A stretch of DNA of 63,110 nucleotides, counting the filler, from Octopus bimaculoides (taxonomy: Eukaryota), in assembly GCF_001194135.2 (NCBI RefSeq). It is 6 parts of 6 records of this genome, joined end to end, with 100 filler letters (N's around TTAATTAATTAA, not from the genome) between each part and the next. Parts side by side here need not be neighbours in the genome. Positions count along the whole stretch, not along the records: positions 31,592 to 46,024 come from NC_068982.1; 5 more parts are not named here. One strand, given 5' to 3'. The position numbers were made by a program, and so were the translations under genes. The notes beneath the pieces are model-generated. The model did no database searches and was not told the DNA's origin. It was given only the letters and a program-made list of their open reading frames with translations. Shown here piece after piece: positions 1 to 63,110 of the stretch. Position 1 is the stretch's first letter, and each line of letters opens with the position of its first letter.

Positions 1-348
1 GTGAAGACACGTGGTCAAGTATTTACAATGTTGTACTTATGAATTCTAAATTGTGGTTTCAATTCCTGGACTGTGTTGTGTTCTTGAGCGAAACACTTCA
101 TCTCCCATTGCCCCAGTCCACTCAGCTGTAAATAGTTAACCCTTCGACATACAACCTTTCTGATCAGGGAGAATGCCTGGCTGCTTATCTAGCCAACTGG
201 GTTGCATCATTCGATAGCTAAGATAATGCAAAGTGCATTGTGACCAGTGATGTATAGTCTGGTTGATCTGGTAATCATGTGATATACATACATGCACACA
301 TACATACACACGTACATACAAACACACACACACATATACATACATACA

Positions 349-690
349 GGCACATGGCTCAACAGTTAGAACATTAGGCTCATGGTCATGAGGTAGTGAG
401 TTCGATTCCCAGACCAGGCTGGGTGTTGTGTTCTTGAGAAAGACACTTTATTCACCTTGCTTCATGGTTCACTCACCTGTAGAAATGAGTTGCAGTGTCA
501 CTGGTGCCAAACTGTAATGGCCATTGCTTTTCCCTTGGATAACATCGGTGGTATGGAGAGGAAAAACTGGTATGCATGGGCAACTACTGGTCCTCCACAA
601 ACAACCTTGCTTGACTTGTGCCTCAGAGGGGAAATTTTTAGGTGCAATCCCGTGGTCATTTATGACTGAAGGGGGTCTTTACTCTCTTAC
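349..690 (+). mobile_element. tRNA-derived SINE (family D)
   Basis: A-box-like TGGCTCAACAGTTAG and B-box GAGTTCGATTCC, then gttgtgttcttgagaaagacacttt; degenerate relatives at ~1-135, ~10920-11000, 13990-14250(-), ~26270-26510(-). Confidence 0.7.
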
Positions 691-698
691 CTTTTTTG

Positions 699-768
<70 letters not shown>

Positions 769-789
769 CATATATATATATAGGCTAAA

Positions 790-1900
790 CTTTTAAACTG
801 CTTTATATATTTTCTAAATTCCATTAATGGCTTGGATCTGTACATTTCTATTTTACCATGTTCTTTCTGGTTTTGTGGAACCCAGTATTTTGAAATTGAT
901 TCTTAGGTAACTAATTCCATAACCCAGTTCCCTCAAAAATTATTACCTTACACAATATAGTCCAGTTGGAATATTTGCACATTTCTTATGAATTCAACAT
1001 AGGTTTTTCCTTTATATTTTGAATAATGTCAAAGTCTCCTGGAGAAGGGATTTCTTCCACTTTGTTTCCTCTCTCCTAAATCATTGTATCCAGTCTGTTG
1101 TGTTTAGAGTTTATGAACTTTTTGACAGGAACACTCTAACAGTATCCTTTCATAGAATGAGAGACTATAACCTTCACATCATTGTAATATCATATATTTT
1201 GGTCTTCCATTGTACAAAGTTTTTTTTTCTCCATAATATCAAACTTCATAGTTGAACAGTATTGTGAGGACATTTCCAGACTGTTGCTTCTGCAGTGTCT
1301 GTCATCTTTGGTGTTAATTCCACAAAGCCTAAATCAGGTGTTTTCCTGGCATCTCTCTCCCTTTTATGCATCAGTATTTCATCAATTAAAATTATTTCCT
1401 TTTTGGTTTTCTCTCTTGGTTTTATGTTGAAGGCTTTGGAGGAAATATTTTTTTCTTGCAGAAAAAAATTGTAGAATAATTAACTTTTATATTTTTCCTG
1501 TTGAATAATTTATGAAGCTCCTTGTCTTAGTGAAAGCATTTGTTGATGAAAGAACAGGAGTTGTTTCATCATGTTGGTTATTAGATTCCTGTTGCACGGT
1601 GGATTGAACCAGATCATCTTTTTTTTTTTTTTTGCTCTCTCTGAAGAAGGCTTTTGTAGTTGTTTGTAGAGTGTGATTATATGCTATTGCGTTTAGAAAT
1701 GGCTATGGGCAAATGCTTGACTGTACTTTATATTCTTCCTGTGAGAAATTGTTTTATTAACGGGGTGATTACTTATGTGTTTATTTCTATAGATGTTTAC
1801 TTAGCACCATTTTGTGGAAGATTGGTTTCTGATTTATATATAGATAAGATATTGGTTCTAGCTTTTATACTCAATTCATAGGAATGTGGTAAGCGTCATC
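790..1900 (-). mobile_element. Decayed Penelope-like retroelement ORF (RT thumb/linker running into GIY-YIG), Neptune-like
   Basis: Minus-strand translation, with stops and frameshifts, gives SNHP, KMIWFNPPC..TNMMK and LHKLFNRKNIKVNYS, then a degenerate K.T..SH.WNL; these resemble the PLE IWFNPP / KIFNRNTVKVSYSC linker. May extend to ~2500. Confidence 0.65.
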
Positions 1901-2803
1901 GTTTGATTCAGAAGTTGGCATACATCAAGCTGGTTTTGATTGGCATTTAAGGGGTGAAAAGTTTAGAAGATGCATTAGACTTTTCCATGAGTGTCTTGGT
2001 TGTATGCAAACTCCAACTCCTGAAAACCATTATGCTCTCCTCTCTGTTCACTCTGATGCTCTATTATTTATCTATTCTACTTCAACAAGGAGAAATAAAC
2101 TTACACGATCTCTATATTGTTGTGACAAAACGCAGAAATGTGGAATGTTTATCCGTATTAATCCCAAACTTCTTTCATACAGCAATACATTTCACATCCA
2201 TAAAATCAAACAACCTACACACCGTAGTACACTCTAAACATAATCTCATTTAACAACAATGTGATACTGATGTTGCTAAATATAACTCTGTTGCAATGTT
2301 GTTGTTTTCTTGTATTGGTCAATACTTTTATCATAATCTGATTTCTGTGAATTGTCTTTCGATTAGGCATTGGCTGTATTAGTCTCTTATCTGGTGTTGC
2401 TAAATATCATTGGATTGATGTCTGATCATTCTATTGGTTTTAGTGGTCAACTCATTGTTTATGTTAGCTAGGTTAATGTGGCCTCTAGTTTTTCTGTGTT
2501 TTCATTGTGGCTACAATTCTGCAGCTAGTTTATCTTAAATAAATATTTACAATCCAAACCAGTATTTAAAATAAGTAATCATAATGATGTTGTTTGCTTG
2601 TGTTGTACAATGGGAATATTTGAACCATTTATGTACAATAGGCTATATTTATATTTTTCTCTTTTAGGCTCCAAATGTACAGCAATAAAGATGTTGCATC
2701 ATCTCTGTAGATATTGTGGAACAAGTGTACATGTTAAATATACCTGGATTTGAATCTTGCTCCAGCATAGTAATTATTGTCATCTTTTCATTTTTCAGTA
2801 ATA

Positions 2804-3153
2804 CACCATTTTGAGTGTGGCCGTTGCCAGTACCGCCTGACTGGCCTTCGTAGGATTTTTGAGCGAGATCGTTGCCAGTGCCCCTGGACTGGCTCTTGTG
2901 CAGGTGGCACATAAAATGCACCATTTTGAGCGTGGCCGTTGCCAGTACCGCCTGACTGGCCTTCGTGCGGGTGACACGTAAAAGCACCCACTACACTCCC
3001 TGAGTGGTTGGCGTTAGAAAGGGCATCCAGCTGTAGAAACTCTGCCAAATCAGATTGGAGCCTGGTGTAGCCATCTGGTTTCACCAGTCCTCAGTCAAAT
3101 CGTCCAATCCATGCTAGCATGGAAAGTGGACGTTAAACGATGATGATGATGAT
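2804..3153 (+). mobile_element. Family C non-autonomous retroelement with tandem 5' modules and (GAT)n tail
   Basis: Repeated ~65-nt modules (caccattttgagtgtggccgttgccagtaccgcctgactggcc), core gagtggttggcgttagaaagggcatccagctgtagaaac, tail catggaaagtggacgttaaacgatgatgatgat; same family at 9921, 11172, 33830, 45565. Confidence 0.8.
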
Positions 3154-3744
3154 TGCTAAAAGCTTATTTTTCTAAAGTAATTTCAATTTAAAAGTTCCAC
3201 TTGTTATCAGTTGTGTGTAGTACATTCATCAAAATTTGGTTATTTAAAACCAAGGTGCAAATATTTTTTTTTTTTTTAGCACAGCTCGCTTTTCCATTGT
3301 TTGTACTTAATACCTTATGTGTGATCATGAAGTATTTTGTGATTAGCTTTGAAGGATTTTTGCCACATTTCTGACTATATTTAGATTGAAACGCAGGTTA
3401 TTCACTTATCTATAAAAATAATGTTTTCCTGTGATTAGGTTTAGTATAATGACTCCAGATTTATGATGAGAATATTGATTTACATAATTATTTTGCAGTT
3501 GAAGTCCTACAGAGACATTGTATTTTTAGATTCTGATTTCATGTGGTTGAATATATTCCTCCATTTCACTAGTATGTACTGTTCTCCTACTTTTCATGTC
3601 TCCATTTCATCATTGGCTCACTAAATTGGTATAGTAACACATCCAGCATTGACTCACTCAGTTGCTTAAAGAACAAAATATTAACAATTTACCTGGTTTG
3701 GCATAGAGAAATTCTATCTGTCAACTGGGAAATCCTAAACCTTG

Positions 3745-4030
3745 ATAACAAAAATAGTGGAGCTTGCAAAGGCATTTAATACTATCAGCCATGAATATAA
3801 CACTGTTGCACTCAAATATGTCCTTCCGATTCTATGGAAATTCTCTCTGGATGAAGAAAGAAAGCAAAACTCATATAAATGCTGCTTTGGCTTGTAGGAT
3901 GTTATGATGGGCTGAAGACCTATCAAGAAGTATGATTAATCAGGTTATAATAAGCAGTCAAGACATACAACCATTCCAAAACAATCATTTACATTGTGTA
4001 AATAAAGGAACCGGAATAATGAGGAAAAGA
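3745..4030 (+). mobile_element. Highly decayed LINE reverse-transcriptase fragment
   Basis: Translation ELAKAFNTISHE resembles the non-LTR RT motif DLxKAFDxxxH; the rest is degenerate. Confidence 0.35.
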
Positions 4031-4084
4031 ATTCTGTTCAAAAAACTGTACAGATATATGTGTGTATGTATGTATGTACAGTCA

Positions 4085-4253
4085 TTTGAGCACCACCTTA
4101 CAGGACTTATTCTTTGTAAGTCTAGTACTTATTTTATTGACTTCTTTTACTAAATCACTAGGTTACAAGGACATAAACATACCAACATTGGTTGTCAAGC
4201 GATGATGGGGAAAAAACACACAAACGTAGAGACACACAAAGATACATACATAT

Positions 4254-4294
<41 letters not shown>
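4085..4294 (-). mobile_element. SINE family A, 3' half (runs into gap)
   Basis: ggacttattctttgtaagtctagtacttatt...ggttgtcaagcgatg matches the other family A copies. Confidence 0.75.
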
Positions 4295-4712
4295 NNNNNN
4301 NNNNNNNNNNNNNNNNNNNNNNNNNNNNNNNNNNNNNNNNNNNNNNNNNNNNNNNNNNNNNNNNNNNNNNNNNNNNNNNNNNNNNNNNNNNNNNNNNNNN
4401 NNNNNNNNNNNNNNNNNNNNNNNNNNNNNNNNNNNNNNNNNNNNNNNNNNNNNNNNNNNNNNNNNNNNNNNNNNNNNNNNNNNNNNNNNNNNNNNNNNNN
4501 NNNNNNNNNNNNNNNNNNNNNNNNNNNNNNNNNNNNNNNNNNNNNNNNNNNNNNNNNNNNNNNNNNNNNNNNNNNNNNNNNNNNNNNNNNNNNNNNNNNN
4601 NNNNNNNNNNNNNNNNNNNNNNNNNNNNAATGACTGAAACATGTACAAGATAAAAGAGATAAACTTATATATATATATATATATAAAATTGACCCCAGGA
4701 CTTATTCTCTGA

Positions 4713-4744
<32 letters not shown>

Positions 4745-4747
<3 letters not shown>

Positions 4748-4925
4748 CCATGATAAATCGCTAACCACTACACACACATTTTTTCTCTCCTTGCTTCTTT
4801 CTGTGGAAGAGCGTGGGCTGGAAACGTTAAAGACTTTCTCAAATCCTGAGCGTTATACTAATACATCAATTTGCTTTCTACACCACCTGTCTTCGTCTGT
4901 TGTTTTTTTTTTTGTGAATTCTCCG
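4745..4925 (+). mobile_element. Small element with a hammerhead-like motif (HHR family 3), embedded in (TA)n
   Basis: 4796-4833: tcttt CTGTGGA a gagc-gtgg-gctg GAAAC GTT aaaga = stem I tcttt/aaaga, stem II gagc/gctg, palindromic ACGT stem III; core A6 replaced by T; (TA)n on both sides. Confidence 0.45.
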
Positions 4926-4966
4926 TATATATATATATATATATATATATACATACATATATATAC

Positions 4967-5151
4967 ATAAGGCAGTGCTGAAAAGTTCCTGGAGGATCAC
5001 TTAACAAGGATTTTATCCAATATATTCCCCTCTCAGATTCAAATGCTTATTGCAGAGGCCCTACAGGATTTCTAAGCCTTGTTAAAGAACTCGGAAGTTT
5101 GGGCCTTTTGTGATACCCTTAAAGCCAGGAACTTTTCAACACTTCCTCGTA
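4967..5151. mobile_element. Mariner-type MITE (~185 bp)
   Basis: TIRs taaggcagtgctgaaaagttcctgg / ccaggaacttttcaacacttcctcgta; a related TIR remnant at ~30310-30345. Confidence 0.75.
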
Positions 5152-5849
5152 AATGCAAATACATATGAATTGTTTTCTGCACACGTATGACATGTTAAAA
5201 GAATCAAAGGAGAAACGATGTTATGGATGTGAAACTAGATATGTGCTATGTACTAGCTGACTATTTTATCGATTACACCAAAGTGCCCCTGAACAACCTA
5301 ACACTTGAAAATTAGTACTTATAAACGCCTTACCGGATAGGCTAACATCGTTTACCTCCACTGATCTCTCAAGAGAATTTGCTTTCCTTGTGTTTGTGTA
5401 TGTGTATATATGTATATATGTGTATATGAATGTATATGTGTACTTGTGAATAGAATTATTATTGCTATTATTCTACACATAACACAATTTCCTATTTTCC
5501 AAAAACAATCTAAAACTATTCAATAAATATAAAAGTTATAGAAATACAATTTTTCCTAAACTGGTTTTAGCTTTTTAACTGTAATATATTTTTACTGTAT
5601 TTTTTTTTTTTTTACATCTAATATAGAATAAAAACAGAAAGAAACGGATGTAAAACGAGGATGGTGATGATGATGATACTAATATCATATTATATTTTAT
5701 TCTATGATATATTTTATATTATATTCTTTATATTATAATACATTTTATATTTTATGGGTTATTCATTTATTCTTCATCTGATCTAAGGGATATATGGTTT
5801 TATGTTGTTTTGCTTTCTTCTTGGTGTTACAACCGCTTCTGATTTCTTA

Positions 5850-7420
<1,571 letters not shown>

Positions 7421-7676
7421 AAGCAATCAAAATGGCAAAACAAAAAAAACATTAAGAAAATAATTAAATGAATATGAAAATAAAATAAACCTTCTATTAT
7501 CTTGATCTAATACTTGGCCTTAGGATTTCTGTCAACTTCACCGTCAACATCACATTATCAGATTAGAAAAAAAACATTTGCTCAAAAACGTGTCATCGAT
7601 CATACAGCGATACAAGATTAACAACAGAATTAAATTTGTTTAGGGAAATATATACATACATATATATACATATTTA

Positions 7677-7736
<60 letters not shown>

Positions 7737-8145
7737 AGTCTGTGTTTAAGTGTATTTCTACAGATTTTCTATAGAATTTAGTGTCCACATTGAAAGTTAT
7801 GATGTTTCATATACGAATGTGTCTATGTGAACAAGGCTGTCAATGATAGAAATATAGGTGATTGGTGTGTATATACACATTTCAGGAGTTATTGCTATTT
7901 CTTCAGCTCCACATTCAACCCATTAACTATTCACAAATACTTAAATAGCCACTAAGTTTAGCAGTGTAACACAATTTGACAGGCCAATTTACATATTAAA
8001 CACATCCCTAGATAGTGTCAGGTACTGATATATGTATACCACGCTGCCTTGTCTACAGTATATATATATATACATATATATATATATCCACTGTGACAAG
8101 GCAGCGTGGCATTTGATATATATATATATATACATACATACATGC

Positions 8146-8176
<31 letters not shown>

Positions 8177-8207
8177 CATATATATATATATATTTATTAA
8201 TAATTAA

Positions 8208-8753
8208 GGGTGTTACAAGCAGCAGCAGCATGCTAAAAATAGCAGTCAGAAGATGACTACAACCACAAATTTTCGCTGATACAGATTAATTGAAATCGAG
8301 GGAATGAGCAGAAATTCTAAGCCCCATTACCAAAAGCGAAAAGAATTGTAAATTGAAAAGCCAGACATATCCGTATTGCCATGATTTTGAACTTTGTGAA
8401 AATATCACTTAGTTATCCTCAGCAAGTCTTACTGATCCTGGGTAATAGAAACTGTCATCTCAACAATGTGTGCAATGACCGTTTTTAATGCTGCTGCATT
8501 ATGCATCACATGCAGGAAGATCGTTGAGATGGGCAGTTTCTATGACCTTCGGTCAGTAAAACTCACTTAGGATACTAAATGACATTTTCAAAAAGTTAGT
8601 CTTTTCAATTTACGATTCTTTTCATTATTGGTACAGGAGCTGAGATTTTATGCTTATTCCCCTGATTTCAATTAATGTGTATTAGTGAAAATTTGTGATT
8701 GGAGTCGTTTTCTGACTGCTCTTTTTAGCGTGCTGGTACTACTTGTTGAACCC
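8208..8753. mobile_element. Fold-back MITE, 546 bp, TTAA-flanked, GGG...CCC termini (Kolobok-like)
   Basis: Left arm 8208-~8465 is the imperfect reverse complement of right arm ~8520-8753 (e.g. atagaaactgtcatctcaac / gttgagatgggcagtttctat); TTAA at 8204-8207 and 8754-8757; RR..YY termini with TTAA fit Kolobok rather than piggyBac. Confidence 0.7.
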
Positions 8754-8939
8754 TTAATTATTAATTAATTACTGTTTACCGTTACAGTATTACCTTTATG
8801 GTTTTTTTTTATGCATGCTATGCCACTTGATATGTGACTCTAAACAATAATATCCTTACACACACACACACACACACACATACACACACACACACACACA
8901 CATACACACACACACACACACACATATATATATCTTTTA

Positions 8940-9306
8940 ACTTTTACCTGTTTCAGTCATTTGACTGCGGCCATGCTGGGGCATAGCCTTGAATTTTTAG
9001 TCAGATGAATTGACCCCAGTACTTATTTTCTTAAGCCTGGTACTTATTCTATTGGTCACTTTTGCTAAACCACTAAGTTAAGAGGACGCTGGTTGTCAAG
9101 CAGACATAAAATACGCATAAACATAGATATATATACATATATATACGACAGGCTTCTTTCAGTTTCTCTCTACCAAATCCACTCACATGGCTTTGGTCAG
9201 CCCGAGGCTATAGTAGAAGACATTTGCCCAAGGTGCCACAAAGTGGGACTGAACCTGGGATCATGTCGTTGGGAAGCAAGCTTCTTACCACACACCATTT
9301 CCCTGC
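8940..9306 (-). mobile_element. SINE family A, near full length
   Basis: tRNA-like head (tgtgtggtaagaagcttgcttccc...ggttcagtccca), CORE-like ccttgggcaaatgtctt, internal (TA) tract, 3' tail gactgaaacaggtaaaag; resembles the octopus OR/OK-type SINEs, exact family not assignable. Confidence 0.85.
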
Positions 9307-9673
9307 ATCATAAGATCTAGTTGTGTTTCGACAGGTGATATGTAAATATTGTCTCCATAAGTTCACATTATCAGCTTCAAGAACATCCCCTGTCTGCCAT
9401 GGTCTGAATTTATTGGTAGTCACTGTTGGTGAAGTGCCATTTACAAACTGCTTTGAACGTGTAAATGTAGTGAGATGGTGATTCTGCTACTGTTAAAGGG
9501 CTTACCATTTTAAAAGCACCGGCATTCGATTTCTTTGTATTGTAAATTTGTTCTTCGTGGTTGGTTACTACTGGATAGAACAAGGTAAATCTGAAGTTGG
9601 ATGAGCTTTATACTGTATTCTAATATGTTGTTAACAAAGTATACCATAACTATACATATATGTATATATATTA

Positions 9674-9734
<61 letters not shown>

Positions 9735-9920
9735 CACACACACACACACATACACATATGTATGTGTATGTATATACACACACATATATGTATATATGTA
9801 TATATATGTGCATGTATATATATGTGCGTGTGTATATATATATATGTGTGTGTGTGTGTACAAAATATATATACATCAACATCAAAATGAAATGGAATCA
9901 AATGGAAATTGTAGTTGTGA

Positions 9921-10313
9921 TCCCCGTGCCAGTGGCCTGTAAAAAGCATCATCCAAACGTGGTCGATGCCAGCCCCCTTGCTCCGACAGGCTTTATATGC
10001 CAGTGGCATGTAAAAAGTACCATCCGGATGTGGCTGATGCCAGCACCACCTTGACTGGCTCCTCTGTAGGTGGCACGTAAAAAGCATCATCCAATCATGG
10101 TCAATGCCAGCCCCCTCTGGCCCCTGTGCCGGTGGAACATAAAAAGCACCCACTACACTCTCAGAGTGGTTGGCATTAGGAAGGGCATCCAGCTGTAGAA
10201 AACTTGCCAGATCAGACTGGTGCTTGGTGCAGCCTCCTGGCTTTCCAGACCCCAGTCGAACCATCCAATTTATGCCAGCATGGAAAATGGACGTTAAACG
10301 ATGATGATGATGA
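9921..10313 (+). mobile_element. Family C element
   Basis: About 3 tandem 5' modules, aggaagggcatccagctgtagaaa core, acgttaaacgatgatgatga tail. Confidence 0.8.
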
Positions 10314-11171
10314 AAATGTATGTATATATATATATATATAATGTATGTATGTACATTTATGTATGTATGTTTGTGTGTATATATGTTTGTATGTATGTAT
10401 TTATGATAATTTTACGAGCTACATAGACATGAAAATACTGAATATGCTTTTGTATTTCCTTTGTGATATATGATTGTTATAGAATAAGATAAAGAAAATT
10501 ACACACCTCTATCAGCATTTTGCTCAATCATTCTTCTGGACAACTGTACACAAGAGCAGATTTCAGAGAAATGATAGATAAATGCTGAATGGGTTAAACT
10601 GCCTTAGGACACTCTAAATGGAGTATATATATATATATATATATNNNNNNNNNNNNNNNNNNNNNNNNNNNNNNNNNNNNNNNNNNNNNNNNNNNNNNNT
10701 GTGTGCGAGTATGTTTATATATGGTTGTTTATATGTGTGTATATATTTATATATATATATATGTATGTATGCATGCATGTATAGCTGCAGGCTAATATAA
10801 TTTGATTTTGTTTTATTATTAGAATGTACTTGGAAATGGCATGGACTTTCTCTGCAAGACATAAGCTGCAACACAATAACCTAATTGTAAACACTGATAA
10901 TTTAGAAAGTATTGCCTGTAAGGCAGTGGTCTAGTGGTTAGGTTGAGCTCACAATCATAATGTAGTAGTTTTGATTTTGGGATCATATGACGTGTGTGTG
11001 TGTGTGAGTATTCTCCTTCTCCTTCCTTGTCCTACATAGGTAACCAAGTATTTTTTTCTATAGTAAGACAACTTAGTCTAACAGCTATCCTGGCAAGCAG
11101 CCACTTCTCTCAGTTTCATTTCCTCCCTCTGTCAACTAAGTTGTTCATCTTGCAAGTTGCTTGGTGACACA

Positions 11172-11390
11172 GCTGGTGCCGGTGCCATGTAAAAAACACC
11201 AGTGCCGATGCTATGTGAAAAGCATCCAGTACATTCTGTAGAGTGGTCAGCATTAAGAAGAGCATCCAGTGATAGAAACCACGCCAAAACAGACAAATTG
11301 AACCTGGTGTAGCTCTCTGGTTTGCCAGCTCCATGGTAGCATGGAAAATGGACGTTAAAATAATGATGATGATGATGGTAATGATGGTGA
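11172..11390 (+). mobile_element. Family C element, 5'-truncated
   Basis: gcatccagtgatagaaac core and catggaaaatggacgttaaaataatgatgatg tail. Confidence 0.7.
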
Positions 11391-12423
11391 TATATAACTT
11401 TAGAGTCACACAAATGTAATCAATCTAGCAATTTCAAAACCTTATGCAAGTCCCTTTTTGTACTTAGAAGATAAAAAGACCCACAAAGCAAAGGATAGAT
11501 ACATCTCCAGCAACATCAGTTAATTGAAATGTTTCCAAAATACAAAATTACAGTTAGAAATGTATCTTGCCTTTGAAGGGAAACTGTTGAAAGTAACTGA
11601 CATGTTTCAATCTTGTCTCATCAATGACACTTTTTCACTTCAGCTGAGTTGATTTAGAAGTGAGCAATAGTACGAAAAAATACAAGGAAATCAAAGATGC
11701 ATATTATGGGACTTAACATCTTGCTGAGTTTGACTTGGTTCTTCATCTTTCCAGAGTTAATAAAATAAAGTAATAGAGATAGTTTAATCAGATATACCCT
11801 CTTCCAGAGTCGAGGCCATGTTCATATGTTAGAAATCAATAATGTAAGTGTGTGATAAACATTCCCGTCTAAGAGATAATCCTTCGGAAAATAGTTAAAT
11901 TTTCTCCTTCTTCATGTCAACAGTCACTGCATTCCAAAGATAAGTGGTTCCATGCCAAATGAAGAAAACAAAATTAAATGTAAATAATGTGTGTGTATGT
12001 GTGTGTGTGTGTGTGTGTGTGAATATATATATTTGTCCATCTGATTGTCCATATATATATATATATCATCTCATGTATCTGTGTATCTGTCTGTGTGTGT
12101 GTGTATATATATATACATATATAGAGAGAAAGAGAGAGGTAGATAGACAAATGGTTAGATAAATAGATGCATATGCATATTTGTACATATCCATGGGTGA
12201 AATTCAAATCACCAGCGATGCAATTATAACACGCGCGCACCCCACCCCACGCCACAAATGCCTGCATGCAAACACATGCACACAAACACACACATGCGCA
12301 CACAGACATATATACAAATACATTAATACAATATGTAGAGATAATCATATGTATGCGTGTATGTATATATATATATATATATACACACACACAGATATAT
12401 ATATGTATACACACACACGGATA

Positions 12424-12478
<55 letters not shown>

Positions 12479-13154
12479 ATGTTTATCTCTCTCTCTCTCT
12501 CTATACACACACACACACATATATATACACATATATCTCAACATGTGTACACATACACTCAAGCACAAATATGCATAATATATACACACAACATTAAAGA
12601 GATACTCAAACAGCTAGAGCTAGCAAGAAAGATGTACAGATGTGTATGTGTGTTTATGTGTGTGTTTGTTTGTGTTTATGTGTTTGTGTGTGCATGGCTC
12701 TTGCATGCATTATGCATGCAGAGTGTTGTCCTTGTTATTAACTACTAATAATTCGTGGCATGCGATTAAGAAACATTACATTTGAAGTGAAAACAATTTC
12801 CTTTGCTTCTTTCAGCATTGCAGATGATGACAACTTAACGACATTCTTTCATATTTGTTGCTATTTTGATAGAAATTTGACATAAATGTTTGAGAAATTA
12901 ATGTCTTTTAGACAGGATTTACGGACGATTTCTTCCTCATTAGCATCTGATTAAGCAACGCAGTTTACTGAGTTTGAAAGCCACCGCAACTGGATGGATT
13001 ATATTTTCTCATTTGTTACCAGTGATTCTACAAGCAGTTCTTACATCCATATTATCAGACTGCTTTCTTTCAATTGGAATTTACAATTTTCTCCTCGTTT
13101 TAGGAAGTCCTTCTTTCTTTATTAATTATTGATTATTTACACACGTATATAGCA

Positions 13155-13316
13155 AGATAAGTAGATAGAGAGAATGATAGATAGAGAGAATGATAGATAG
13201 AGAGAATGATAGATAGAGAGAATGATAGATAGAGAGAATGATAGATAGAGAGAATGATAGATAGAGAGAATGATAGATAGATAAATAGATAGATAAATGA
13301 TAGATAGATAGAATTA

Positions 13317-13364
<48 letters not shown>

Positions 13365-13385
13365 TAGATAGATAGAATGATAGAT
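13155..13385. repeat. 16-bp minisatellite (gatagatagagagaat)n grading into (GATA)n/(GACA)n
   Basis: About 7 direct copies visible at ~13161-13280. Confidence 0.9.
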
Positions 13386-13752
13386 AACTTTCTTTTATTA
13401 GCCACACAGGGCTGCACAGAGAGGGGACAAATACAACTGTAGAGCTTTTCTTTAAANNNNNNNNNNNNNNNNNNNNNNNNNNNNNNNNNNNNNNNNNNNN
13501 NNNNNNNNNNNNNNNNNNNNNNNNNNNNNNNNNNNNNNNNNNNNNNNNNNNNNNNNNNNNNNNNNNNNNNNNNNNNNNNNNNNNNNNNNNNNNNNNNNNN
13601 NNNNNNNNNNNNNNNNNNNNNNNNNNNNNNNNNNNNNNNNNNNNNNNNNNNNNNNNNNNNNNNNNNNNNNNNNNNNNNNNNNNNNNNNNNNNNNNNNNNN
13701 NNNNNNNNNNNNNNNNNNNNNNNNNNNNNNNNNNNNNNNNNNNNNNNNNNNN

Positions 13753-13807
<55 letters not shown>

Positions 13808-13989
13808 GGCAGACTGTCCAGGATGCCAGCTTGCCCAAGTGTTTACCAGGACCTCTCCTCCTTTTGCCTTGTTGTAACCAAAATGCTATTCCGAATGAGA
13901 TAACCCTCTGTCAGACAATATAGTTCTATCCCCATTGGGTTCATGTCCCAAAGACAAAGTTTCACATCAGGGCATGGTTGGAAAGAAAA

Positions 13990-14250
13990 ATGATCAAGCA
14001 TCAAAGGTCCTTCCTAAGCCATACTTTCATAAGGTCAGTTTTCTGGATTCTGTGGTGTATATAATTTCCCCTGGATGTGATGCTGGTCCATTGTAGGATT
14101 GCTCACTTTTTGCCAGCTTGGTAGACTTGAGCAATGTGAAAGGAAATGCTTTGTTCAAGTAAACAATGCATTGCCCAGTCCAGGAATCGAAACCACAATC
14201 TTATGATCATGAATGCAACACCCAAACCCCTAAATCATGCACCTCCACGG
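13990..14250 (-). mobile_element. tRNA-derived SINE (family D-like)
   Basis: Reverse complement of ccaggaatcgaaaccacaatcttatgatcatgaatgcaacaccc gives a tRNA-like head with a B box. Confidence 0.55.
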
Positions 14251-15303
14251 CTAGAGACTGGAAGGAGTAGAATTTGAACTCAAAGAGCTGAAAGATAGAG
14301 CACAATGTATCTTATCTGACAGTCTGAGTCTGCCAATCCACATGTGTCCTCCACCACTTGACTGCTACTTTATTTACATCAGAAAGGTGAAAGGCATTGT
14401 TGAACCTGGTGAGATTTGAACTGTGGATTCAAAAAGCCACGTGAGACCCTCCCACACTCACTCACACACACACACATACATAAAGAATCAAATGCTCTAA
14501 TAACTGCCAATCCACCCTCTTATTTCTATTTGATCTCAACCATTACATAAATATTACAGATTCTATACATATATTCCTCTTGTATACAAACAATTATGCT
14601 AAAGTACATTACTCACATGAGACTACCCCACCACCATCACTACCACCACTACTTCCACCCCCTTCCACCATGGTTGATGCTACACCTTACCATTTCACCA
14701 TTCCTTATATATTTTAGATCTTTTTGCTCTGAAATTATCAACCCGTATTATTTTCCTTTTCTTTTTAAAATTTTTTTAACTTTTTTTGTATTTTTACATC
14801 TGTAACTCTAAAAATACGCTTCCACATTCCAGCTAAATATTTTCATTTCTACCCCTATACTACCCCGACTCACACTCATTCCTTACCAGCTTCTCACATA
14901 ACAACCAACTATCACTTGCCACTCTATTCGCACCGATGCAGGCATAGACAGCAAACCCCCAGGGGACTTACATGCTAAAACAACCCACTCATAATTGGAA
15001 GACATCTTTTTGAGCTTAGAAACATATACCTCCTTCCAACATTTAATTAATTTGATGATAACTACCATTTAATTGCAATTATTTTGAAGAGTTTAACCAG
15101 TACTCAGATTTATTTCTAGATTATCCACTTCAAATTGGTAAATATATTCTTCATCAGTCAATGTCTTTTATTACCAATTCCTTTAATTAACGCTATCAAA
15201 ATTATTAACACTCAGCTCAATCTGGAGAACATCATCATACAGAGAGGATCCTTATATCAATTAAAGATTCATTAAGCTATTAATTAATATTACAGTCACT
15301 TTC

Positions 15304-15440
15304 AGGTGGTGACCTGGCAGAATTGTTAGCATGCCAAACAAAATGCTAAGTAACATTTCAGCCATCTTTGCATTCTGCGTTCAAACTCTGCCGAGGTTGA
15401 CTTTGCCTTTCATCCTATCAAGATCGATGAAAATCATTAT
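15304..15440 (+). mobile_element. SINE family B, 5' part
   Basis: ggtgacctggcagaattgttagcatgccaaacaaaatgct...gttcaaactctgccgaggttgactttgcctttcatcc. Confidence 0.8.
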
Positions 15441-15441
15441 A

Positions 15442-15801
15442 ATTACCTCTGCCTTCGCTAAGGCGGAGGTATTGTTTGTTTGTTTGTTTGTCCGTGAACA
15501 AGATATCTCAAGAACTGCCGGATAGATTCGGATGAAATTTTCAAGGATGTTTGGCTTCGTGACTGGCACGAACTGATTAGATTCTGGGATCGATCTGGTA
15601 TGGGACAAGGATTCTGGATTATTTTTCTTGTTTTTTTTACTTAATTTTTGAGCGTGGTTGGGTTCATTTTTAGTATTCTCGTTTGTGAGAGAATTTGAGA
15701 TTATTTCAGATATTCTCATTTCAAAAATCATCTCTGGCTAATCATTGAGAGGACATTGGTATTGCCTTGGCAGAAGTTTGCACTCTCTGAGTACTCTTGT
15801 T
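15442..15801 (+). mobile_element. Helentron-associated non-autonomous element (HINE/DINE-1-like)
   Basis: 5' attacctctgcc..aaggcggaggt palindrome, (GTTT)n, 3' subterminal inverted repeat ggcagaagt followed by hairpin cactctctgagt and a T-rich end. Confidence 0.65.
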
Positions 15802-15825
15802 ATTATTATTATTATTATTATTATT

Positions 15826-16027
15826 AAGGGAGCGAGCTGGTAGAATTGTTAGTATGTTAGGCAAAATGCTTGGTTGCATTTTGTTTGTCTTTACATTCTG
15901 AGTTCAAATTCCATCAAGGTTGATTTTGCCTTCATCCTTTAGGGGTCAGTAAAATGCACTAGGGATGGTATAATCGATTCCCCCCTTCCTTCAAACTTCC
16001 AGGCATTGTGCCTACAGTAGAAAGAAA
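15826..16027 (+). mobile_element. SINE family B, full length, tail type 2
   Basis: aagggagcgagctggtagaattgttag...ggcattgtgcctacagtagaaagaa. Confidence 0.8.
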
Positions 16028-16047
16028 CATTACAATCAAATTTAGTT

Positions 16048-16260
16048 GGTGAGCTGGCAGAATCATTAGCATGTCAAACAAAATGCTTAGCAACAGTTTG
16101 TTTGTCTTTACATTCTGAGTTCAAGTTCTGCTGAGGTCAGCTTTGCCTTTTTGTCATTTTGGGGTCGATAAAATAAGTGCCAGTTGAGCACTGTGGTCGA
16201 TGTAATCAATTTATGCTTTCACTTGAAATTGCTGGCCTTGTGCCAAAATTTTAAAACCTA
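16048..16260 (+). mobile_element. SINE family B
   Basis: ggtgagctggcagaatcattagc...gctggccttgtgccaaaattttaaaacc. Confidence 0.8.
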
Positions 16261-16320
16261 TATTACAGTCAATTAATTTCACTGGTATTTATAATTTGCT
16301 ATACAAATAAGTTCAATCAT

Positions 16321-16686
16321 GATTGTGTGGTAAGAAGCTTGCTTCCCAACCCCATGATTCTTAGTTTAGTCTCACTGTCTGGCACCTTGGACAAGTGTCT
16401 CCTATCATAGCCTCCGGCGACCAAAGTCTTGTGAGTGAATTTGTACATGGAAACTGAAAGAAGCCTGCCGTACATGTATGTGTGTGTGTGCTCATATTGA
16501 TCTCTCAATACCACTTGATAACCAATGTCGATGTATTTATGTCTCTATAACTTAGCAGTTTGGCAAAAATGACTGACAGAATAAGTACCAGGCTTAAAAA
16601 ATAAGAACTGAGGCTAATTCGTTAGACTAAAATTCTTTTAGGCAGTGCCCCAGCATGACCTCAGTCTAACGACTGAAACAAGTATT
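16321..16686 (+). mobile_element. SINE family A, full length, diverged
   Basis: tgtgtggtaagaagcttgcttcccaacc head through gactgaaacaagta tail; further family A heads at 16705-16875 and 17117-17285. Confidence 0.8.
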
Positions 16687-17320
16687 TGGTAAAAGAGTTT
16701 TGGTGCAGGTGTGGGTAAAAAAATCTGTTTCCCAACTACAAGGTCCTGGGTTCAATCCCACTGCATAGTACCTTGGGCAAGTGTCTTCTACTATAACCCA
16801 AGGCTGACCAAAGCCTTGTTAATGGATTTGATAGAAGGAAACTGAAAGAAGTCTGTTGTATATATATGTGTGAGTAGAAATGTCTAAATGCTAATGTCTC
16901 TTTGCTTTCATGTGCTGTGCTTCTTGTAAATGAATTTCTTTCGATGCCAATATTCTGTAAAAACATGTCAGGTCAAGGAGGAGTGTTACCTAGCTTGGGA
17001 AACAGGCTAGGGTTAGAAACAGGAATGGCATCTGGCTGTAGAAAACCTGCCTCAACAAATTCCATCTCACCCACACCACCATAGAAAAGTGGACATTAAT
17101 ACGATGAGGATGATGTGTGGTAAGAAATTTGTTTTCCAGCCACATGATTTTAGGTTCAATCCTACTGCATGTCACCTTCCACAAGAGTATTCTACTATAG
17201 CCTTGGGTCAAAAATAAAGCTGTTTGGGTAGATTTGAGTGATGGAAACTGAAAGAAGCCTGTCAAATATATATATATGTGTTTTCTGTGATGATTTGATG
17301 AGCAGTGCCATGTTTTTTAA

Positions 17321-17677
17321 CCCATTTGCATTTAAACTGAACATATCCGGCCCAAATATTCTACCTGTTTCATGTTGGAACTGGCTAGATCCAGCCTTTT
17401 GCACCTATCCTACAATGTTATTTTATAACTGAACAGTCATATCATCAAAATCTCAAAGCTATGAGACAATGCTTGATTAATACAAAAGGAAGTGAATATG
17501 TAAGAATTATACTTGAAGGGGAAATCTGAATACTCATTGCTTCAACATTTCCATGATGCGATTGCATGTTCTTAAAACGGCATTGTGGAGTAGGTGTGAG
17601 AAGCTGGATATGGCTGGTTTGATCATAAAGCAGATAGCATATTTGGGCCAGATATGGCCAGTTTGAATGCGCGAGGG
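17321..17677. mobile_element. piggyBac-type MITE
   Basis: TTAA|CCC...GGG|TTAA (TTAA at 17317-17320 and 17678-17681); imperfect inverted arms of ~110 bp; partial second copy at 30871-31030. Confidence 0.75.
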
Positions 17678-18126
17678 TTAAATGTCACCACTACCACCAC
17701 CACTACTGATGATGACGATGACAACAATAATGACGACGATACACATACATGATGCGAAGGCATATGGTGTTGTGGTAAGGGTGTTATAAATAGGCCTCAA
17801 TGTGTCTTTTTATTGTCTCTCGTCAATGCACAGAGCTAGCGCTCAGCTAACAAATTTACATTTTATGTAAATGTCAAAATAAAACTAAGATAAGTTTTAT
17901 AATTCAATAATTCTGTAATTTATAATAAAAATAAATGCTGGTTGTTTGAATGAATGGTAATGGGTATCTTGGAGTAAACAATAGCAAAGATTTCAGTTTT
18001 TAACTGTTATTGTTGTCATAAATATACACACACTTTACATACATACATACATACATATATGTATGTATATAAGCATATACATACACACATATGTGCATGA
18101 GAGTATGTGCATACATGCATATATAC

Positions 18127-18161
<35 letters not shown>

Positions 18162-18678
18162 ATATACATACACACATATATGTGCATACATGCATATATA
18201 CATACACGGGTATTTATGCTTATGCTATTGTGCACATATACATTTAAATAGATGGCCAGATAAGAAGTTTGTTCTTTATATAACTATGTGATTTAAAAGA
18301 TTAAGGGAACATACCATACACTGGATCAGACATTAAGAAGAAAATCAAAAATTATGAAGTATGATATATTTGCTTAATGGAATATAATGTGAAAAATTTC
18401 ACAGAGTTCTTGGAAGTAGAAAATGGTAAGATTATATTACAATATTTAAAGTACATGACATATAATGTTTAAACACACACACACACATATACATAAATAA
18501 ACGCTTATGTTTATAAACATATATATGCATATAAGTAACTTTATACAGGTTTATGCATACACATATACATGAATATAAATGTGCTTATATATGTAAATAA
18601 AGATATGTTTATATGAACATATTCATAACAATTATATGTTTATGCAATTTTCGATGTATATACAAAAATATACATGTT

Positions 18679-18724
<46 letters not shown>

Positions 18725-19065
18725 AGCACACAAATAAATACATACATGAGCACACACATAAATCTATACATATGATAATGCAGATATATATAGATTTGTA
18801 TACATTATATTTTTATGTGCATAGACTTAGATATACAAATGTTTATGTAGAGATATATACATAGATATATATAACCGTTTATAGACACACACGTACATAA
18901 CTATACACATCTGTTTATACATACATGCATGTATATTTATCAAATTGATAAGATGGAGTAGTGACAGTGAAATGTTGGCTTAGAATGAATTTTAAAATTT
19001 TATGAAATTAATTCACAGTCTGATAACTTAGAGAAGTAACAGGTAAAAGCTAAACTCACATACTA

Positions 19066-19101
<36 letters not shown>

Positions 19102-19119
19102 ACTTGTAAGTAGGTATAT

Positions 19120-19310
19120 ATGTGTATAAAGACAAAGGACACAGGTGTGGCTGGGTAGGAAGAAATTTGCTTCCCAACCAAATATTCTTGTGTTCAGGTT
19201 TACTGCATGGTACCTTAGACAAGCATTTTCTATTGCCCTCAAGACTGATCAGAACCCTGTGAGTGGATTTGGTAGAATGAAAATGAAAGGGGCCAATTGA
19301 AAAATATATA
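19120..19310 (-). mobile_element. SINE family A head
   Basis: Family A head sequence next to (TG)n. Confidence 0.55.
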
Positions 19311-19989
19311 TACATACATACATATATTTATATGTATACACACACACACACATTTATATATATATTTATATATTAGTTATTCTTTTTGTATTTTATTGAC
19401 TTTTAGAATAAGGTTTTTGTGATATATTTGTTTTCTGGAGGGTATGAGTTGAATTCTTCTTTGTTGAATTATTCAATAGTGGTTTTTCTTTAAATGATAT
19501 ATATATATGTGAACGTTGCCAGTGCTAAAAACAACGTTCAAGCGTGGTCATTGCCAGTGACGCCAGACTGGCACCCATGCAAGTAGCATGTAAAAAACAA
19601 CTCTCTTAAGTATGAAATAGTCTGGTTTTGGAAAAAGAAAAAAGGTGAAGATAGTGTCAATTGGAATATTGTGCCCAGCAGAACTGTTACAAAAGGCTTG
19701 TCATCTTGGCATGGCCAGAATAATCTGGAAAGTATTAGAAAGCTGAAAAGAACGGATAGCATGGTATCATAGGTTGCAGATAGTAAGCCTGCTACACATG
19801 CAAGACTCCAGGAGTTCCAATAAAACCTGTGATAAAAAGAAATGAAAATAACAATGATAATGATAATAATTATAAGGGGTCTATAGTTATATATATATGT
19901 TAAGATAAAATCTAGTTTTAGAATTCAGAATTATAAACATGTTGATAATATTAATATTAAGAAAACTGGCCTTGAGTCAAAATTTGAAA

Positions 19990-20800
19990 CAATATTAATC
20001 TTCAGAAAGTAAGTATGGGAAATTATTTAATCACCATAGAGTAAAATTATCATATTCAGCCACCAAAAATTTGACTGAAATTTTACCTTTTACTAAGGAA
20101 AAATTAGTCAGTGTCTCAACTCAAAATTAGCAAAATGAGTAAAATCAATAATATGAATTATGAAATTAATTCTAATAATAATTTTCCTGAACTAGATTTT
20201 GATACTTTAGGTAAAAATAATTCTGGTTGTGAAATTGATACCTTTAAGATAACACCTAGTAATAACATTGATTATAATACAGCTAATGATATCCTATTTT
20301 AACACCTACTTGTGAGAAGAGAACGAAAAATAATTCCTGTAACCATGAGTACTACATACAAGTGAATAAATGTCTTTGTAGTTTCAAAAGCAAAGTTATC
20401 TGTACTTTAGAAAAAGAGTATTTAAGTAAGAATATGGTGTATCAATGTAAGGTCATTACAGGGAAACATATGTATTATTACATAATTTTACTGTGGCAAT
20501 TTGGAAAGCTTAGTTTACATAACCATTCTTCTTCATTTAATTTCAGAAGAAAATATAATTCTATAAATCTAAGTAAATGTATTTGGGATTTAAAAGACAG
20601 GAATATTAACTATAACACAAAGTGGTCCATTATTAGTTATGCACCATCATTAAATACTGGTAATTCTAAATGTGATCTTTACCTTGAGGAAATGTATTAT
20701 ATAATTACTTCAAAATTAGAATCATTGAATGGTACAAATAATTTTACATTGAAATATTCTCATAAGTATAAAAAAAAACATTTAAATATTCCAATAATAA
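19990..20800 (+). mobile_element. Decayed Penelope-like element: linker plus GIY-YIG endonuclease (Neptune-like)
   Basis: GKLFNHHRVKLSYSATKNL at ~20020-20075; ORF 20362-20838 contains VYQCKV, NHSSSF, NSINLSKCIWDLKDRNINYNTKWSII and SKCDLYLEEMYYII, typical of the PLE GIY-YIG C-terminal domain. Confidence 0.8.
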
Positions 20801-21252
20801 ATAACCCATTAATTATAATTGCTTTTCCTTTAATCTAATATGCATAATTTTTCTAAAACATTTTTAGTAGATTTAATAGATAGATAATTGTTGTGACTTA
20901 AAATTTCTGTTTATTTTTTATTCCTTCATTATCTACTGACGTCATCAAAAGTTAAATACTAAACTGGCTCTTCTTAGAATATCATATTTCTTCTTTAACA
21001 TTCTTTTTGTACGTGTTCGTCTATTGGAAATATTTTCTCAGTTCACTTTGACATTGAATTTAACCCATTTTTTGATTGTCTTGATAATGCTGCGTTAGCA
21101 TATGTTTTTGGATATATTAATTTGAATGGTATTTTATACCATTTTCCTGCATCTAAATATGCTAGTAAAATAGAAATAATCATTGGTAATGTACAGTGTT
21201 ACCACCAATTAAAGATATGGCTTTATGGTTTTCTCCATTTTTGTTCTTGTTG

Positions 21253-21306
<54 letters not shown>

Positions 21307-21630
21307 AAATTCTTACAGATGTAGGGTAAAAATTAGTAATTAATTAATAATTAGTAATTTTACCAAGTAGTTCATTGTGTTTAAAAACCATTATCGGTAA
21401 AACTTATATAAACATAATTAAAATTAGGGTTCATCAAGAATTGCTTCACCACATATCAAAGCCGGGTGAATTCGTTATTTTTTCGTTTTTGCCTTTGTAG
21501 TTGTGAGTATTTGTCTGTCTGGGAGTTATATTTTGGTAGAGAAATAGTAATTTTGACTGCTATTTCTAACTTTCGGTGTGTGGCGAAGGAATTCTTGCTG
21601 AACCCTAATGTTAATTATATATATATAAAT

Positions 21631-21934
21631 TTAGGGAATGGAGCAGGTAAAATCCAGGCTACATATGTTTCCTAGCGAGCAGAAAACCTCAGAAGAAGTA
21701 ATTACCCAAACTAGCGGTACTCTGCTAGCTACTCGTCAGGCTAAACATACCTTGGTCAAATAAAGGTTACATTGTCATCAAGAGATCCTAAGTTAACTCG
21801 TAGGAGATTTGATCGTAAATGAATGGAAAGCATTTTTGATCAAATATCGTGCAAGTTAACTAGAGATTCCTTGATGACAATATAACCTTCATTTGAACGA
21901 GGTATCTTTGCCTGATGAATAGCTTGCAGAGTAC
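21631..21934 (-). mobile_element. Putative PLE pseudo-LTR with hammerhead-like motif (HHR family 2) and ~100-bp inverted duplication
   Basis: Minus strand 21746-21655: CTGACGA g TAGCTAGCAGA...TCTGCTCGCTA g GAAAC ATAT GTA; inverted repeat 21717-21814 / 21838-21934; second partial copy at 25761-25845. Confidence 0.5.
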
Positions 21935-21974
21935 TCCTTGTTTAGGTTATATGTATGTATGTATGTATGTATGT

Positions 21975-22372
21975 ACGGCAAGCATTGTTCTCTTTCTGTC
22001 TACCAAATCCACTCACAAGGCTTTAGTTGGCCCGAGGCTATAGTAGAAGACACTTTCCCAAGGTGCCACACAGCAGGACTGAACCCGGAACCATGTGGTT
22101 GAGAAGCAAGCTTCTTATTTCTTTATTGCCCAAAAGGGGCTAAACATAGATGGGACAAACAAGGACAGACAAAGGGATTAAGTTGATTACATCGACCCAA
22201 GTGTGTAACTGTTATTTAATTTATCAACCCCGAAAGGATGAAAGGCAAAGTCGACCTCGGCGGAATTTTAACTCAGAACATAACAGCAGACGAAATACTG
22301 CTAAGCATTTCGCCCCGCGTGCTAACGTTTCTGCCAGCTCACCGCAAGCTTCTTAACACACAGGAATGCCTG
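21975..22372 (-). mobile_element. SINE family A head interrupted by a family B SINE
   Basis: Family A sequence stops at 22117 and resumes at 22356. Confidence 0.8.
22118..22343 (-). mobile_element. SINE family B, full length, tail type 1, 12-bp TSD
   Basis: TSD gcaagcttctta at 22106-22117 and 22344-22355. Confidence 0.9.
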
Positions 22373-23084
22373 CTTAAAATAATAGCTAAATATTCATTCC
22401 ACACCATATCATCTTAATAAAGGAAAGACACATTATATAATTTAGTCTTACTAACACCATTCCCAGAAAAATAAGAGAGGGTGGTCACAGGTGTTTGTAT
22501 ATCTTCTGGATCATAACTTGATCTGAGAGTTCATGACAGCAACATGAATGAAAGCAATAACAACATAACCAACCCAAACTGATTGATGAAATGTAGGCTA
22601 AGGTACGAAATGTCTAGAAATTGTAAAATAAATGTGATGGTCATGGTATGAATGTCTTTTCTCACAAGTTTGTTTGATTAGAGCTTAACTAAGGCTACCA
22701 CCACCACAACAACAACAACAACTGCTACTACTATTACTACTACAGGTTAGAAATGAAACGACCAAGAATTTCTTGATTCCTTTTTTGTTAATTCAAGCTT
22801 CAAACAAAAGCAATACATGGTTTGACATTAAAGCATCATTTACAGAATTCCTTTGCTTCTAAGTGCTTGCAGATTTTGGTGTTGGATTTATTCTTCCTTT
22901 CATTTCTAGAAAGACATGCACACACACATGCAAATGCATGTTACACACAAATGCATGCGCAATACATATGTTTAGATGCACATGTTATTCAAGCCTATTA
23001 AGTGGATTAAAGCTCCTCTTTTGTGTTTAATGAAACAAAACTTTGAAAACCCTGTGACTTTATTCTCGTCATGCATGCTTGAGT

Positions 23085-23690
23085 GTTAGGTGTGTAACTC
23101 TGTTTGGTATAGCAACATGAGGAATGAAATGGAAAAAGAAAATGGGAAGGAAGACAAAGGTGGTGGTGGTGGTGGTGCTGCTGTTGAGGGTGGGTGATGG
23201 TGGTGTTGATGATGATGTGGAGAAGGTGGAGGAGGAGGAGGAAAAAGGAGTTGCAATGATGATGGAAAAGATGATGATGATGATAAGGAGGGGAGGAGAA
23301 GGAGAGGAAGAGGAGGAGGTGGAAGAAAATAAAGAAGAAATGAAGAACTGGAGAAGAAAGGAGGAAATGAAAGAGAAAAAGAAGAGGAGGAAAATGGAGA
23401 AGAAATGAAGAATTGGAGAAGAAGAGGAGGAAATGCAAGAGAAGAAGAGCAAAAGAAATAGAAGAAAAAAATGAAGAACAGTCTGGGGAAATTAAGATGA
23501 TATGAGGAAGAAATAGAAAACAAGAACAATGAAAACAGAAGTGAAAAAGAAGAAAGGAAAATGAGAAGAAAATGATGAAAGTGAAGAAGAAAAGGAAGAC
23601 GAAAGTGCAAAGGAGAATGAAGACGAAAGTGAAGGGGATGAAAAACAAAAGTGATATAGATGCAATTGAAGCATGACAAGATGGTAATGG
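23085..23690. repeat. Purine-rich (GAA/GGA/GAT) low-complexity tract
   Basis: Degenerate trinucleotide repeats; strongly strand-biased. Confidence 0.85.
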
Positions 23691-23954
23691 GGGTTGCGGG
23701 GTGCGGGGTGCTAGCTGAAGTTACTGGAATGAAGAAATGGCAGCAGGTCGAAAGGTGTGAGCAAGGTTGACAGTATTGATCCCAATGAAAAGGTCACTTG
23801 ATCATTCCATGAATTGTAACGAGTAGTTTGTGAGAAATTGCTGTTGCCTTAATTGAGAGAACGAGGCAATAAAAACCATGCTAATAACGGCAATGAAGAA
23901 GCAGCAAAGATTTAATGATTGCTAGTGTGCATCTTGTGCATGTGTGCATGCGCA

Positions 23955-24174
23955 TCTGTCTGTGGTAAGAAGCTCGCGTCTCAACTACATGATTCCGGGT
24001 TCAGTGGCACGGCATGGCACCTTGGGCAAGTGCCTTTCGCTATAACACTGGGTGGACCAAAGCAGTAATAATTATTCTTTCTTCTCTAGGCACAAGGCCT
24101 TGAAAAGTTTTTGGGGAAAGGGGGGTGGGCTGGTCGCTTACATCGACCCTACTGAAAAGATGAAAGGCAAATAC

Positions 24175-24235
<61 letters not shown>

Positions 24236-24434
24236 AATACTTATATATATATATATATATATATATANNNNNNNNNNNNNNNNNNNNNNNNNNNNNNNNN
24301 NNNNNNNNNNNNNNNNNNNNNNNNNNNNNNNNNNNNNNNNNNNNNNNNNNNNNNNNNNNNNNNNNNNNNNNNNNNNNNNNNNNNNNNNNNNNNNNNNNNN
24401 NNNNNNNNNNNNNNNNNNNNNNNNNNNNNNNNNN

Positions 24435-24474
<40 letters not shown>

Positions 24475-24700
24475 TGTGTGTGTGTATATGTTTGTATGCC
24501 TGTGTTTGTCCCCCTAACATTGCTTGACAACCGATGGTGGTGTGTTTACGTCCCCCTAACTTTAGCAGTTTGGCAAAAAGAAACCGATAGAATAAGTACT
24601 AGGCTTACAAAAATAAGTCCTGGGGTCGATTTGCCCGACTGAAGGCAGTGCTCCAGCATGGCAGCAGTCAAATGACTGAAACAAGTAAAAGAATAAAGAG
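23955..24700 (+). mobile_element. SINE family A split by a family B tail fragment, microsatellite and gap
   Basis: Head 23955-24065; family B type-2 tail fragment (-) at ~24073-24170; family A 3' half 24470-24700. Confidence 0.7.
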
Positions 24701-25760
24701 TACATACACACACACACACATAAATACAGTATCTAACTAAGGCAATGTTTTCTTCTTTATGTTGTTTTGTGATATGTCGATGTAACTTGGAAACTTGACA
24801 TATAGAAATTAATAATGGTAAGTTCCTGATTGAGATAAGACTGAAAGAAGTTCCAAACATTTGAAAGGCTGCCCCAGCCTGGCCACTGTCCAATGACAGA
24901 AACAAGTAGCAAAAGATTAAAGGAATGAATGAATGTGTGTGTTTGCATATATGAGTAAATGCATGTGTATATGTATGTAAATATGAATATATTTACATAT
25001 ATACACATATATATATGAATATATATATCATATCATATATTCATAAATATATATGTATAAATGTATATAGATATATGTATATATCTATACGTGCATAAAG
25101 GCATACATATACGTACATACACACACACACATATATATTATTGATATATGTATGTATGTATATATGTATGTATATCATATAAACATTAGATCTTTGATTA
25201 GCACCTTACATCAAATGGTGAGATGAAGACAAATAAATTATTACCGCTATCATTACCGTGCTACCATAATGAATTATTTCATTACCTTCTATGTGAAGAA
25301 TTTCCTTTGGTGAGCGACAACACCTCTCATTCACACACACACACACACATACACTTGTGCTCATATGCAATAATGCACACACTGTTTGAACTTCGGAAAC
25401 ACATCAATTGCCATAATTTCATCTTTTAATGTGGAATGTGGAAAGAACTTTGCTTCCCAAACTCATGGTTCCACTTTCAGTCCTATTCCGTGGCACATTG
25501 GACCAGTGTCTCCCACTAATGCCATTGTATATATGTATTTATATGAATGTAAAGGTGAGAACCAAAGATCCAGGAAAAGGAAGTTAACGAGCTTCCCGTA
25601 ATCCATAGAAACCCACTTTCAGAAACTGTAGTGGTTGATTGATGTAGAAGGTTGTAAATATTTCCCATATGGAAGTTCGATAAGCAGAAAAAAGTTATTT
25701 TATAGTTCCCTGTTAGCAACAGAGATTTCAGTGTATGAGAATAAAAATCCAAATTTGGGA

Positions 25761-25845
25761 TTAGGGAATGGTGGAGGTAAAATCCAGACTACATATGTAT
25801 CCTAGCTAGCAGAAACTTGGAAGTAGTAATTACCCAAACGAGGGG
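25761..25845 (-). mobile_element. Second partial copy of the HHR family 2 element
   Basis: ttagggaatggtggaggtaaaatccagactacatatgtatcctagctagcagaaac...gtaattacccaaac matches 21631-21712; followed by a family A tail at 25853. Confidence 0.65.
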
Positions 25846-27806
25846 TGTGTATACTCTTTTACTTGTTTCAGTCATTTGACTGTGGCCATGCTGGAGCACC
25901 GCTTTTAGTCGAGCAAATTGACCCCGGGACTTATTCTTTGTAAACCTAGTATCTGATAGTCTGGTCTGTCATGTGATCATATGACATGTGATATCTTCAT
26001 GAGATGCTTTCTCAAGACAGTCATGCTGTGGTGTTGTGCAGTATATCCACATTAAGTATGATATGCAGAGTACTATTTCGAACGCATACAACTTACATTT
26101 CTAATAATAAATTTTAGCATTTATTATGAAAATCTGACATAAATGACAACATATTTACAAATAACTTTGAATAAAATACTGTACTGTCAGCTATTGTTCA
26201 TGAGCAAGTATATTTTGATGACATACAATATTTTAATTAATTGTTTTAGGTGCCTTTGTAGTCAGGAACAGCCTCTCAGCCCTTCTATCCAGGACCCAGT
26301 AGCATAGCCATGTTGTGACAGTCAGAAGGTGAGAAAGAGCTGCACCAATATTTGGTTGTACTAATTTACAGCTGAATAGACAAGAAAAGCTTTAAATGAA
26401 GTGCCTTGCTCAAGGATACAATATGCCACATGGCTCAGGAAAAGAACCTGTGATGTTATGATCAGGAGTTGAACACCCTAACCATCAGGCCAAGCAACAT
26501 CACAGATATCACAGATAACTTTGTACATGTCATGAAAAAAGACAAAGTTTTCAGACAGACATAGACTAAAGGATTGGATAAATAATTAAAAATGAAAAAG
26601 AAAAGAACAAATGAGCAGAATAATTAAGTTTTCTAGTGGATGAATAATCAAACTTTCCAACAAGTTTTAAGGTCGATTTTCAAAGAATAACAATGCAGAG
26701 ACGAGCTCCAAGAAAATGCTTTAAGAACCAGCCTCTCAGAAATATATTGGATAAAATCTGATTACTATTCTGATACATTCCACTTTCTGTCATTTGAATG
26801 CTATACCGAAATTTGGTAAATTCAGTACAGTTTTTGACCTTTGCAAACAGTAAAAGCCGGTTGATGTCAGCATTGTCAGATAATTCAACGTGAGAAATAT
26901 CTCAGACATCGTTTGATTGTGTTAACCATACCTGACTGCAGTTTATTATTACAGTGTGTAAGAATGTGTGTATATATGTGTATGTATGTGTTTAAGTGCA
27001 CATGGAAGTTTTCTGAAAGTGGTCCTTCAGCATTATATGAAATTTACTTTGACTTGGCTGTCACTTCGAAGTTAGAGGTTTTTATAAGAAGTTTAACTTA
27101 TTAAACCTAGGCTTTGCAATGCAAGATAATCATTTATTTATTGGCCACAGGGTCAACAGAACAGAACATTAAACGGCATCGTTTCCATTCCATGTCACCT
27201 AAATGTATTGACAGGAAATTGCCAAATCCCATCTGGTGATGGAATTCATATATTCTTAAGAGGGTGGTGAATTGGCAGAGTCATTAGAGGGTTCGATAAT
27301 GTGTATGAGTGTTTGTTCCAGTTCACTACAGTCTGAGTTCAAATCTCACTAGGGTCAATTTTGTCTTTCACTTTTTTGGGGTGGATAAAAGAGTACCAGG
27401 CTTAAGCAAAGGGCTGGCAGACTTATCAGCGAGTCAAGAAAGGTAACTCACAGTTGAACAAACAGGCCCCAGTACTGAAACAAGTAAAAGAGTTTGAGAC
27501 TTACATTCAACCAAACTTTAGCTGACAGGGATATCTCTTTAATATTAAGAGCAGCAATTTGTCAATCAAGACAACAACCTGAGTACCTCAATGCAAAATT
27601 GAGCAGACTATGTACTGAAGCAGAATAAAGCATGGGATAGAAAAGCATTTAATTTAAAGGCAATTCAACTGCTTTTTCTTGCACATTGAGAAACCAAATA
27701 AAGCTGCCCTCATTGGTTCACAACTACACTGGTTGAGAAGGATTCAAGGAATAATAATTACATCTACACACACATGCACAAAGAACCCATAGTCTTTTAC
27801 TGTGTT

Positions 27807-28015
27807 ACTCTTTTACTTGTTTCAGTCATTTGACTGCGGCCATGCTGGATCACCACCTCTAGTTGAGAAAATTGACCCCAGGACTTATTCTTTGGATGCC
27901 TAGTACTTATTCTATCGGTCTCTTTTGCCAAACCGCTAAGTTATGGGGACGTAAACACACCACCATCGGTTGTCAAGCGATGTTGGGGGGGACAAAAACA
28001 GACACACAAACATAT

Positions 28016-28070
<55 letters not shown>

Positions 28071-28228
28071 CAATGGGTTTCTTTCAGTTTCTGTCTACCA
28101 GATCCACTCACAAGGCTTTGGTCGGCACGAGGCTATAGTAGAAGACACTTGCCCAAGATGCCACGCAGTGGGAATGAACCCACAACCATGTGGTTGGTAA
28201 GCAAGCTACTTACCACACAGCCACTCCT
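27807..28228 (-). mobile_element. SINE family A, full length
   Basis: Complete head, CORE-like segment, internal (TA)n/(CA)n and aaaagag tail. Confidence 0.9.
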
Positions 28229-28880
28229 AATACAAACACACTCTCACACACATGCTTAATTTTGGTGTAGTTTGGAAGTTCTTTTCCCTGAGTGTTGCTC
28301 CTTGTATAACAGCTCTTCTTTGCCACGTGGAATCTGTGCCCTTCTTTTACATGGTCCCCAAACATGGTCCCCGCATTTTTAGTGCTGGGCTTATTATTTT
28401 ATCCTCAGAGCTGTCTTTATGCCACGGGTGTTTTGGGAAACTGCGAAAACAAATTTGTCAACAACAGCAGTGCTAGTATGGACAGGACATCATTGAGCCA
28501 ATAAAGGAACCTACTAGAAAAAGCAGCTAAATTCCCATCACATCACATTCTACCATTTTAGGCATTCTGGGTCACAGCAGAAATGCATTCTTCAAAGACA
28601 GCAATGCCTGTATGGAGAATAATGAGCCAACAAGGCAACTTACCAGAAAAAACAGCCAAGTTTCTATCAGATCACATTCTGCCATTTTAAACAAGGACAG
28701 ACATATTAGATAATATATATATATATACTTGTCCATCTTTTACAAAAGACTAGACGGTCATGGGAGGATGTGTTTCGTGATTGCAGGGTTTTCTCAGTTT
28801 GGATCCAATTCAAGCTAAACAACAGCAAGAACAACAATTACAAGAACAAAAATGTCATCACTGACAACAAAGATAATGTT

Positions 28881-29031
28881 GACCTCATCAGCTAAATATC
28901 AGAAAAGATGCTTCATCGACCTCATCAGCTAAATATCAGAAAAGATGCTTCATCGACCTCATCAGCTAAATATCAGAAAAGATGCTTCATCGACCTCATC
29001 AGCTAAATATCAGAAAAGATGCTTCATCGAC
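28881..29031. repeat. 37-bp perfect tandem repeat x4
   Basis: gacctcatcagctaaatatcagaaaagatgcttcatc at 28881, 28918, 28955 and 28992, then gac. Confidence 0.95.
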
Positions 29032-29165
29032 ATATAACTGCTGTCAAGACTGATGGCGATTCTTCCTATTCGTTTAAACAATCTATATATTTTGATTATT
29101 GATCTTTCAACATCCTCACTCACCCACTCACTCATTCACTGTATGTCTCTCTGTCTGTCTGTCTG

Positions 29166-29199
<34 letters not shown>

Positions 29200-29351
29200 C
29201 CTCTCTTATTTCCTTTCTCTCTTCACTAAATGTGTACTGATTACTTTTGGACGTCCAAATAAAACAAGATCCTAATGCCAAAATATTAAGTCATATAACA
29301 ACAACAATCATCCTAACAAGAATATTAATAGAAAATTAGAAAAAGTAATTC

Positions 29352-29444
<93 letters not shown>

Positions 29445-29760
29445 CACACATATATATATATATCATATATAATGTACTTGTATTTATATGTGTTTGTATT
29501 TCTATCGTTTCTCTCCTTTCGTTAGCGAACACATAATTATCTCATTATAAGCCATTAATGCTTTTTGGTTTGGGATGACTTCAAGAGAAGTTATGATGAA
29601 CCGTTTGTTCTTAATTAAATAAGACAAGCTGTGAGGTAAAAAGGCAAATAATTGATCATTAGCTCGAACAAAAATATTTTCTATTTTACACAATCTTAAT
29701 ATAATCTAACAAACCACTAGATTGCTTCAGTACAAAGGACATGCCCACACACATACACAC

Positions 29761-29810
<50 letters not shown>

Positions 29811-31232
29811 ATTCTGTTATTGGTTTTAGTAATTAGATTGAAGCAATGATATGACACAGCCTTCAAGGGTTTCAATCAATTATATTGACCCTCATATTTA
29901 ATGTAGTGTGCATTTTATCGGCCCCTATTTATCAAACGGCAGATGTCATCTATTTAGTTTGTTAATTATTGGAGTCACCTCCATTTATGACATAACTAAT
30001 AAGTACTATAAGAAATTTTGCATCAATAGGACCCAGAAACATCAATAGGACCACATATAAATCTAACTATCTACCTCTCTATCCACCAATTCATCTATCC
30101 ATCCAACCATCCATCCATCGTCTATTTATCTATCTATCTATCTATCCGTCTGTCTATCTATCTATCTGTCTGTCTGTCTGTTTATCTATCTATGTGTACA
30201 CACACACACACACACACATACACACACACACATATATATATACATACACTGGTTTCAAATTTTCACACAAAATCAATTGGTTTGGGAGAAAGGTGTAGTC
30301 ATTTACCTGAAGCAAGGAACTTTTCAGCCACCCTCTCATATATATAAGGTGAGCTGGCAGAACTGTGTGTGTGTGCCAGGCAAAATTGCTTAGTGGCATT
30401 ATGTCCCTCTTCATATTGTGAGTTCAAATTCTGCTGGGTCATCTTACAAGAAGCAAGTGTATTAGCTTAACACTCAAAGAATGGAAATGTCTTTAGTTTC
30501 GAGCCTTCCACAAAAACGATTAAGAGGCAAAAAGACAGAGAGAGAAAAAATATGTAGTGCCTAACAGATACCAACATGATGAAATGGTCATGTGTGTTTT
30601 TGTGTGTACACACATAGATAGATAGATAGATAGATAGATAGATGCATATGTGGTGTTTTTGTGTCATACTAGTGTAAAATTTCTTATAGTACTTCTTACT
30701 TATTCCATAAAGTAAGAAGCACCATGAGAGTTTCTGATAATGTTGTTTTCATGATTGTTGTTAATAATGTTGTTGTTGCCGATAATGTTGCTCTTAAGCT
30801 CTTGCTCAAATCTGAAGCTTCCAAGCCTTACATATCTTTACGGATATCAAGAACTACGGTTCTTGTGCAACCCTTTAGTGCTCAAACCAGCCATAACAGG
30901 CCCAAATATTGAACCTGTTTTATCTCCAAACTGGTTAGATCAGGCCTCTCACACCTACTCCACAATGTCATTCTAAACATAAACAATCATGTCATTGAAA
31001 TCTTAAAGCTATGAGATAATGGATGGTTAATCCGAACATATCTATTAGTGACAAAGACAGTGTTGATACCAAGAAGTAACACTTAACTCCAATGAAACAT
31101 GCAGGTTCTGTTGGAACAAACTACAGTAATACCTCACCATATCACGGTTCGCCTATTGTACACTTAATACATCATGGGTCACCTATCCCACACTCAGTAC
31201 ATTACGGATTTTTCGAGCCAATATATACCCAT

Positions 31233-31455
31233 TTACTCTTTTACTCTTTTACTTGTTTCAGTCATTTGACTGCGGCCGTGCTGGAGCACCGCCTTTAGTC
31301 GAACAAATCGACCCCAAGACTTATTGGTTGTAAGCCTACTCCTTACTTTATCAGGCTATTTGGCCGAACTGCAATGTTATGGGGGCGTAAACACACTAAC
31401 ATCGGTTGTCAAGCGATGGTGGAAAAACAAGCACAGACACAAATACATACACACA

Positions 31456-31491
<36 letters not shown>
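31233..31491 (-). mobile_element. SINE family A, 3' half
   Basis: tactcttttacttgtttcagtcatttgactgcggcc...gtcaagcgatgg; runs into (CA)n and a gap. Confidence 0.85.
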
Positions 31492-31647
31492 NNNNNNNNN
31501 NNNNNNNNNNNNNNNNNNNNNNNNNNNNNNNNNNNTTAATTAATTAANNNNNNNNNNNNNNNNNNNNNNNNNNNNNNNNNNNNNNNNNNNNTCTACATTT
31601 GTATTTTGTCCCCTCTGTGTTGAGCCCTGTGTGGCTAATAAAGAAAC

Positions 31648-31717
<70 letters not shown>

Positions 31718-32489
31718 GTCTGTCTGTCTGTCTATCTATCTATCGATATCTCTGTCTCTCTCAATATATATATATATTGGGAATGCAATTGAAGAAAAGT
31801 TAGCAATAGGTTTAGCCTAAAGTTAAGAGCTTTAAAAAGCTGTCAGGAGTTATTGCTATAATCCAACATTATGTAGTCGTTTGGGGAAACTTCGACTTCT
31901 TCATTATTGAACCCTATTAGAACTTAATTAAGCTACGACAATAATTATTTATCATATAATCAAACTTGGCATGCTACCACACGTAGCAAATACGTATGTC
32001 TAGTAGCATGAGATATAGAAACAAGTTGCATTTGCTAGTATTTTGACTAGTATGGCCCTCAGCCATTAATCAAATTTCTCCAATTATACTGAAAAGGTAA
32101 GACAGCGAAAAAGCTTCTACGGGATCACTTATGCGATTCTGACAAGTGTGCTTTGAAACATGGCTCATCTTCAACTACTGTAACGATGACACTCGTAAGT
32201 GTGCAATAACTGCAAAAGAATTCTATGCAGTTGAGATATAGATTCCATAAGGTGCAGCGAAGGGGACCTAAAAAGAAGTGTAATATATTTGACTGAAATT
32301 CTGTGCCGAAAAAAACAGACTTTGGAAGCCATGGCAAAAGCAATCGTCCAGAAGAGGAGCAAAAGCTATGAATAAAACTGACGAGTGTTGAGACTTTAGT
32401 GTTGATAGACAACTTCCCTTCTATTGATATGATAAATTGCACCTATGAGTCTATGGTGTAAACGCTTTGTTGATAGAGCAGCCAAGTAA

Positions 32490-32703
32490 TGGTTTCCAAT
32501 TTTGGCTCAAGGCCATAACTTTGGGGGAGGAGTTAAGTCGATTACATCGACTCCAATGTTCAATTGATACTTACTTCATCGATCCCGAAAGGATGAAAGG
32601 CAAAGTCGACATCGGCGATATTTGAATTTAGAATGTTAAAACGGACGAAATGCTGCTGAGCATTTCGTCCGGCGTGCTAATGATTTTGCCATCTTGTTGC
32701 CTT
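32490..32703 (-). mobile_element. SINE family B
   Basis: gaaaggatgaaaggcaaagtcgac...cggcgtgctaatgattttgcc; possible TSD agagca at 32475 and 32704. Confidence 0.8.
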
Positions 32704-33829
32704 AGAGCAACCCAATTCTAAAACCATGCCCAAATTTATGACAATCTCTAATACAATGAAAGCCCTTTGTGCGCACACAGGACTGGCATTTACAGAGTTA
32801 GAGCTGCATATGATAATGGGGCGATCAAGGAGAACGTCTCCTCTCATCTTCAAGTCATCACAAAATTTTAGCCATGGTACTTTTACTTTCAACCGACAAT
32901 TTGCAAATGCACTCCCAGATACACTCTTCCTGAAAAAAAAAAACCGGGAGTCACAACTCGAGTACTTTTGATCATAAGCTTGTGGTTTTAAAGCTGACCT
33001 GCGCAAAAGAAAAAAAACACCTTTATTGAAGGATGGCTTACGTATAGAGATGCTTGCTTGCTCCGTAGATACAATATAAAATATAATAAAATGACTAGTT
33101 GTTGTCATGGTTTAGTGTTGTTTATCGTTTTTGAGCAGATCTATGGTTAAAACTATTTCAACAGCATTTATCCTCTCTGCCTGTATATCTAGAACTATAT
33201 GGTCTAATATACTCCTCCATTTTGTTTAATGGAAGCGTGTAATTTTAGTAAAATTTGACTGCTATTTCTTGACGGTCGAACCCCAACTTAGAATCTGTCA
33301 CATTAGCTGTTAAAACCATCGATATTTGTAATAAATGAATGCTATCCTGTAATTTCAATTTTTGTTTTAGTGATACTGAAAAAAAACATTGAAATTTGCT
33401 TAAAATTTTAGTAAATTATGTTTTGGGGGAAAATTTTCTGAAAATTTTCAAATATTGATCACTGTACGTAACTAATTATCAAGAAAGAGAAGATGCAAAT
33501 TTGAATATCAGTTTTAAGACTTAATTGAAGGAAATTAATATGTTTGTGTTTCATTTATCTGAAAATTAAAAGCAGCAAATATACACATACATACAAGGTA
33601 AAAATATCGATATATTATCTTTCATTCTTTTATAGCTAGTAGACATGTTTTTACAAAGACTAACACATATAAATGTTATGTTTATATGACTATGTCTGTG
33701 TGTATCTATGTATCTGTGTGTGCGTATGTGCGAGTGTATGGAACAGCTGTTAATTCTTTATGCCTGAATGCGTAAGTATGTTTGTTTACTTGTTTGTGTA
33801 TGCCCGATTGCCACCACCACCACCACAAC

Positions 33830-34075
33830 CATCATCATTTAACGCCCGCTTTCCATGCTGGCAAGGGTTAGACGGTTTGACAGGAACTGGCAAAACAAGG
33901 AGCTGCATCAGATCCCATAGTCAGTTTTAGCTTGACTCCTACAGCTGGATTTCCTTCCTAACGCCAACCACTTCGCAGAGTGTACTGGGTGCCTTTTACG
34001 TGGCACCATTACAAGTGCTTTTTCTGTGGCACCATTACCAGTGTTTTTTTACATGGTACAGCATCAGTGCCCTTC
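33830..34075 (-). mobile_element. Family C element
   Basis: atcatcatttaacgcccgctttccatgctgg...ttccttcctaacgccaaccac. Confidence 0.75.
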
Positions 34076-35443
34076 ATTGACAAACATTACCAAAGTGGTT
34101 TCAGGATACCAATTCTGTTCTGTTCTTTTGAAGTGATCTGTTCATTTTGAATACAGCAGAGTGCCATATACTTGGGTTCTTTGTCATCGCCTTCGTAAGG
34201 CTCGGCGTTTCAACATCAGCCTTCACTACTTCCTGAATCTCCCTCTTCCACAACTTCCATCCATTTTAAGTGATCGGTAACTTTCGATATTTTTAAATGC
34301 AGCATTTATGTGAATAAGTAGGAGAAAGAGAGAAAGAAAACAACAAAACAAGAGAACAAACAAATAAACAATACATACATCTAAAACGCTACAAAAATGT
34401 CAATGTTTTATAAAAAGAAATGTCATATAATGCCTTTTCTCAGTCATTTTGTAAAAACTAGTGTCGTTGAGGATTGAGGCTTTGTTAGTCTGTCACTGGC
34501 TCATCGCATTTTTAATGGAGGAAGTGACAAGAGAATGTCTATGCAACCTGAAAAGTAAATACCACAAAGAATTTTGTGCAACAACACCAGTTTATGCACA
34601 GCTCCTTTGCAAATGTGTCTTTTACCATCACACACACACACACACACACACAGACATTCCCAAAATGCATCAGGCATGAAACTTTTAAGCATGAATTTAA
34701 CAAAGTGCTCAATAGAGTGAGCTTAGCCTAACTATCAACTTGAGGCTATAGCAGAGGACTTTTGCCCAAGTTGACACATATTGAGATCGAATATGGGGTT
34801 CTCAGTTTAATACAATTGTACAAACACTTTGAGAAATTATCATCCATCACAGACATACTGACCAATATCTTGTAAGTTACGTTTGGTACTAGCGAAGTAT
34901 CATTGACATTATAGAATATAATGTGGAGAATAACCATACTGATCGACTCTGTACAGTATTTTCAGGAAATAATATTGCGTTGAGTCAAAAGTTTTGCAAT
35001 TAATTTCTTTCCTTTATTCATCGAGTTACAACAAAAGCGGCCGAGCATTCGAAGTAGAGGCCATCATGTTGTACCACCTTTAATCCCACATTGATATTAG
35101 TTCCTGTTCTTTGATGCAAAGACCTCTTTCACTGAAGCTGAAACCGCCTCTTGGGTGACGAAGCGTCACGAACACAAGTAGTGAACCATGGATTGGAACA
35201 TGTAATAATCCAAAGCAAATATTTTTCTTCAGTCCTAACAAGCATAAGTAGTGGCTAAGCAAGGGCCACCTTCAAGTATCAGTTACCAAACACGGGCCTT
35301 TTGAACACAAAGTAATGCTCTGCGTCTAGTGGGATAATGAAGGCGATAATTCACTACGAGTTCATTCGAACCTGTATTCCAGATAAATGGACTAGATATA
35401 TGCCACTGTGTGCAAAACTAATTGGCATTGGTTAACAGAAAGT

Positions 35444-35659
35444 AATACGACTTTCAGATGCCTGGTCAAGTAGGAGGGCGCCGCGGCGTGCATGGAAGCT
35501 GCGGGCGCGAGCCCGGGTGAAGCCTACCACGGGTGCAGATCTCGGTGGTAGTAGCAAATATTCGAACGAGACCTTCGAAGACCGAAGTGGAGAAAGGTTC
35601 CGTGCTAACGGCGGTCGAGCACGGGCCAGTCGGTCCTAAGAAGCGGGTGAAAGCTTCAA
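35444..35659 (+). rRNA. Isolated 28S (LSU) rRNA fragment, D6-D7a region; a retrocopy, not an rDNA unit
   Basis: agtaggaggg...gggtgcagatctcggtggtagtagcaaatattcgaacgagaccttcgaagaccgaagtggagaaaggttccgtgctaacggcggtcgagcacgggccagtcggtcctaag aligns with the conserved eukaryotic LSU core; GC-rich island in AT-rich DNA. Confidence 0.92.
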
Positions 35660-35881
35660 AAGGCGGCGAGCTGGTAGAAACGTTAGCACGCCGGGCGAAA
35701 TGCTTAGCGGTATTTCGTCTGCTGCTACGTTCTCAGTTCAAATTCCGCCGAGGTCGACTTTGCCTTTCATCCTTTTGGGGTCGATAAATTAAGTACCAGT
35801 TACGCACTGGGGTCGATGTAATCGATTTAATCCCTTGTTTGTCCCCTCTATGTTTAGCCTCTTGTGGGCAGTAAAGAAATA
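35660..35881 (+). mobile_element. SINE family B, full length and young, tail type 1, fused to the 28S fragment
   Basis: aaggcggcgagctggtagaaacgttagcacgccgggcgaaatgc...gtgggcagtaaagaaata. Confidence 0.92.
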
Positions 35882-36818
35882 AGAAAGTGAGGTCTTCTGT
35901 AGCAAGATAATGCAAGACCTTGTGCCACTTGAACAACCCAGAATAAACTCCAGGAACTTGAGGGGATCGAACTGATGCAGCACCCAGCATATAGTCTGAA
36001 CCCAGCTCCCTCGGATTATTATCTATTTGAATCCATGACTCACTTCCTGCGCTCGCAACATTTCATCAATCCAAGTGAAGGTGGTAACTTCAGTGAATGA
36101 GTTCTTCACCTCGAAGGACAAAGACTAGTATTAGCTTGGGATCAAAAGACTGGAAGAACGGTCGCCCCAAATGGAGCAACACGATGGCCTCTACTCTGAA
36201 TGCTAGGCCGCTTTTGTTGTAACTTGACGAACGAAGCAATAAAATATTGCAAAACTTTTGGCTCAACACAATTCACTGCTGTATATTTGAGTATTTTCCA
36301 CAACTTCCTACAGACCAGCAGCGGTTTCAAATGCAGCACCAGAAATTTGCTAAAACAATCATTACTAATAACATTTTCTCTTCATTCTTTACAAGAGTTA
36401 GCTATACATAGTTCACAATACCTTATTATTTAGAAATTGGTCAACGGAGCTAATGAGAGTCATGTCAAAACACCAGACATTACACAAAGGGTATGAGATT
36501 ATTTTGCATAAAAGATGCTATAAAATAAAGACAGATGTCCACTTTCTGTAATCTATTCATTTCCAGAGAAATGATAAGCATGATTTATGGCGATTTCAAT
36601 GACAAGGAAACAGATGATAGTAGAAAGATAACAAAGTTTAGCATCAAAATATTATAGAAAATTACATGTAAGTATTATATAATTCAAAGTAGCAGAAACT
36701 TTACCAATTTCTCATGGAACAAAAGTTGCGAAATGTCTTGGCACATATTTTGAGTTTGAGAAAGAAATATGAAAGTAAAATTAAGATATTTAAAAACATT
36801 TGAACCCAGGTCAAACTA

Positions 36819-36866
<48 letters not shown>

Positions 36867-36967
36867 GAGCACTCACAAATACTCGAACACTCACACACAC
36901 ACATACATAAGAATATGCAAACCTAAACTCTCTCCCTCTCTCTCACGCACACATTTATGTTTTAAGA

Positions 36968-37160
36968 CAACAAGTTAGTAGAATCATTAGCTCATGAGAC
37001 ACAATGCTTAGCACCATATCTTCCAGCTCTTTATGCGCTGAGTTCAAATCCTATCGCAGTCAGTTTTACCTTTCGTTGTTTTATGGTCAAAGTACTGGTG
37101 GTCAAAGTAATCAACTAACGCGACCCCTAAAATTGCTGGCCTTGTGTCAAAAATGAATAG
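36968..37160 (+). mobile_element. SINE family B, diverged
   Basis: gtagaatcattagc...gagttcaaatcc...gctggccttgtgtcaaaaatg. Confidence 0.65.
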
Positions 37161-37210
37161 ATAAAAGCATTTAATTGCAAGAAATATATATAAAAAGAAA
37201 CAACAAAAAC

Positions 37211-37268
<58 letters not shown>

Positions 37269-37373
37269 GCATACATACATGTGTGTGTGAGAGAGAGAAA
37301 GAGAAAGAGAGAGAGAGGGAGTGAGAGAGAGGGGGAGAGAGTGAGAGAGAGAGATAGAGAGAGAGTTTATATA

Positions 37374-37957
37374 TACGAGATCTGATCAATCAGTATCCAG
37401 ACTTGCCAAAGTAATAAAGCTAAACTATGCAGAGTGAAGCCGCTGGGCACAGATTGCGTTTGAAGTCTGTTTCCATGGGCACTAAGTTTCAACGTTCCAG
37501 CTCACTTCCACTGATTTCACCAGTGCTTGGTAGGAAGGTGTGTAGTGTGTGATCGTTTCATTGACAATTACAGAGAAAGTTGTCATGGCAATACTTGCTC
37601 AGAGGCCTACGTAAATTTACAGAAAGTGTATGGAGAGGTGCGTATGAGCCGCACACAAGCGTATGAGTGGTTCAGACATTTCCCAGATGGCCGAAAAATG
37701 TTGATACTGACGAACGTTCTGGAAGTCCTGCAATCAGTAGAACTGAGAAAGACAACGCAAATGTGCGTGCAGCTGTGAGTTGAAAATCGTCGAATCACCA
37801 ACCGTGAGTTATCAGAGGAGGTGCAGATTAGTTACGGTTCAGTTCAGTCCATTATCACAGAAGATTTGGGTATGAAACGCATGTCTGTCAAGTTTGTGCC
37901 AAAACTGCCTTCAGCTGACCAAAATGACACTCAGGTTTCAGTTGCACAAGATCTCCT
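37374..37957 (+). mobile_element. Mariner transposon 5' part (TIR plus HTH region of transposase), cut off by a family A SINE
   Basis: TIR-like tacgagatctgatcaatcagtatccagac; NTCSEAYVNLQKVYGEVRMSRTQAYEWFRHF and ENRRITNRELSEEVQISYGSVQSIITEDLGMKRMSVKFVPKL. Confidence 0.85.
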
Positions 37958-38112
37958 TATTCTTTGTAAGCCTAGTACTTATTCTATCGGTCTCTTTTGC
38001 TGAACCAGTAGGTTACGAGGACGTAAACACACCACCATCGGTTGTCAAGCGATGGTGAGGCGACAAACACAGACACACACACATATATATATATGACGGA
38101 CTTCTTTCAGTT
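37958..38112 (-). mobile_element. SINE family A fragment followed by long (TA)n
   Basis: ttattctttgtaagcctagtacttattctatcgg...gacggacttctttcagtt. Confidence 0.8.
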
Positions 38113-38140
38113 ACACACATATATATGTATATATGCATAT

Positions 38141-38291
<151 letters not shown>

Positions 38292-39540
38292 TACATATAT
38301 TTGTATATATATGCATATTTAATGCATATATGTATATCCATGTATGCATGTGTGTAAAAGCATTATATACATGCTTCTGTACCAAATACATATAAATACA
38401 AGAGCACACATTTATATCTCTACATCATGGCACCTCAATATACACTTCGCTTATAGCTGTGTATTGTGTATAAACATTACTCTATCAGCTCTGCAAACTT
38501 CATTTCCCTTTAAACACATTGATTTTTCCATGCATTGGTAGTAATTGATATCACTTGAGAATTTTAATTTCTTCATATTTTTCAACCTCCTTAAAAGAAT
38601 GTGATAATTATAAAACGATAATAATGCTGATATTTTTATCATGATAATAACGTTGTGTGTTTACTAACAAAGGAAACTGTTTCATATTTCAATTAGAACC
38701 AAAAATAAAATTAAAATATATAAGAATCAAAGTGAAGAGAAATTGCATCATTATTGAATATAAATAGGAATTTACGTAAGTTTTCATAATTCCCTTTAAG
38801 TTTTTGTTTTTTAATCAAAAATTCCTTTCAACATTTCACATTGTTTCCAAATCAATAGCTCGCTTCTTTTATTTGCTAATGATATCTATACATACATATA
38901 CGTTTTGATAATTATATAGCAGTTGATGAGTGGCAAGTTTGCAGATACAATAATGCTGGACTAAATACCTTGCCCTGTATAAGTTTAAAGTCTGCTAGAA
39001 CCAGATTTGATTTAATTCACTGTTTCTTTCCTTGCATAACTTTCCATTGTGATTAGAGAAAAGGAATCAATAATTGTACATTGGTTTAGGAGGAAGGAAT
39101 TGGCAGAGAAAACTAAAATGCCTGATTAAGAGTATTTGGGTATTTACTTTCATCTTTCTATGTTCTGGGTTCTAATCACATCAAGAGTCATTTTGATTTT
39201 CACCGCTCTTTGAAGTCAAATTTTGTCAATAATGGAATGGAATTATTTTGGTAAGAGGACATGTTCACATGTAGCTGATAATTTTATCATGAGAGTAACA
39301 TTGTGTGTTGTCTTTAATTCTCCAGCATGTGTCTGTTTGAAACCTAATCAAAGTAAACCAATTATTTATCAGCATAATGGCCAATGAAGAAGCCTTTAAA
39401 AAATCATTAGACCTACAAGAAATAGAGAACAAATCTTCCTCAAAACTCACCCTACAATTTTATGAAGAGAAAGGCAAACAAATCTTCCTCAAACGTCACC
39501 TTACATTTGACGGATATTTGTCCCCATCTTGTTTGTTGTT

Positions 39541-39586
39541 AACACAATGTTTCGGCTGATATACCCTCCAGCCTTCATCAGGTGTC
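39541..39586 (-). ncRNA. Minimal type I hammerhead ribozyme motif (family 1)
   Basis: gacac CTGATGA a ggctg-gagggtatat-cagcc GAAAC att gtgtt; stem III palindrome ACGT decayed to ACAT. Confidence 0.75.
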
Positions 39587-39691
39587 TTGGGGAAATTTTG
39601 AACCTGGGTTCTCATTCCTAAGGTATTTTTCGATGTTATTATTATAGTTCTATATTTAAGAGATGAGAAAGTATGTACATTATTTTTCCAC

Positions 39692-39737
39692 GATACCTGA
39701 TGAAGGCTGGAGGGTATATAAGCAGAAACGTTGCGTA
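39692..39737 (+). ncRNA. Hammerhead motif (family 1), degenerate
   Basis: gatac CTGATGA a ggctg-gagggtatat-aagca GAAAC GTT gcgta. Confidence 0.65.
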
Positions 39738-40624
39738 AACAACAAACAATATGAGGACAAATATCCATCAAATGTAAATAATGTTATTATCATTATTATT
39801 ATTATTATCATTATTATTATTATTCAGGTCACTACCTGGAATCGAACTCGGAATCTTGGAGTTAATAGCCCGTGTTCTTAACCACTATGCCCTATGCCCG
39901 TGTTTGTTTGTTTCTTCCTTTCCTTTCTTCTTTCATTTTCCTTCCGATCTTATTGATACTTGTCCATGCATTAGATCTTTTTACTTTGACAGACTTGTTT
40001 CAGTTTTATCTACACAGATATAGTTTTTCATGTCCATTGCAAAGATCACAAGCATTTTTTGATGAAATTAATAAAGAAAACGTTATGAAGCTTTAAAGTT
40101 TGCCATCATTTGTAGTTTTAGCCACACAGGTCAACTTCTTCTCAACATCCCATCCAGCAGATGATGCTATCTGTACATGTTCCCAAACAGATGAAACCAT
40201 CTTGGCTCTGGCTTAGAGGTTAAAGGTTATAGCTAGTGTTTGGGGCTGTGTTAGAATTTAATTTAATTAGTTTAGTATCAGAGTTCACGGTTTTCCCATA
40301 ATATTGCCATGTCATGTACAGAATGGATAGATCTGACTGGCTAAAATTACCAAAATTTTCAATCTTTGAATATATAATATTTAATTGATAGCAACAGAAG
40401 CAGTATTAATACCAAAGACAATCTTTATCTTCAGCTCAATGTGGATAAGCCCACTGGCTATTTGTGATATCAGTATCTAAATAGACAATGAAATTCTGTA
40501 TATCGTTGATAGAAGGATTTAGCTGCTATGTTGCTACTAAATATGTGCCATTGAGGAGCCCAAGCAGGGTGAAATTATGTGATCTGGAAGCTCTGGCAAC
40601 TGTAGCAGATGATACTTATCTGTC

Positions 40625-41215
40625 AACGATATGAATACAAGTGTTTTTATGCACCACGAGTTCAAATGAGTTGCGGTAGATTATACAAAGGCGAAACATG
40701 TCGTCCCCTTAAAATAAGAGTAGAGGAACATCGTAAAGCTGTGACACGAGGGGATATTGAAAAATTGGGTATAGCTGATCATGTATGGAAAAATGGAGAC
40801 CACCTCCCCCTGTAGGATGAAGTTAAATTAATAGACGGAGAATACCACTGGAAAATATGAAAACTAAAAGAGGCAGCACATATGCTAGGACACAACAACC
40901 TCCTAAGCAGACTTAGTGCAGATATGAGTAGAATATGGGAACTAGTATTAAGAAAAGATATTAGGTTTATAGGCCCTAAAATTCACTCTATAATTACCTA
41001 CAAGCATATAGCAGGCAGGGACTTGGGAAATAGTGACAACAGAAAAAATGACATCAGCAAAAGGAATACCTTAGGAATGAGAACAGAGGATCCTATTAGT
41101 CAAATAAAGGGTTGGATTCAAAATTTCACCAGAACACCTGATGAAGGCTGGAGAGTACATCAGCTGAAACATTGTGGTAGCAACAAACAAGGTGAGGACA
41201 CCTATCCGTCCATTG
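40625..41215 (+). mobile_element. Penelope-like element 3' part: GIY-YIG endonuclease reading into an HHR-containing pseudo-LTR
   Basis: SCGRLYKGETCRPLKIRVEEHRKAVTRGDIEKLGIADHVWKNGDHLPL*DEVKLIDGEYHWKI*KLKEAAHM; the same frame continues to NTLGMRT...TPDEGWRVHQLKHCGSNKQGEDTYPS across the HHR. Confidence 0.88.
41133..41178 (+). ncRNA. Hammerhead motif in the Penelope tail
   Basis: aacac CTGATGA a ggctg-gagagtacat-cagct GAAAC att gtggt. Confidence 0.7.
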
Positions 41216-41246
41216 TACTATATTTTTTGATGTTAGATAGATTTTA

Positions 41247-41439
41247 CAGTTCTATATTTAAGAGATGAGGAATTATGTACATTATTTACATTTGATGGAT
41301 ATTTGTCCTCATCTTGTTTGTTGTTAACACTACATTTCGGCTGATATACCCTACAGCCTTCATCAGGTGTCTTGGAGAAATTTTGAACTTGGATTCTTAT
41401 TCCTAAGGTATTTTTCAATGTTATTATTATTATTATTAC

Positions 41440-41491
<52 letters not shown>

Positions 41492-41618
41492 GTTATTATT
41501 ATTATTATTATTATCATTAGTATTTTCTTTTCTTTTCTTTTTTTCAGGTCACTGCCTGGAATCGAACTCGGAATCGTGGGGTTACTAACCTGTGCTCTTA
41601 ACCAGTACATCATATGCC
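41247..41618 (-). mobile_element. tRNA-head/(TAA)n/hammerhead SINE, full length, tail-to-tail with the Penelope fragment
   Basis: Head ggcatatgatgtactggttaagagc...gagttcgattccaggcagtgacctga, (TAA)n, body, HHR at 41371-41326, 3' end ...cttaaatatagaactgta. Confidence 0.9.
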
Positions 41619-43397
41619 TGTGTTTTGCATATTGTGGACATCATGTTCATTGCTGACTAAATTCTATCCAATAAAGTAAAATAAAGATGAGAGCTCCCAT
41701 GGTAGTATACATATATTGCATAGTACACAGTAAAGGATGTATTGTAAAGTTTGGAGTCCAATGGATGTCAGAAAATATTTCACTTCTGAACAAACACCTA
41801 CCATGCACAATAAAGTATTGCTCAGATATGAAAACTTCTTCCATTATTACACACTTTTAATCCGACCTAAACGAAACTCATCAGTCAGATAAATAAATCT
41901 TCACTATGTTGCTGTGGAGTGTTGTAATTGTCTTTGTAACGATGGATCTTCTTGTATACCATTTCTTTTACCTTCATCTATCTTCCCCTACTCTCAAAGA
42001 GAAGAACTTTTCCATTTAGAACTTGTAATATCTTGGAAACTCTTCATGGAGTCACAAATATTTCTCTCCTTTATCAAAAGATCAACATTTATCATATTAA
42101 TCTTATCTAAAAGTCCTTTCTAGACAAAGAAGACATAAAAAAGTCCATGGACACTTTCCTTCCTCTCATACGTAAGCTACAAAAGAAATCCATTATATTT
42201 CATATTCTAAAAATTGTAGGATTTTTCTTTTAAAGTTCAAACAGTAGATTTAATCAAAAAATATTATCAACTATGAAAAGAAGAGAAGTATAATTTTACC
42301 GTAGAAAAATAAATAGTGCGTAGTATTGTTCATTCTTTCACAAGCATCATTTGAAATGTAAGTGAATCATTTTAACTGCAAATCTAAAGCACATCATGGA
42401 TTCAGTAGATTATGAATTGACCATTGTGACGTCAGCTATCATGATGCCTGTCACCGGTAAAAGAAGACAATGTAAACAGAATATTAACATCAGCAAAGCT
42501 GTATACTGAATCAATATTTCCTGATAGGAATCCCCTAAACTACACTTGATTACATTATATAGTTGTATAATTTCAAAACAGGCTCCTTTCTGTCTATCCA
42601 CTGAATTTATAATTCATCAAATTATTGCAGTGTTTCATATTTATGATATATATGGAATGCTCTTTCTTTTCCTATGATGTGGTCCTGATGCAGTGATGCA
42701 GTCCAACCATCTATCATTAGAATATTATCTTGTAAAGATTTATCTTTACAACAAGAATAAAGAAAATGAAGAAAAATTGCCAGACTTTTGTACTGGATAA
42801 TTTTTTACTTATTTTTGTTATTTTACGTTTCTCCAATCAGTAAGTTGTGGCCATGCTGGGTCACTGCCATCATATGAAAATAAATTTTTTTTAGAAAGCG
42901 GAAATGATAATTCTTTTGTTTTTAAAAGGTCTTAATACTGATTTCCATTGAACAAATATAAACCAACTTCAGTGGAGAAAAAATATAATGAATAAACGAA
43001 TCCAATTGTAATGCAGGTATTTAATTTATTGATTGTCGAAGGACAAAAGATAAAAATTAACCTGTTTTAATCCTGAAATCCAAAAATATAGCTGGGAAAA
43101 AGTATAAGGCTGAAATGCATTCCACTATTTCTGCTAACTTACCTCTCTAAGTTCAAGGAGTCCTTTAAAGTGTAGCATGATCTGGTAGAAATAGTAGACA
43201 AATTTCCCTCAAATCATACCTTGCTGTCTCAAAGGAATACAAATAAACATTATATAATGTATTTTTGCATATACTCTTTGAGACAAAATCTGGGACAGCC
43301 ACAACTCTAGCAACTTTCATCATAAGTCTGTTCATTGACCTGAGTGAAAACATCTCACAATTCACTGCTCGAATGTTTTTTTAATATGACTCCTTAT

Positions 43398-44032
43398 TAA
43401 GGTGGCGGAATGTTAGCATGCTTAGCGAAATGCTTAGCAGTATTTCATCTGTCTTTACGTTTTGAGTTCAAATTCTGCCAAGGTCATCTTCGCCTTTCGT
43501 CCTTTTGAGGTCAATAAATTAAGTACCAGTTGCGTACTGGGGTCGATCTAATCGACTGGTCCCCTCCTCAAAATTTCTGGGCCTTGTGCCTAGAGTAGAA
43601 GAGAAGCGTTAGCTCGCTGGGTGAAATGCTTAGCAGTATTTCATCTGTCTTTACTGTCTGAGTTCAAATTCCGCTGAGGTCGACTTAGCCTTTCAAGGTC
43701 AATAAATTAAGTACCAGTTGCGTACTGGTGTCGATGAGATCAGCTTAGCCTTTCATCCTTTCGAGGTCAATAAATTAAGTACCACTTGTGTACTGGAGTC
43801 GATCTAATCGACTGGCCCACTCCCCAAATATTTCAGGCCTCATACCTAGAGTAGAAAAGAAACGTTAGCACGCTGGGTGAAATGCTTAGCGGTACTTTGT
43901 CTGTCTTTACATTTCAAATTAGCTTTTCATCCTTTCGAGGTCAATAAATTAAATACTAGTTGCGTACTGGAGTCAATCTAATCGACTGGTCCCTTCCCCC
44001 AAAATTTTGGGTCTTGTGCCTAAAGTAGAAAA
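43398..44032 (+). mobile_element. Head-to-tail trimer of SINE family B (tail type 2) inside one TSD
   Basis: Three units ending tagagtagaa/taaagtagaa; flanks aatatgactccttat (43383-43397) and aatatgattccttat (44033-44047). Confidence 0.8.
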
Positions 44033-44193
44033 AATATGATTCCTTATCACTAGACGAAAGAGATTCAGATTTACAGGTGAATAAATGAAGTGTAGTAACA
44101 TTCAAGCTTTTCCCATGTATGTGATAATCAGAAATAAAACAAAGTAACTTCTAATGGCATTCGAAACTCTGCTTCATAAACATCAGCTTATAA

Positions 44194-44392
44194 CTCGGTT
44201 TCAAATTTTGGTACAAGACCAGCAATTTGGTGGGTGAGGAGGTAAGTTAATTACATTGACCCAGTGTTAAACTGGTACTTATTTTATCGACCCTGAAAGG
44301 ACGGAAAATAAAGTCGACCTTGGTAGAATTTGAACTCAGAATGTAAAAGCAGAAAGAACACCACTAAGCATTCTGCCAGCTCCCTGCCTTAT
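44194..44392 (-). mobile_element. SINE family B with 12-bp TSD
   Basis: TSD atcagcttataa at 44182-44193 and 44393-44404. Confidence 0.85.
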
Positions 44393-44916
44393 ATCAGCTT
44401 ATAATTTACAATTTAATCTTTCTCAGAACAAATATTTATATATTTATACTAATTTCTTGAATTATGAAAAAAAAAAACAAAAAAAAAACAGAAATGCGAT
44501 GAAATTAATGAATTATTTAATTGGTTTTATTTTTATCTGAAAACTCTAATTTCCTTCAATATCAAAAGTAACTGGGTACAACTTGTTAGTTCAATATGTT
44601 CGGAGTTTTGAAACAAGGTGAAAACACTAATTAGGGAATAATCTTATTTATTAGCAATAGACATCGATTATCTTAATGATATTCCAACTACAGAATTTGC
44701 AGAGAATCTTAAAGGTTAATCTGTTTGTCATATTGCTTATGCCTTTCATCAGAGTTAATACTGCAAAAAAAAAAAAAAGGAGAAAACTAGTAAATAGTAA
44801 CAAGTCCTTCTCAATGGAGTTAAAGACCAGTTATGATATATTAGAATTTAAATCTTAAGGCATGGTTTCTTCATAGCAATATACTAAATATTACTTTAAA
44901 CCTGATTTTAGTTTTT

Positions 44917-45017
44917 ACAGTTCTATATTTGAGAGATGAGGAATTATGTACATTATTTATATTATTTACAATATTTACATTCGACAGATATTTGTCCCCA
45001 TCTTGTTTGTTGTTAAC
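44917..45017 (-). mobile_element. Inverted 3'-tail fragment of the hammerhead SINE
   Basis: tacagttctatatttgagagatgaggaattatgtac...tttgtccccatcttgtttgttgttaac is the reverse complement of the element's last ~100 nt and abuts the head of the next copy. Confidence 0.85.
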
Positions 45018-45018
45018 A

Positions 45019-45088
45019 GGCATATGGTGTAGTAGTTAAGAGTGCGGGCTACTAACCCCAAGATTCTGAGTTCGATTCCGGGCAGTGA

Positions 45089-45156
<68 letters not shown>

Positions 45157-45303
45157 TCGAAAAATACTTTAGGAATGAGAACCCAGGTTCGAAATTTCCC
45201 CAAGACACCTGATGAAGGCTGGAGGGTATATTTGCTGAAAGGTTGTGTTAAGAACAAACAAGATGAGGACAAAAATCCGTCAAATGTAAATCATGTAAAT
45301 AAT
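45019..45303 (+). mobile_element. tRNA-head/(TAA)n/hammerhead SINE, clearest copy
   Basis: A box TGGTGTAGTAG, anticodon-like loop CT-ACT-AA, B box GAGTTCGATTCC (45019-45093); (TAA)n to 45153; body; HHR 45204-45249 gacac CTGATGA a ggctg..ttgct GAAA g gtt gtgtt. Confidence 0.9.
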
Positions 45304-45564
45304 GATTTTCGTTTGAATTCTAACTTAAAAAAGAAAACAGTTGTATATAATTGGCACTGATTTTTCGGAGTTGTCATTCCCTATTGCTATCAAATATACT
45401 TGATTAATATGTAATATATATGCATGTAGGAAGGAATGTATTTATGCATAGCTGTGCCTTTTTCTGAGTTTATATATGGAACATATGCCAGTGGATATAT
45501 ATATGTATATATANNNNNNNNNNTATTGCTGACATGGCCGATGACAGTTCCGCCTGATTAGCAC

Positions 45565-46013
45565 TCGTGCCAGTGGAACATTAAAAGCACCATCCAAATG
45601 TGATCGTTGCCAGGGCGCTGATAGGCTCCTATGCTAGTAGCACGTACAAAGCACCATTCAAGCGTGATCGTTGCTAGTGTTGCCTTACTTAGCACATGAG
45701 CCGGTAGCATGTGAAAAACAACATTTGAGCGTGATCGTTGCCAGTGCCGAAGGACTGGCTCCCGTGCAGGTGGCACGTAAAAAACACCTTTTGAGTGTGG
45801 TCGTTGCCAGTACCAACTGACTGGCCCTCATGTCAGTGGGACGTAAAAGCACCCACTACAATCTCGGAGTGGTTGGCGTTAGGAAGGGCATCCAGCTGTA
45901 GAAACTCTGCCATATCAGACTGGAGCCTGGTGCAGCCTTTTGGCTTGCCAGTCCTCTGTCAACCCATGCTAGCATGGAAAGCAGATGTTAAACGACGATG
46001 ATGATGATGATGC
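45565..46013 (+). mobile_element. Family C element with 4-5 tandem 5' modules
   Basis: Repeated gtgatcgttgccag modules, aggaagggcatccagctgtagaaac core, gttaaacgacgatgatgatg tail. Confidence 0.85.
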
Positions 46014-46398
46014 ATATATATATANNNNNNNNNNNNNNNNNNNNNNNNNNNNNNNNNNNNNNNNNNNNTTAATTAATTAANNNNNNNNNNNNNNNNNNNN
46101 NNNNNNNNNNNNNNNNNNNNNNNNTATATATATATATATATGCTTGTGTGCATGTTTGCGAATGTGTGGCGTTTGTTTGTGTATGGTGTGCGTTTACGTG
46201 TATTTGTGTCTGCACGCTGACGAGTGAGTGTATGCCCACTACAGACGCGTTCTTCTCGTTTTCTCTGTTTTTCAGGAAATAGCATCAGCCTTTTCTAGCG
46301 TGTTCGTATATTAATGAACATTTTGTTGCGTTTGAGTCCTCTGGTGGTCAGATTCCCTCGAAAGCATTTCATCCACAAGATGCTGTGTCTAAGCGTAC

Positions 46399-46462
46399 TA
46401 TGCAAGTACAATATTATAGATATAAGCGGTATCGCTTATATCCATAATATTGTACTTGCATA
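46399..46462. other. Near-perfect 30-bp hairpin with 4-nt loop
   Basis: tatgcaagtacaatattatagatataagcg-gtat-cgcttatatccataatattgtacttgcata; 29/30 pairs, single A46418-C46443 mismatch. Confidence 0.9.
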
Positions 46463-49013
46463 ATAATGTTTCAAAACACACATACTGACAAACAAAATTT
46501 TGAATTTTAACATTATATAGATGGTATAATTTTCTTTACGGTGTGTAGCTGTTTACTTGCAAAAGAGAAAAGTTTCATATTACAAGGAATTAGATGGAAT
46601 TATAAGCAAAACAATTTGCCATACCAGAAACCATTACCAAACCTTTCCATCTAAGAGGTTAAATAAATATTCAACGGTGGCTCTCCCATAATTTTCTGAC
46701 AAGTTCATGGGTAAATAATCTGAGCTTATATAAGAAAGAGCATTAGACATACATCAATAACTAACCAGTCACATTTTGTATTTATACATTGTATGGTTTC
46801 AGATATTACATAGCATTATCTATTACAGATATATATGTTTTAAGCAAACCAAGAACAGTGTAGATAAATATAAGTATAATAATATATTGCAAATGTATTT
46901 CTGATACACCATCTGAAAAATTAAAGGTTTCATTTTTGCATTTATAAAAATAGATAAGTAAGGAACTCCGATATTTTATTTTTCATCAACACCAATCTTT
47001 TAGAAATTTCAGAAGAAAGTTATTTTGAATGTTTTCAAGAATTGAAGAAAGCGATATCGATTAGATTTAATTGTAAATTGTCAGAATGTTTGCTATATAT
47101 TCGATTATTACTATTGACCGAATACAAAGCACAATCTATTCCCATGATGTAAATTAAATAGTTATTTACATTTTTCAACATTTAATTATTCTCCAGTTAG
47201 CAAATATCCACACGCCTTCTGATAATCCTTGATTCAATTATCGGACTATATAAGAGAGAAATAATTACCAAGAAATAATAAATGTGTACTGGTACAGCAA
47301 ATGAGCGCATATAATAAGAAATTGTCAGAAAAGAAATAAATATAAAATTCACATATCAACATATCAATTAGACAATATTTCTTTTTGAAATAACACTATC
47401 AGGAATTGATTATTGCTTTTCAGTTTGTCACAGAATGTTCTACGATGGATATGTCACGTATGAGTCGTGTATTGTAAATGACTAATAATCTTTCAATTCC
47501 TATTATGATTGTAATTTTCAACATATCTTTTTTCGTTGTGTACAATATAGTTTTATGCATCAATTGTATGTGTGAATGAAATTTGCGATAATATATCTAA
47601 ATGCATCATATATGTTGTCTGTGTTGATTTAAAAGTAGAATTTGATCGAAATATTCATTGGAAAAACAAAATAAACAAAATAATTTTATTGCTGGAAAGG
47701 CTGAACCATAAATTCCTGCTGTTTTTATTTTCCTTCTTTTTTAGAAGTCCTTGAAAATTAATAACTGATCTTTTCCACAAGTAAACTAATATTTACACAA
47801 ATGATATAGGGGATGGTTGTTCTCCGATTCCATCCACTCCAATATCTTCCTCTCAAGATAAATAAATAAACAAATAATAAAAAGAACTCGTAATGTTGCA
47901 TATCAACCGAAGTAAGATTCCTAGCTGAACAGCGAGGAGAATTGAACATAATAGAACATAATAGAAACATGTTTTCTTTCACGTTTCTCACCAACTTCCT
48001 TTCGATTTCTACAGCCAAGACAGCATGACGTAAATTAGCCATGATTTTTCCATTGGAAAAGATAAACATTTATCTCACGCTGAATTAAGGTTAGTGTTCT
48101 GAGTCGGAAATAAACAAACTTGCAGTCTAATACCTTTGAAATTGTGTGAGCATCATACCCCATAATAATATAAGAAAATTAGCATTTTTCCCGTATTATT
48201 TAATGAGGATAGGTTTTATAGCGCAGGATTATTCATATGGGTTACACCATCTTGAAGACCTGATCTTTATGCTAGTGCGCTTAGAGATATTCAGTCCGTT
48301 GAACCAATCTTTCTCCACATTAATGTTTATTTTCTCTTCAAAGCAATATGTTATGGATTCATTTGAGTTGTAGAAAAATGATATTTAAAATATAGATATA
48401 TGATGATATTTGCTATATTTGACTATTGATTTACTTGAAAATACCATTTCTTTGTGTAACAATGGTATTTGATAATATTATAATGAGACACTATTGTAAT
48501 TTTAGTAAAAAGAGAAAATATAACAATTATAAAATATATTCTCTGTTGCAAGGACTCCACCAGTATTTCACTAAATGATTCCTCTTTATATATTAATATA
48601 AACAGTCGGGTATTTGCCATGGATATAGTGAAAAAACTGATCATTTTCATTACGCTTATTTTCCCGTTGATAGTTAGAAATTCCGTCCATCTAGTTGAAG
48701 TACTATTACATTGATTTATGATCAGAATATATAGTCAAATAGGTGTTAAAGCTAAGAATGATAAATGTAAATACAGGAACAGATAAAGATATACGGCTTC
48801 GAGCCCATATGCAATAACATAGGCTCCACTAGAAAACACGACTGGAACCATGGTTTCACTAATAACTTGTGAATGGAATTTGGTAGAGACTGAATGTACA
48901 GAAGTTTGTCGGACCCATGCATCGACCCATCCATCGACACATACATACATAAATACATACACTTATCTATCCATACATATATCCATCCGTCCACCCATCC
49001 ATTCATATATATA

Positions 49014-49062
<49 letters not shown>

Positions 49063-49320
49063 GGAACGAAAGTAAAAACAAAAGGGAACGAAAGTAAAAA
49101 CAAAACACACACACACAGAGCAAGTAGGATATACCAATATCAATAGTAAAACCAAGCTGATCAATGTTGAAATTTACACTTGAAATCTGTGGGAAAGAAA
49201 CAACATAAGAAGCCACGTGGAGGTAATTTCACAGTTCGTAACTGATATAGGATATTGATTTTATGTAGATGGTCACGTATAAATATATTTTAAGGAAATA
49301 TGGAAAGCCAGATTGATATT

Positions 49321-49533
49321 TTTTCTACTCTAGGAACAAGGCCCGAAATTTTGAGGGAGGGGGCCAGTCAATTAGATCGACTCCAGTACGCAACTGGTAC
49401 TTAATTTATCGACCCCGAAAGGCTGAAAGGCAAAGTCGACCTCGGCGGAACTTGAACTCAGAACGCAAAGACCGACGAAATACGGCTAAGCATTTCGCCC
49501 GGCGCGCTAACGTTTTTGCCAGCTCGCAGCCTT
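49321..49533 (-). mobile_element. SINE family B, full length, tail type 2, perfect 17-bp TSD
   Basis: TSD aaagccagattgatatt at 49304-49320 and 49534-49550. Confidence 0.92.
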
Positions 49534-49833
49534 AAAGCCAGATTGATATTGCAAACTGGCTTACCACAGTGCAAACAAATTTTGCTGTTAAGAATGAAAC
49601 CACTGTCTTAGCAGAGAAATATAGATCCATAACCTGCTTTAACTTATGTACAAACGAACAAAAGCTGCTTCGTCCAATTCCTCCAAAACCACTGCGCATC
49701 TAATGATATTGCCACTGATGTGTAGACAGGAGATTGGGGATGAACGCAATGACTTTTGATGAATAAAGCTGTATTGTCTAAAGTGGGAAAACACTGCAGA
49801 AATCTCATGACAGTATGGGTTTTTTTTATATAG

Positions 49834-49958
49834 AAAGGCCTGATCATGCTAAGGAGCTTTGGATCGGGAGTTGTGAAACTTGGGAGTAGTAATGCTACCC
49901 GTAGTAGTTCTAACTGGACACAAACTGGGACTTCAACAACCCTAGCCCCGTTGCCTGG
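49834..49958 (+). CDS. Candidate coding exon, product unknown
   Basis: Acceptor tttttttatatag, donor tgg|gtgagt, open frame KGLIMLRSFGSGVVKLGSSNATRSSSNWTQTGTSTTLAPLPG; no homology recognised. Confidence 0.2.
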
Positions 49959-50805
49959 GTGAGTGTCTGATTGTTAAAAGTCTCGAAACACCAAATGATT
50001 CCAACAGGAAACATCATATGATGATTAAGCTATAACTGATTTAAAATCTATGTACATTTCGTCACGTGTGTTACGCTCGTTTCATGTCATCCAGAATAGA
50101 TGAAAACATCTAATCTACGCCTATACTATTTGATCTTCCAATGTAATGAGTGAAGGAATGAAAAAACGTTCGGGATTTTAATTTAACGTTACGTACTCCT
50201 TTTCGCATTAAAATGCACTGTAAATGATTGGAAAATAGTCGAAATTACTGTAAAGTAAGTATTGCTTGAAAAAGCTCTTATTCTTCAGACAACAAGCATT
50301 AAATTCTTTACGTCTTGAAATTGAACAAAAATCTTTAACAATATCTTTCATTTTAAATGAATTTGACGTTTTAGAATAACTTCTTTTTTTATAAAATCGA
50401 GGTACCATTCACCTAACGCTCTTACAATACCACTCAATCTAAGAGCACCATTGCAATTGTAATCGCTGGAAGTTGGAAAATTCTTTTCGTATATTGAATG
50501 TGAAATATTCACTGTAAATATATAATCTTCCTTGTCAAGCAAAAACCATTTGCCTGATGGAATTGTTTTATCCCAATTTCCTCCCGATAAGACAGCATTT
50601 CACTCTAAGAAATTTACGAAATTGAATTTCTTTCTATTTTATTTTTTAACTATCATTCCAACTTAGATATATGCCATCACATTTCATTTTCACGAAACGT
50701 ATATACACATTACCTTTTAGAATTGCAATCAAGCTGGCATTTAGATTTCAAATATTATTTCTTTCAGAAGTGAAATAAAATATTTTAGCAAATTTATGTA
50801 TGATA

Positions 50806-50965
50806 GGCGCAGGCATGGCTGAGTAGTTACTTTGTAACTACATAGTTTCTGGTGTGGTTCCATGCGCAATATGTTGCGCGAGTGAATTCTACTATAGAAC
50901 CGGATGGACGAGATCCTTGTGAATGGATTTGGTGGACAGAAACTGAAAGAGAATTCCGCCGTGTG
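50806..50965 (+). mobile_element. SINE family A head, diverged
   Basis: ggcgcaggcatggctg...ggatttggtggacagaaactgaaagag. Confidence 0.65.
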
Positions 50966-50979
50966 TATGTATGTTTATA

Positions 50980-52090
50980 CAGGGTACGTAAGATATTTGA
51001 GGACAGATTTATGTTTATAAAAGGCAGATATATAATAACAGATAACTTTATTTATCATAAAATGCTATGAGGATAAAAATAAACCTTCTTTTCTATAATG
51101 TTATTCAATAAATCCACATTCAGCTTCCACAACTGCTTCTATATCATCTCCATGTTCGAATCAAGTGGTCCTGGTTCATTTTGGATATTACTCTTACTAT
51201 GGCACACCTTCAAAGAATCTTTGGTGTTATGAGCGTGTTCATTGAACTCTCTCTCTCAACAACGCTCTACATGTAATACTCCAATGGATTGAGATCTGGG
51301 GAATTAGGAGGTCAAACTAGGGTTATGTAATCATGAAAATTTTCAGCTATCCATTCCTGTGTTACTATAGCCATGTGTGATAATTGCAGAGTCATTCTGA
51401 AACACATATGGCCTTCCATTACATACACTGTCTATCCAGGGTTTAACAATTATTTCCAGGACCTCAGTGAAGGCGGCAGAGTTGACTCTAACGCCTTGTG
51501 GAAAGAAGGCATACCATGTCCTTCATTGCTGACAACCCCTAAAACCATGAGAGTTGCTGGGAATTTTGTATGCATAATACTTGGAACGTCAGAAGGGTCT
51601 AAACATAGCCATCTGTCATCTCTTCTGTTAACTTTTTGATCTTGGTCGAAGTCTTTCTCGTTTGAGAAAAACCAAATCAAATCTTCTGCTGGATTTTTCA
51701 GATTAAGAGCCTGTTAGACCTGATGTAGTGATTTTATTTTGTTTTGTTCTGACAAACTGACTTTTCCTCATCATATAAGACTTATATCTGATGTCTTCGC
51801 AGAAAACATTTCTAACTGTCCCTTCTGACAAATGGAGATCTTTTGCAATTGACCTCATGGATTTCTGGGATTGTAACCATCTGTCTGTTGAATTTGTTGG
51901 ATAGATCCAGGTGTTCTGATGATATCAGAGCGTTTAGAATGCTATTTATGCTTTGATACTGGTTATACGTTTCCATCTTCAATCTCTGGCTCCTTACAAA
52001 CTTTGTAGGCGAAAGAGCTGGAAACTTTTAAAAATCAAGAAATTTCTAAATCGCTATGGTCAGCTGCCGTCTAGTTCCTCACTCGACGCT
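50980..52090 (-). mobile_element. Decayed Tc1/mariner superfamily transposon, maT/DD37D-like
   Basis: Minus strand SMRSIAKDLHLSEGTVRN..EDIRYKSY; IWFFSNEKDFDQDQKVNRRDDRWLCLDPSDVPSIMHTKFPATLMVLGVVSNEGH; PPNSPDLNPLEYY (~51270-51310); TA|CAGGGT end at 50978. Confidence 0.85.
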
Positions 52091-52141
52091 TCTATGTATC
52101 TTTATAATATAGATACATAAATATATATCTGTGTGTTGGTG

Positions 52142-52230
<89 letters not shown>

Positions 52231-54554
52231 ATACGTAGTACGTATGTATTTATGAATGTATGTATATAAATGTATATGTATATAGACCTATGTTCGTTCC
52301 AGTCTTTATGTTTGTATTTGTCTGCCTTGCAATCGCGTAACAACCGATATTGTTTCGTTGGTGTGAACGTAATGTGGCGGATCATCAAATAGGTACGGGA
52401 AAGATAAGTATCAGACAATAAAAAAAATTAAATACTGAGCTTGATACGATTAACAAGAACCCTTTAACACGGTGAGTCAGCACAGTCGCATTACCGGATT
52501 TGAAACAGGTAACAGAATTTTAAAAAAAAAGCTAAAATGGTTATAAGCTAATTGGAATGGTCGTCTGAATAATGAAATTAGAAATTGGAAGTAGTCACTT
52601 CGTAACTTCTCACCAAGATTCCAGAGTGTTCCTGGGGAAAAGACAATTCAGCTTTCAATAAAATCCATTTAGCTACAAATAGGAATCATTTTTCGTCATC
52701 GCTGTTATTGATTAAATACAAATCGGTCCTGTTCGAAGAGCCCCCTTATCACAGGAACTCTAAACATGACCACACGGTATTTTTCTCTTCAGAGATAGAA
52801 TATACGAGACATATAGAAGGTATGGTATGAAGATGATCTGGTTGTTATTTTTAGCAGGGCAGGGATTACGTAAGAGAGACTTCGCTGGCTCAGACTACCT
52901 TTATTAGGTCTTACGCTTTCATTGATTTGTACCTTGTAGGTTTGTAGTGATAAGTTCAATTCCAGTTGGCGGAAAAAGTTTTTTCCTTCAAATGTCTTTG
53001 GATTGTCTTTATGTAGATTATGTTGCTCTGTATTCCTGCCCAGTATTCGCGCCCAGAATACAAGACTGTATTCGCGCCCAGTCTTGTAGCGGTTTGTTAA
53101 ACTGCCTAGCCCGTCCCCACTAGTTATCAACCGAATTTTTGAGACTGCAATCCCAAACTTCTATAATAATATTCTGGGTGCAGATATTTTTATTAGGCTG
53201 ACGCTCTCGATATCTGAGTCGAACATGAGTTATGGATGTCCTTGTAGTTCAGAAAGTATTGGATTTAATTCGTGTTACTTTCCTCACTTTAAAATAACAG
53301 GTACTTCCAGGATCGTAATTCTAAGAAAACAGTAAAAGGGCATTGACAATAAAGGAGCCTGATGATATTTCGTATATTGATTCGGTTGGGAATAAAAAAA
53401 TTTTGCGTGAAAAAAGTATTGGATAACATATAATATTAAGATACTTAGGCGTTAAACAGCGAAATTTTTGAAACAGGTAAATTCTAGTAGGTGTAATCAT
53501 GAGAAAGATAAGTTTATTTCTGAAGCTCCAACACATCATCAGGTTTGATTGGCGAACAAGGATACTGTCTTGTTTGTTAAATAGAAAAAAAAAAGAATAT
53601 AATCCAGTAAGAAATTAAATTATATGTGCAGAAATGTATATACTGTTTAATATATCTATAAAACAGAAATATAATTTCAATTCATTAAACGGTATTGATA
53701 TTTTATTGTTTCATTTCTACTTTACCGTTGCAGTCATCGGAAGTGTTTCCGTTTGATAGTTCTTTACGACGTGGCAACTTTCAGAATGTTATCAAAAGTA
53801 AATGCATCAACAATTTTAAAATGTATGGACAGGTAATCACGTTTTGATAGTAATGCTTTTTTGAAGGAGGGGAAAAAAAGGAATAAAATTGTTAAATTAT
53901 TTTTTCTTGTCCGGGAAATAAAATGAAAATTTGCACATTTTAAGAAGAATGTGCTATACCGAGTTTACTGTGTATCAACTCTATTTGAAGAATACTAATG
54001 GGAATACAAATTAAAGGTAAAATATTCCAAATAAATTCTTTAAGCTCAGATGCCGAATAATCTTGGCGGTATAAACTATAATATATAGTCATATTGCTAT
54101 ATGTTTAGGAAGTTAAGTACTACTTAACTTGTTATTAATATTGATTCTTATAAACCTAATCTCTCCTAGTAAAATAAACAGGATGTCGGATTCGTAAAGT
54201 CAATTTACTCCAAATATCAACAGTTTCCGTGCCATTTTATTAATAACTACAGTACTTCTCACAAAACCGAGACATTAGCATCTAGACGATTTGGTCAGGC
54301 AAGCTTTAATGCGTATATTTGGGAACATCACTTTACTGCAGCTACTGACGGTAGTGTGTAATGATAGTTTTAATGGATATTTGCTTTGATAGTAATTAAT
54401 TTATAATGAAGAAAAATTGTTTGAAATTCTTTTAACATTCTTTCCTGAAAAATAAATTTGGAAATTTAAACTTTGTAAAATTACGTGTCGAAACAAAAGT
54501 CTTTGTGCATCAACACTTTAAGAAGAATCATAGTGGAGATAGAAATCAACTTTA

Positions 54555-54900
54555 GGCGCAGGCGTGGCTGTGTGGTAAGAAGTTTGCTTCCCAACCATAT
54601 GGTTCCAGATTTAGCCCTAGTATTTGGAACCTTGGACAAGTGATTTTCCTATAGCCCTGGACCGACTAAAGTTTTGTTAGTGGATTTCGTTGATAGAAAC
54701 TGCAAGAACCCCATCCTCCGCTCGACAGCCAGTGGTGATGTGTTTACGCCACTGCAACTTAGCGGTTCCGCAAAAATGCACCATAGAATAAGTACTCGAC
54801 TCAAAGAAAACGTATTGATGTAGACTCGTCCGACTAAAATTCTTCAAAGTCGTGCTCCAGAATGACCACAATTTCCTAAATGAAACGCGTAAAAGATAAG
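54555..54900 (+). mobile_element. SINE family A, diverged, internally deleted
   Basis: ggcgcaggcgtggctgtgtggtaagaagtttgcttcccaacc head; gaataagtact...gtgctccag tail. Confidence 0.75.
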
Positions 54901-54950
54901 CGATAAAAGGAAAGGCGTTTACAACGATTTCTAAAAAGAAAAAAAATCAT

Positions 54951-55225
54951 ACAGTTCTATATTTAAGAGATGAGGAATTATGTACAATTACCTTCGACGG
55001 ATGTTTGTTTTCGTCGTGTTTGTTGTTAACACAACGTTTCGGCTGATATACCTTCCAGAGTTCTTCAGGTGTCTTGGGGAAATTTCGAACCTGGGTTCTC
55101 ATTCCTGAGGTATTTTTCGATGTTATTATTATTATTATTATTGTTATTGTTCAGGTCACTGCTTGGAATCGGACTCGGAACCTTGGGGTTAGTAGACCCC
55201 GCTCTTAACCGCTACGCCATATGCT
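54951..55225 (-). mobile_element. tRNA-head/(TAA)n/hammerhead SINE, full length
   Basis: Head gcatatggcgtagcggttaagagc...ccgagtccgattccaagcagtgacctga; HHR 55073-55028 gacac CTGAAGA actctg..cagcc GAAAC GTT gtgtt (ACGT intact, stem II damaged); same 3' end aatatagaactgta. Confidence 0.88.
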
Positions 55226-55537
55226 CACGGGCATAAAACAATCATCTTCATAATTTGCCTTTCTGAATTAAAATTTGCTTTTTTGTCGGTTAAGAATGTA
55301 ATAGAAGGAGTCACAATTCTACCCTCTTAAGACAATAGTATCCGCTTTAAATTAAGTACTTCAGAGATATACATGTGATATTAACATTATGCCAACATAA
55401 ACACTCAAACACAGCATCCAGATTAAACTAAATTCAAGAGACGTTAAAGTTGGATATCTATGGGATTATTCTAAAATTCTTCAAATAGCAAGAAGTTTTC
55501 GTTTTAATCGCACCATGCCAACCATCATATCTACATG

Positions 55538-55539
<2 letters not shown>

Positions 55540-55578
<39 letters not shown>

Positions 55579-55609
55579 CTATGTATCTATGTATCTATCT
55601 TTCTAACTA

Positions 55610-55691
<82 letters not shown>

Positions 55692-55778
55692 CAGCTATCT
55701 ATCTAGCCATCTATCTGTCTGTCTGTCTATTATTTCTCTCTCTATCTATCTATTTATCGCACTCTCTCTATCTGTCTG

Positions 55779-55812
<34 letters not shown>

Positions 55813-55935
55813 NNNNNNNNNNNNNNNNNNATCTGTTATCTATCTATCTGTCTATCTATCTCTCTGTCTGTCTATCTATCTAGCTATCTATAATTCATCT
55901 ATCTATCTATCTATAATTTATCTATCTATCTATCT
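55540..55935. repeat. (CT)n/(TATC)n/(TGTC)n microsatellite
   Basis: Direct reading of tandem units. Confidence 0.95.
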
Positions 55936-56469
55936 ATCTACCTATCTGTGTGCGTGCGCGCGCGCGTGTACATGCATGTATGTATATCGCATACCGACCG
56001 AAAAAAATATGTGATGGATACGGTTTGAATATCTCTTGGTCATAGGTGTGCTGACTGAGCACCGACTTGAGATTAGATAACAATTTATCATCTATGGAAT
56101 CTGTATATGGTAGAAAGTTAGAAATATCGGTCACAGCGCCCTCAAATCACAACCATGTATTTTTTCTGAAGAGAAAAAGAAAGAAAGAGTGTAAGAGAGA
56201 AAAGGAGCGCAGACATTGTAGTCTTTCGTATACAAAAATATGGAATATCTACGACTGCATATTGATTTCCTCTATTAGAACCAACAACAGCAAAATACGT
56301 GCCCGCGCATATATAAATATACACACATACATACACACACACATATATGTATATGTATGTGTGTGTGTANNNNNNNNNNNNNNNNNNNNNNNNNNNNNNN
56401 NNNNNNNNNNNNNTTAATTAATTAANNNNNNNNNNNNNNNNNNNNNNNNNNNNNNNNNNNNNNNNNNNN

Positions 56470-56833
56470 AGTGAATGTGTGCTCTTCTTTGCTGTCATAT
56501 CTCACGGATGAACCTTTTTTGGGCCAAATACTGACTAGTGACAAGAAATAGATTCTCTATAAAAATGTCAAGCGCCGAAGACAGTGTGTTGGAAAGGAGA
56601 AACACCGGCACCCCAAGTTAAAGAAGGTCTTCACCCACGTAAAGTGTTGCTATCTGTTTGTTGGGATATGAAAGGTTTAGTCCACTTTGAATTTTTAAAC
56701 CGAAATGAAACGATAACAAAGGAGATCTACTGCGAGCAGCTTGAGCATCATAAGTCAGTGGTAGAAGAAAAACGACCATCTTTGGTTTCAAGATGAAAGG
56801 TGTTCTTCCATCAGGATAGTGCACAGCCACATA
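56470..56833 (+). mobile_element. Mariner (DD34D) transposase catalytic-domain fragment
   Basis: DEPFLGQILTSDKK*ILYKNVKR, GLHPRKVLLSVCWDMKGLVHFEFLNRNETITKEIYCEQL, VFFHQDSAQPH. Confidence 0.88.
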
Positions 56834-57689
56834 CTTTTTTTTTAATATAATTAATTTCATTTTTCTAGTTATGTATATATCTTCTCCCAAACATACATTT
56901 CATTAATCTACATAGAGTCACCACTGATTAATTTTTTATTTTATCATTCCAAACTTGTCATCACAGATTTAAACTCATATTCATTTATGAATATGAGTTC
57001 AAAGTCCATTACTTACATTATACTCCCCTCTCATTTCTTATAATTTTAGAGGGTTTTAAATACCTAGGGTCATATTTGGTGAGGCCAGAAAGTGGTTTTA
57101 TTTTCTTATTCTGAAGTCAATAGCTTGGACAAAATACAACAATCTGGCCAAGACTTGGACAAGTGATTTAAGCGAATATTTTTAAATCAGTATCTTTCGT
57201 AGTTTCAATGAGTCACGTTTGTTGTGTGACTCAGGGATTCCGCCATGACTTACTTGGGTGGCAGACTTAATCCATCACCCGGTTTGGAACCAAAATTACA
57301 CCTGGTACTTTGGAGGCTTTATCAGAGTCCACTCTGCTGCAAGCATTTGAGGCCAGATATCCGATATAAGGATGCCTTTCTCCCGCCTGGTATTGGAGGC
57401 CTTGTAAAGGGCCATGGGCACTGTATCCTTTTGGAGTAAAAGATAGAAAAAAAAAACTGCAACAAAGTTGCTTTATAGTGGTGTCAGACGTGGCATGATG
57501 ACCATCATATAACTTGTTTGACGTTGCGTTTCTATTCTTCTCTTCTGTTTTACGAATTCAGTGCGCATGTGCACACTGCGTGCTCATTCTCCTTTTCCTG
57601 GTTCCTACTCATTCTCCTTTTCCTGGTTCGAACGCAGTTGTGATATAAAAAAACAAAACAAAACAAACAAAGCAACTTCTTACAAGGGT

Positions 57690-58052
57690 CCAGAAACGTT
57701 TCTATAACTGTTACATTCGATTTACAAGTAGCGTAAAGCATCTTTGGCGGAAAGTACATCCAGCACTAAAATTTCTTGGGCTTTAGCACAAACAGTGAAG
57801 CAACGAAGAGGACAATTTGCTGGTCACTGCTTCAGAATAAAAGCTGAGTGTCATCAATAGTCCTTTGATGAATTTAGTCAACTGGTAGCAAATGTTGCAG
57901 GCTATCCTATGCACACGTGAGATTTCAGGTATGCGTTACAAGATCTTGTAGTGGTAGTACCTGGGAAGGAATTGCGAGTAGACTCGCCAAATGATGATGA
58001 TGATGATGACGATGACGACGACGACGACGACGACGATGATGATGATGATGAT
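57690..58052 (+). mobile_element. 3' end of a decayed LINE (RTE-like) with (GAT/GAC)n tail
   Basis: LAQTVKQRRGQFAGHCFR resembles the post-RT R..FAGHC.R motif; ends tgatgatgatgacgatgacgacg. Confidence 0.55.
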
Positions 58053-58549
58053 ATCGTTTAGACCATCTACTACGGATTAATCAGAAATTATTATCACATT
58101 CAACCTCTACATTTTAGTTTTCCTCCCACATACTTCTTCAGTTTGTTCCTCTTTCTTCTCCAAGAGACTGCAACTGTCATGCCCGGAATATTTACTTCCC
58201 ACCCTTTAATATTTGTTGATCTCAAATTTCATGAAATGTGACTAGTGAATTCACATTTTATTTACCTACAATACTAGTGTTAACATTCTACTACTAACAT
58301 TCATAATTTACAAAACTCCAAATATATACCTCCCTCTACCCAATAATTGTTTACTAACATACTCCATAATCCACCAGAAAAATACCCACAATTCTAGTAC
58401 TCCAAAAGGCACTTATATGTTACCACCCGTCCTTACAATTACGATACCCAGACTATAGCTTAGACGTATGTGGTAAAAAGCTTGCTTCCGAGCCACATGA
58501 TTCCGGATTCAGTCCCATTGCCAGGCAGCTTGGGCAAGTGTCTTCTACT

Positions 58550-58608
<59 letters not shown>

Positions 58609-60988
58609 GTATATATGCATGTATGCATGTATGTATGTATGTATGTAAAACAGAATGCGGATGACAAAGGAATAAACGTTCAACATACGAACTTTATTAG
58701 GTTATAGTTGTTTCTGCTATAGGATGAAGTAGACTCAAAGTTGAGTACATGATTAACACCTTATAACCTTATCAGAGCCTCGAATATGAAGTGCAATTTA
58801 TTTGGAAATACACACATACACACACATACATACATACACACACACACACACAAACACTCACACGCATATATATACACACATATATACATACATACACCCA
58901 TATTAGTATATATATATNNNNNNNNNNNNNNNNNNNNNNNNNNNNNNNNNNNNNNNNNNNNTTAATTAATTAANNNNNNNNNNNNNNNNNNNNNNNNNNN
59001 NNNNNNNNNNNNNNNNNGGAACCATGTGGTTCGTAAGCAAGCTACTTACCACACAGCCACTCCAACTTTTTAATACATGAAATGCAATTATAATGAGTTT
59101 ATTTCAATATGAGAACAAAAACTATACACCTTGAGAATCTTCAGATTAGAACATTCAGAACGCTTCCACTAATAATAAGTTTACAAAATATAAAATTGAA
59201 CTATATAGATACACATCGCATGCCTTCATTTATGTGATTTGTACTATTTAGATTTTTTTTCATGAATATTTTGTCAATATGCGAGAGATGAATATGTAGG
59301 CTGACAATAATGAAAAACTAAAATACATTACATTGTTTTAAAAGTATATTTATATTTTGCTATATAATATTCCATCTTATTCAATGATTTAGTTATATTA
59401 AAGTATACTATATGTATATTATAGGTGCATGTGTTTATGAGTGTATATATACATACACATATATATATATGTCTGTGTGTGTATATATACATGCGTGTGT
59501 ATATATACATGTATATATATATATATATATATATNNNNNNNNNNNNNNNNNNNNNNNNNNNNNNNNNNNNNNNNNNNNNNNNNNNNNNNNNNNNNNNNNN
59601 NNNNNNNNNNNNNNNNNNNNNNNNNNNNNNNNNNNNNNNNNNNNNNNNNNNNNNNNNNNNNNNNNNNNNNNNNNNNNNNNNNNNNNNNNNNNNNNNNNNN
59701 NNNNNNNNNNNNNNNNNNNNNNNNNNNNNNNNNNNNNNNNNNNNNNNNNNNNNNNNNNNNNNNNNNNNNNNNNNNNNNNNNNNNNNNNNNNNNNNNNNNN
59801 NNNNNNNNNNNNNNNNNNNNNNNNNNNNNNNNNNNNNNNNNNNNNNNNNNNNNNNNNNNNNNNNNNNNNNNNNNNNNNNNNNNNNNNNNNNNNNNNNNNN
59901 NNNNNNNNNNNNNNNNNNNNNNNNNNNNNNNNNNNNNNNNNNNNNNNNNNNNNNNNNNNNNNNNNNNNNNNNNNNNNNNNNNNNNNNNNNNNNNNNNNNN
60001 NNNNNNNNNNNNNNNNNNNNNNNNNNNNNNNNNNNNNNNNNNNNNNNNNNNNNNNNNNNNNNNNNNNNNNNNNNNNNNNNNNNNNNNNNNNNNNNNNNNN
60101 NNNNNNNNNNNNNNNNNNNNNNNNNNNNNNNNNNNNNNNNNNNNNNNNNNNNNNNNNNNNNNNNNNNNNNNNNNNNNNNNNNNNNNNNNNNNNNNNNNNN
60201 NNNNNNNNNNNNNNNNNNNNNNNNNNNNNNNNNNNNNNNNNNNNNNNNNNNNNNNNNNNNNNNNNNNNNNNNNNNNNNNNNNNNNNNNNNNTAAAGTTAT
60301 CAAAATATAGTACTTTACTTCTATTATGGTCATCTAGGACTATCAATTAGCACATATTTATATTGGTAATTGAACCTTTATAACATATATTTCTGATCTC
60401 TCACCTTAACATCTAATCTACTTAAATCAATCATCAGATTCCTGTATTGACTATCCTTGTTATTTCCTAACATCCTTTCTTTTTTCAGTCCCTTAAACCT
60501 TAGTAAGCACATTATTATAAACTAATATAAATCCGATAATGATTTTTATTTTTTATTCACATTATATAAATAAAGCTTACCTATGTGTCTCCTAAATAGT
60601 ATCATTATCTTATCTTCAGCAAAAAAGTTTTTTCAGATAATTCAAAATAGTTTTCATGATCACTATATACTTAATATCCTTAAATTTTACACCCTATCCA
60701 GAGCCCCTGAATTCAATATTGACATTATTTCATGATTTTTGTGGAAAATAATTACATCTCATTTTACTTATTTTATTTATTTATTTTATTTTATTTTTAT
60801 TTTACTAACATACCTCTTATTGTGAAAACATTGGTTATAGTATTGTTGTTGTCTGTACCACTATACTGTTACTCTATTCAGACTAAAANNNNNNNNNNNN
60901 NNNNNNNNNNNNNNNNNNNNNNNNNNNNNNNNTTAATTAATTAANNNNNNNNNNNNNNNNNNNNNNNNNNNNNNNNNNNNNNNNNNNN

Positions 60989-61045
<57 letters not shown>

Positions 61046-61267
61046 ATAGGCACATATATACTTGTGTATATGCGAAAGTCATATGGGTCCCCTCTGCCTC
61101 TAATAGATGGGGGATCTCTGGAGACTAAGATAAATGAATTCTAGGAAAAGATAAGCACTCACCCTTCATCATAAAAGATAATGGTGAGTTATGACTAGAA
61201 GAATGCAAGGATTGTTTGTGATAAGGAGTGGGGGTGCGAAAAGGGACCAGATCATGCCCACAGGCTC

Positions 61268-61364
<97 letters not shown>

Positions 61365-61406
61365 AACATATATATGAACATACAGGACATATTTGTTTTA
61401 TTATCC

Positions 61407-61459
<53 letters not shown>

Positions 61460-61859
61460 ATGTATATACATACATACATGCATACACAAGCATATATATG
61501 AATATACATCACATATATACATACAAAAATGTACATACATAAATATTATATACATAAGTATAAGAATATAGACAATTACAAACACACACACATATATGTA
61601 TGTATCTATATTTACACGTACATACACACACATATATCTATATGTACACTTTCCTATATTCATACACAAATACGTGCAAACATATGTATATATACACATA
61701 CATACTACATAGTGTATATATATATATATATATATATGCATACACACACACACACACATATATAATATATAGATACAAACATGTACATATCTACAAAGAC
61801 ACACATACACAAATATATAAACACACAAACATAAGCACACACATACACACAAATATATA

Positions 61860-61898
<39 letters not shown>

Positions 61899-62416
61899 AA
61901 ATATATAAAAACACACACACACACACACAGAAATATATATAAACACACACACACACACATACATGGACACACACTGGTTAACAGTTTCTCATTAGCATCT
62001 TATCATGGCGAGCATCAGCTCCAAGACATCTGATTAGAATGACTTATTCTGGAATCTGTTTCCCATTCTGGATTTACCACCAACCAGGTACAACAGCGCC
62101 AAGAATAAACCAATGAGGGTGACCCTATGTGGTTGCCCAGCAGACTAGAAATAGCAGACTCTCGTGTTACAAATCTCTCTAAAATTTACACCCTATGATC
62201 TTCATAAAGAATAAATTGGATATAGGTGTCCAAAAAAAAAAAACACTATGCATGAATAAAAGGAAAAAAAACACACACACAGTTGGAGAGGTCATGACTG
62301 GAATGCCTTCAGTTTCGGTTAAGTGATTTTGAGTTAAATAACAACAAGCATTAGAAGGGATTGGATATGGTTAGTGAAATAAACATTGAATGCTCTCTAA
62401 GACAACTATTATAAAA

Positions 62417-62624
62417 AGAGGGGGGAGCTGGCACAATTGTTAGCACACTGGACAAAATGTCACTGAACATCTCTATGTTCTGGGTTCAAATACAGCCAGG
62501 GTTGGTCCTCCCCCCCCATCTTTTCAGGGGTTGATGAAATAAGTACCAGTTACACATTGAGGTCGATGTAATCGACTAGTCCCCTTCCCCAAAATTTCAG
62601 GCCTTGTGCTTATAGCAGAAAGGA
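62417..62624 (+). mobile_element. SINE family B, tail type 2
   Basis: gggagctggcacaattgttagcac...aaaatttcaggccttgtgcttatagcagaaagg. Confidence 0.8.
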
Positions 62625-62657
62625 TTATTGTTGTTATTATTATTAAGGCATTATTGT

Positions 62658-62936
62658 GGAGACGCAATGGCCCAGTGGTTAGGGCAGCAGACTCACAGTC
62701 GGAGGATCGCAGTTTCAGTTCCCAGACTGGGCATTGTGTGTGTTTATTGAGCAAAGGGGGTGGTGGTGACTTCTGTTGTACTCTTTCACCCCAACTTTCT
62801 CTCACTCTTTCTTCCTGTTTCTTGAGTCACGCTGCGATGGACTGGCGTCCTGTCCAGCTGGGGGGGAAACACATACGCCATAGAAACCGGGAAGCCGAGC
62901 CCATGAGCCTGGCTAAGCTTTAAAAAGGGCGCATAA
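62658..62936 (+). mobile_element. tRNA-derived SINE (separate family)
   Basis: ggagacgcaatggcccagtggttagggcagcagactc (A box) ... gtttcagttcccagactggg (B-box-like). Confidence 0.65.
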
Positions 62937-63110
62937 ATTTTTAAAAAATAGATATCCAGTGAGAGGAGTTATCTATCATTTTCCAGAAGAAGGAAGGAAG
63001 ATGCTACTTTAAATATAATTATCTCTCAGGATAAATGGTGCTTGAGGCTCGAGTTTCACTTATATTTCTCAAGTGTTACTCACTGAAGTGAAGGTTGAAA
63101 TAATGTAAGA

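Follow-up and report, generated by a model that had tools for sequence, protein, structure and literature searches.

A tRNA-headed octopus SINE colinear with the 3' region of Penelope-like elements and probably mobilised by their machinery

At positions 40625-41618 of the window, by which we mean the whole 63,110-nucleotide stretch of Octopus bimaculoides DNA that was analysed (RefSeq assembly GCF_001194135.2; this part from NC_068982.1), the remnant of a Penelope-like element (PLE) faces an inverted SINE, and the end of the former resembles the tail of the latter. SINEs are usually explained as parasites of LINEs, with which they share the LINE 3' tail. The locus raises the question of whether this SINE has a PLE as its partner, in which direction the common sequence passed between the two, and how they came to lie tail to tail.

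The PLE remnant and the sequence downstream of its endonuclease

The remnant occupies positions 40642-40962 (plus strand), where translation, tblastn with P0003, P0024 and P0037, and matches to Octopus PLE fragment proteins revealed a 5'-truncated ORF consisting of a linker plus a GIY-YIG-type endonuclease at the C terminus; homology may reach back to ~40612. By translation, a single reading frame extends from 40609 to 41268, with in-frame stops at 40813-40815 (TAG) and 40858-40860 (TGA). Given that PLE proteins comprising a reverse transcriptase (RT) and a C-terminal endonuclease aligned by tblastn to 40642-40962 alone, this copy is 5'-truncated, with the RT absent upstream. Unlike the window copy, the homologues P0003, P0024 and P0179 have a PLE-type RT (PF00078) upstream of the same endonuclease. 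The closest protein matches to the remnant were from Octopus vulgaris (74% identity) and O. sinensis (73%).

The GIY-YIG assignment rests on the motif CGRLYKGETCRPLKIRVEEHRKA (YKGET..R..EH) found in the translated window endonuclease, on one homologue (P0007) named GIY-YIG in the JGI annotation, and on a weak enrichment in Foldseek searches with an AlphaFold model, in which GIY-YIG folds made up six of the 12 top matches, yet with every E value non-significant (≥ 0.34). Pfam recognised no GIY-YIG domain in the window copy or in intact relatives, and a PDB sequence search with the endonuclease returned no GIY-YIG match.

Downstream of the endonuclease, a conserved post-ORF spacer, ATATTAGGTTTATAGGCCCTAAAATTCACTCTATAATTACCTACA (40958-41002, plus strand), is common to all related PLE copies, as seen in alignment A2 and in the alignment to L009. 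It is followed at 41003-41064 (plus strand) by the remnant of a tRNA-like module, of which both ends are retained and ~50 nt containing box A/B are deleted (alignment A2; L009 retains more of the module), and by a degenerate linker at the place of a microsatellite in the relatives. Positions 41077-41217 (plus strand) then hold the first 47 codons of a PLE ORF, MRTEDPISQIKGWIQNFTRTPDEGWRVHQLKHCGSNKQGEDTYPSIV, which correspond to the “tail” of the SINE, as judged from translation, the L009 alignment and ORF continuity in L006. The element ends at 41217. The sequence-only reading had claimed that the PLE is colinear with the SINE tail 3' of the GIY-YIG domain, and this was borne out at 41065-41217, with the full alignment beginning at 41029 and 81-82% identity to SINE copies at 41117-41217. 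The common translation NTLGMRT..TPDEGWRV was likewise confirmed in both elements. An extra segment of ~20 nt, also reported from the sequence, is present but measures 27 nt (41086-41112); it is PLE-specific and encodes nine codons (EDPISQIKG) within the ORF-start segment.

Importantly, the tail is the PLE's own and not an old SINE fragment lying after the ORF, since six related PLE copies in other assemblies (L001, two of L002, L003, L006 and L010) carry it in the corresponding place beyond the ORF. The junction of spacer and tail recurs in L001 and the two L002 copies (O. vulgaris, O. sinensis), and is found too in the more distant families L003, L006 and L010. The sister copy L009, with 76.5% identity over window positions 40909-41217, has kept the GIY-YIG end, the spacer, the tail and the 27-nt segment, and L004 contains the spacer and the module on a contig that stops shortly after. 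The order in these relatives is conserved spacer, tRNA-like box A/B module, often a microsatellite, and tail (alignment A2), such that the entire SINE, including its tRNA-like head and the position of its microsatellite, is colinear with the PLE 3' region. Even in PLE families whose endonucleases are just ~55-65% identical, a diverged tRNA-like module occupies this position.

In L006, a near-full-length copy of a related family, the frame of the tail peptide HRPKRCEYNNKDEDNSPNNLDN runs into TNNQASSQKFRK..LTFLYRCRDLKLVPPGL.. and then into the RT and endonuclease. By this comparison of sequences, the SINE tail is PLE coding sequence, namely the first ~40-47 codons of the ORF, with the continuity known from L006 and not from the window's own family. 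The tail had been proposed as a shared part of the pseudo-LTR; the sharing holds, but it embraces the whole SINE in the relatives, and the tail is the start of an ORF and not non-coding pseudo-LTR. The 67-aa tail peptide drew zero candidates in a word-indexed protein search, and a profile search of 1.84 billion representatives yielded 131 matches, nearly all short tail ORFs, with no long PLE protein starting with the peptide; the continuity is therefore shown on DNA, in L006. Between decayed copies, dN/dS of the tail ORF was 0.3-0.9, a weak signal.

On alignment, the window copy and L009 form a sister lineage in which the head is partly deleted and (AAT)n is absent. As part of the overall explanation that we regard as probable, positions 40642-41217 would represent a canonical PLE with an endonuclease, in the form of a dead copy truncated at its 5' end.

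SINE copies, their heads and the hammerhead motif

The full SINE in opposite orientation, previously placed ~30 nt beyond the PLE, is indeed complete and inverted, although the gap is 20 nt. This copy (SINE A, 41238-41620, minus strand; family alignment) comprises, from its 3' end and all on the minus strand, a 3' extension of ~42 nt with UCCUCAUCU that constitutes the long-form end (41238-41279; repeat families and end mapping); the ORF-start-derived tail (41280-41422; end mapping), with an intact minimal hammerhead at 41371-41326 according to the hammerhead descriptor; a purine-rich and (AAT)n microsatellite block (41423-41542; sequence and repeat families); and a tRNA-like head with the box A/B region (41543-41620), its 5' end placed as in other SINE copies. 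Within the extension, UCCUCAUCU can pair with the upstream AGAUGAGGA, and a covariation test of this long-range stem was compatible with structure, at a level not above shuffle controls.

SINE B (39501-39900, minus strand; end mapping) has its tail at 39501-39637 and its head at 39823-39900, and its (AAT)n is broken by a further unit, C, made up of an inverted extension (39642-39685) and a forward 5'-truncated tail (39682-39784). The SINE D unit (44909-45302, plus strand) contains an inverted fragment of tail and extension (44909-45018) head-to-head with a full forward SINE that has the short 3' end (45017-45302), and is flanked by a target-site duplication, TGATTTT(A/C)GT, at 44903-44912 and 45303-45312. 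The three full SINEs of the window (~285-400 nt) begin within ~2 nt of each other at the 5' end of the head, in contrast to the scattered truncation points of the PLEs, and the sequence upstream of each bears no relation to the PLE spacer. A 23-nt head motif gave three matches in the window versus 0.00 expected, which, together with repeat families found independently, places the observation far beyond chance. Tandem copies of the hammerhead unit were not present in the window; a homologous unit is tandem in another species (P0050, P0052).

The heads contain TRGCNNAGTGG (box A) and GGTTCRANNCC (box B) at a spacing of 44 nt, with 17 such pairs in the loci versus 0.46 expected. The Rfam tRNA model did not match isolated heads even at E values up to 10, ARAGORN detected no tRNA in them, and Rfam searches of the piece, of 40980-41440 and of four loci gave no tRNA match. 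The label “tRNA-like” consequently has its basis in the two boxes, A and B, together with partial arms. Of the features of tRNA-derived SINEs (SINE2), the family has box A/B, a discrete 5' end, short length, dispersal and a 3' part shared with a partner, but not similarity to a cloverleaf. Given that the boxes are well conserved and the cloverleaf is not, promoter function is favoured over recognition by RNase P.

Within the tail, the window PLE contains a minimal PLE-type hammerhead motif at 41133-41178 (plus strand), recognised with the descriptor of Cervera and de la Pena (2014; PMC4209133), which specifies a CUGANGA ... GAAA core, one nucleotide left unpaired after A9, pairing of G10.1 with C11.1, a palindrome (ACGU) at 15.1-16.1, H17 and a helix I of 4-5 bp. 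CTGATGA...GAAAC sits at 41138-41169. The layout is helix I 5' strand (41133-41137), CUGAUGA (41138-41144), an unpaired A, helix II (41146-41165), GAAA (41166-41169), CAUU and helix I 3' strand (41174-41178). A hammerhead motif in the tail, as first read, holds in this minimal form, but in the window PLE copy it is decayed (11.1 C to U, 16.2 G to A, helix I of just 3 bp). The SINE consensus, L001 5920 and L006 conform to the descriptor, L006 with a helix I of 3 bp. In the putative helices 82.7% of cells were paired, versus 18-50% in slid controls; covariation in helices I and II was confined to one compensatory pair (U-A to C-G, in L006), not above shuffles. Rfam hammerhead models produced no match at E values up to 1-10 in the piece, 40980-41440 or four loci, as is to be expected for a minimal motif without helix III. 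Manual construction of a canonical hammerhead with helix III did not succeed, and that candidate was dropped. Since the L010 family carries G12 to A in both arms and its copies are nevertheless numerous, the ribozyme may be dispensable.

Insertion junctions and the tail-to-tail arrangement

The 3' ends of the octopus loci cluster at tail positions 136-137 (n=2), 142-151 (n=5) and 174-185 (n=7), and those of the SINE fall into two classes, one short and one ~40 nt longer. Such clustering matches the optional 30-40-bp “tail” extension of PLEs. In the SINE, ~117-124 nt separate the ATG and the short 3' end, in agreement with Poseidon PAc, a PLE of Anolis carolinensis whose reverse transcription begins 111-118 nt inside the ORF (PMC11167929). 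5' truncation accompanied by head-to-head inverted partial copies or pseudo-LTRs was seen in L001, L002, L005, L006, L010 and, among the SINEs, in units C and D, although an inverted partner is lacking for the PLE copy of the window. Most head-to-head units, including L010, have one long and one short arm, and in both SINE D and L005 (the latter with a 14-nt duplication) the unit lies inside one target-site duplication. A single PLE event, both in these loci and in the literature (PMC8557442), leaves a head-to-head structure whose 3' ends face outward, the whole being bounded by one target-site duplication. Judged by its junctions, the SINE shows the insertion signatures of a PLE, i.e., two classes of 3' end and head-to-head partners in one duplication. 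Reverse transcription is predicted to start at ...AAAUGUAA / AUAAUG and ~40 nt downstream.

The arrangement of the window PLE and SINE A differs from this structure. Their 3' ends face each other across 20 nt of AT-rich, non-homologous DNA, CTATATTTTTTGATGTTAGA (41218-41237), as defined by sequence and end mapping, and tail-to-tail placement is not the structure that a single PLE event leaves. No convincing target-site duplication was found around the window PLE, SINE A or the pair as one unit. Homology-guided priming, suggested in the sequence-only reading, finds no support in these non-homologous facing ends or in the head-to-head form of single-event insertions; the start of PLE reverse transcription does not involve homology to the target (PMC11167929). 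Inverted SINE A is most likely a second, separate insertion at the same AT-rich site.

We also considered, as a modified form of the targeting suggested in the sequence-only reading, whether a PLE 3' junction already in place is recognised by the PLE endonuclease or RNP, which then inserts a SINE beside it. PLEs have been reported to insert into or beside pre-existing copies, the D. virilis endonuclease requires the “tail” sequence for recognition, SINE C is located within SINE B, and a rough estimate (~5 SINE copies in 14.4 kb) puts at ~1% the probability that any given point has a SINE end within 30 nt. Such targeting nevertheless appears doubtful, as this is a single case picked after the fact, its junction is without homology, the PLE 3' ends of L001, L002a, L003 and L006 have no adjoining inverted SINE, and SINEs make up ~10% of this DNA with AT-rich sites preferred anyway.

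Origin of the SINE and comparison with known systems

The explanation that best accommodates the whole, and which we hold to be probable, is that the SINE is a cut-down PLE 3' unit mobilised by PLE machinery. In this clade of PLEs the stop codon would be followed by a ~45-nt spacer, a tRNA-like module with pol III boxes A and B, often a microsatellite, and the start of the next ORF, whose first ~40-75 codons would hold the reverse-transcription start sites as well as the minimal hammerhead motif and a hairpin rich in AC. Since reverse transcription would begin inside the ORF, each new insertion would end with an ORF-start segment. The SINE would then correspond to the PLE unit between the tRNA-like module's 5' end and the start sites, and could be transcribed alone from its internal pol III promoter, recognised by the PLE protein through the ORF-start segment and inserted by the PLE mechanism, i.e., by trans-mobilisation. 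Such a mechanism would explain the open reading frame of the SINE, its two classes of 3' end and its head-to-head partners in one target-site duplication. The SINE probably borrows the copying enzyme of the PLE.

The earlier proposal that the SINE tail was captured from this PLE's pseudo-LTR survives in its direction and in the tail being integral to the PLE. Transfer from PLE to SINE is favoured on comparative grounds because the coding sequence of the tail continues into the N-terminal domain in L006 and because the SINE lacks nine codons that distant PLEs keep; these are retained by the window PLE, L009, L003, L006 and L010. By the same alignments, however, the direct donor was not the window copy; the lineage of L001 and L002 is nearer to the SINE. 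The PLE 3' region of L001/L002 cannot be told apart from the SINE, down to its (AAT)n and the deletion of 27 nt, as might be expected if a tRNA-derived SINE had inserted in the 3' region of an ancestral PLE and the chimera had then been amplified, with sequence flowing from SINE to PLE; a SINE insertion into an LTR has been proposed as the origin of Helenus (PMC10886601). We consider this unlikely, as a coding tail that is continuous with the N-terminal domain cannot stem from a SINE, the nine codons lost by the SINE are still in the PLE-type tail, and capture of the head would have to predate the clade, given modules at the same position in families at ~55-65% identity. Marginally less likely again is that a distinct SINE does not exist and that the short copies represent, instead of pol III transcripts, PLE transcripts that were cut short or processed where the tRNA-like module lies (RNase P-like cleavage and a reverse-transcription stop being two conceivable causes): the SINE layout is identical to the PLE 3' region and PLE insertions are heavily 5'-truncated, but the full copies (n=3) start within ~2 nt of one another with upstream flanks unlike the PLE spacer, and A/B boxes conserved without a conserved cloverleaf point to a promoter.

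The reading of the SINE as a mobilised PLE 3' unit has a close parallel in PAc (Penelope/Poseidon clade; in vitro, Frangieh et al., 2024; PMC11167929). As in octopus, the pseudo-LTR-ORF junction of PAc is equivalent to the 3' end of an insertion, reverse transcription begins ~110-120 nt inside the ORF from two start sites with an optional 30-40-nt “tail”, a hammerhead lies near the ORF start, and targets are AT-rich (ATT), with both strands able to prime. In contrast, the hammerhead overlaps the start codon in PAc and lies ~55-60 nt downstream of the ATG in octopus, and a tRNA-like module or SINE derivative was not reported for PAc (PMC11167929).

The schistosome Sm-alpha and Sj-alpha elements (Ferbeyre, 1998; Laha, 2000; PMC6765202) are similarly short and non-autonomous; they combine a hammerhead motif with a promoter of pol III type, and their genomes also contain hammerhead-bearing PLEs (Cercyon). 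However, Sm-alpha carries a hammerhead of canonical type I and tends to occur in tandem (PMC6765202), and the literature examined on these elements describes neither colinearity with a PLE ORF start nor a PLE-borne tRNA-like module. Animal non-LTR retrozymes are likewise proposed to be non-autonomous, non-coding derivatives of the hammerhead-bearing pseudo-LTR of PLEs and presumed users of PLE RT (PMC7229834; bioRxiv 10.64898/2026.07.22.740005), but form tandem repeats of 170-400 nt and circular RNAs and have no pol III head (PMC7229834), whereas the octopus element is dispersed, tRNA-headed and SINE-like. Classical LINE-SINE pairs (MIR/L2; Ohshima and Okada) share with it a tRNA-type head and a 3' part common to the RT-supplying partner; in octopus, by contrast, the partner is a PLE that itself has the head, and the common part is the 5' coding end of its ORF. 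Helenus and Cassandra also carry a pol III promoter resembling a small-RNA gene (tRNA-like or 5S-like) inside a terminal repeat (PMC10886601), but these are non-autonomous LTR elements, whereas the octopus module resides in the pseudo-LTR of autonomous PLEs. Our search of openly readable papers found neither a link between an octopus SINE and a PLE nor a report of a PLE whose pseudo-LTR contains a tRNA-like module.

The genomes of octopuses are exceptionally rich in SINEs, with ~10% annotated as SINE, mostly “unclassified” (PMC13282606). More tentatively, and with somewhat less than an even chance in our estimation, a whole clade of cephalopod-type PLEs may come equipped with a tRNA-like pol III promoter immediately before the start codon, so that each PLE 3' end could serve without further change as a master gene for SINEs, and a major octopus SINE family, possibly much of that ~10% genome share, would have been amplified by PLE and not LINE machinery. 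The present case points to a SINE with a PLE partner, in which the tail is the partner's first ~40 codons and the head is already in the partner, and suggests a route by which a SINE can originate directly from an autonomous element. It also provides a natural, sequence-level confirmation in a mollusc of the in vitro result that PLE reverse transcription starts inside the ORF with two alternative 3' ends. Assigning a SINE family to PLE machinery would alter the reading of cephalopod repeat expansions, and would make PLE insertion junctions available in large numbers as a natural data set.

The Penelope-like element and its relatives

By protein search, the best matches to the region of the window containing the Penelope-like element (PLE) were in Octopus vulgaris and O. 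sinensis. Translation of 40609-41268 yielded one reading frame, interrupted by TAG at 40813 and TGA at 40858. PLE protein fragments with reverse transcriptase (RT) and C-terminal endonuclease, used as tblastn queries against the window, aligned to 40642-40962 only, and the copy (40642-41217) is 5'-truncated, with the endonuclease retained together with whatever comes after it. The GIY-YIG label of this endonuclease is soft, resting on a YKGET..R..EH motif and family context. Pfam recognized no GIY-YIG domain in the window copy or in intact relatives, a PDB sequence search with the endonuclease gave zero matches, and Foldseek matches to its AlphaFold model (pLDDT 67) were all non-significant, with GIY-YIG folds making up 6 of the top 12.

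The sequence-only reading had held that the PLE continues into sequence that a SINE carries as its 3' part, or tail, with the common translation NTLGMRT..TPDEGWRV. Both points were confirmed: the two are colinear over 41065-41217, with 81-82% identity across 41117-41217. The PLE-specific extra stretch was also found, at 27 nt (9 codons) instead of the ~20 nt claimed. Approximately 50 nt of a tRNA-like module are gone from this copy, whose 3' end falls at tail positions 136-137. When other copies of the element were searched for any without the tail, those at L001, L002, L003, L006, L009 and L010, all loci from other assemblies, were found to have it.

In L001 (O. vulgaris) and two L002 copies (O. 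sinensis), the same ~45-nt spacer comes after the endonuclease ORF, and behind it stands a complete SINE sequence in forward orientation, with head, (AAT)n and tail. L009, a sister copy of the window PLE's sublineage (76.5% identity to the window), keeps this spacer, part of the head, and both the 27-nt segment and the tail; head deletion and absence of (AAT)n mark this sublineage. The more distant families L003, L006 and L010 (~55-72% endonuclease identity; ENA assemblies) share the spacer and the tail, and between them have a tRNA-like module that is diverged and contains box A/B. L004 has spacer and module on a contig that ends shortly afterwards. Given their presence at the same place in related copies, module and tail both belong to the ancestral make-up of this PLE clade.

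L010 also contains a symmetric head-to-head PLE pair (3005-6721) with 449-aa ORFs on opposite strands, a short 3' end on one arm and a long one on the other; a (GCA)n tract occupies the place of the octopus family's (AAT)n. Diverged copies of the same tail occur at L007 1-160 (Logan SRR11869394) and L008 60-230 (SRR11869389). Here the preceding microsatellites are different ones, (ATA)n and (GAT)n, so that the unit seems to have a microsatellite recurrently placed between its head and the ORF start.

Origin of the SINE tail and head

The near-full-length PLE at L006 has one frameshift, and its forward copy begins within the hammerhead region. Its tail peptide frame (HRPKRCEYNNKDEDNSPNNLDN) runs unbroken into the PLE N-terminal domain, followed by RT and endonuclease; at its 3' end, a start codon lies ~50 nt past the tRNA-like module (MVNGMRT...). 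By this continuity, the "SINE tail" is the opening stretch of the PLE ORF, ~40-75 codons long, which explains why the tail is open in every SINE copy. Given that comparisons of decayed copies put dN/dS of the tail ORF just weakly under 1 (0.3-0.9), the coding argument rests on L006. In PAc, the Poseidon PLE of Anolis carolinensis, insertion depends on RNA from the ORF's first 172 nt, reverse transcription has an internal start 111-118 nt into the ORF, and an optional 30-40-bp "tail" arises from two start sites (PMC11167929). The distance from the SINE ATG to its short 3' end, ~117-124 nt, matches the position of this internal start. In another species, the ORFs of protein matches P0050 and P0052 consist of a ~38-aa (114-nt) unit repeated head to tail, each unit reaching from the hammerhead as far as the 3' extension's end; this start unit of the PLE ORF thus also occurs in tandem, retrozyme-like arrays.

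The SINE lacks the 9 codons that distant PLEs keep, and is on this basis probably the derived form. With the tail being PLE coding sequence, the proposed PLE-to-SINE direction of transfer is favoured; the window copy itself is not the direct donor, the L001/L002 sublineage being nearer to the SINE than the window/L009 sublineage.

Neither tRNA models nor ARAGORN matched a tRNA structure in the SINE or PLE heads. Boxes A and B are nonetheless well conserved (17 pairs vs 0.46 expected), and three full SINE copies share the same 5' start nucleotide, although their flanks show no relationship with the PLE spacer; together, these features suggest independent pol III transcription. The head (GTAGTGGTTAAGAGC.CGG.CT; e.g., 45025-45092) may be similar to those of MIR/CORE-SINEs, and the extension (TTCCTCATCT..CTGTAAAA; e.g., 41238-41279) to the CORE domain in its 3' portion, which makes the family a candidate member of the octopus "tRNA-Core" SINEs.

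SINE copies and their insertion

Repeat analysis of the piece containing the PLE detected one SINE at least four times: A (41238-41620, minus strand), B (39501-39637 with its head at 39823-39900, minus strand), C (nested within the microsatellite of B) and D (45017-45302, plus strand). In a full copy, the box A/B head measures 76 nt and the tail ~140-185 nt, and an (AAT)n block separates the two. Across octopus loci, 3' ends fell at tail positions 136-137 (n = 2, including the window PLE), 142-151 (n = 5) and 174-185 (n = 7). An inverted partial copy often precedes the forward copy, forming head-to-head units, most of which have a long end on one arm and a short end on the other, an asymmetry described for PLEs (PMC8557442). 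Unit D is enclosed by one target-site duplication, TGATTTT(A/C)GT, and the L005 unit by a 14-nt duplication; SINE C was inserted into an (ATT)n tract. The 3' end classes, head-to-head units, arm asymmetry and microsatellite target point to PLE-type insertion of the SINE.

SINE A lies inverted beside the PLE, as the sequence-only reading had stated, with the two 3' ends pointing at one another; the AT-rich DNA separating them is 20 nt long and not ~30 nt. Two insertions at one AT-rich site are the most likely origin of this pair. PLE machinery is reported to prefer existing PLE junctions and may, in this one case, have placed SINE A by targeting such a junction. A single PLE event yields head-to-head copies with their 3' ends outward; since the ends here point inward, and a search for a target-site duplication around the pair found none, such an origin is unlikely. 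Nothing was found in favour of the homology-guided priming earlier suggested for the arrangement.

Other repeats were also observed. A 32-nt direct repeat (39428-39459 and 39477-39508, 88% identity) abuts and overlaps the 3' end of SINE B; it could represent duplication of the target or a 3' extension of alternative type. At 35470-35880, a ~170-nt fragment derived from 28S rRNA (65.7 bits to Rfam LSU_rRNA_eukarya) is joined to the 5' side of a SINE from another tRNA-type family, and looks like an rRNA-SINE chimeric retrocopy; further copies of this family lie at 32528-32703, 43409-43555, 43605-43751 and 44260-44377. Repeat analysis placed four tandem repeats of ~66 nt each (64-77% identity) at 45554-45810.

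Hammerhead motif and comparison with known systems

No hammerhead was matched by Rfam. The consensus of the SINE agrees with the descriptor that Cervera and de la Pena gave for minimal PLE hammerheads: GACAC / CUGAUGA / unpaired A / GGCUG-loop-CAGCC / GAAA / C-G-U-U, the cleavage site, and GUGUU. In the window PLE the motif is decayed: positions 11.1 and 16.2 have undergone CpG-type changes, and helix I has 3 bp. Both arms of L010 carry G12 to A in the core. Pairing reached 82.7% vs 18-50% in slid controls, and covariation amounted to one compensatory pair only, no more than in shuffle controls, in a region that is also coding. The motif itself is real and of PLE type; the ribozyme it would form is putative and may be dispensable. 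Canonical type I motifs, unrelated to that of the PLE tail, were found by pattern scan at L006 ~95-140 (minus strand) and L005 ~8855-8905 (plus strand); these are of retrozyme type, with 4-6-bp helices and a palindromic ACGU/AGCU loop 3.

Just upstream of the short RT start, AGAUGAGGA has the potential to form a stem with UCCUCAUCU of the 3' extension, enclosing the start site (41190-41199 with the 41250-41262 region of SINE A). This stem, a candidate RT-recognition hairpin, is conserved in L001, L002, L003, L005, L006 and L010, and one G-C pair is exchanged for A-U from family to family; covariation in it does not exceed the controls.

In the openly accessible literature searched, no report was found that places a tRNA-like module within the pseudo-LTR of a PLE or links an octopus SINE with such an element. 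Comparable systems are schistosome Sm-alpha SINE-like elements, for a pol III promoter together with a hammerhead; animal retrozymes, as non-autonomous repeats derived from PLEs; LINE-SINE pairs, for tail sharing; and Helenus and Cassandra, for small-RNA promoters within terminal repeats. For mechanism, PAc and other PLEs are closest.

Follow-up and report, generated by a model that had tools for sequence, protein, structure and literature searches.

A short tRNA-headed repeat in Octopus bimaculoides as the probable terminal module of an endonuclease-bearing Penelope-like element

The window (the whole stretch of Octopus bimaculoides DNA analysed here, 63,110 nucleotides) holds a short repeat in which a tRNA-like module, the head, is followed by a (TAA)n tract and by a body carrying a hammerhead motif. 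Three copies with the order head-(TAA)n-body lie in the piece, together with further partial copies (Table 1), and the short copies measure 290-390 bp. The original prediction had placed such a repeat at four loci; the repeat is real, but the interval 39503-39899 represents one copy that is split by a nested insertion. About 15 copies from more than one octopod source were examined, the further ones being reached via the translated element against protein collections; exact-pattern scans of metagenome, viral and prokaryote genome collections returned 0 matches. Degenerate (TAA)n is also present in the diverged copies L006 and L010 and in L011a, a copy linked to a Penelope-like element (PLE).

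Table 1. Positions of the repeat copies and associated features, counted along the window
Feature	Position	Strand	Description
Copy C, tRNA-like module (head)	45019..45094	+	A-box-like TGGTGTAGTAG, 7-nt loop CTACTAA, B-box-like GAGTTCGATTCC
Copy C, (TAA)n spacer	45095..45154	+	Inside the element
Copy C, PLE ORF start remnant	45175..45302	+	ATG at 45175, frame MRTQVRNFPKTPDEGWRV...; without tail
Copy C, minimal hammerhead motif, degenerate	45204..45249	+	Predicted cleavage site before 45245
Left target-site duplication, copy C locus	44903..44914	.	TGATTTTAGTTT
Right target-site duplication, copy C locus	45303..45314	.	TGATTTTCGTTT
Inverted 5'-truncated partial copy, adjoining head of copy C	44915..45018	-	~40-nt tail (...TATAGAACTGTA) at outer end
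Copy B, most complete short copy	41245..41623	-	Head (41623..41543), A-rich tract and (TAA)n, body, hammerhead (41371..41326), tail (end at 41245)
Copy B, 9-bp inverted repeat AGATGAGGA / TCCTCATCT	41263..41314	-	Arms 41263-41271 and 41306-41314
Copy A, 5' part	39791..39903	-	Head 39903..39823 and (TAA)n
Copy A, 3' part (A2)	39501..39632	-	Body with hammerhead 39586..39541 (GAAACATT); short-form 3' end, without tail
Nested insertion X, at (TAA)n/body junction of copy A	39643..39780	+	Flanked by 10-bp duplication ATGTTATTAT (39633-39642 and 39781-39790)
Decayed C-terminal endonuclease part of PLE ORF	40630..40960	+	...SCGRLYKGETCRPLKIRVEEHRKAV...IWELVLRKD; 5'-truncated copy
Copy D, 3' UTR (pseudo-LTR) of the window PLE copy	40961..41219	+	Short-form 3' end; without (TAA)n; 27-nt insert in body

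Copy C, the locus on which this study centres, has the short form of 3' terminus and stops about 120 nt past its ATG. The partial copy adjoining its head is inverted, begins just past the predicted cleavage site and reaches the end of the tail; it is 78% identical to positions 312-403 of copy B (blastn). Sense and inverted copy together are enclosed by duplications that agree at 11 of 12 positions. A 9-bp terminal stem and a fixed 3' end, AATATAGAACTGTA, had been proposed for the repeat. Both are found in copy B, but they belong to an optional tail of ~40 nt that is missing from 45019-45302, and what looked like the 3'-end motif of this locus (44915-44930) lies on the other strand, inside the inverted copy. 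The 9-bp inverted repeat brackets the short-form 3' end and is present only in tail-bearing copies. Nested insertion X sits in an ATT/TAA microsatellite. Its first part (39643-39685) is an inverted fragment made up of tail alone; its second part (39682-39780) is a sense copy that lacks its 5' end and whose hammerhead (39692-39737) is decayed with GAAACGTT kept.

Immediately upstream of copy D lies the remnant of an ORF which has in-frame stops at 40813 and 40858, matches residues 749-850 of P0164 (861 aa, RVT_1 at residues 387-592) with 55% identity (E 2e-37) and reads straight into this hammerhead copy. Copy D retains a remnant resembling a head, GCATATAG..CAGGCAGGGACTTG, from which the tRNA-like middle has been lost, and the body of copy D is 82% identical to that of copy B (blastn); its hammerhead (41133-41178) reads AACAC-CTGATGA-A-GGCTG..CAGCT-GAAA-CATT-GTGGT. 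In O. vulgaris (L011), a UTR of ~65 nt separates the end of the same ORF from a complete head, after which come a spacer rich in TAA and a hammerhead. The body of the short copies and the 3' ends of ORF-linked PLE copies share 82-83% identity, and the RT entry region is thus common to both. At the other end of the ORF, the sense-frame peptide of copy C aligns to residues 22-53 of P0164 (E 1e-4); by this alignment the open frame of the element, MRTQVRNFPKTPDEGWRV..., is the N-terminus of the PLE ORF, and a full-length octopus PLE ORF is predicted to start with MRTQVRNFPKTPDEGW.... At the sequence level, these comparisons show the module to be homologous to, and contiguous with, PLE ORF remnants. 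Upstream of the short copies the part made up of ORF and UTR is lacking, and a possible extension of copy B upstream into the PLE UTR was rejected because it gave no BLAST match at E<=1.

Relatives of the ORF carry the YVDD motif and, in 13 of 25 cases, an upstream RVT_1 domain, and their C-terminal consensus is IY.IPC.CG..YIGET.R..R..EH; the Pfam GIY-YIG domain was recovered in 3 of 25, with E about 1e-3, which is under the curated cutoff. Pfam and PDB sequence searches with the window's own ORF fragment gave no match, and the AlphaFold model of the endonuclease fragment was unusable (pLDDT 46). It is via these relatives that the motifs indicate a single ORF with RT and then a C-terminal GIY-YIG endonuclease, of which the window holds the C-terminal remnant only.

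A second PLE lineage, L013 (ENA ERZ25068762), forms a tandem PLE array with a period of 2709 nt and has the same order as the octopus element: tRNA-like module, ATG and in-frame ACGU-type hammerhead. Its B box is perfect. In a third lineage, L014, the tRNA-like module is missing and nothing closer to a hammerhead than a degenerate string is present; not all PLEs, therefore, have the module. The related tRNA-like module of L013 is the most novel point of our study.

The hammerhead consensus given in the original prediction was reproduced exactly from 10-11 copies: AAGACAC-CTGATGA-A-GGCTG(GAGGGTATAT)CAGCC-GAAA-CGTT-GTGTT, with a predicted cleavage junction at GAAACGUU|G. Its assignment to the minimal PLE type holds as well: helix I has 5 bp, a bulged base precedes helix II and a palindromic ACGU replaces helix III, and the features of minimal type I PLE hammerheads are listed in PMC4209133. 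CTGATGA and GAAA are kept in the 11-copy consensus, which satisfies the catalytic core C3-U4-G5-A6-N7-G8-A9 and G12-A13-A14; the only core change common to several copies (L005, L006, L010) is T to C at the unconstrained position N7, and each of the remaining core changes is confined to one copy. Copy C itself, which had been presented as such a ribozyme, is degenerate. Its motif, GACAC-CTGATGA-A-GGCTG(GAGGGTATAT)TTGCT-GAAA-GGTT-GTGTT, has TTGCT as the 3' strand of helix II and GAAAGGTT in place of GAAACGTT, and fails both our relaxed and our strict descriptor.

The strict descriptor (helices I and II, an A15.1-U16.1 pair, palindromic ACGT/ACGU and H17) was passed by the consensus and by one O. 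vulgaris copy (L011, 11925..11878; helix I 5 bp, helix II 6 bp, ACGU, H17 = U), and with the ACGT palindrome by 0 copies in the window, each of which has at least one ribozyme defect. Copies B and A2 match the relaxed descriptor; by chance, a first-order shuffle of the piece would yield 0.0097 such matches. Across 11 copies, 86% of the cells in the hammerhead helices are paired, against at most 50% in slid controls. A search for stem covariation yielded two compensatory pairs in helix II, but the observed value was reached by 104 of 500 shuffles and is not significant. The Rfam check suggested for the motif was negative: Hammerhead_1, Hammerhead_3, HH9, HH10 and Hammerhead_II gave no match at E<=10 in the piece, its sub-regions, the Logan loci or L013. 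At the same threshold these models miss even the intact L011 copy and stretches of 81-2451 nt, which is to be expected because the motifs are without helix III; a custom descriptor was likewise needed in PMC4209133. The hammerhead lies in frame within the start of the PLE ORF (TPDEG = ACACCUGAUGAAGGC). The residues encoded in octopus and in L013 differ (GWRVYQP vs GRRSNWS), and both keep helix II pairing, the bulge, GAAA, ACGU and helix I.

The tRNA-like character of the head stands in part. A- and B-box-like motifs and the CTACTAA loop are present, and with position +1 set at the base preceding GGCAT (read from the sequence) 16 tRNA positions of the copy C head are in register (U8, G10, A14, R15, G18, A21, Y32, U33, R37, G53, T54, T55, C56, R57, A58 and C61); the acceptor and T stems, however, are unpaired, so that box motifs are kept while stems have decayed. 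ARAGORN found no tRNA gene in the window, L006 or L010-L013, and even with its score threshold lowered to 80% of default it made no call on extracted heads; at 70% a single spurious call with undetermined anticodon appeared, in copy C. The Rfam tRNA model was likewise without match (E<=10) in the piece, sub-regions, Logan loci and L013. The head may be called tRNA-derived only by box and register, and the tRNA finders reject it. Seven copies (B, A, C, L006f, L001 and both L011b arms) share a 5' start at GGGCATATGG, and this discrete 5' end at the tRNA-like module makes the short copies behave like SINEs; in the L001 and L011b variants the 5' terminus GGGCATATGGC is kept and the A-box/B-box part is missing. 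The sense strands of the short copies have no TTTT run, as had been stated, although as an argument for Pol III this is weak because the copies are homologous.

The insertions have the anatomy expected of PLEs. Locus C, L001, L006, L011a, L011b and nested insertion X each have a partner copy that is inverted and truncated at its 5' end, the tail is found at one end only, and it is the composite units as a whole that are bordered by the duplications (12 bp with 11 matches, and 10 bp). An inverted 5'-truncated upstream copy is a known PLE architecture (PMC8557442 fig. 2), and a one-end tail of 30-40 bp and a microsatellite or AT-rich target are PLE hallmarks (PMC8557442, PMC11167929); judged from sequence, the octopus insertions combine 5' truncation, inverted partner, one-end tail and such a target. 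The octopus loci sampled are all 5'-truncated, with no pseudo-LTR-forming tandem among them. Head-to-tail tandem units were found neither in the window nor in L001-L011 (~9 loci), where only inverted pairs and nested copies occur. The idea that all inverted fragments begin at the hammerhead cleavage site was rejected, as only the fragment at locus C does so (within 1-2 nt) and the others begin 8, 9 and 42 nt beyond it. On the opposite side, the distance from the ATG to the short end is about +115-122 and to the tail end +156. In the Anolis element PAc, RT starts at 111-118 nt and a 30-40-nt tail is added (PMC11167929). By analogy, the octopus unit ends match two internal RT start sites plus optional tail of the Anolis PLE, and the 9-bp inverted repeat may be the counterpart of its RT-start stem-loop (PMC11167929).

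We consider it probable that the repeat represents the end piece of an endonuclease-bearing PLE of octopus, which the PLE machinery has copied and inserted many times by itself. As read from its homology, the whole unit, head included, is the PLE pseudo-LTR plus the first 120-156 nt of the PLE ORF. The link to Penelope elements that had been predicted holds, but the unit is not a tRNA head joined to a PLE tail from elsewhere; and instead of a new system we see a variant of known elements, a Penelope end module. Dependence on a PLE rather than a LINE, also part of the prediction, is borne out because the module occurs on PLE-ORF-linked copies, the anatomy is of PLE type and the 3' ends lie at the RT start. 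In the proposed mechanism, the module would comprise a degenerate tRNA-derived segment with A-/B-box-like motifs, the (TAA)n tract and, with the hammerhead embedded in it, the beginning of the PLE ORF. The short copies would be retrocopies of an RNA starting at the tRNA-like module, their discrete 5' end reflecting a transcription start there, most likely by Pol III via the A/B boxes; if Pol III does initiate at the head, the short form is SINE-like. PLE reverse transcriptase and GIY-YIG endonuclease would copy and insert this short RNA, the unit ends being set by the internal RT start sites of the PLE, ~120 nt past the ATG or ~156 nt with the optional tail. The hammerhead presumably serves the parent PLE, in dimeric or protein-assisted form in tandem arrays, and would be carried along passively in the short copies. 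Should the octopus PLE depend, as Anolis PAc does, on RNA beyond the RT start to bind its protein, the short copies, in which this RNA is missing, would be unable to propagate alone.

Several other explanations have to be weighed against this reading. On the one hand, the short copies could be mere by-products of ordinary Pol II transcripts of the PLE, i.e. solo pseudo-LTRs with neither a SINE lineage nor Pol III: full-length or tandem PLE RNA would start in the pseudo-LTR, and RT would enter at the 5'-proximal site just past the hammerhead. The identical module on ORF-bearing copies speaks for this, as do PLE transcripts reported to start in the upstream pseudo-LTR (PMC6765202) and the retention of the GGGCATATGGC terminus in L001 and L011b, where the box part is gone. 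The Anolis PLE, moreover, starts RT internally and needs uncopied RNA 3' of the start site (PMC11167929), and with such a need short copies would be dead on arrival. However, the common 5' end is the +1 of a tRNA-derived module that has kept its boxes, an agreement that would be fortuitous if Pol II set the start, and the B box is perfect in L013; the lack of TTTT points the same way, weakly, given the homology of the copies. We regard this explanation as unlikely, though by no means far-fetched. On the other hand, a strict metazoan retrozyme would arise from a tandem transcript whose hammerhead-cut monomers are closed to circles by tRNA ligase and reverse-transcribed. The type I hammerhead with palindromic ACGU is typical of dimer-cleaving elements (PMC4209133, PMC7229834), a unit size of 290-390 nt falls within the retrozyme range, and PLE pseudo-LTRs are the source of retrozymes according to a 2026 preprint (10.64898/2026.07.22.740005). 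The retrozyme reading nevertheless finds no support, because tandem units, which a hammerhead without helix III needs to dimerise, were seen at 0 of ~9 loci. The unit ends are the head and the RT start sites, not the cleavage site, close to which a single inverted fragment begins, and cleavage of a monomer would sever its 5' part from the RT entry site; in the Anolis PLE, cleavage is dispensable for insertion and cleaved RNAs were not seen (PMC11167929). We therefore think a strict retrozyme very improbable.

Least credible of all, and in our opinion close to dismissal, is a tRNA-derived SINE of the classical kind, moved by a LINE, with a hammerhead-like string that is due to chance or coding constraint. 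Such an element would be short and abundant and have a tRNA-like head, the Rfam hammerhead models are negative, and the motif lies in a reading frame, where its conservation could be partly at the protein level. Yet poly(A) or a LINE-type tail is absent, inverted partner copies and tails are PLE-specific, and the contiguity with PLE ORF remnants in two genomes contradicts this reading; chance would produce the relaxed motif far less than once per piece, and ribozyme pairing and core are kept in octopus and L013 where the residues differ. A further proposal goes beyond the preferred PLE-module reading: that a PLE lineage carries a conserved tRNA-derived Pol III promoter module in its pseudo-LTR, present in octopus and as a homologue in the otherwise unrelated array L013, which drives short sub-genomic RNAs copied from internal start sites, amounting to a SINE-PLE partnership built from the PLE's own end and to a common origin of Sm-alpha-type hammerhead SINEs and animal retrozymes. 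We put this forward tentatively, as a possibility to which we lean somewhat less than to its opposite.

In the O. vulgaris genome SINEs make up 11.6%, and 893 of 900 recently active families are unclassified (PMC13282606). To recognise one octopus SINE family as the probable detached end of a PLE would give such repeats both a parent and a mechanism of mobilisation. The octopus copies mirror the start sites and tail determined in vitro for the Anolis PLE, and provide independent genomic support for the mechanism from a distant phylum. If the tRNA-like module works as a Pol III promoter, this would be the first account of how a PLE can give rise to SINE-like offspring and would, if true, join three classes that have been treated apart, namely PLE hammerheads, Schistosoma hammerhead SINEs and animal retrozymes. 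On a practical level, the open frame of the element gives rise, in annotations of octopus genomes, to gene models that are spurious or exonised.

Among known systems, the minimal hammerheads of PLEs (PMC4209133; Anolis PAc, PMC11167929) resemble the octopus motif in many respects. They are likewise of type I with a 5-bp helix I, an unpaired base at the 5' end of helix II and, where a real helix III would be, only a palindromic ACGU; they lie at the pseudo-LTR/ORF junction, overlapping the ORF start, with a 3' end ~115 nt into the ORF and an optional tail of ~40 nt, and occur as dual motifs on opposite strands 100-700 bp apart. Helix II has 5-6 bp in the octopus compared to 7-8 bp in the Schistosoma families, and the octopus element, whose ribozyme is predicted from sequence, differs in having a tRNA-derived module and (TAA)n upstream in the same pseudo-LTR. 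Metazoan non-LTR retrozymes (PMC7229834; 10.64898/2026.07.22.740005) are also short, non-coding, hammerhead-bearing and of similar size, and have been proposed to be non-autonomous derivatives of PLE pseudo-LTRs. Retrozymes, however, form tandem arrays of 170-400 nt units and circular RNA, whereas the octopus units are dispersed singly or in inverted pairs and, unlike retrozymes, end at the head and the RT start site.

Schistosoma Sm-alpha/Sj-alpha, as presented in PMC6765202, are likewise short retroposons that combine a Pol III-type promoter, putative in the octopus, with a type I hammerhead. According to that source, the Sm-alpha hammerhead is canonical and efficient, with loop-loop contacts and a tandem organisation, in contrast to the minimal PLE type of the octopus, and no ORF-bearing parent with the same promoter module is known for it, while the parent PLE of the octopus element carries the whole module. 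SINE-LINE pairs such as UnaSINE1 and UnaL2 of the eel (cited in PMC10886601) resemble the octopus system in that the 3' RT entry region is common to the short element and its autonomous partner within one genome. In the octopus, however, the partner would be a PLE, with a telomerase-like RT and a GIY-YIG endonuclease, and not a LINE; the entire element rather than the tail alone is common to both partners; and priming appears to be internal, with two alternative ends and inverted partner copies.

The repeat was traced through the window by blastn with copy B, its most complete short copy, as query (41640..41230, minus strand), and the matches are listed below together with the arrangement of individual insertions. 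ARAGORN found no tRNA genes in the window, and the proposed check against the Rfam hammerhead models was negative: neither a hammerhead nor a tRNA was matched at E<=10 in the window, even on 81- and 411-nt stretches.

Copies of the repeat and architecture of their insertions (head, tRNA-like module; tail, optional ~40-nt 3' extension)
Feature	Position	Strand	Remarks
Locus of the original prediction	45019-45303		76-nt tRNA-like segment, then (TAA)n, then body with CTGATGA...GAAA
Head, spacer and body	45016-45303		blastn match to copy B
Head	39905..39773		blastn match to copy B
Body pieces	39645..39501, 39685..39642, 39682-39784		blastn matches to copy B
Diverged body	41117-41217		blastn match to copy B
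Inverted tail fragment	45018..44909		blastn match to copy B
Locus C	44915-45302		inverted 5'-truncated copy, tail outermost, then full sense copy without tail
Copy A locus	39501-39903	(-)	single copy; nested insertion X at (TAA)n/body junction
L001, L011a (other assemblies)			architecture as locus C
L006, L011b (other assemblies)	L006 22-168; L011 12060-12125		head-to-head inverted pairs

Several other repeats lie in the window. Just past the 3' end of copy A lies a 32-nt direct repeat (AACAAATCTTCCTCAAAACTCACCCTACAATT; 39428-39508; 88% identical, 49 nt apart). At 35470-35860 a fragment matched by Rfam LSU_rRNA_eukarya (28S rRNA; 65.7 bits, E 8.7e-14) is directly joined to another abundant tRNA-like repeat, reading ...GAGTTCAAATTCCGCCGAGGTCGACTTTGCCTTTCATCC..., copies of which without rRNA occur at 32528-32703, 43409-43555, 43605-43751 and 44260-44377; the joined unit has the look of a retrocopied rRNA-SINE chimera. 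The interval 45554-45831 is taken up by a tandem array of four units, each 64-67 nt long and 68-73% identical (CTGATTAGCACTCGTGCCAGTGGAACATTAAAAGCACCATCCAAATGTGATCGTTGCCAG and variants), and a 174-nt unit is present in three direct copies at 43481-44084 (85% and 67% identity to the first), two of them adjacent; these copies overlap with the other SINE family. Long (TATC)n, (TA)n, (GA)n and (CA)n microsatellites (31638-31817, 37200-37370, 38070-38400) account for all Rfam microRNA matches in the window, which are spurious.

The identity of the repeat is revealed by what lies next to it. The diverged copy D (41040-41219) is directly preceded by a decayed ORF (40630-40960, ...SCGRLYKGETCRPLKIRVEEHRKAV...IWELVLRKD). 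It has no Pfam match; an O. vulgaris protein is among its close relatives, and a profile search returned 3651 relatives. In the long ones the match lies in the C-terminal ~130 residues, with RVT_1 upstream; in P0164, an 861-aa Penelope-like element (PLE) protein, residues 749-850 match the fragment (55% identity, E 2e-37) and RVT_1 covers residues 387-592. GIY-YIG matches exactly at the matched region were obtained for three relatives, all sub-threshold, while an alignment of 25 relatives displays YVDD and IY.IPC.CG..YIGET.R..R..EH, and a PDB profile search matched reverse transcriptases, telomerase RT among them. Canonical endonuclease-bearing PLEs are organised in this order: a reverse transcriptase, then at the C-terminus a GIY-YIG endonuclease (PMC8557442). 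At the O. vulgaris locus L011 this ORF end continues into ~65 nt of UTR, after which come the entire tRNA-like head, a TAA-rich spacer, body and hammerhead; this contiguity indicates that the 'SINE' is the PLE's own pseudo-LTR. The predicted Penelope connection is supported and now anchored by ORF linkage; 'SINE' holds as a label only with qualification.

DNA pattern scans of the available collections gave no match to the element; because one of its sense frames is open, translations were aligned and searched against a protein collection. This recovered an 'uncharacterized protein' and a dystrobrevin-beta isoform model with an element-derived N-terminus, both from Octopus bimaculoides, together with six short ORFs encoded on Logan contigs (DNA retrieved as L001-L010). 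Among these diverged copies, L006 and L010 again have the TAA-rich spacer and the body, preceded by a head or what is left of one. A copy of the element, through its head and hammerhead region, encodes the N-terminal ~33 residues (MPMGIWHSG-EGWRVYQPKCCVNNKQDEDKYPSK) of the dystrobrevin model (P0006, 'dystrobrevin beta isoform X1', GCA_001194135.2), which would be the result of either exonisation or an annotation artefact. All short ORFs recovered start with one shared ATG (45175 in copy C), and their consensus peptide, MRTQVRNFPKTPDEGWRVYQPKRCVNNKQDEDKYPSNVNNV, can be aligned with P0164 residues 22-53; on this alignment, the open frame of the element is the start of the PLE ORF.

P0164 itself sits in a second lineage, the tandem array L013 (ENA ERZ25068762; intact 861-aa ORFs, period 2709 nt), where a tRNA-like module whose B box is perfect lies in each 123-nt inter-ORF spacer and an ACGU-type minimal hammerhead at each ORF start (2361-2510, 5021-5245, 7779-7960), the latter in the same frame (TPDDG): AACAC-CTGATGA-C-GGCCGG(8 nt)CTGGTC-GAAA-CGTC-GTGTG. 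The amino acids encoded by helix II differ between octopus and L013, and the retention of pairing despite this difference argues for constraint at the RNA level. Four of five octopus heads resemble the L013 module above shuffled controls (z 2.3-5.6; L006r, z 0.8), and the modules agree in their mismatched T-stem and in 17 of 21 positions of the 3' part. A third lineage, L014, lacks the tRNA-like module; its 3' UTR (2735-2775) contains a broken-core hammerhead-like string, TCCT-TTGAAAA-C-GGCAGC(5 nt)GCTGCC-GAAA-CGTC-AGGA.

The motif aligns without gaps in five window copies, and the consensus of 10-11 sequences from the window and other assemblies, AAGACAC-CTGATGA-A-GGCTG(GAGGGTATAT)CAGCC-GAAA-CGTT-GTGTT, is identical to the string originally predicted. 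Like PLE minimal hammerheads, it has a helix I of 5 bp, a 5-6-bp helix II preceded by a bulged base, and ACGU in place of helix III (PMC4209133). The original observation was confirmed in part: the repeat and its consensus were borne out, but no copy in the window passed a strict descriptor. The motif of copy C is degenerate (TTGCT and GAAAGGTT), and a relaxed descriptor matches copies B and A2 (the 3' part of copy A), at an expectation of 0.0097 loci per shuffled piece. A fully intact motif is present in one O. vulgaris copy (L011 11925..11878). At the helix III position, CGTT is kept in nested insertion X, L004, L005, L011a and L011b, and the variants CATT, TGTA and TGTT would be the expected outcome of its CpG decay. 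Paired cells in the helices amount to 86%, versus at most 50% with partners slid; two compensatory changes in helix II do not reach significance as covariation. Among octopod copies the sole core change recurring in more than one is N7, the one unconstrained core position, and the minimum-free-energy fold of the monomer includes helices I and II.

Are the short copies simply broken PLEs? The ORF-plus-UTR part matches only copy D, L004 and L012, and no match to it was found in short-copy flanks. Seven copies start at GGGCATATGG, no more than a few bases from tRNA position +1, whereas truncation points are scattered in eight other fragments (endonuclease region; copy B positions 260, 312, 320, 321 and 354), a contrast that speaks against random truncation as the origin of the short copies. 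Although the stems of the head no longer pair, motifs resembling A and B boxes are retained, as are 16 conserved tRNA positions in register, a pattern that, judged from sequence, would suit a promoter rather than a folded tRNA. As originally described for the consensus, no short copy has TTTT on the sense strand. Together, the discrete start, the boxes kept with decayed stems and the lack of TTTT favour initiation at the tRNA-like module, probably by Pol III; the further reading as a Pol III retrozyme producing circular RNA is unsupported. If the octopus enzyme, like that of PAc, needs RNA 3' of its start site, short copies would be unable to template more copies, and the sources would be loci retaining the ORF start.

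Hammerheads in PLE pseudo-LTRs, PLE insertion anatomy, PLE-derived retrozymes and Schistosoma hammerhead SINEs with a Pol III promoter are already known. Within the searchable literature, judged by titles and abstracts, no report was found of PLE pseudo-LTRs with a conserved tRNA-derived module. A recent O. vulgaris repeat annotation does not mention hammerheads, nor do its SINE and Penelope passages report a SINE-Penelope partnership (PMC13282606).

The insertions themselves also bear on the mobilising machinery. Locus C is flanked by TGATTTT[A/C]GTTT (11 of 12 matching), and nested insertion X, composed of a tail-only fragment in inverted orientation and a sense copy truncated at its 5' end, by ATGTTATTAT; possible flanking repeats of L001 (GATAAAT) and L011a (TAATTTT) are only 7 bp long. 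The junctions of L006 and L011b form a near-perfect palindrome (GCTATGCCCAC|GGGCATATGGC); in L011b one arm lacks the middle of the head and the other retains just the initial 12 nt of it ahead of (TAA)n, and at this locus a search of the flanks for duplications gave only (TTA)n microsatellite matches. LINE-driven SINE insertion is not known to produce inverted partner copies, one-end tails or microsatellite/ATT target features. Inverted upstream partners, a tail at one end and a microsatellite/ATT target are what the octopus insertions have in common with those of PLEs (PMC8557442, PMC11167929). Counted from the ATG, cleavage is predicted at +70, and 3' ends lie at about +115 to +122 in the short form and at +156 with the tail; in Anolis PAc, reverse transcription begins at two sites, 111-118 nt into the ORF, and the optional tail of 30-40 bp is the stretch between them (PMC11167929).
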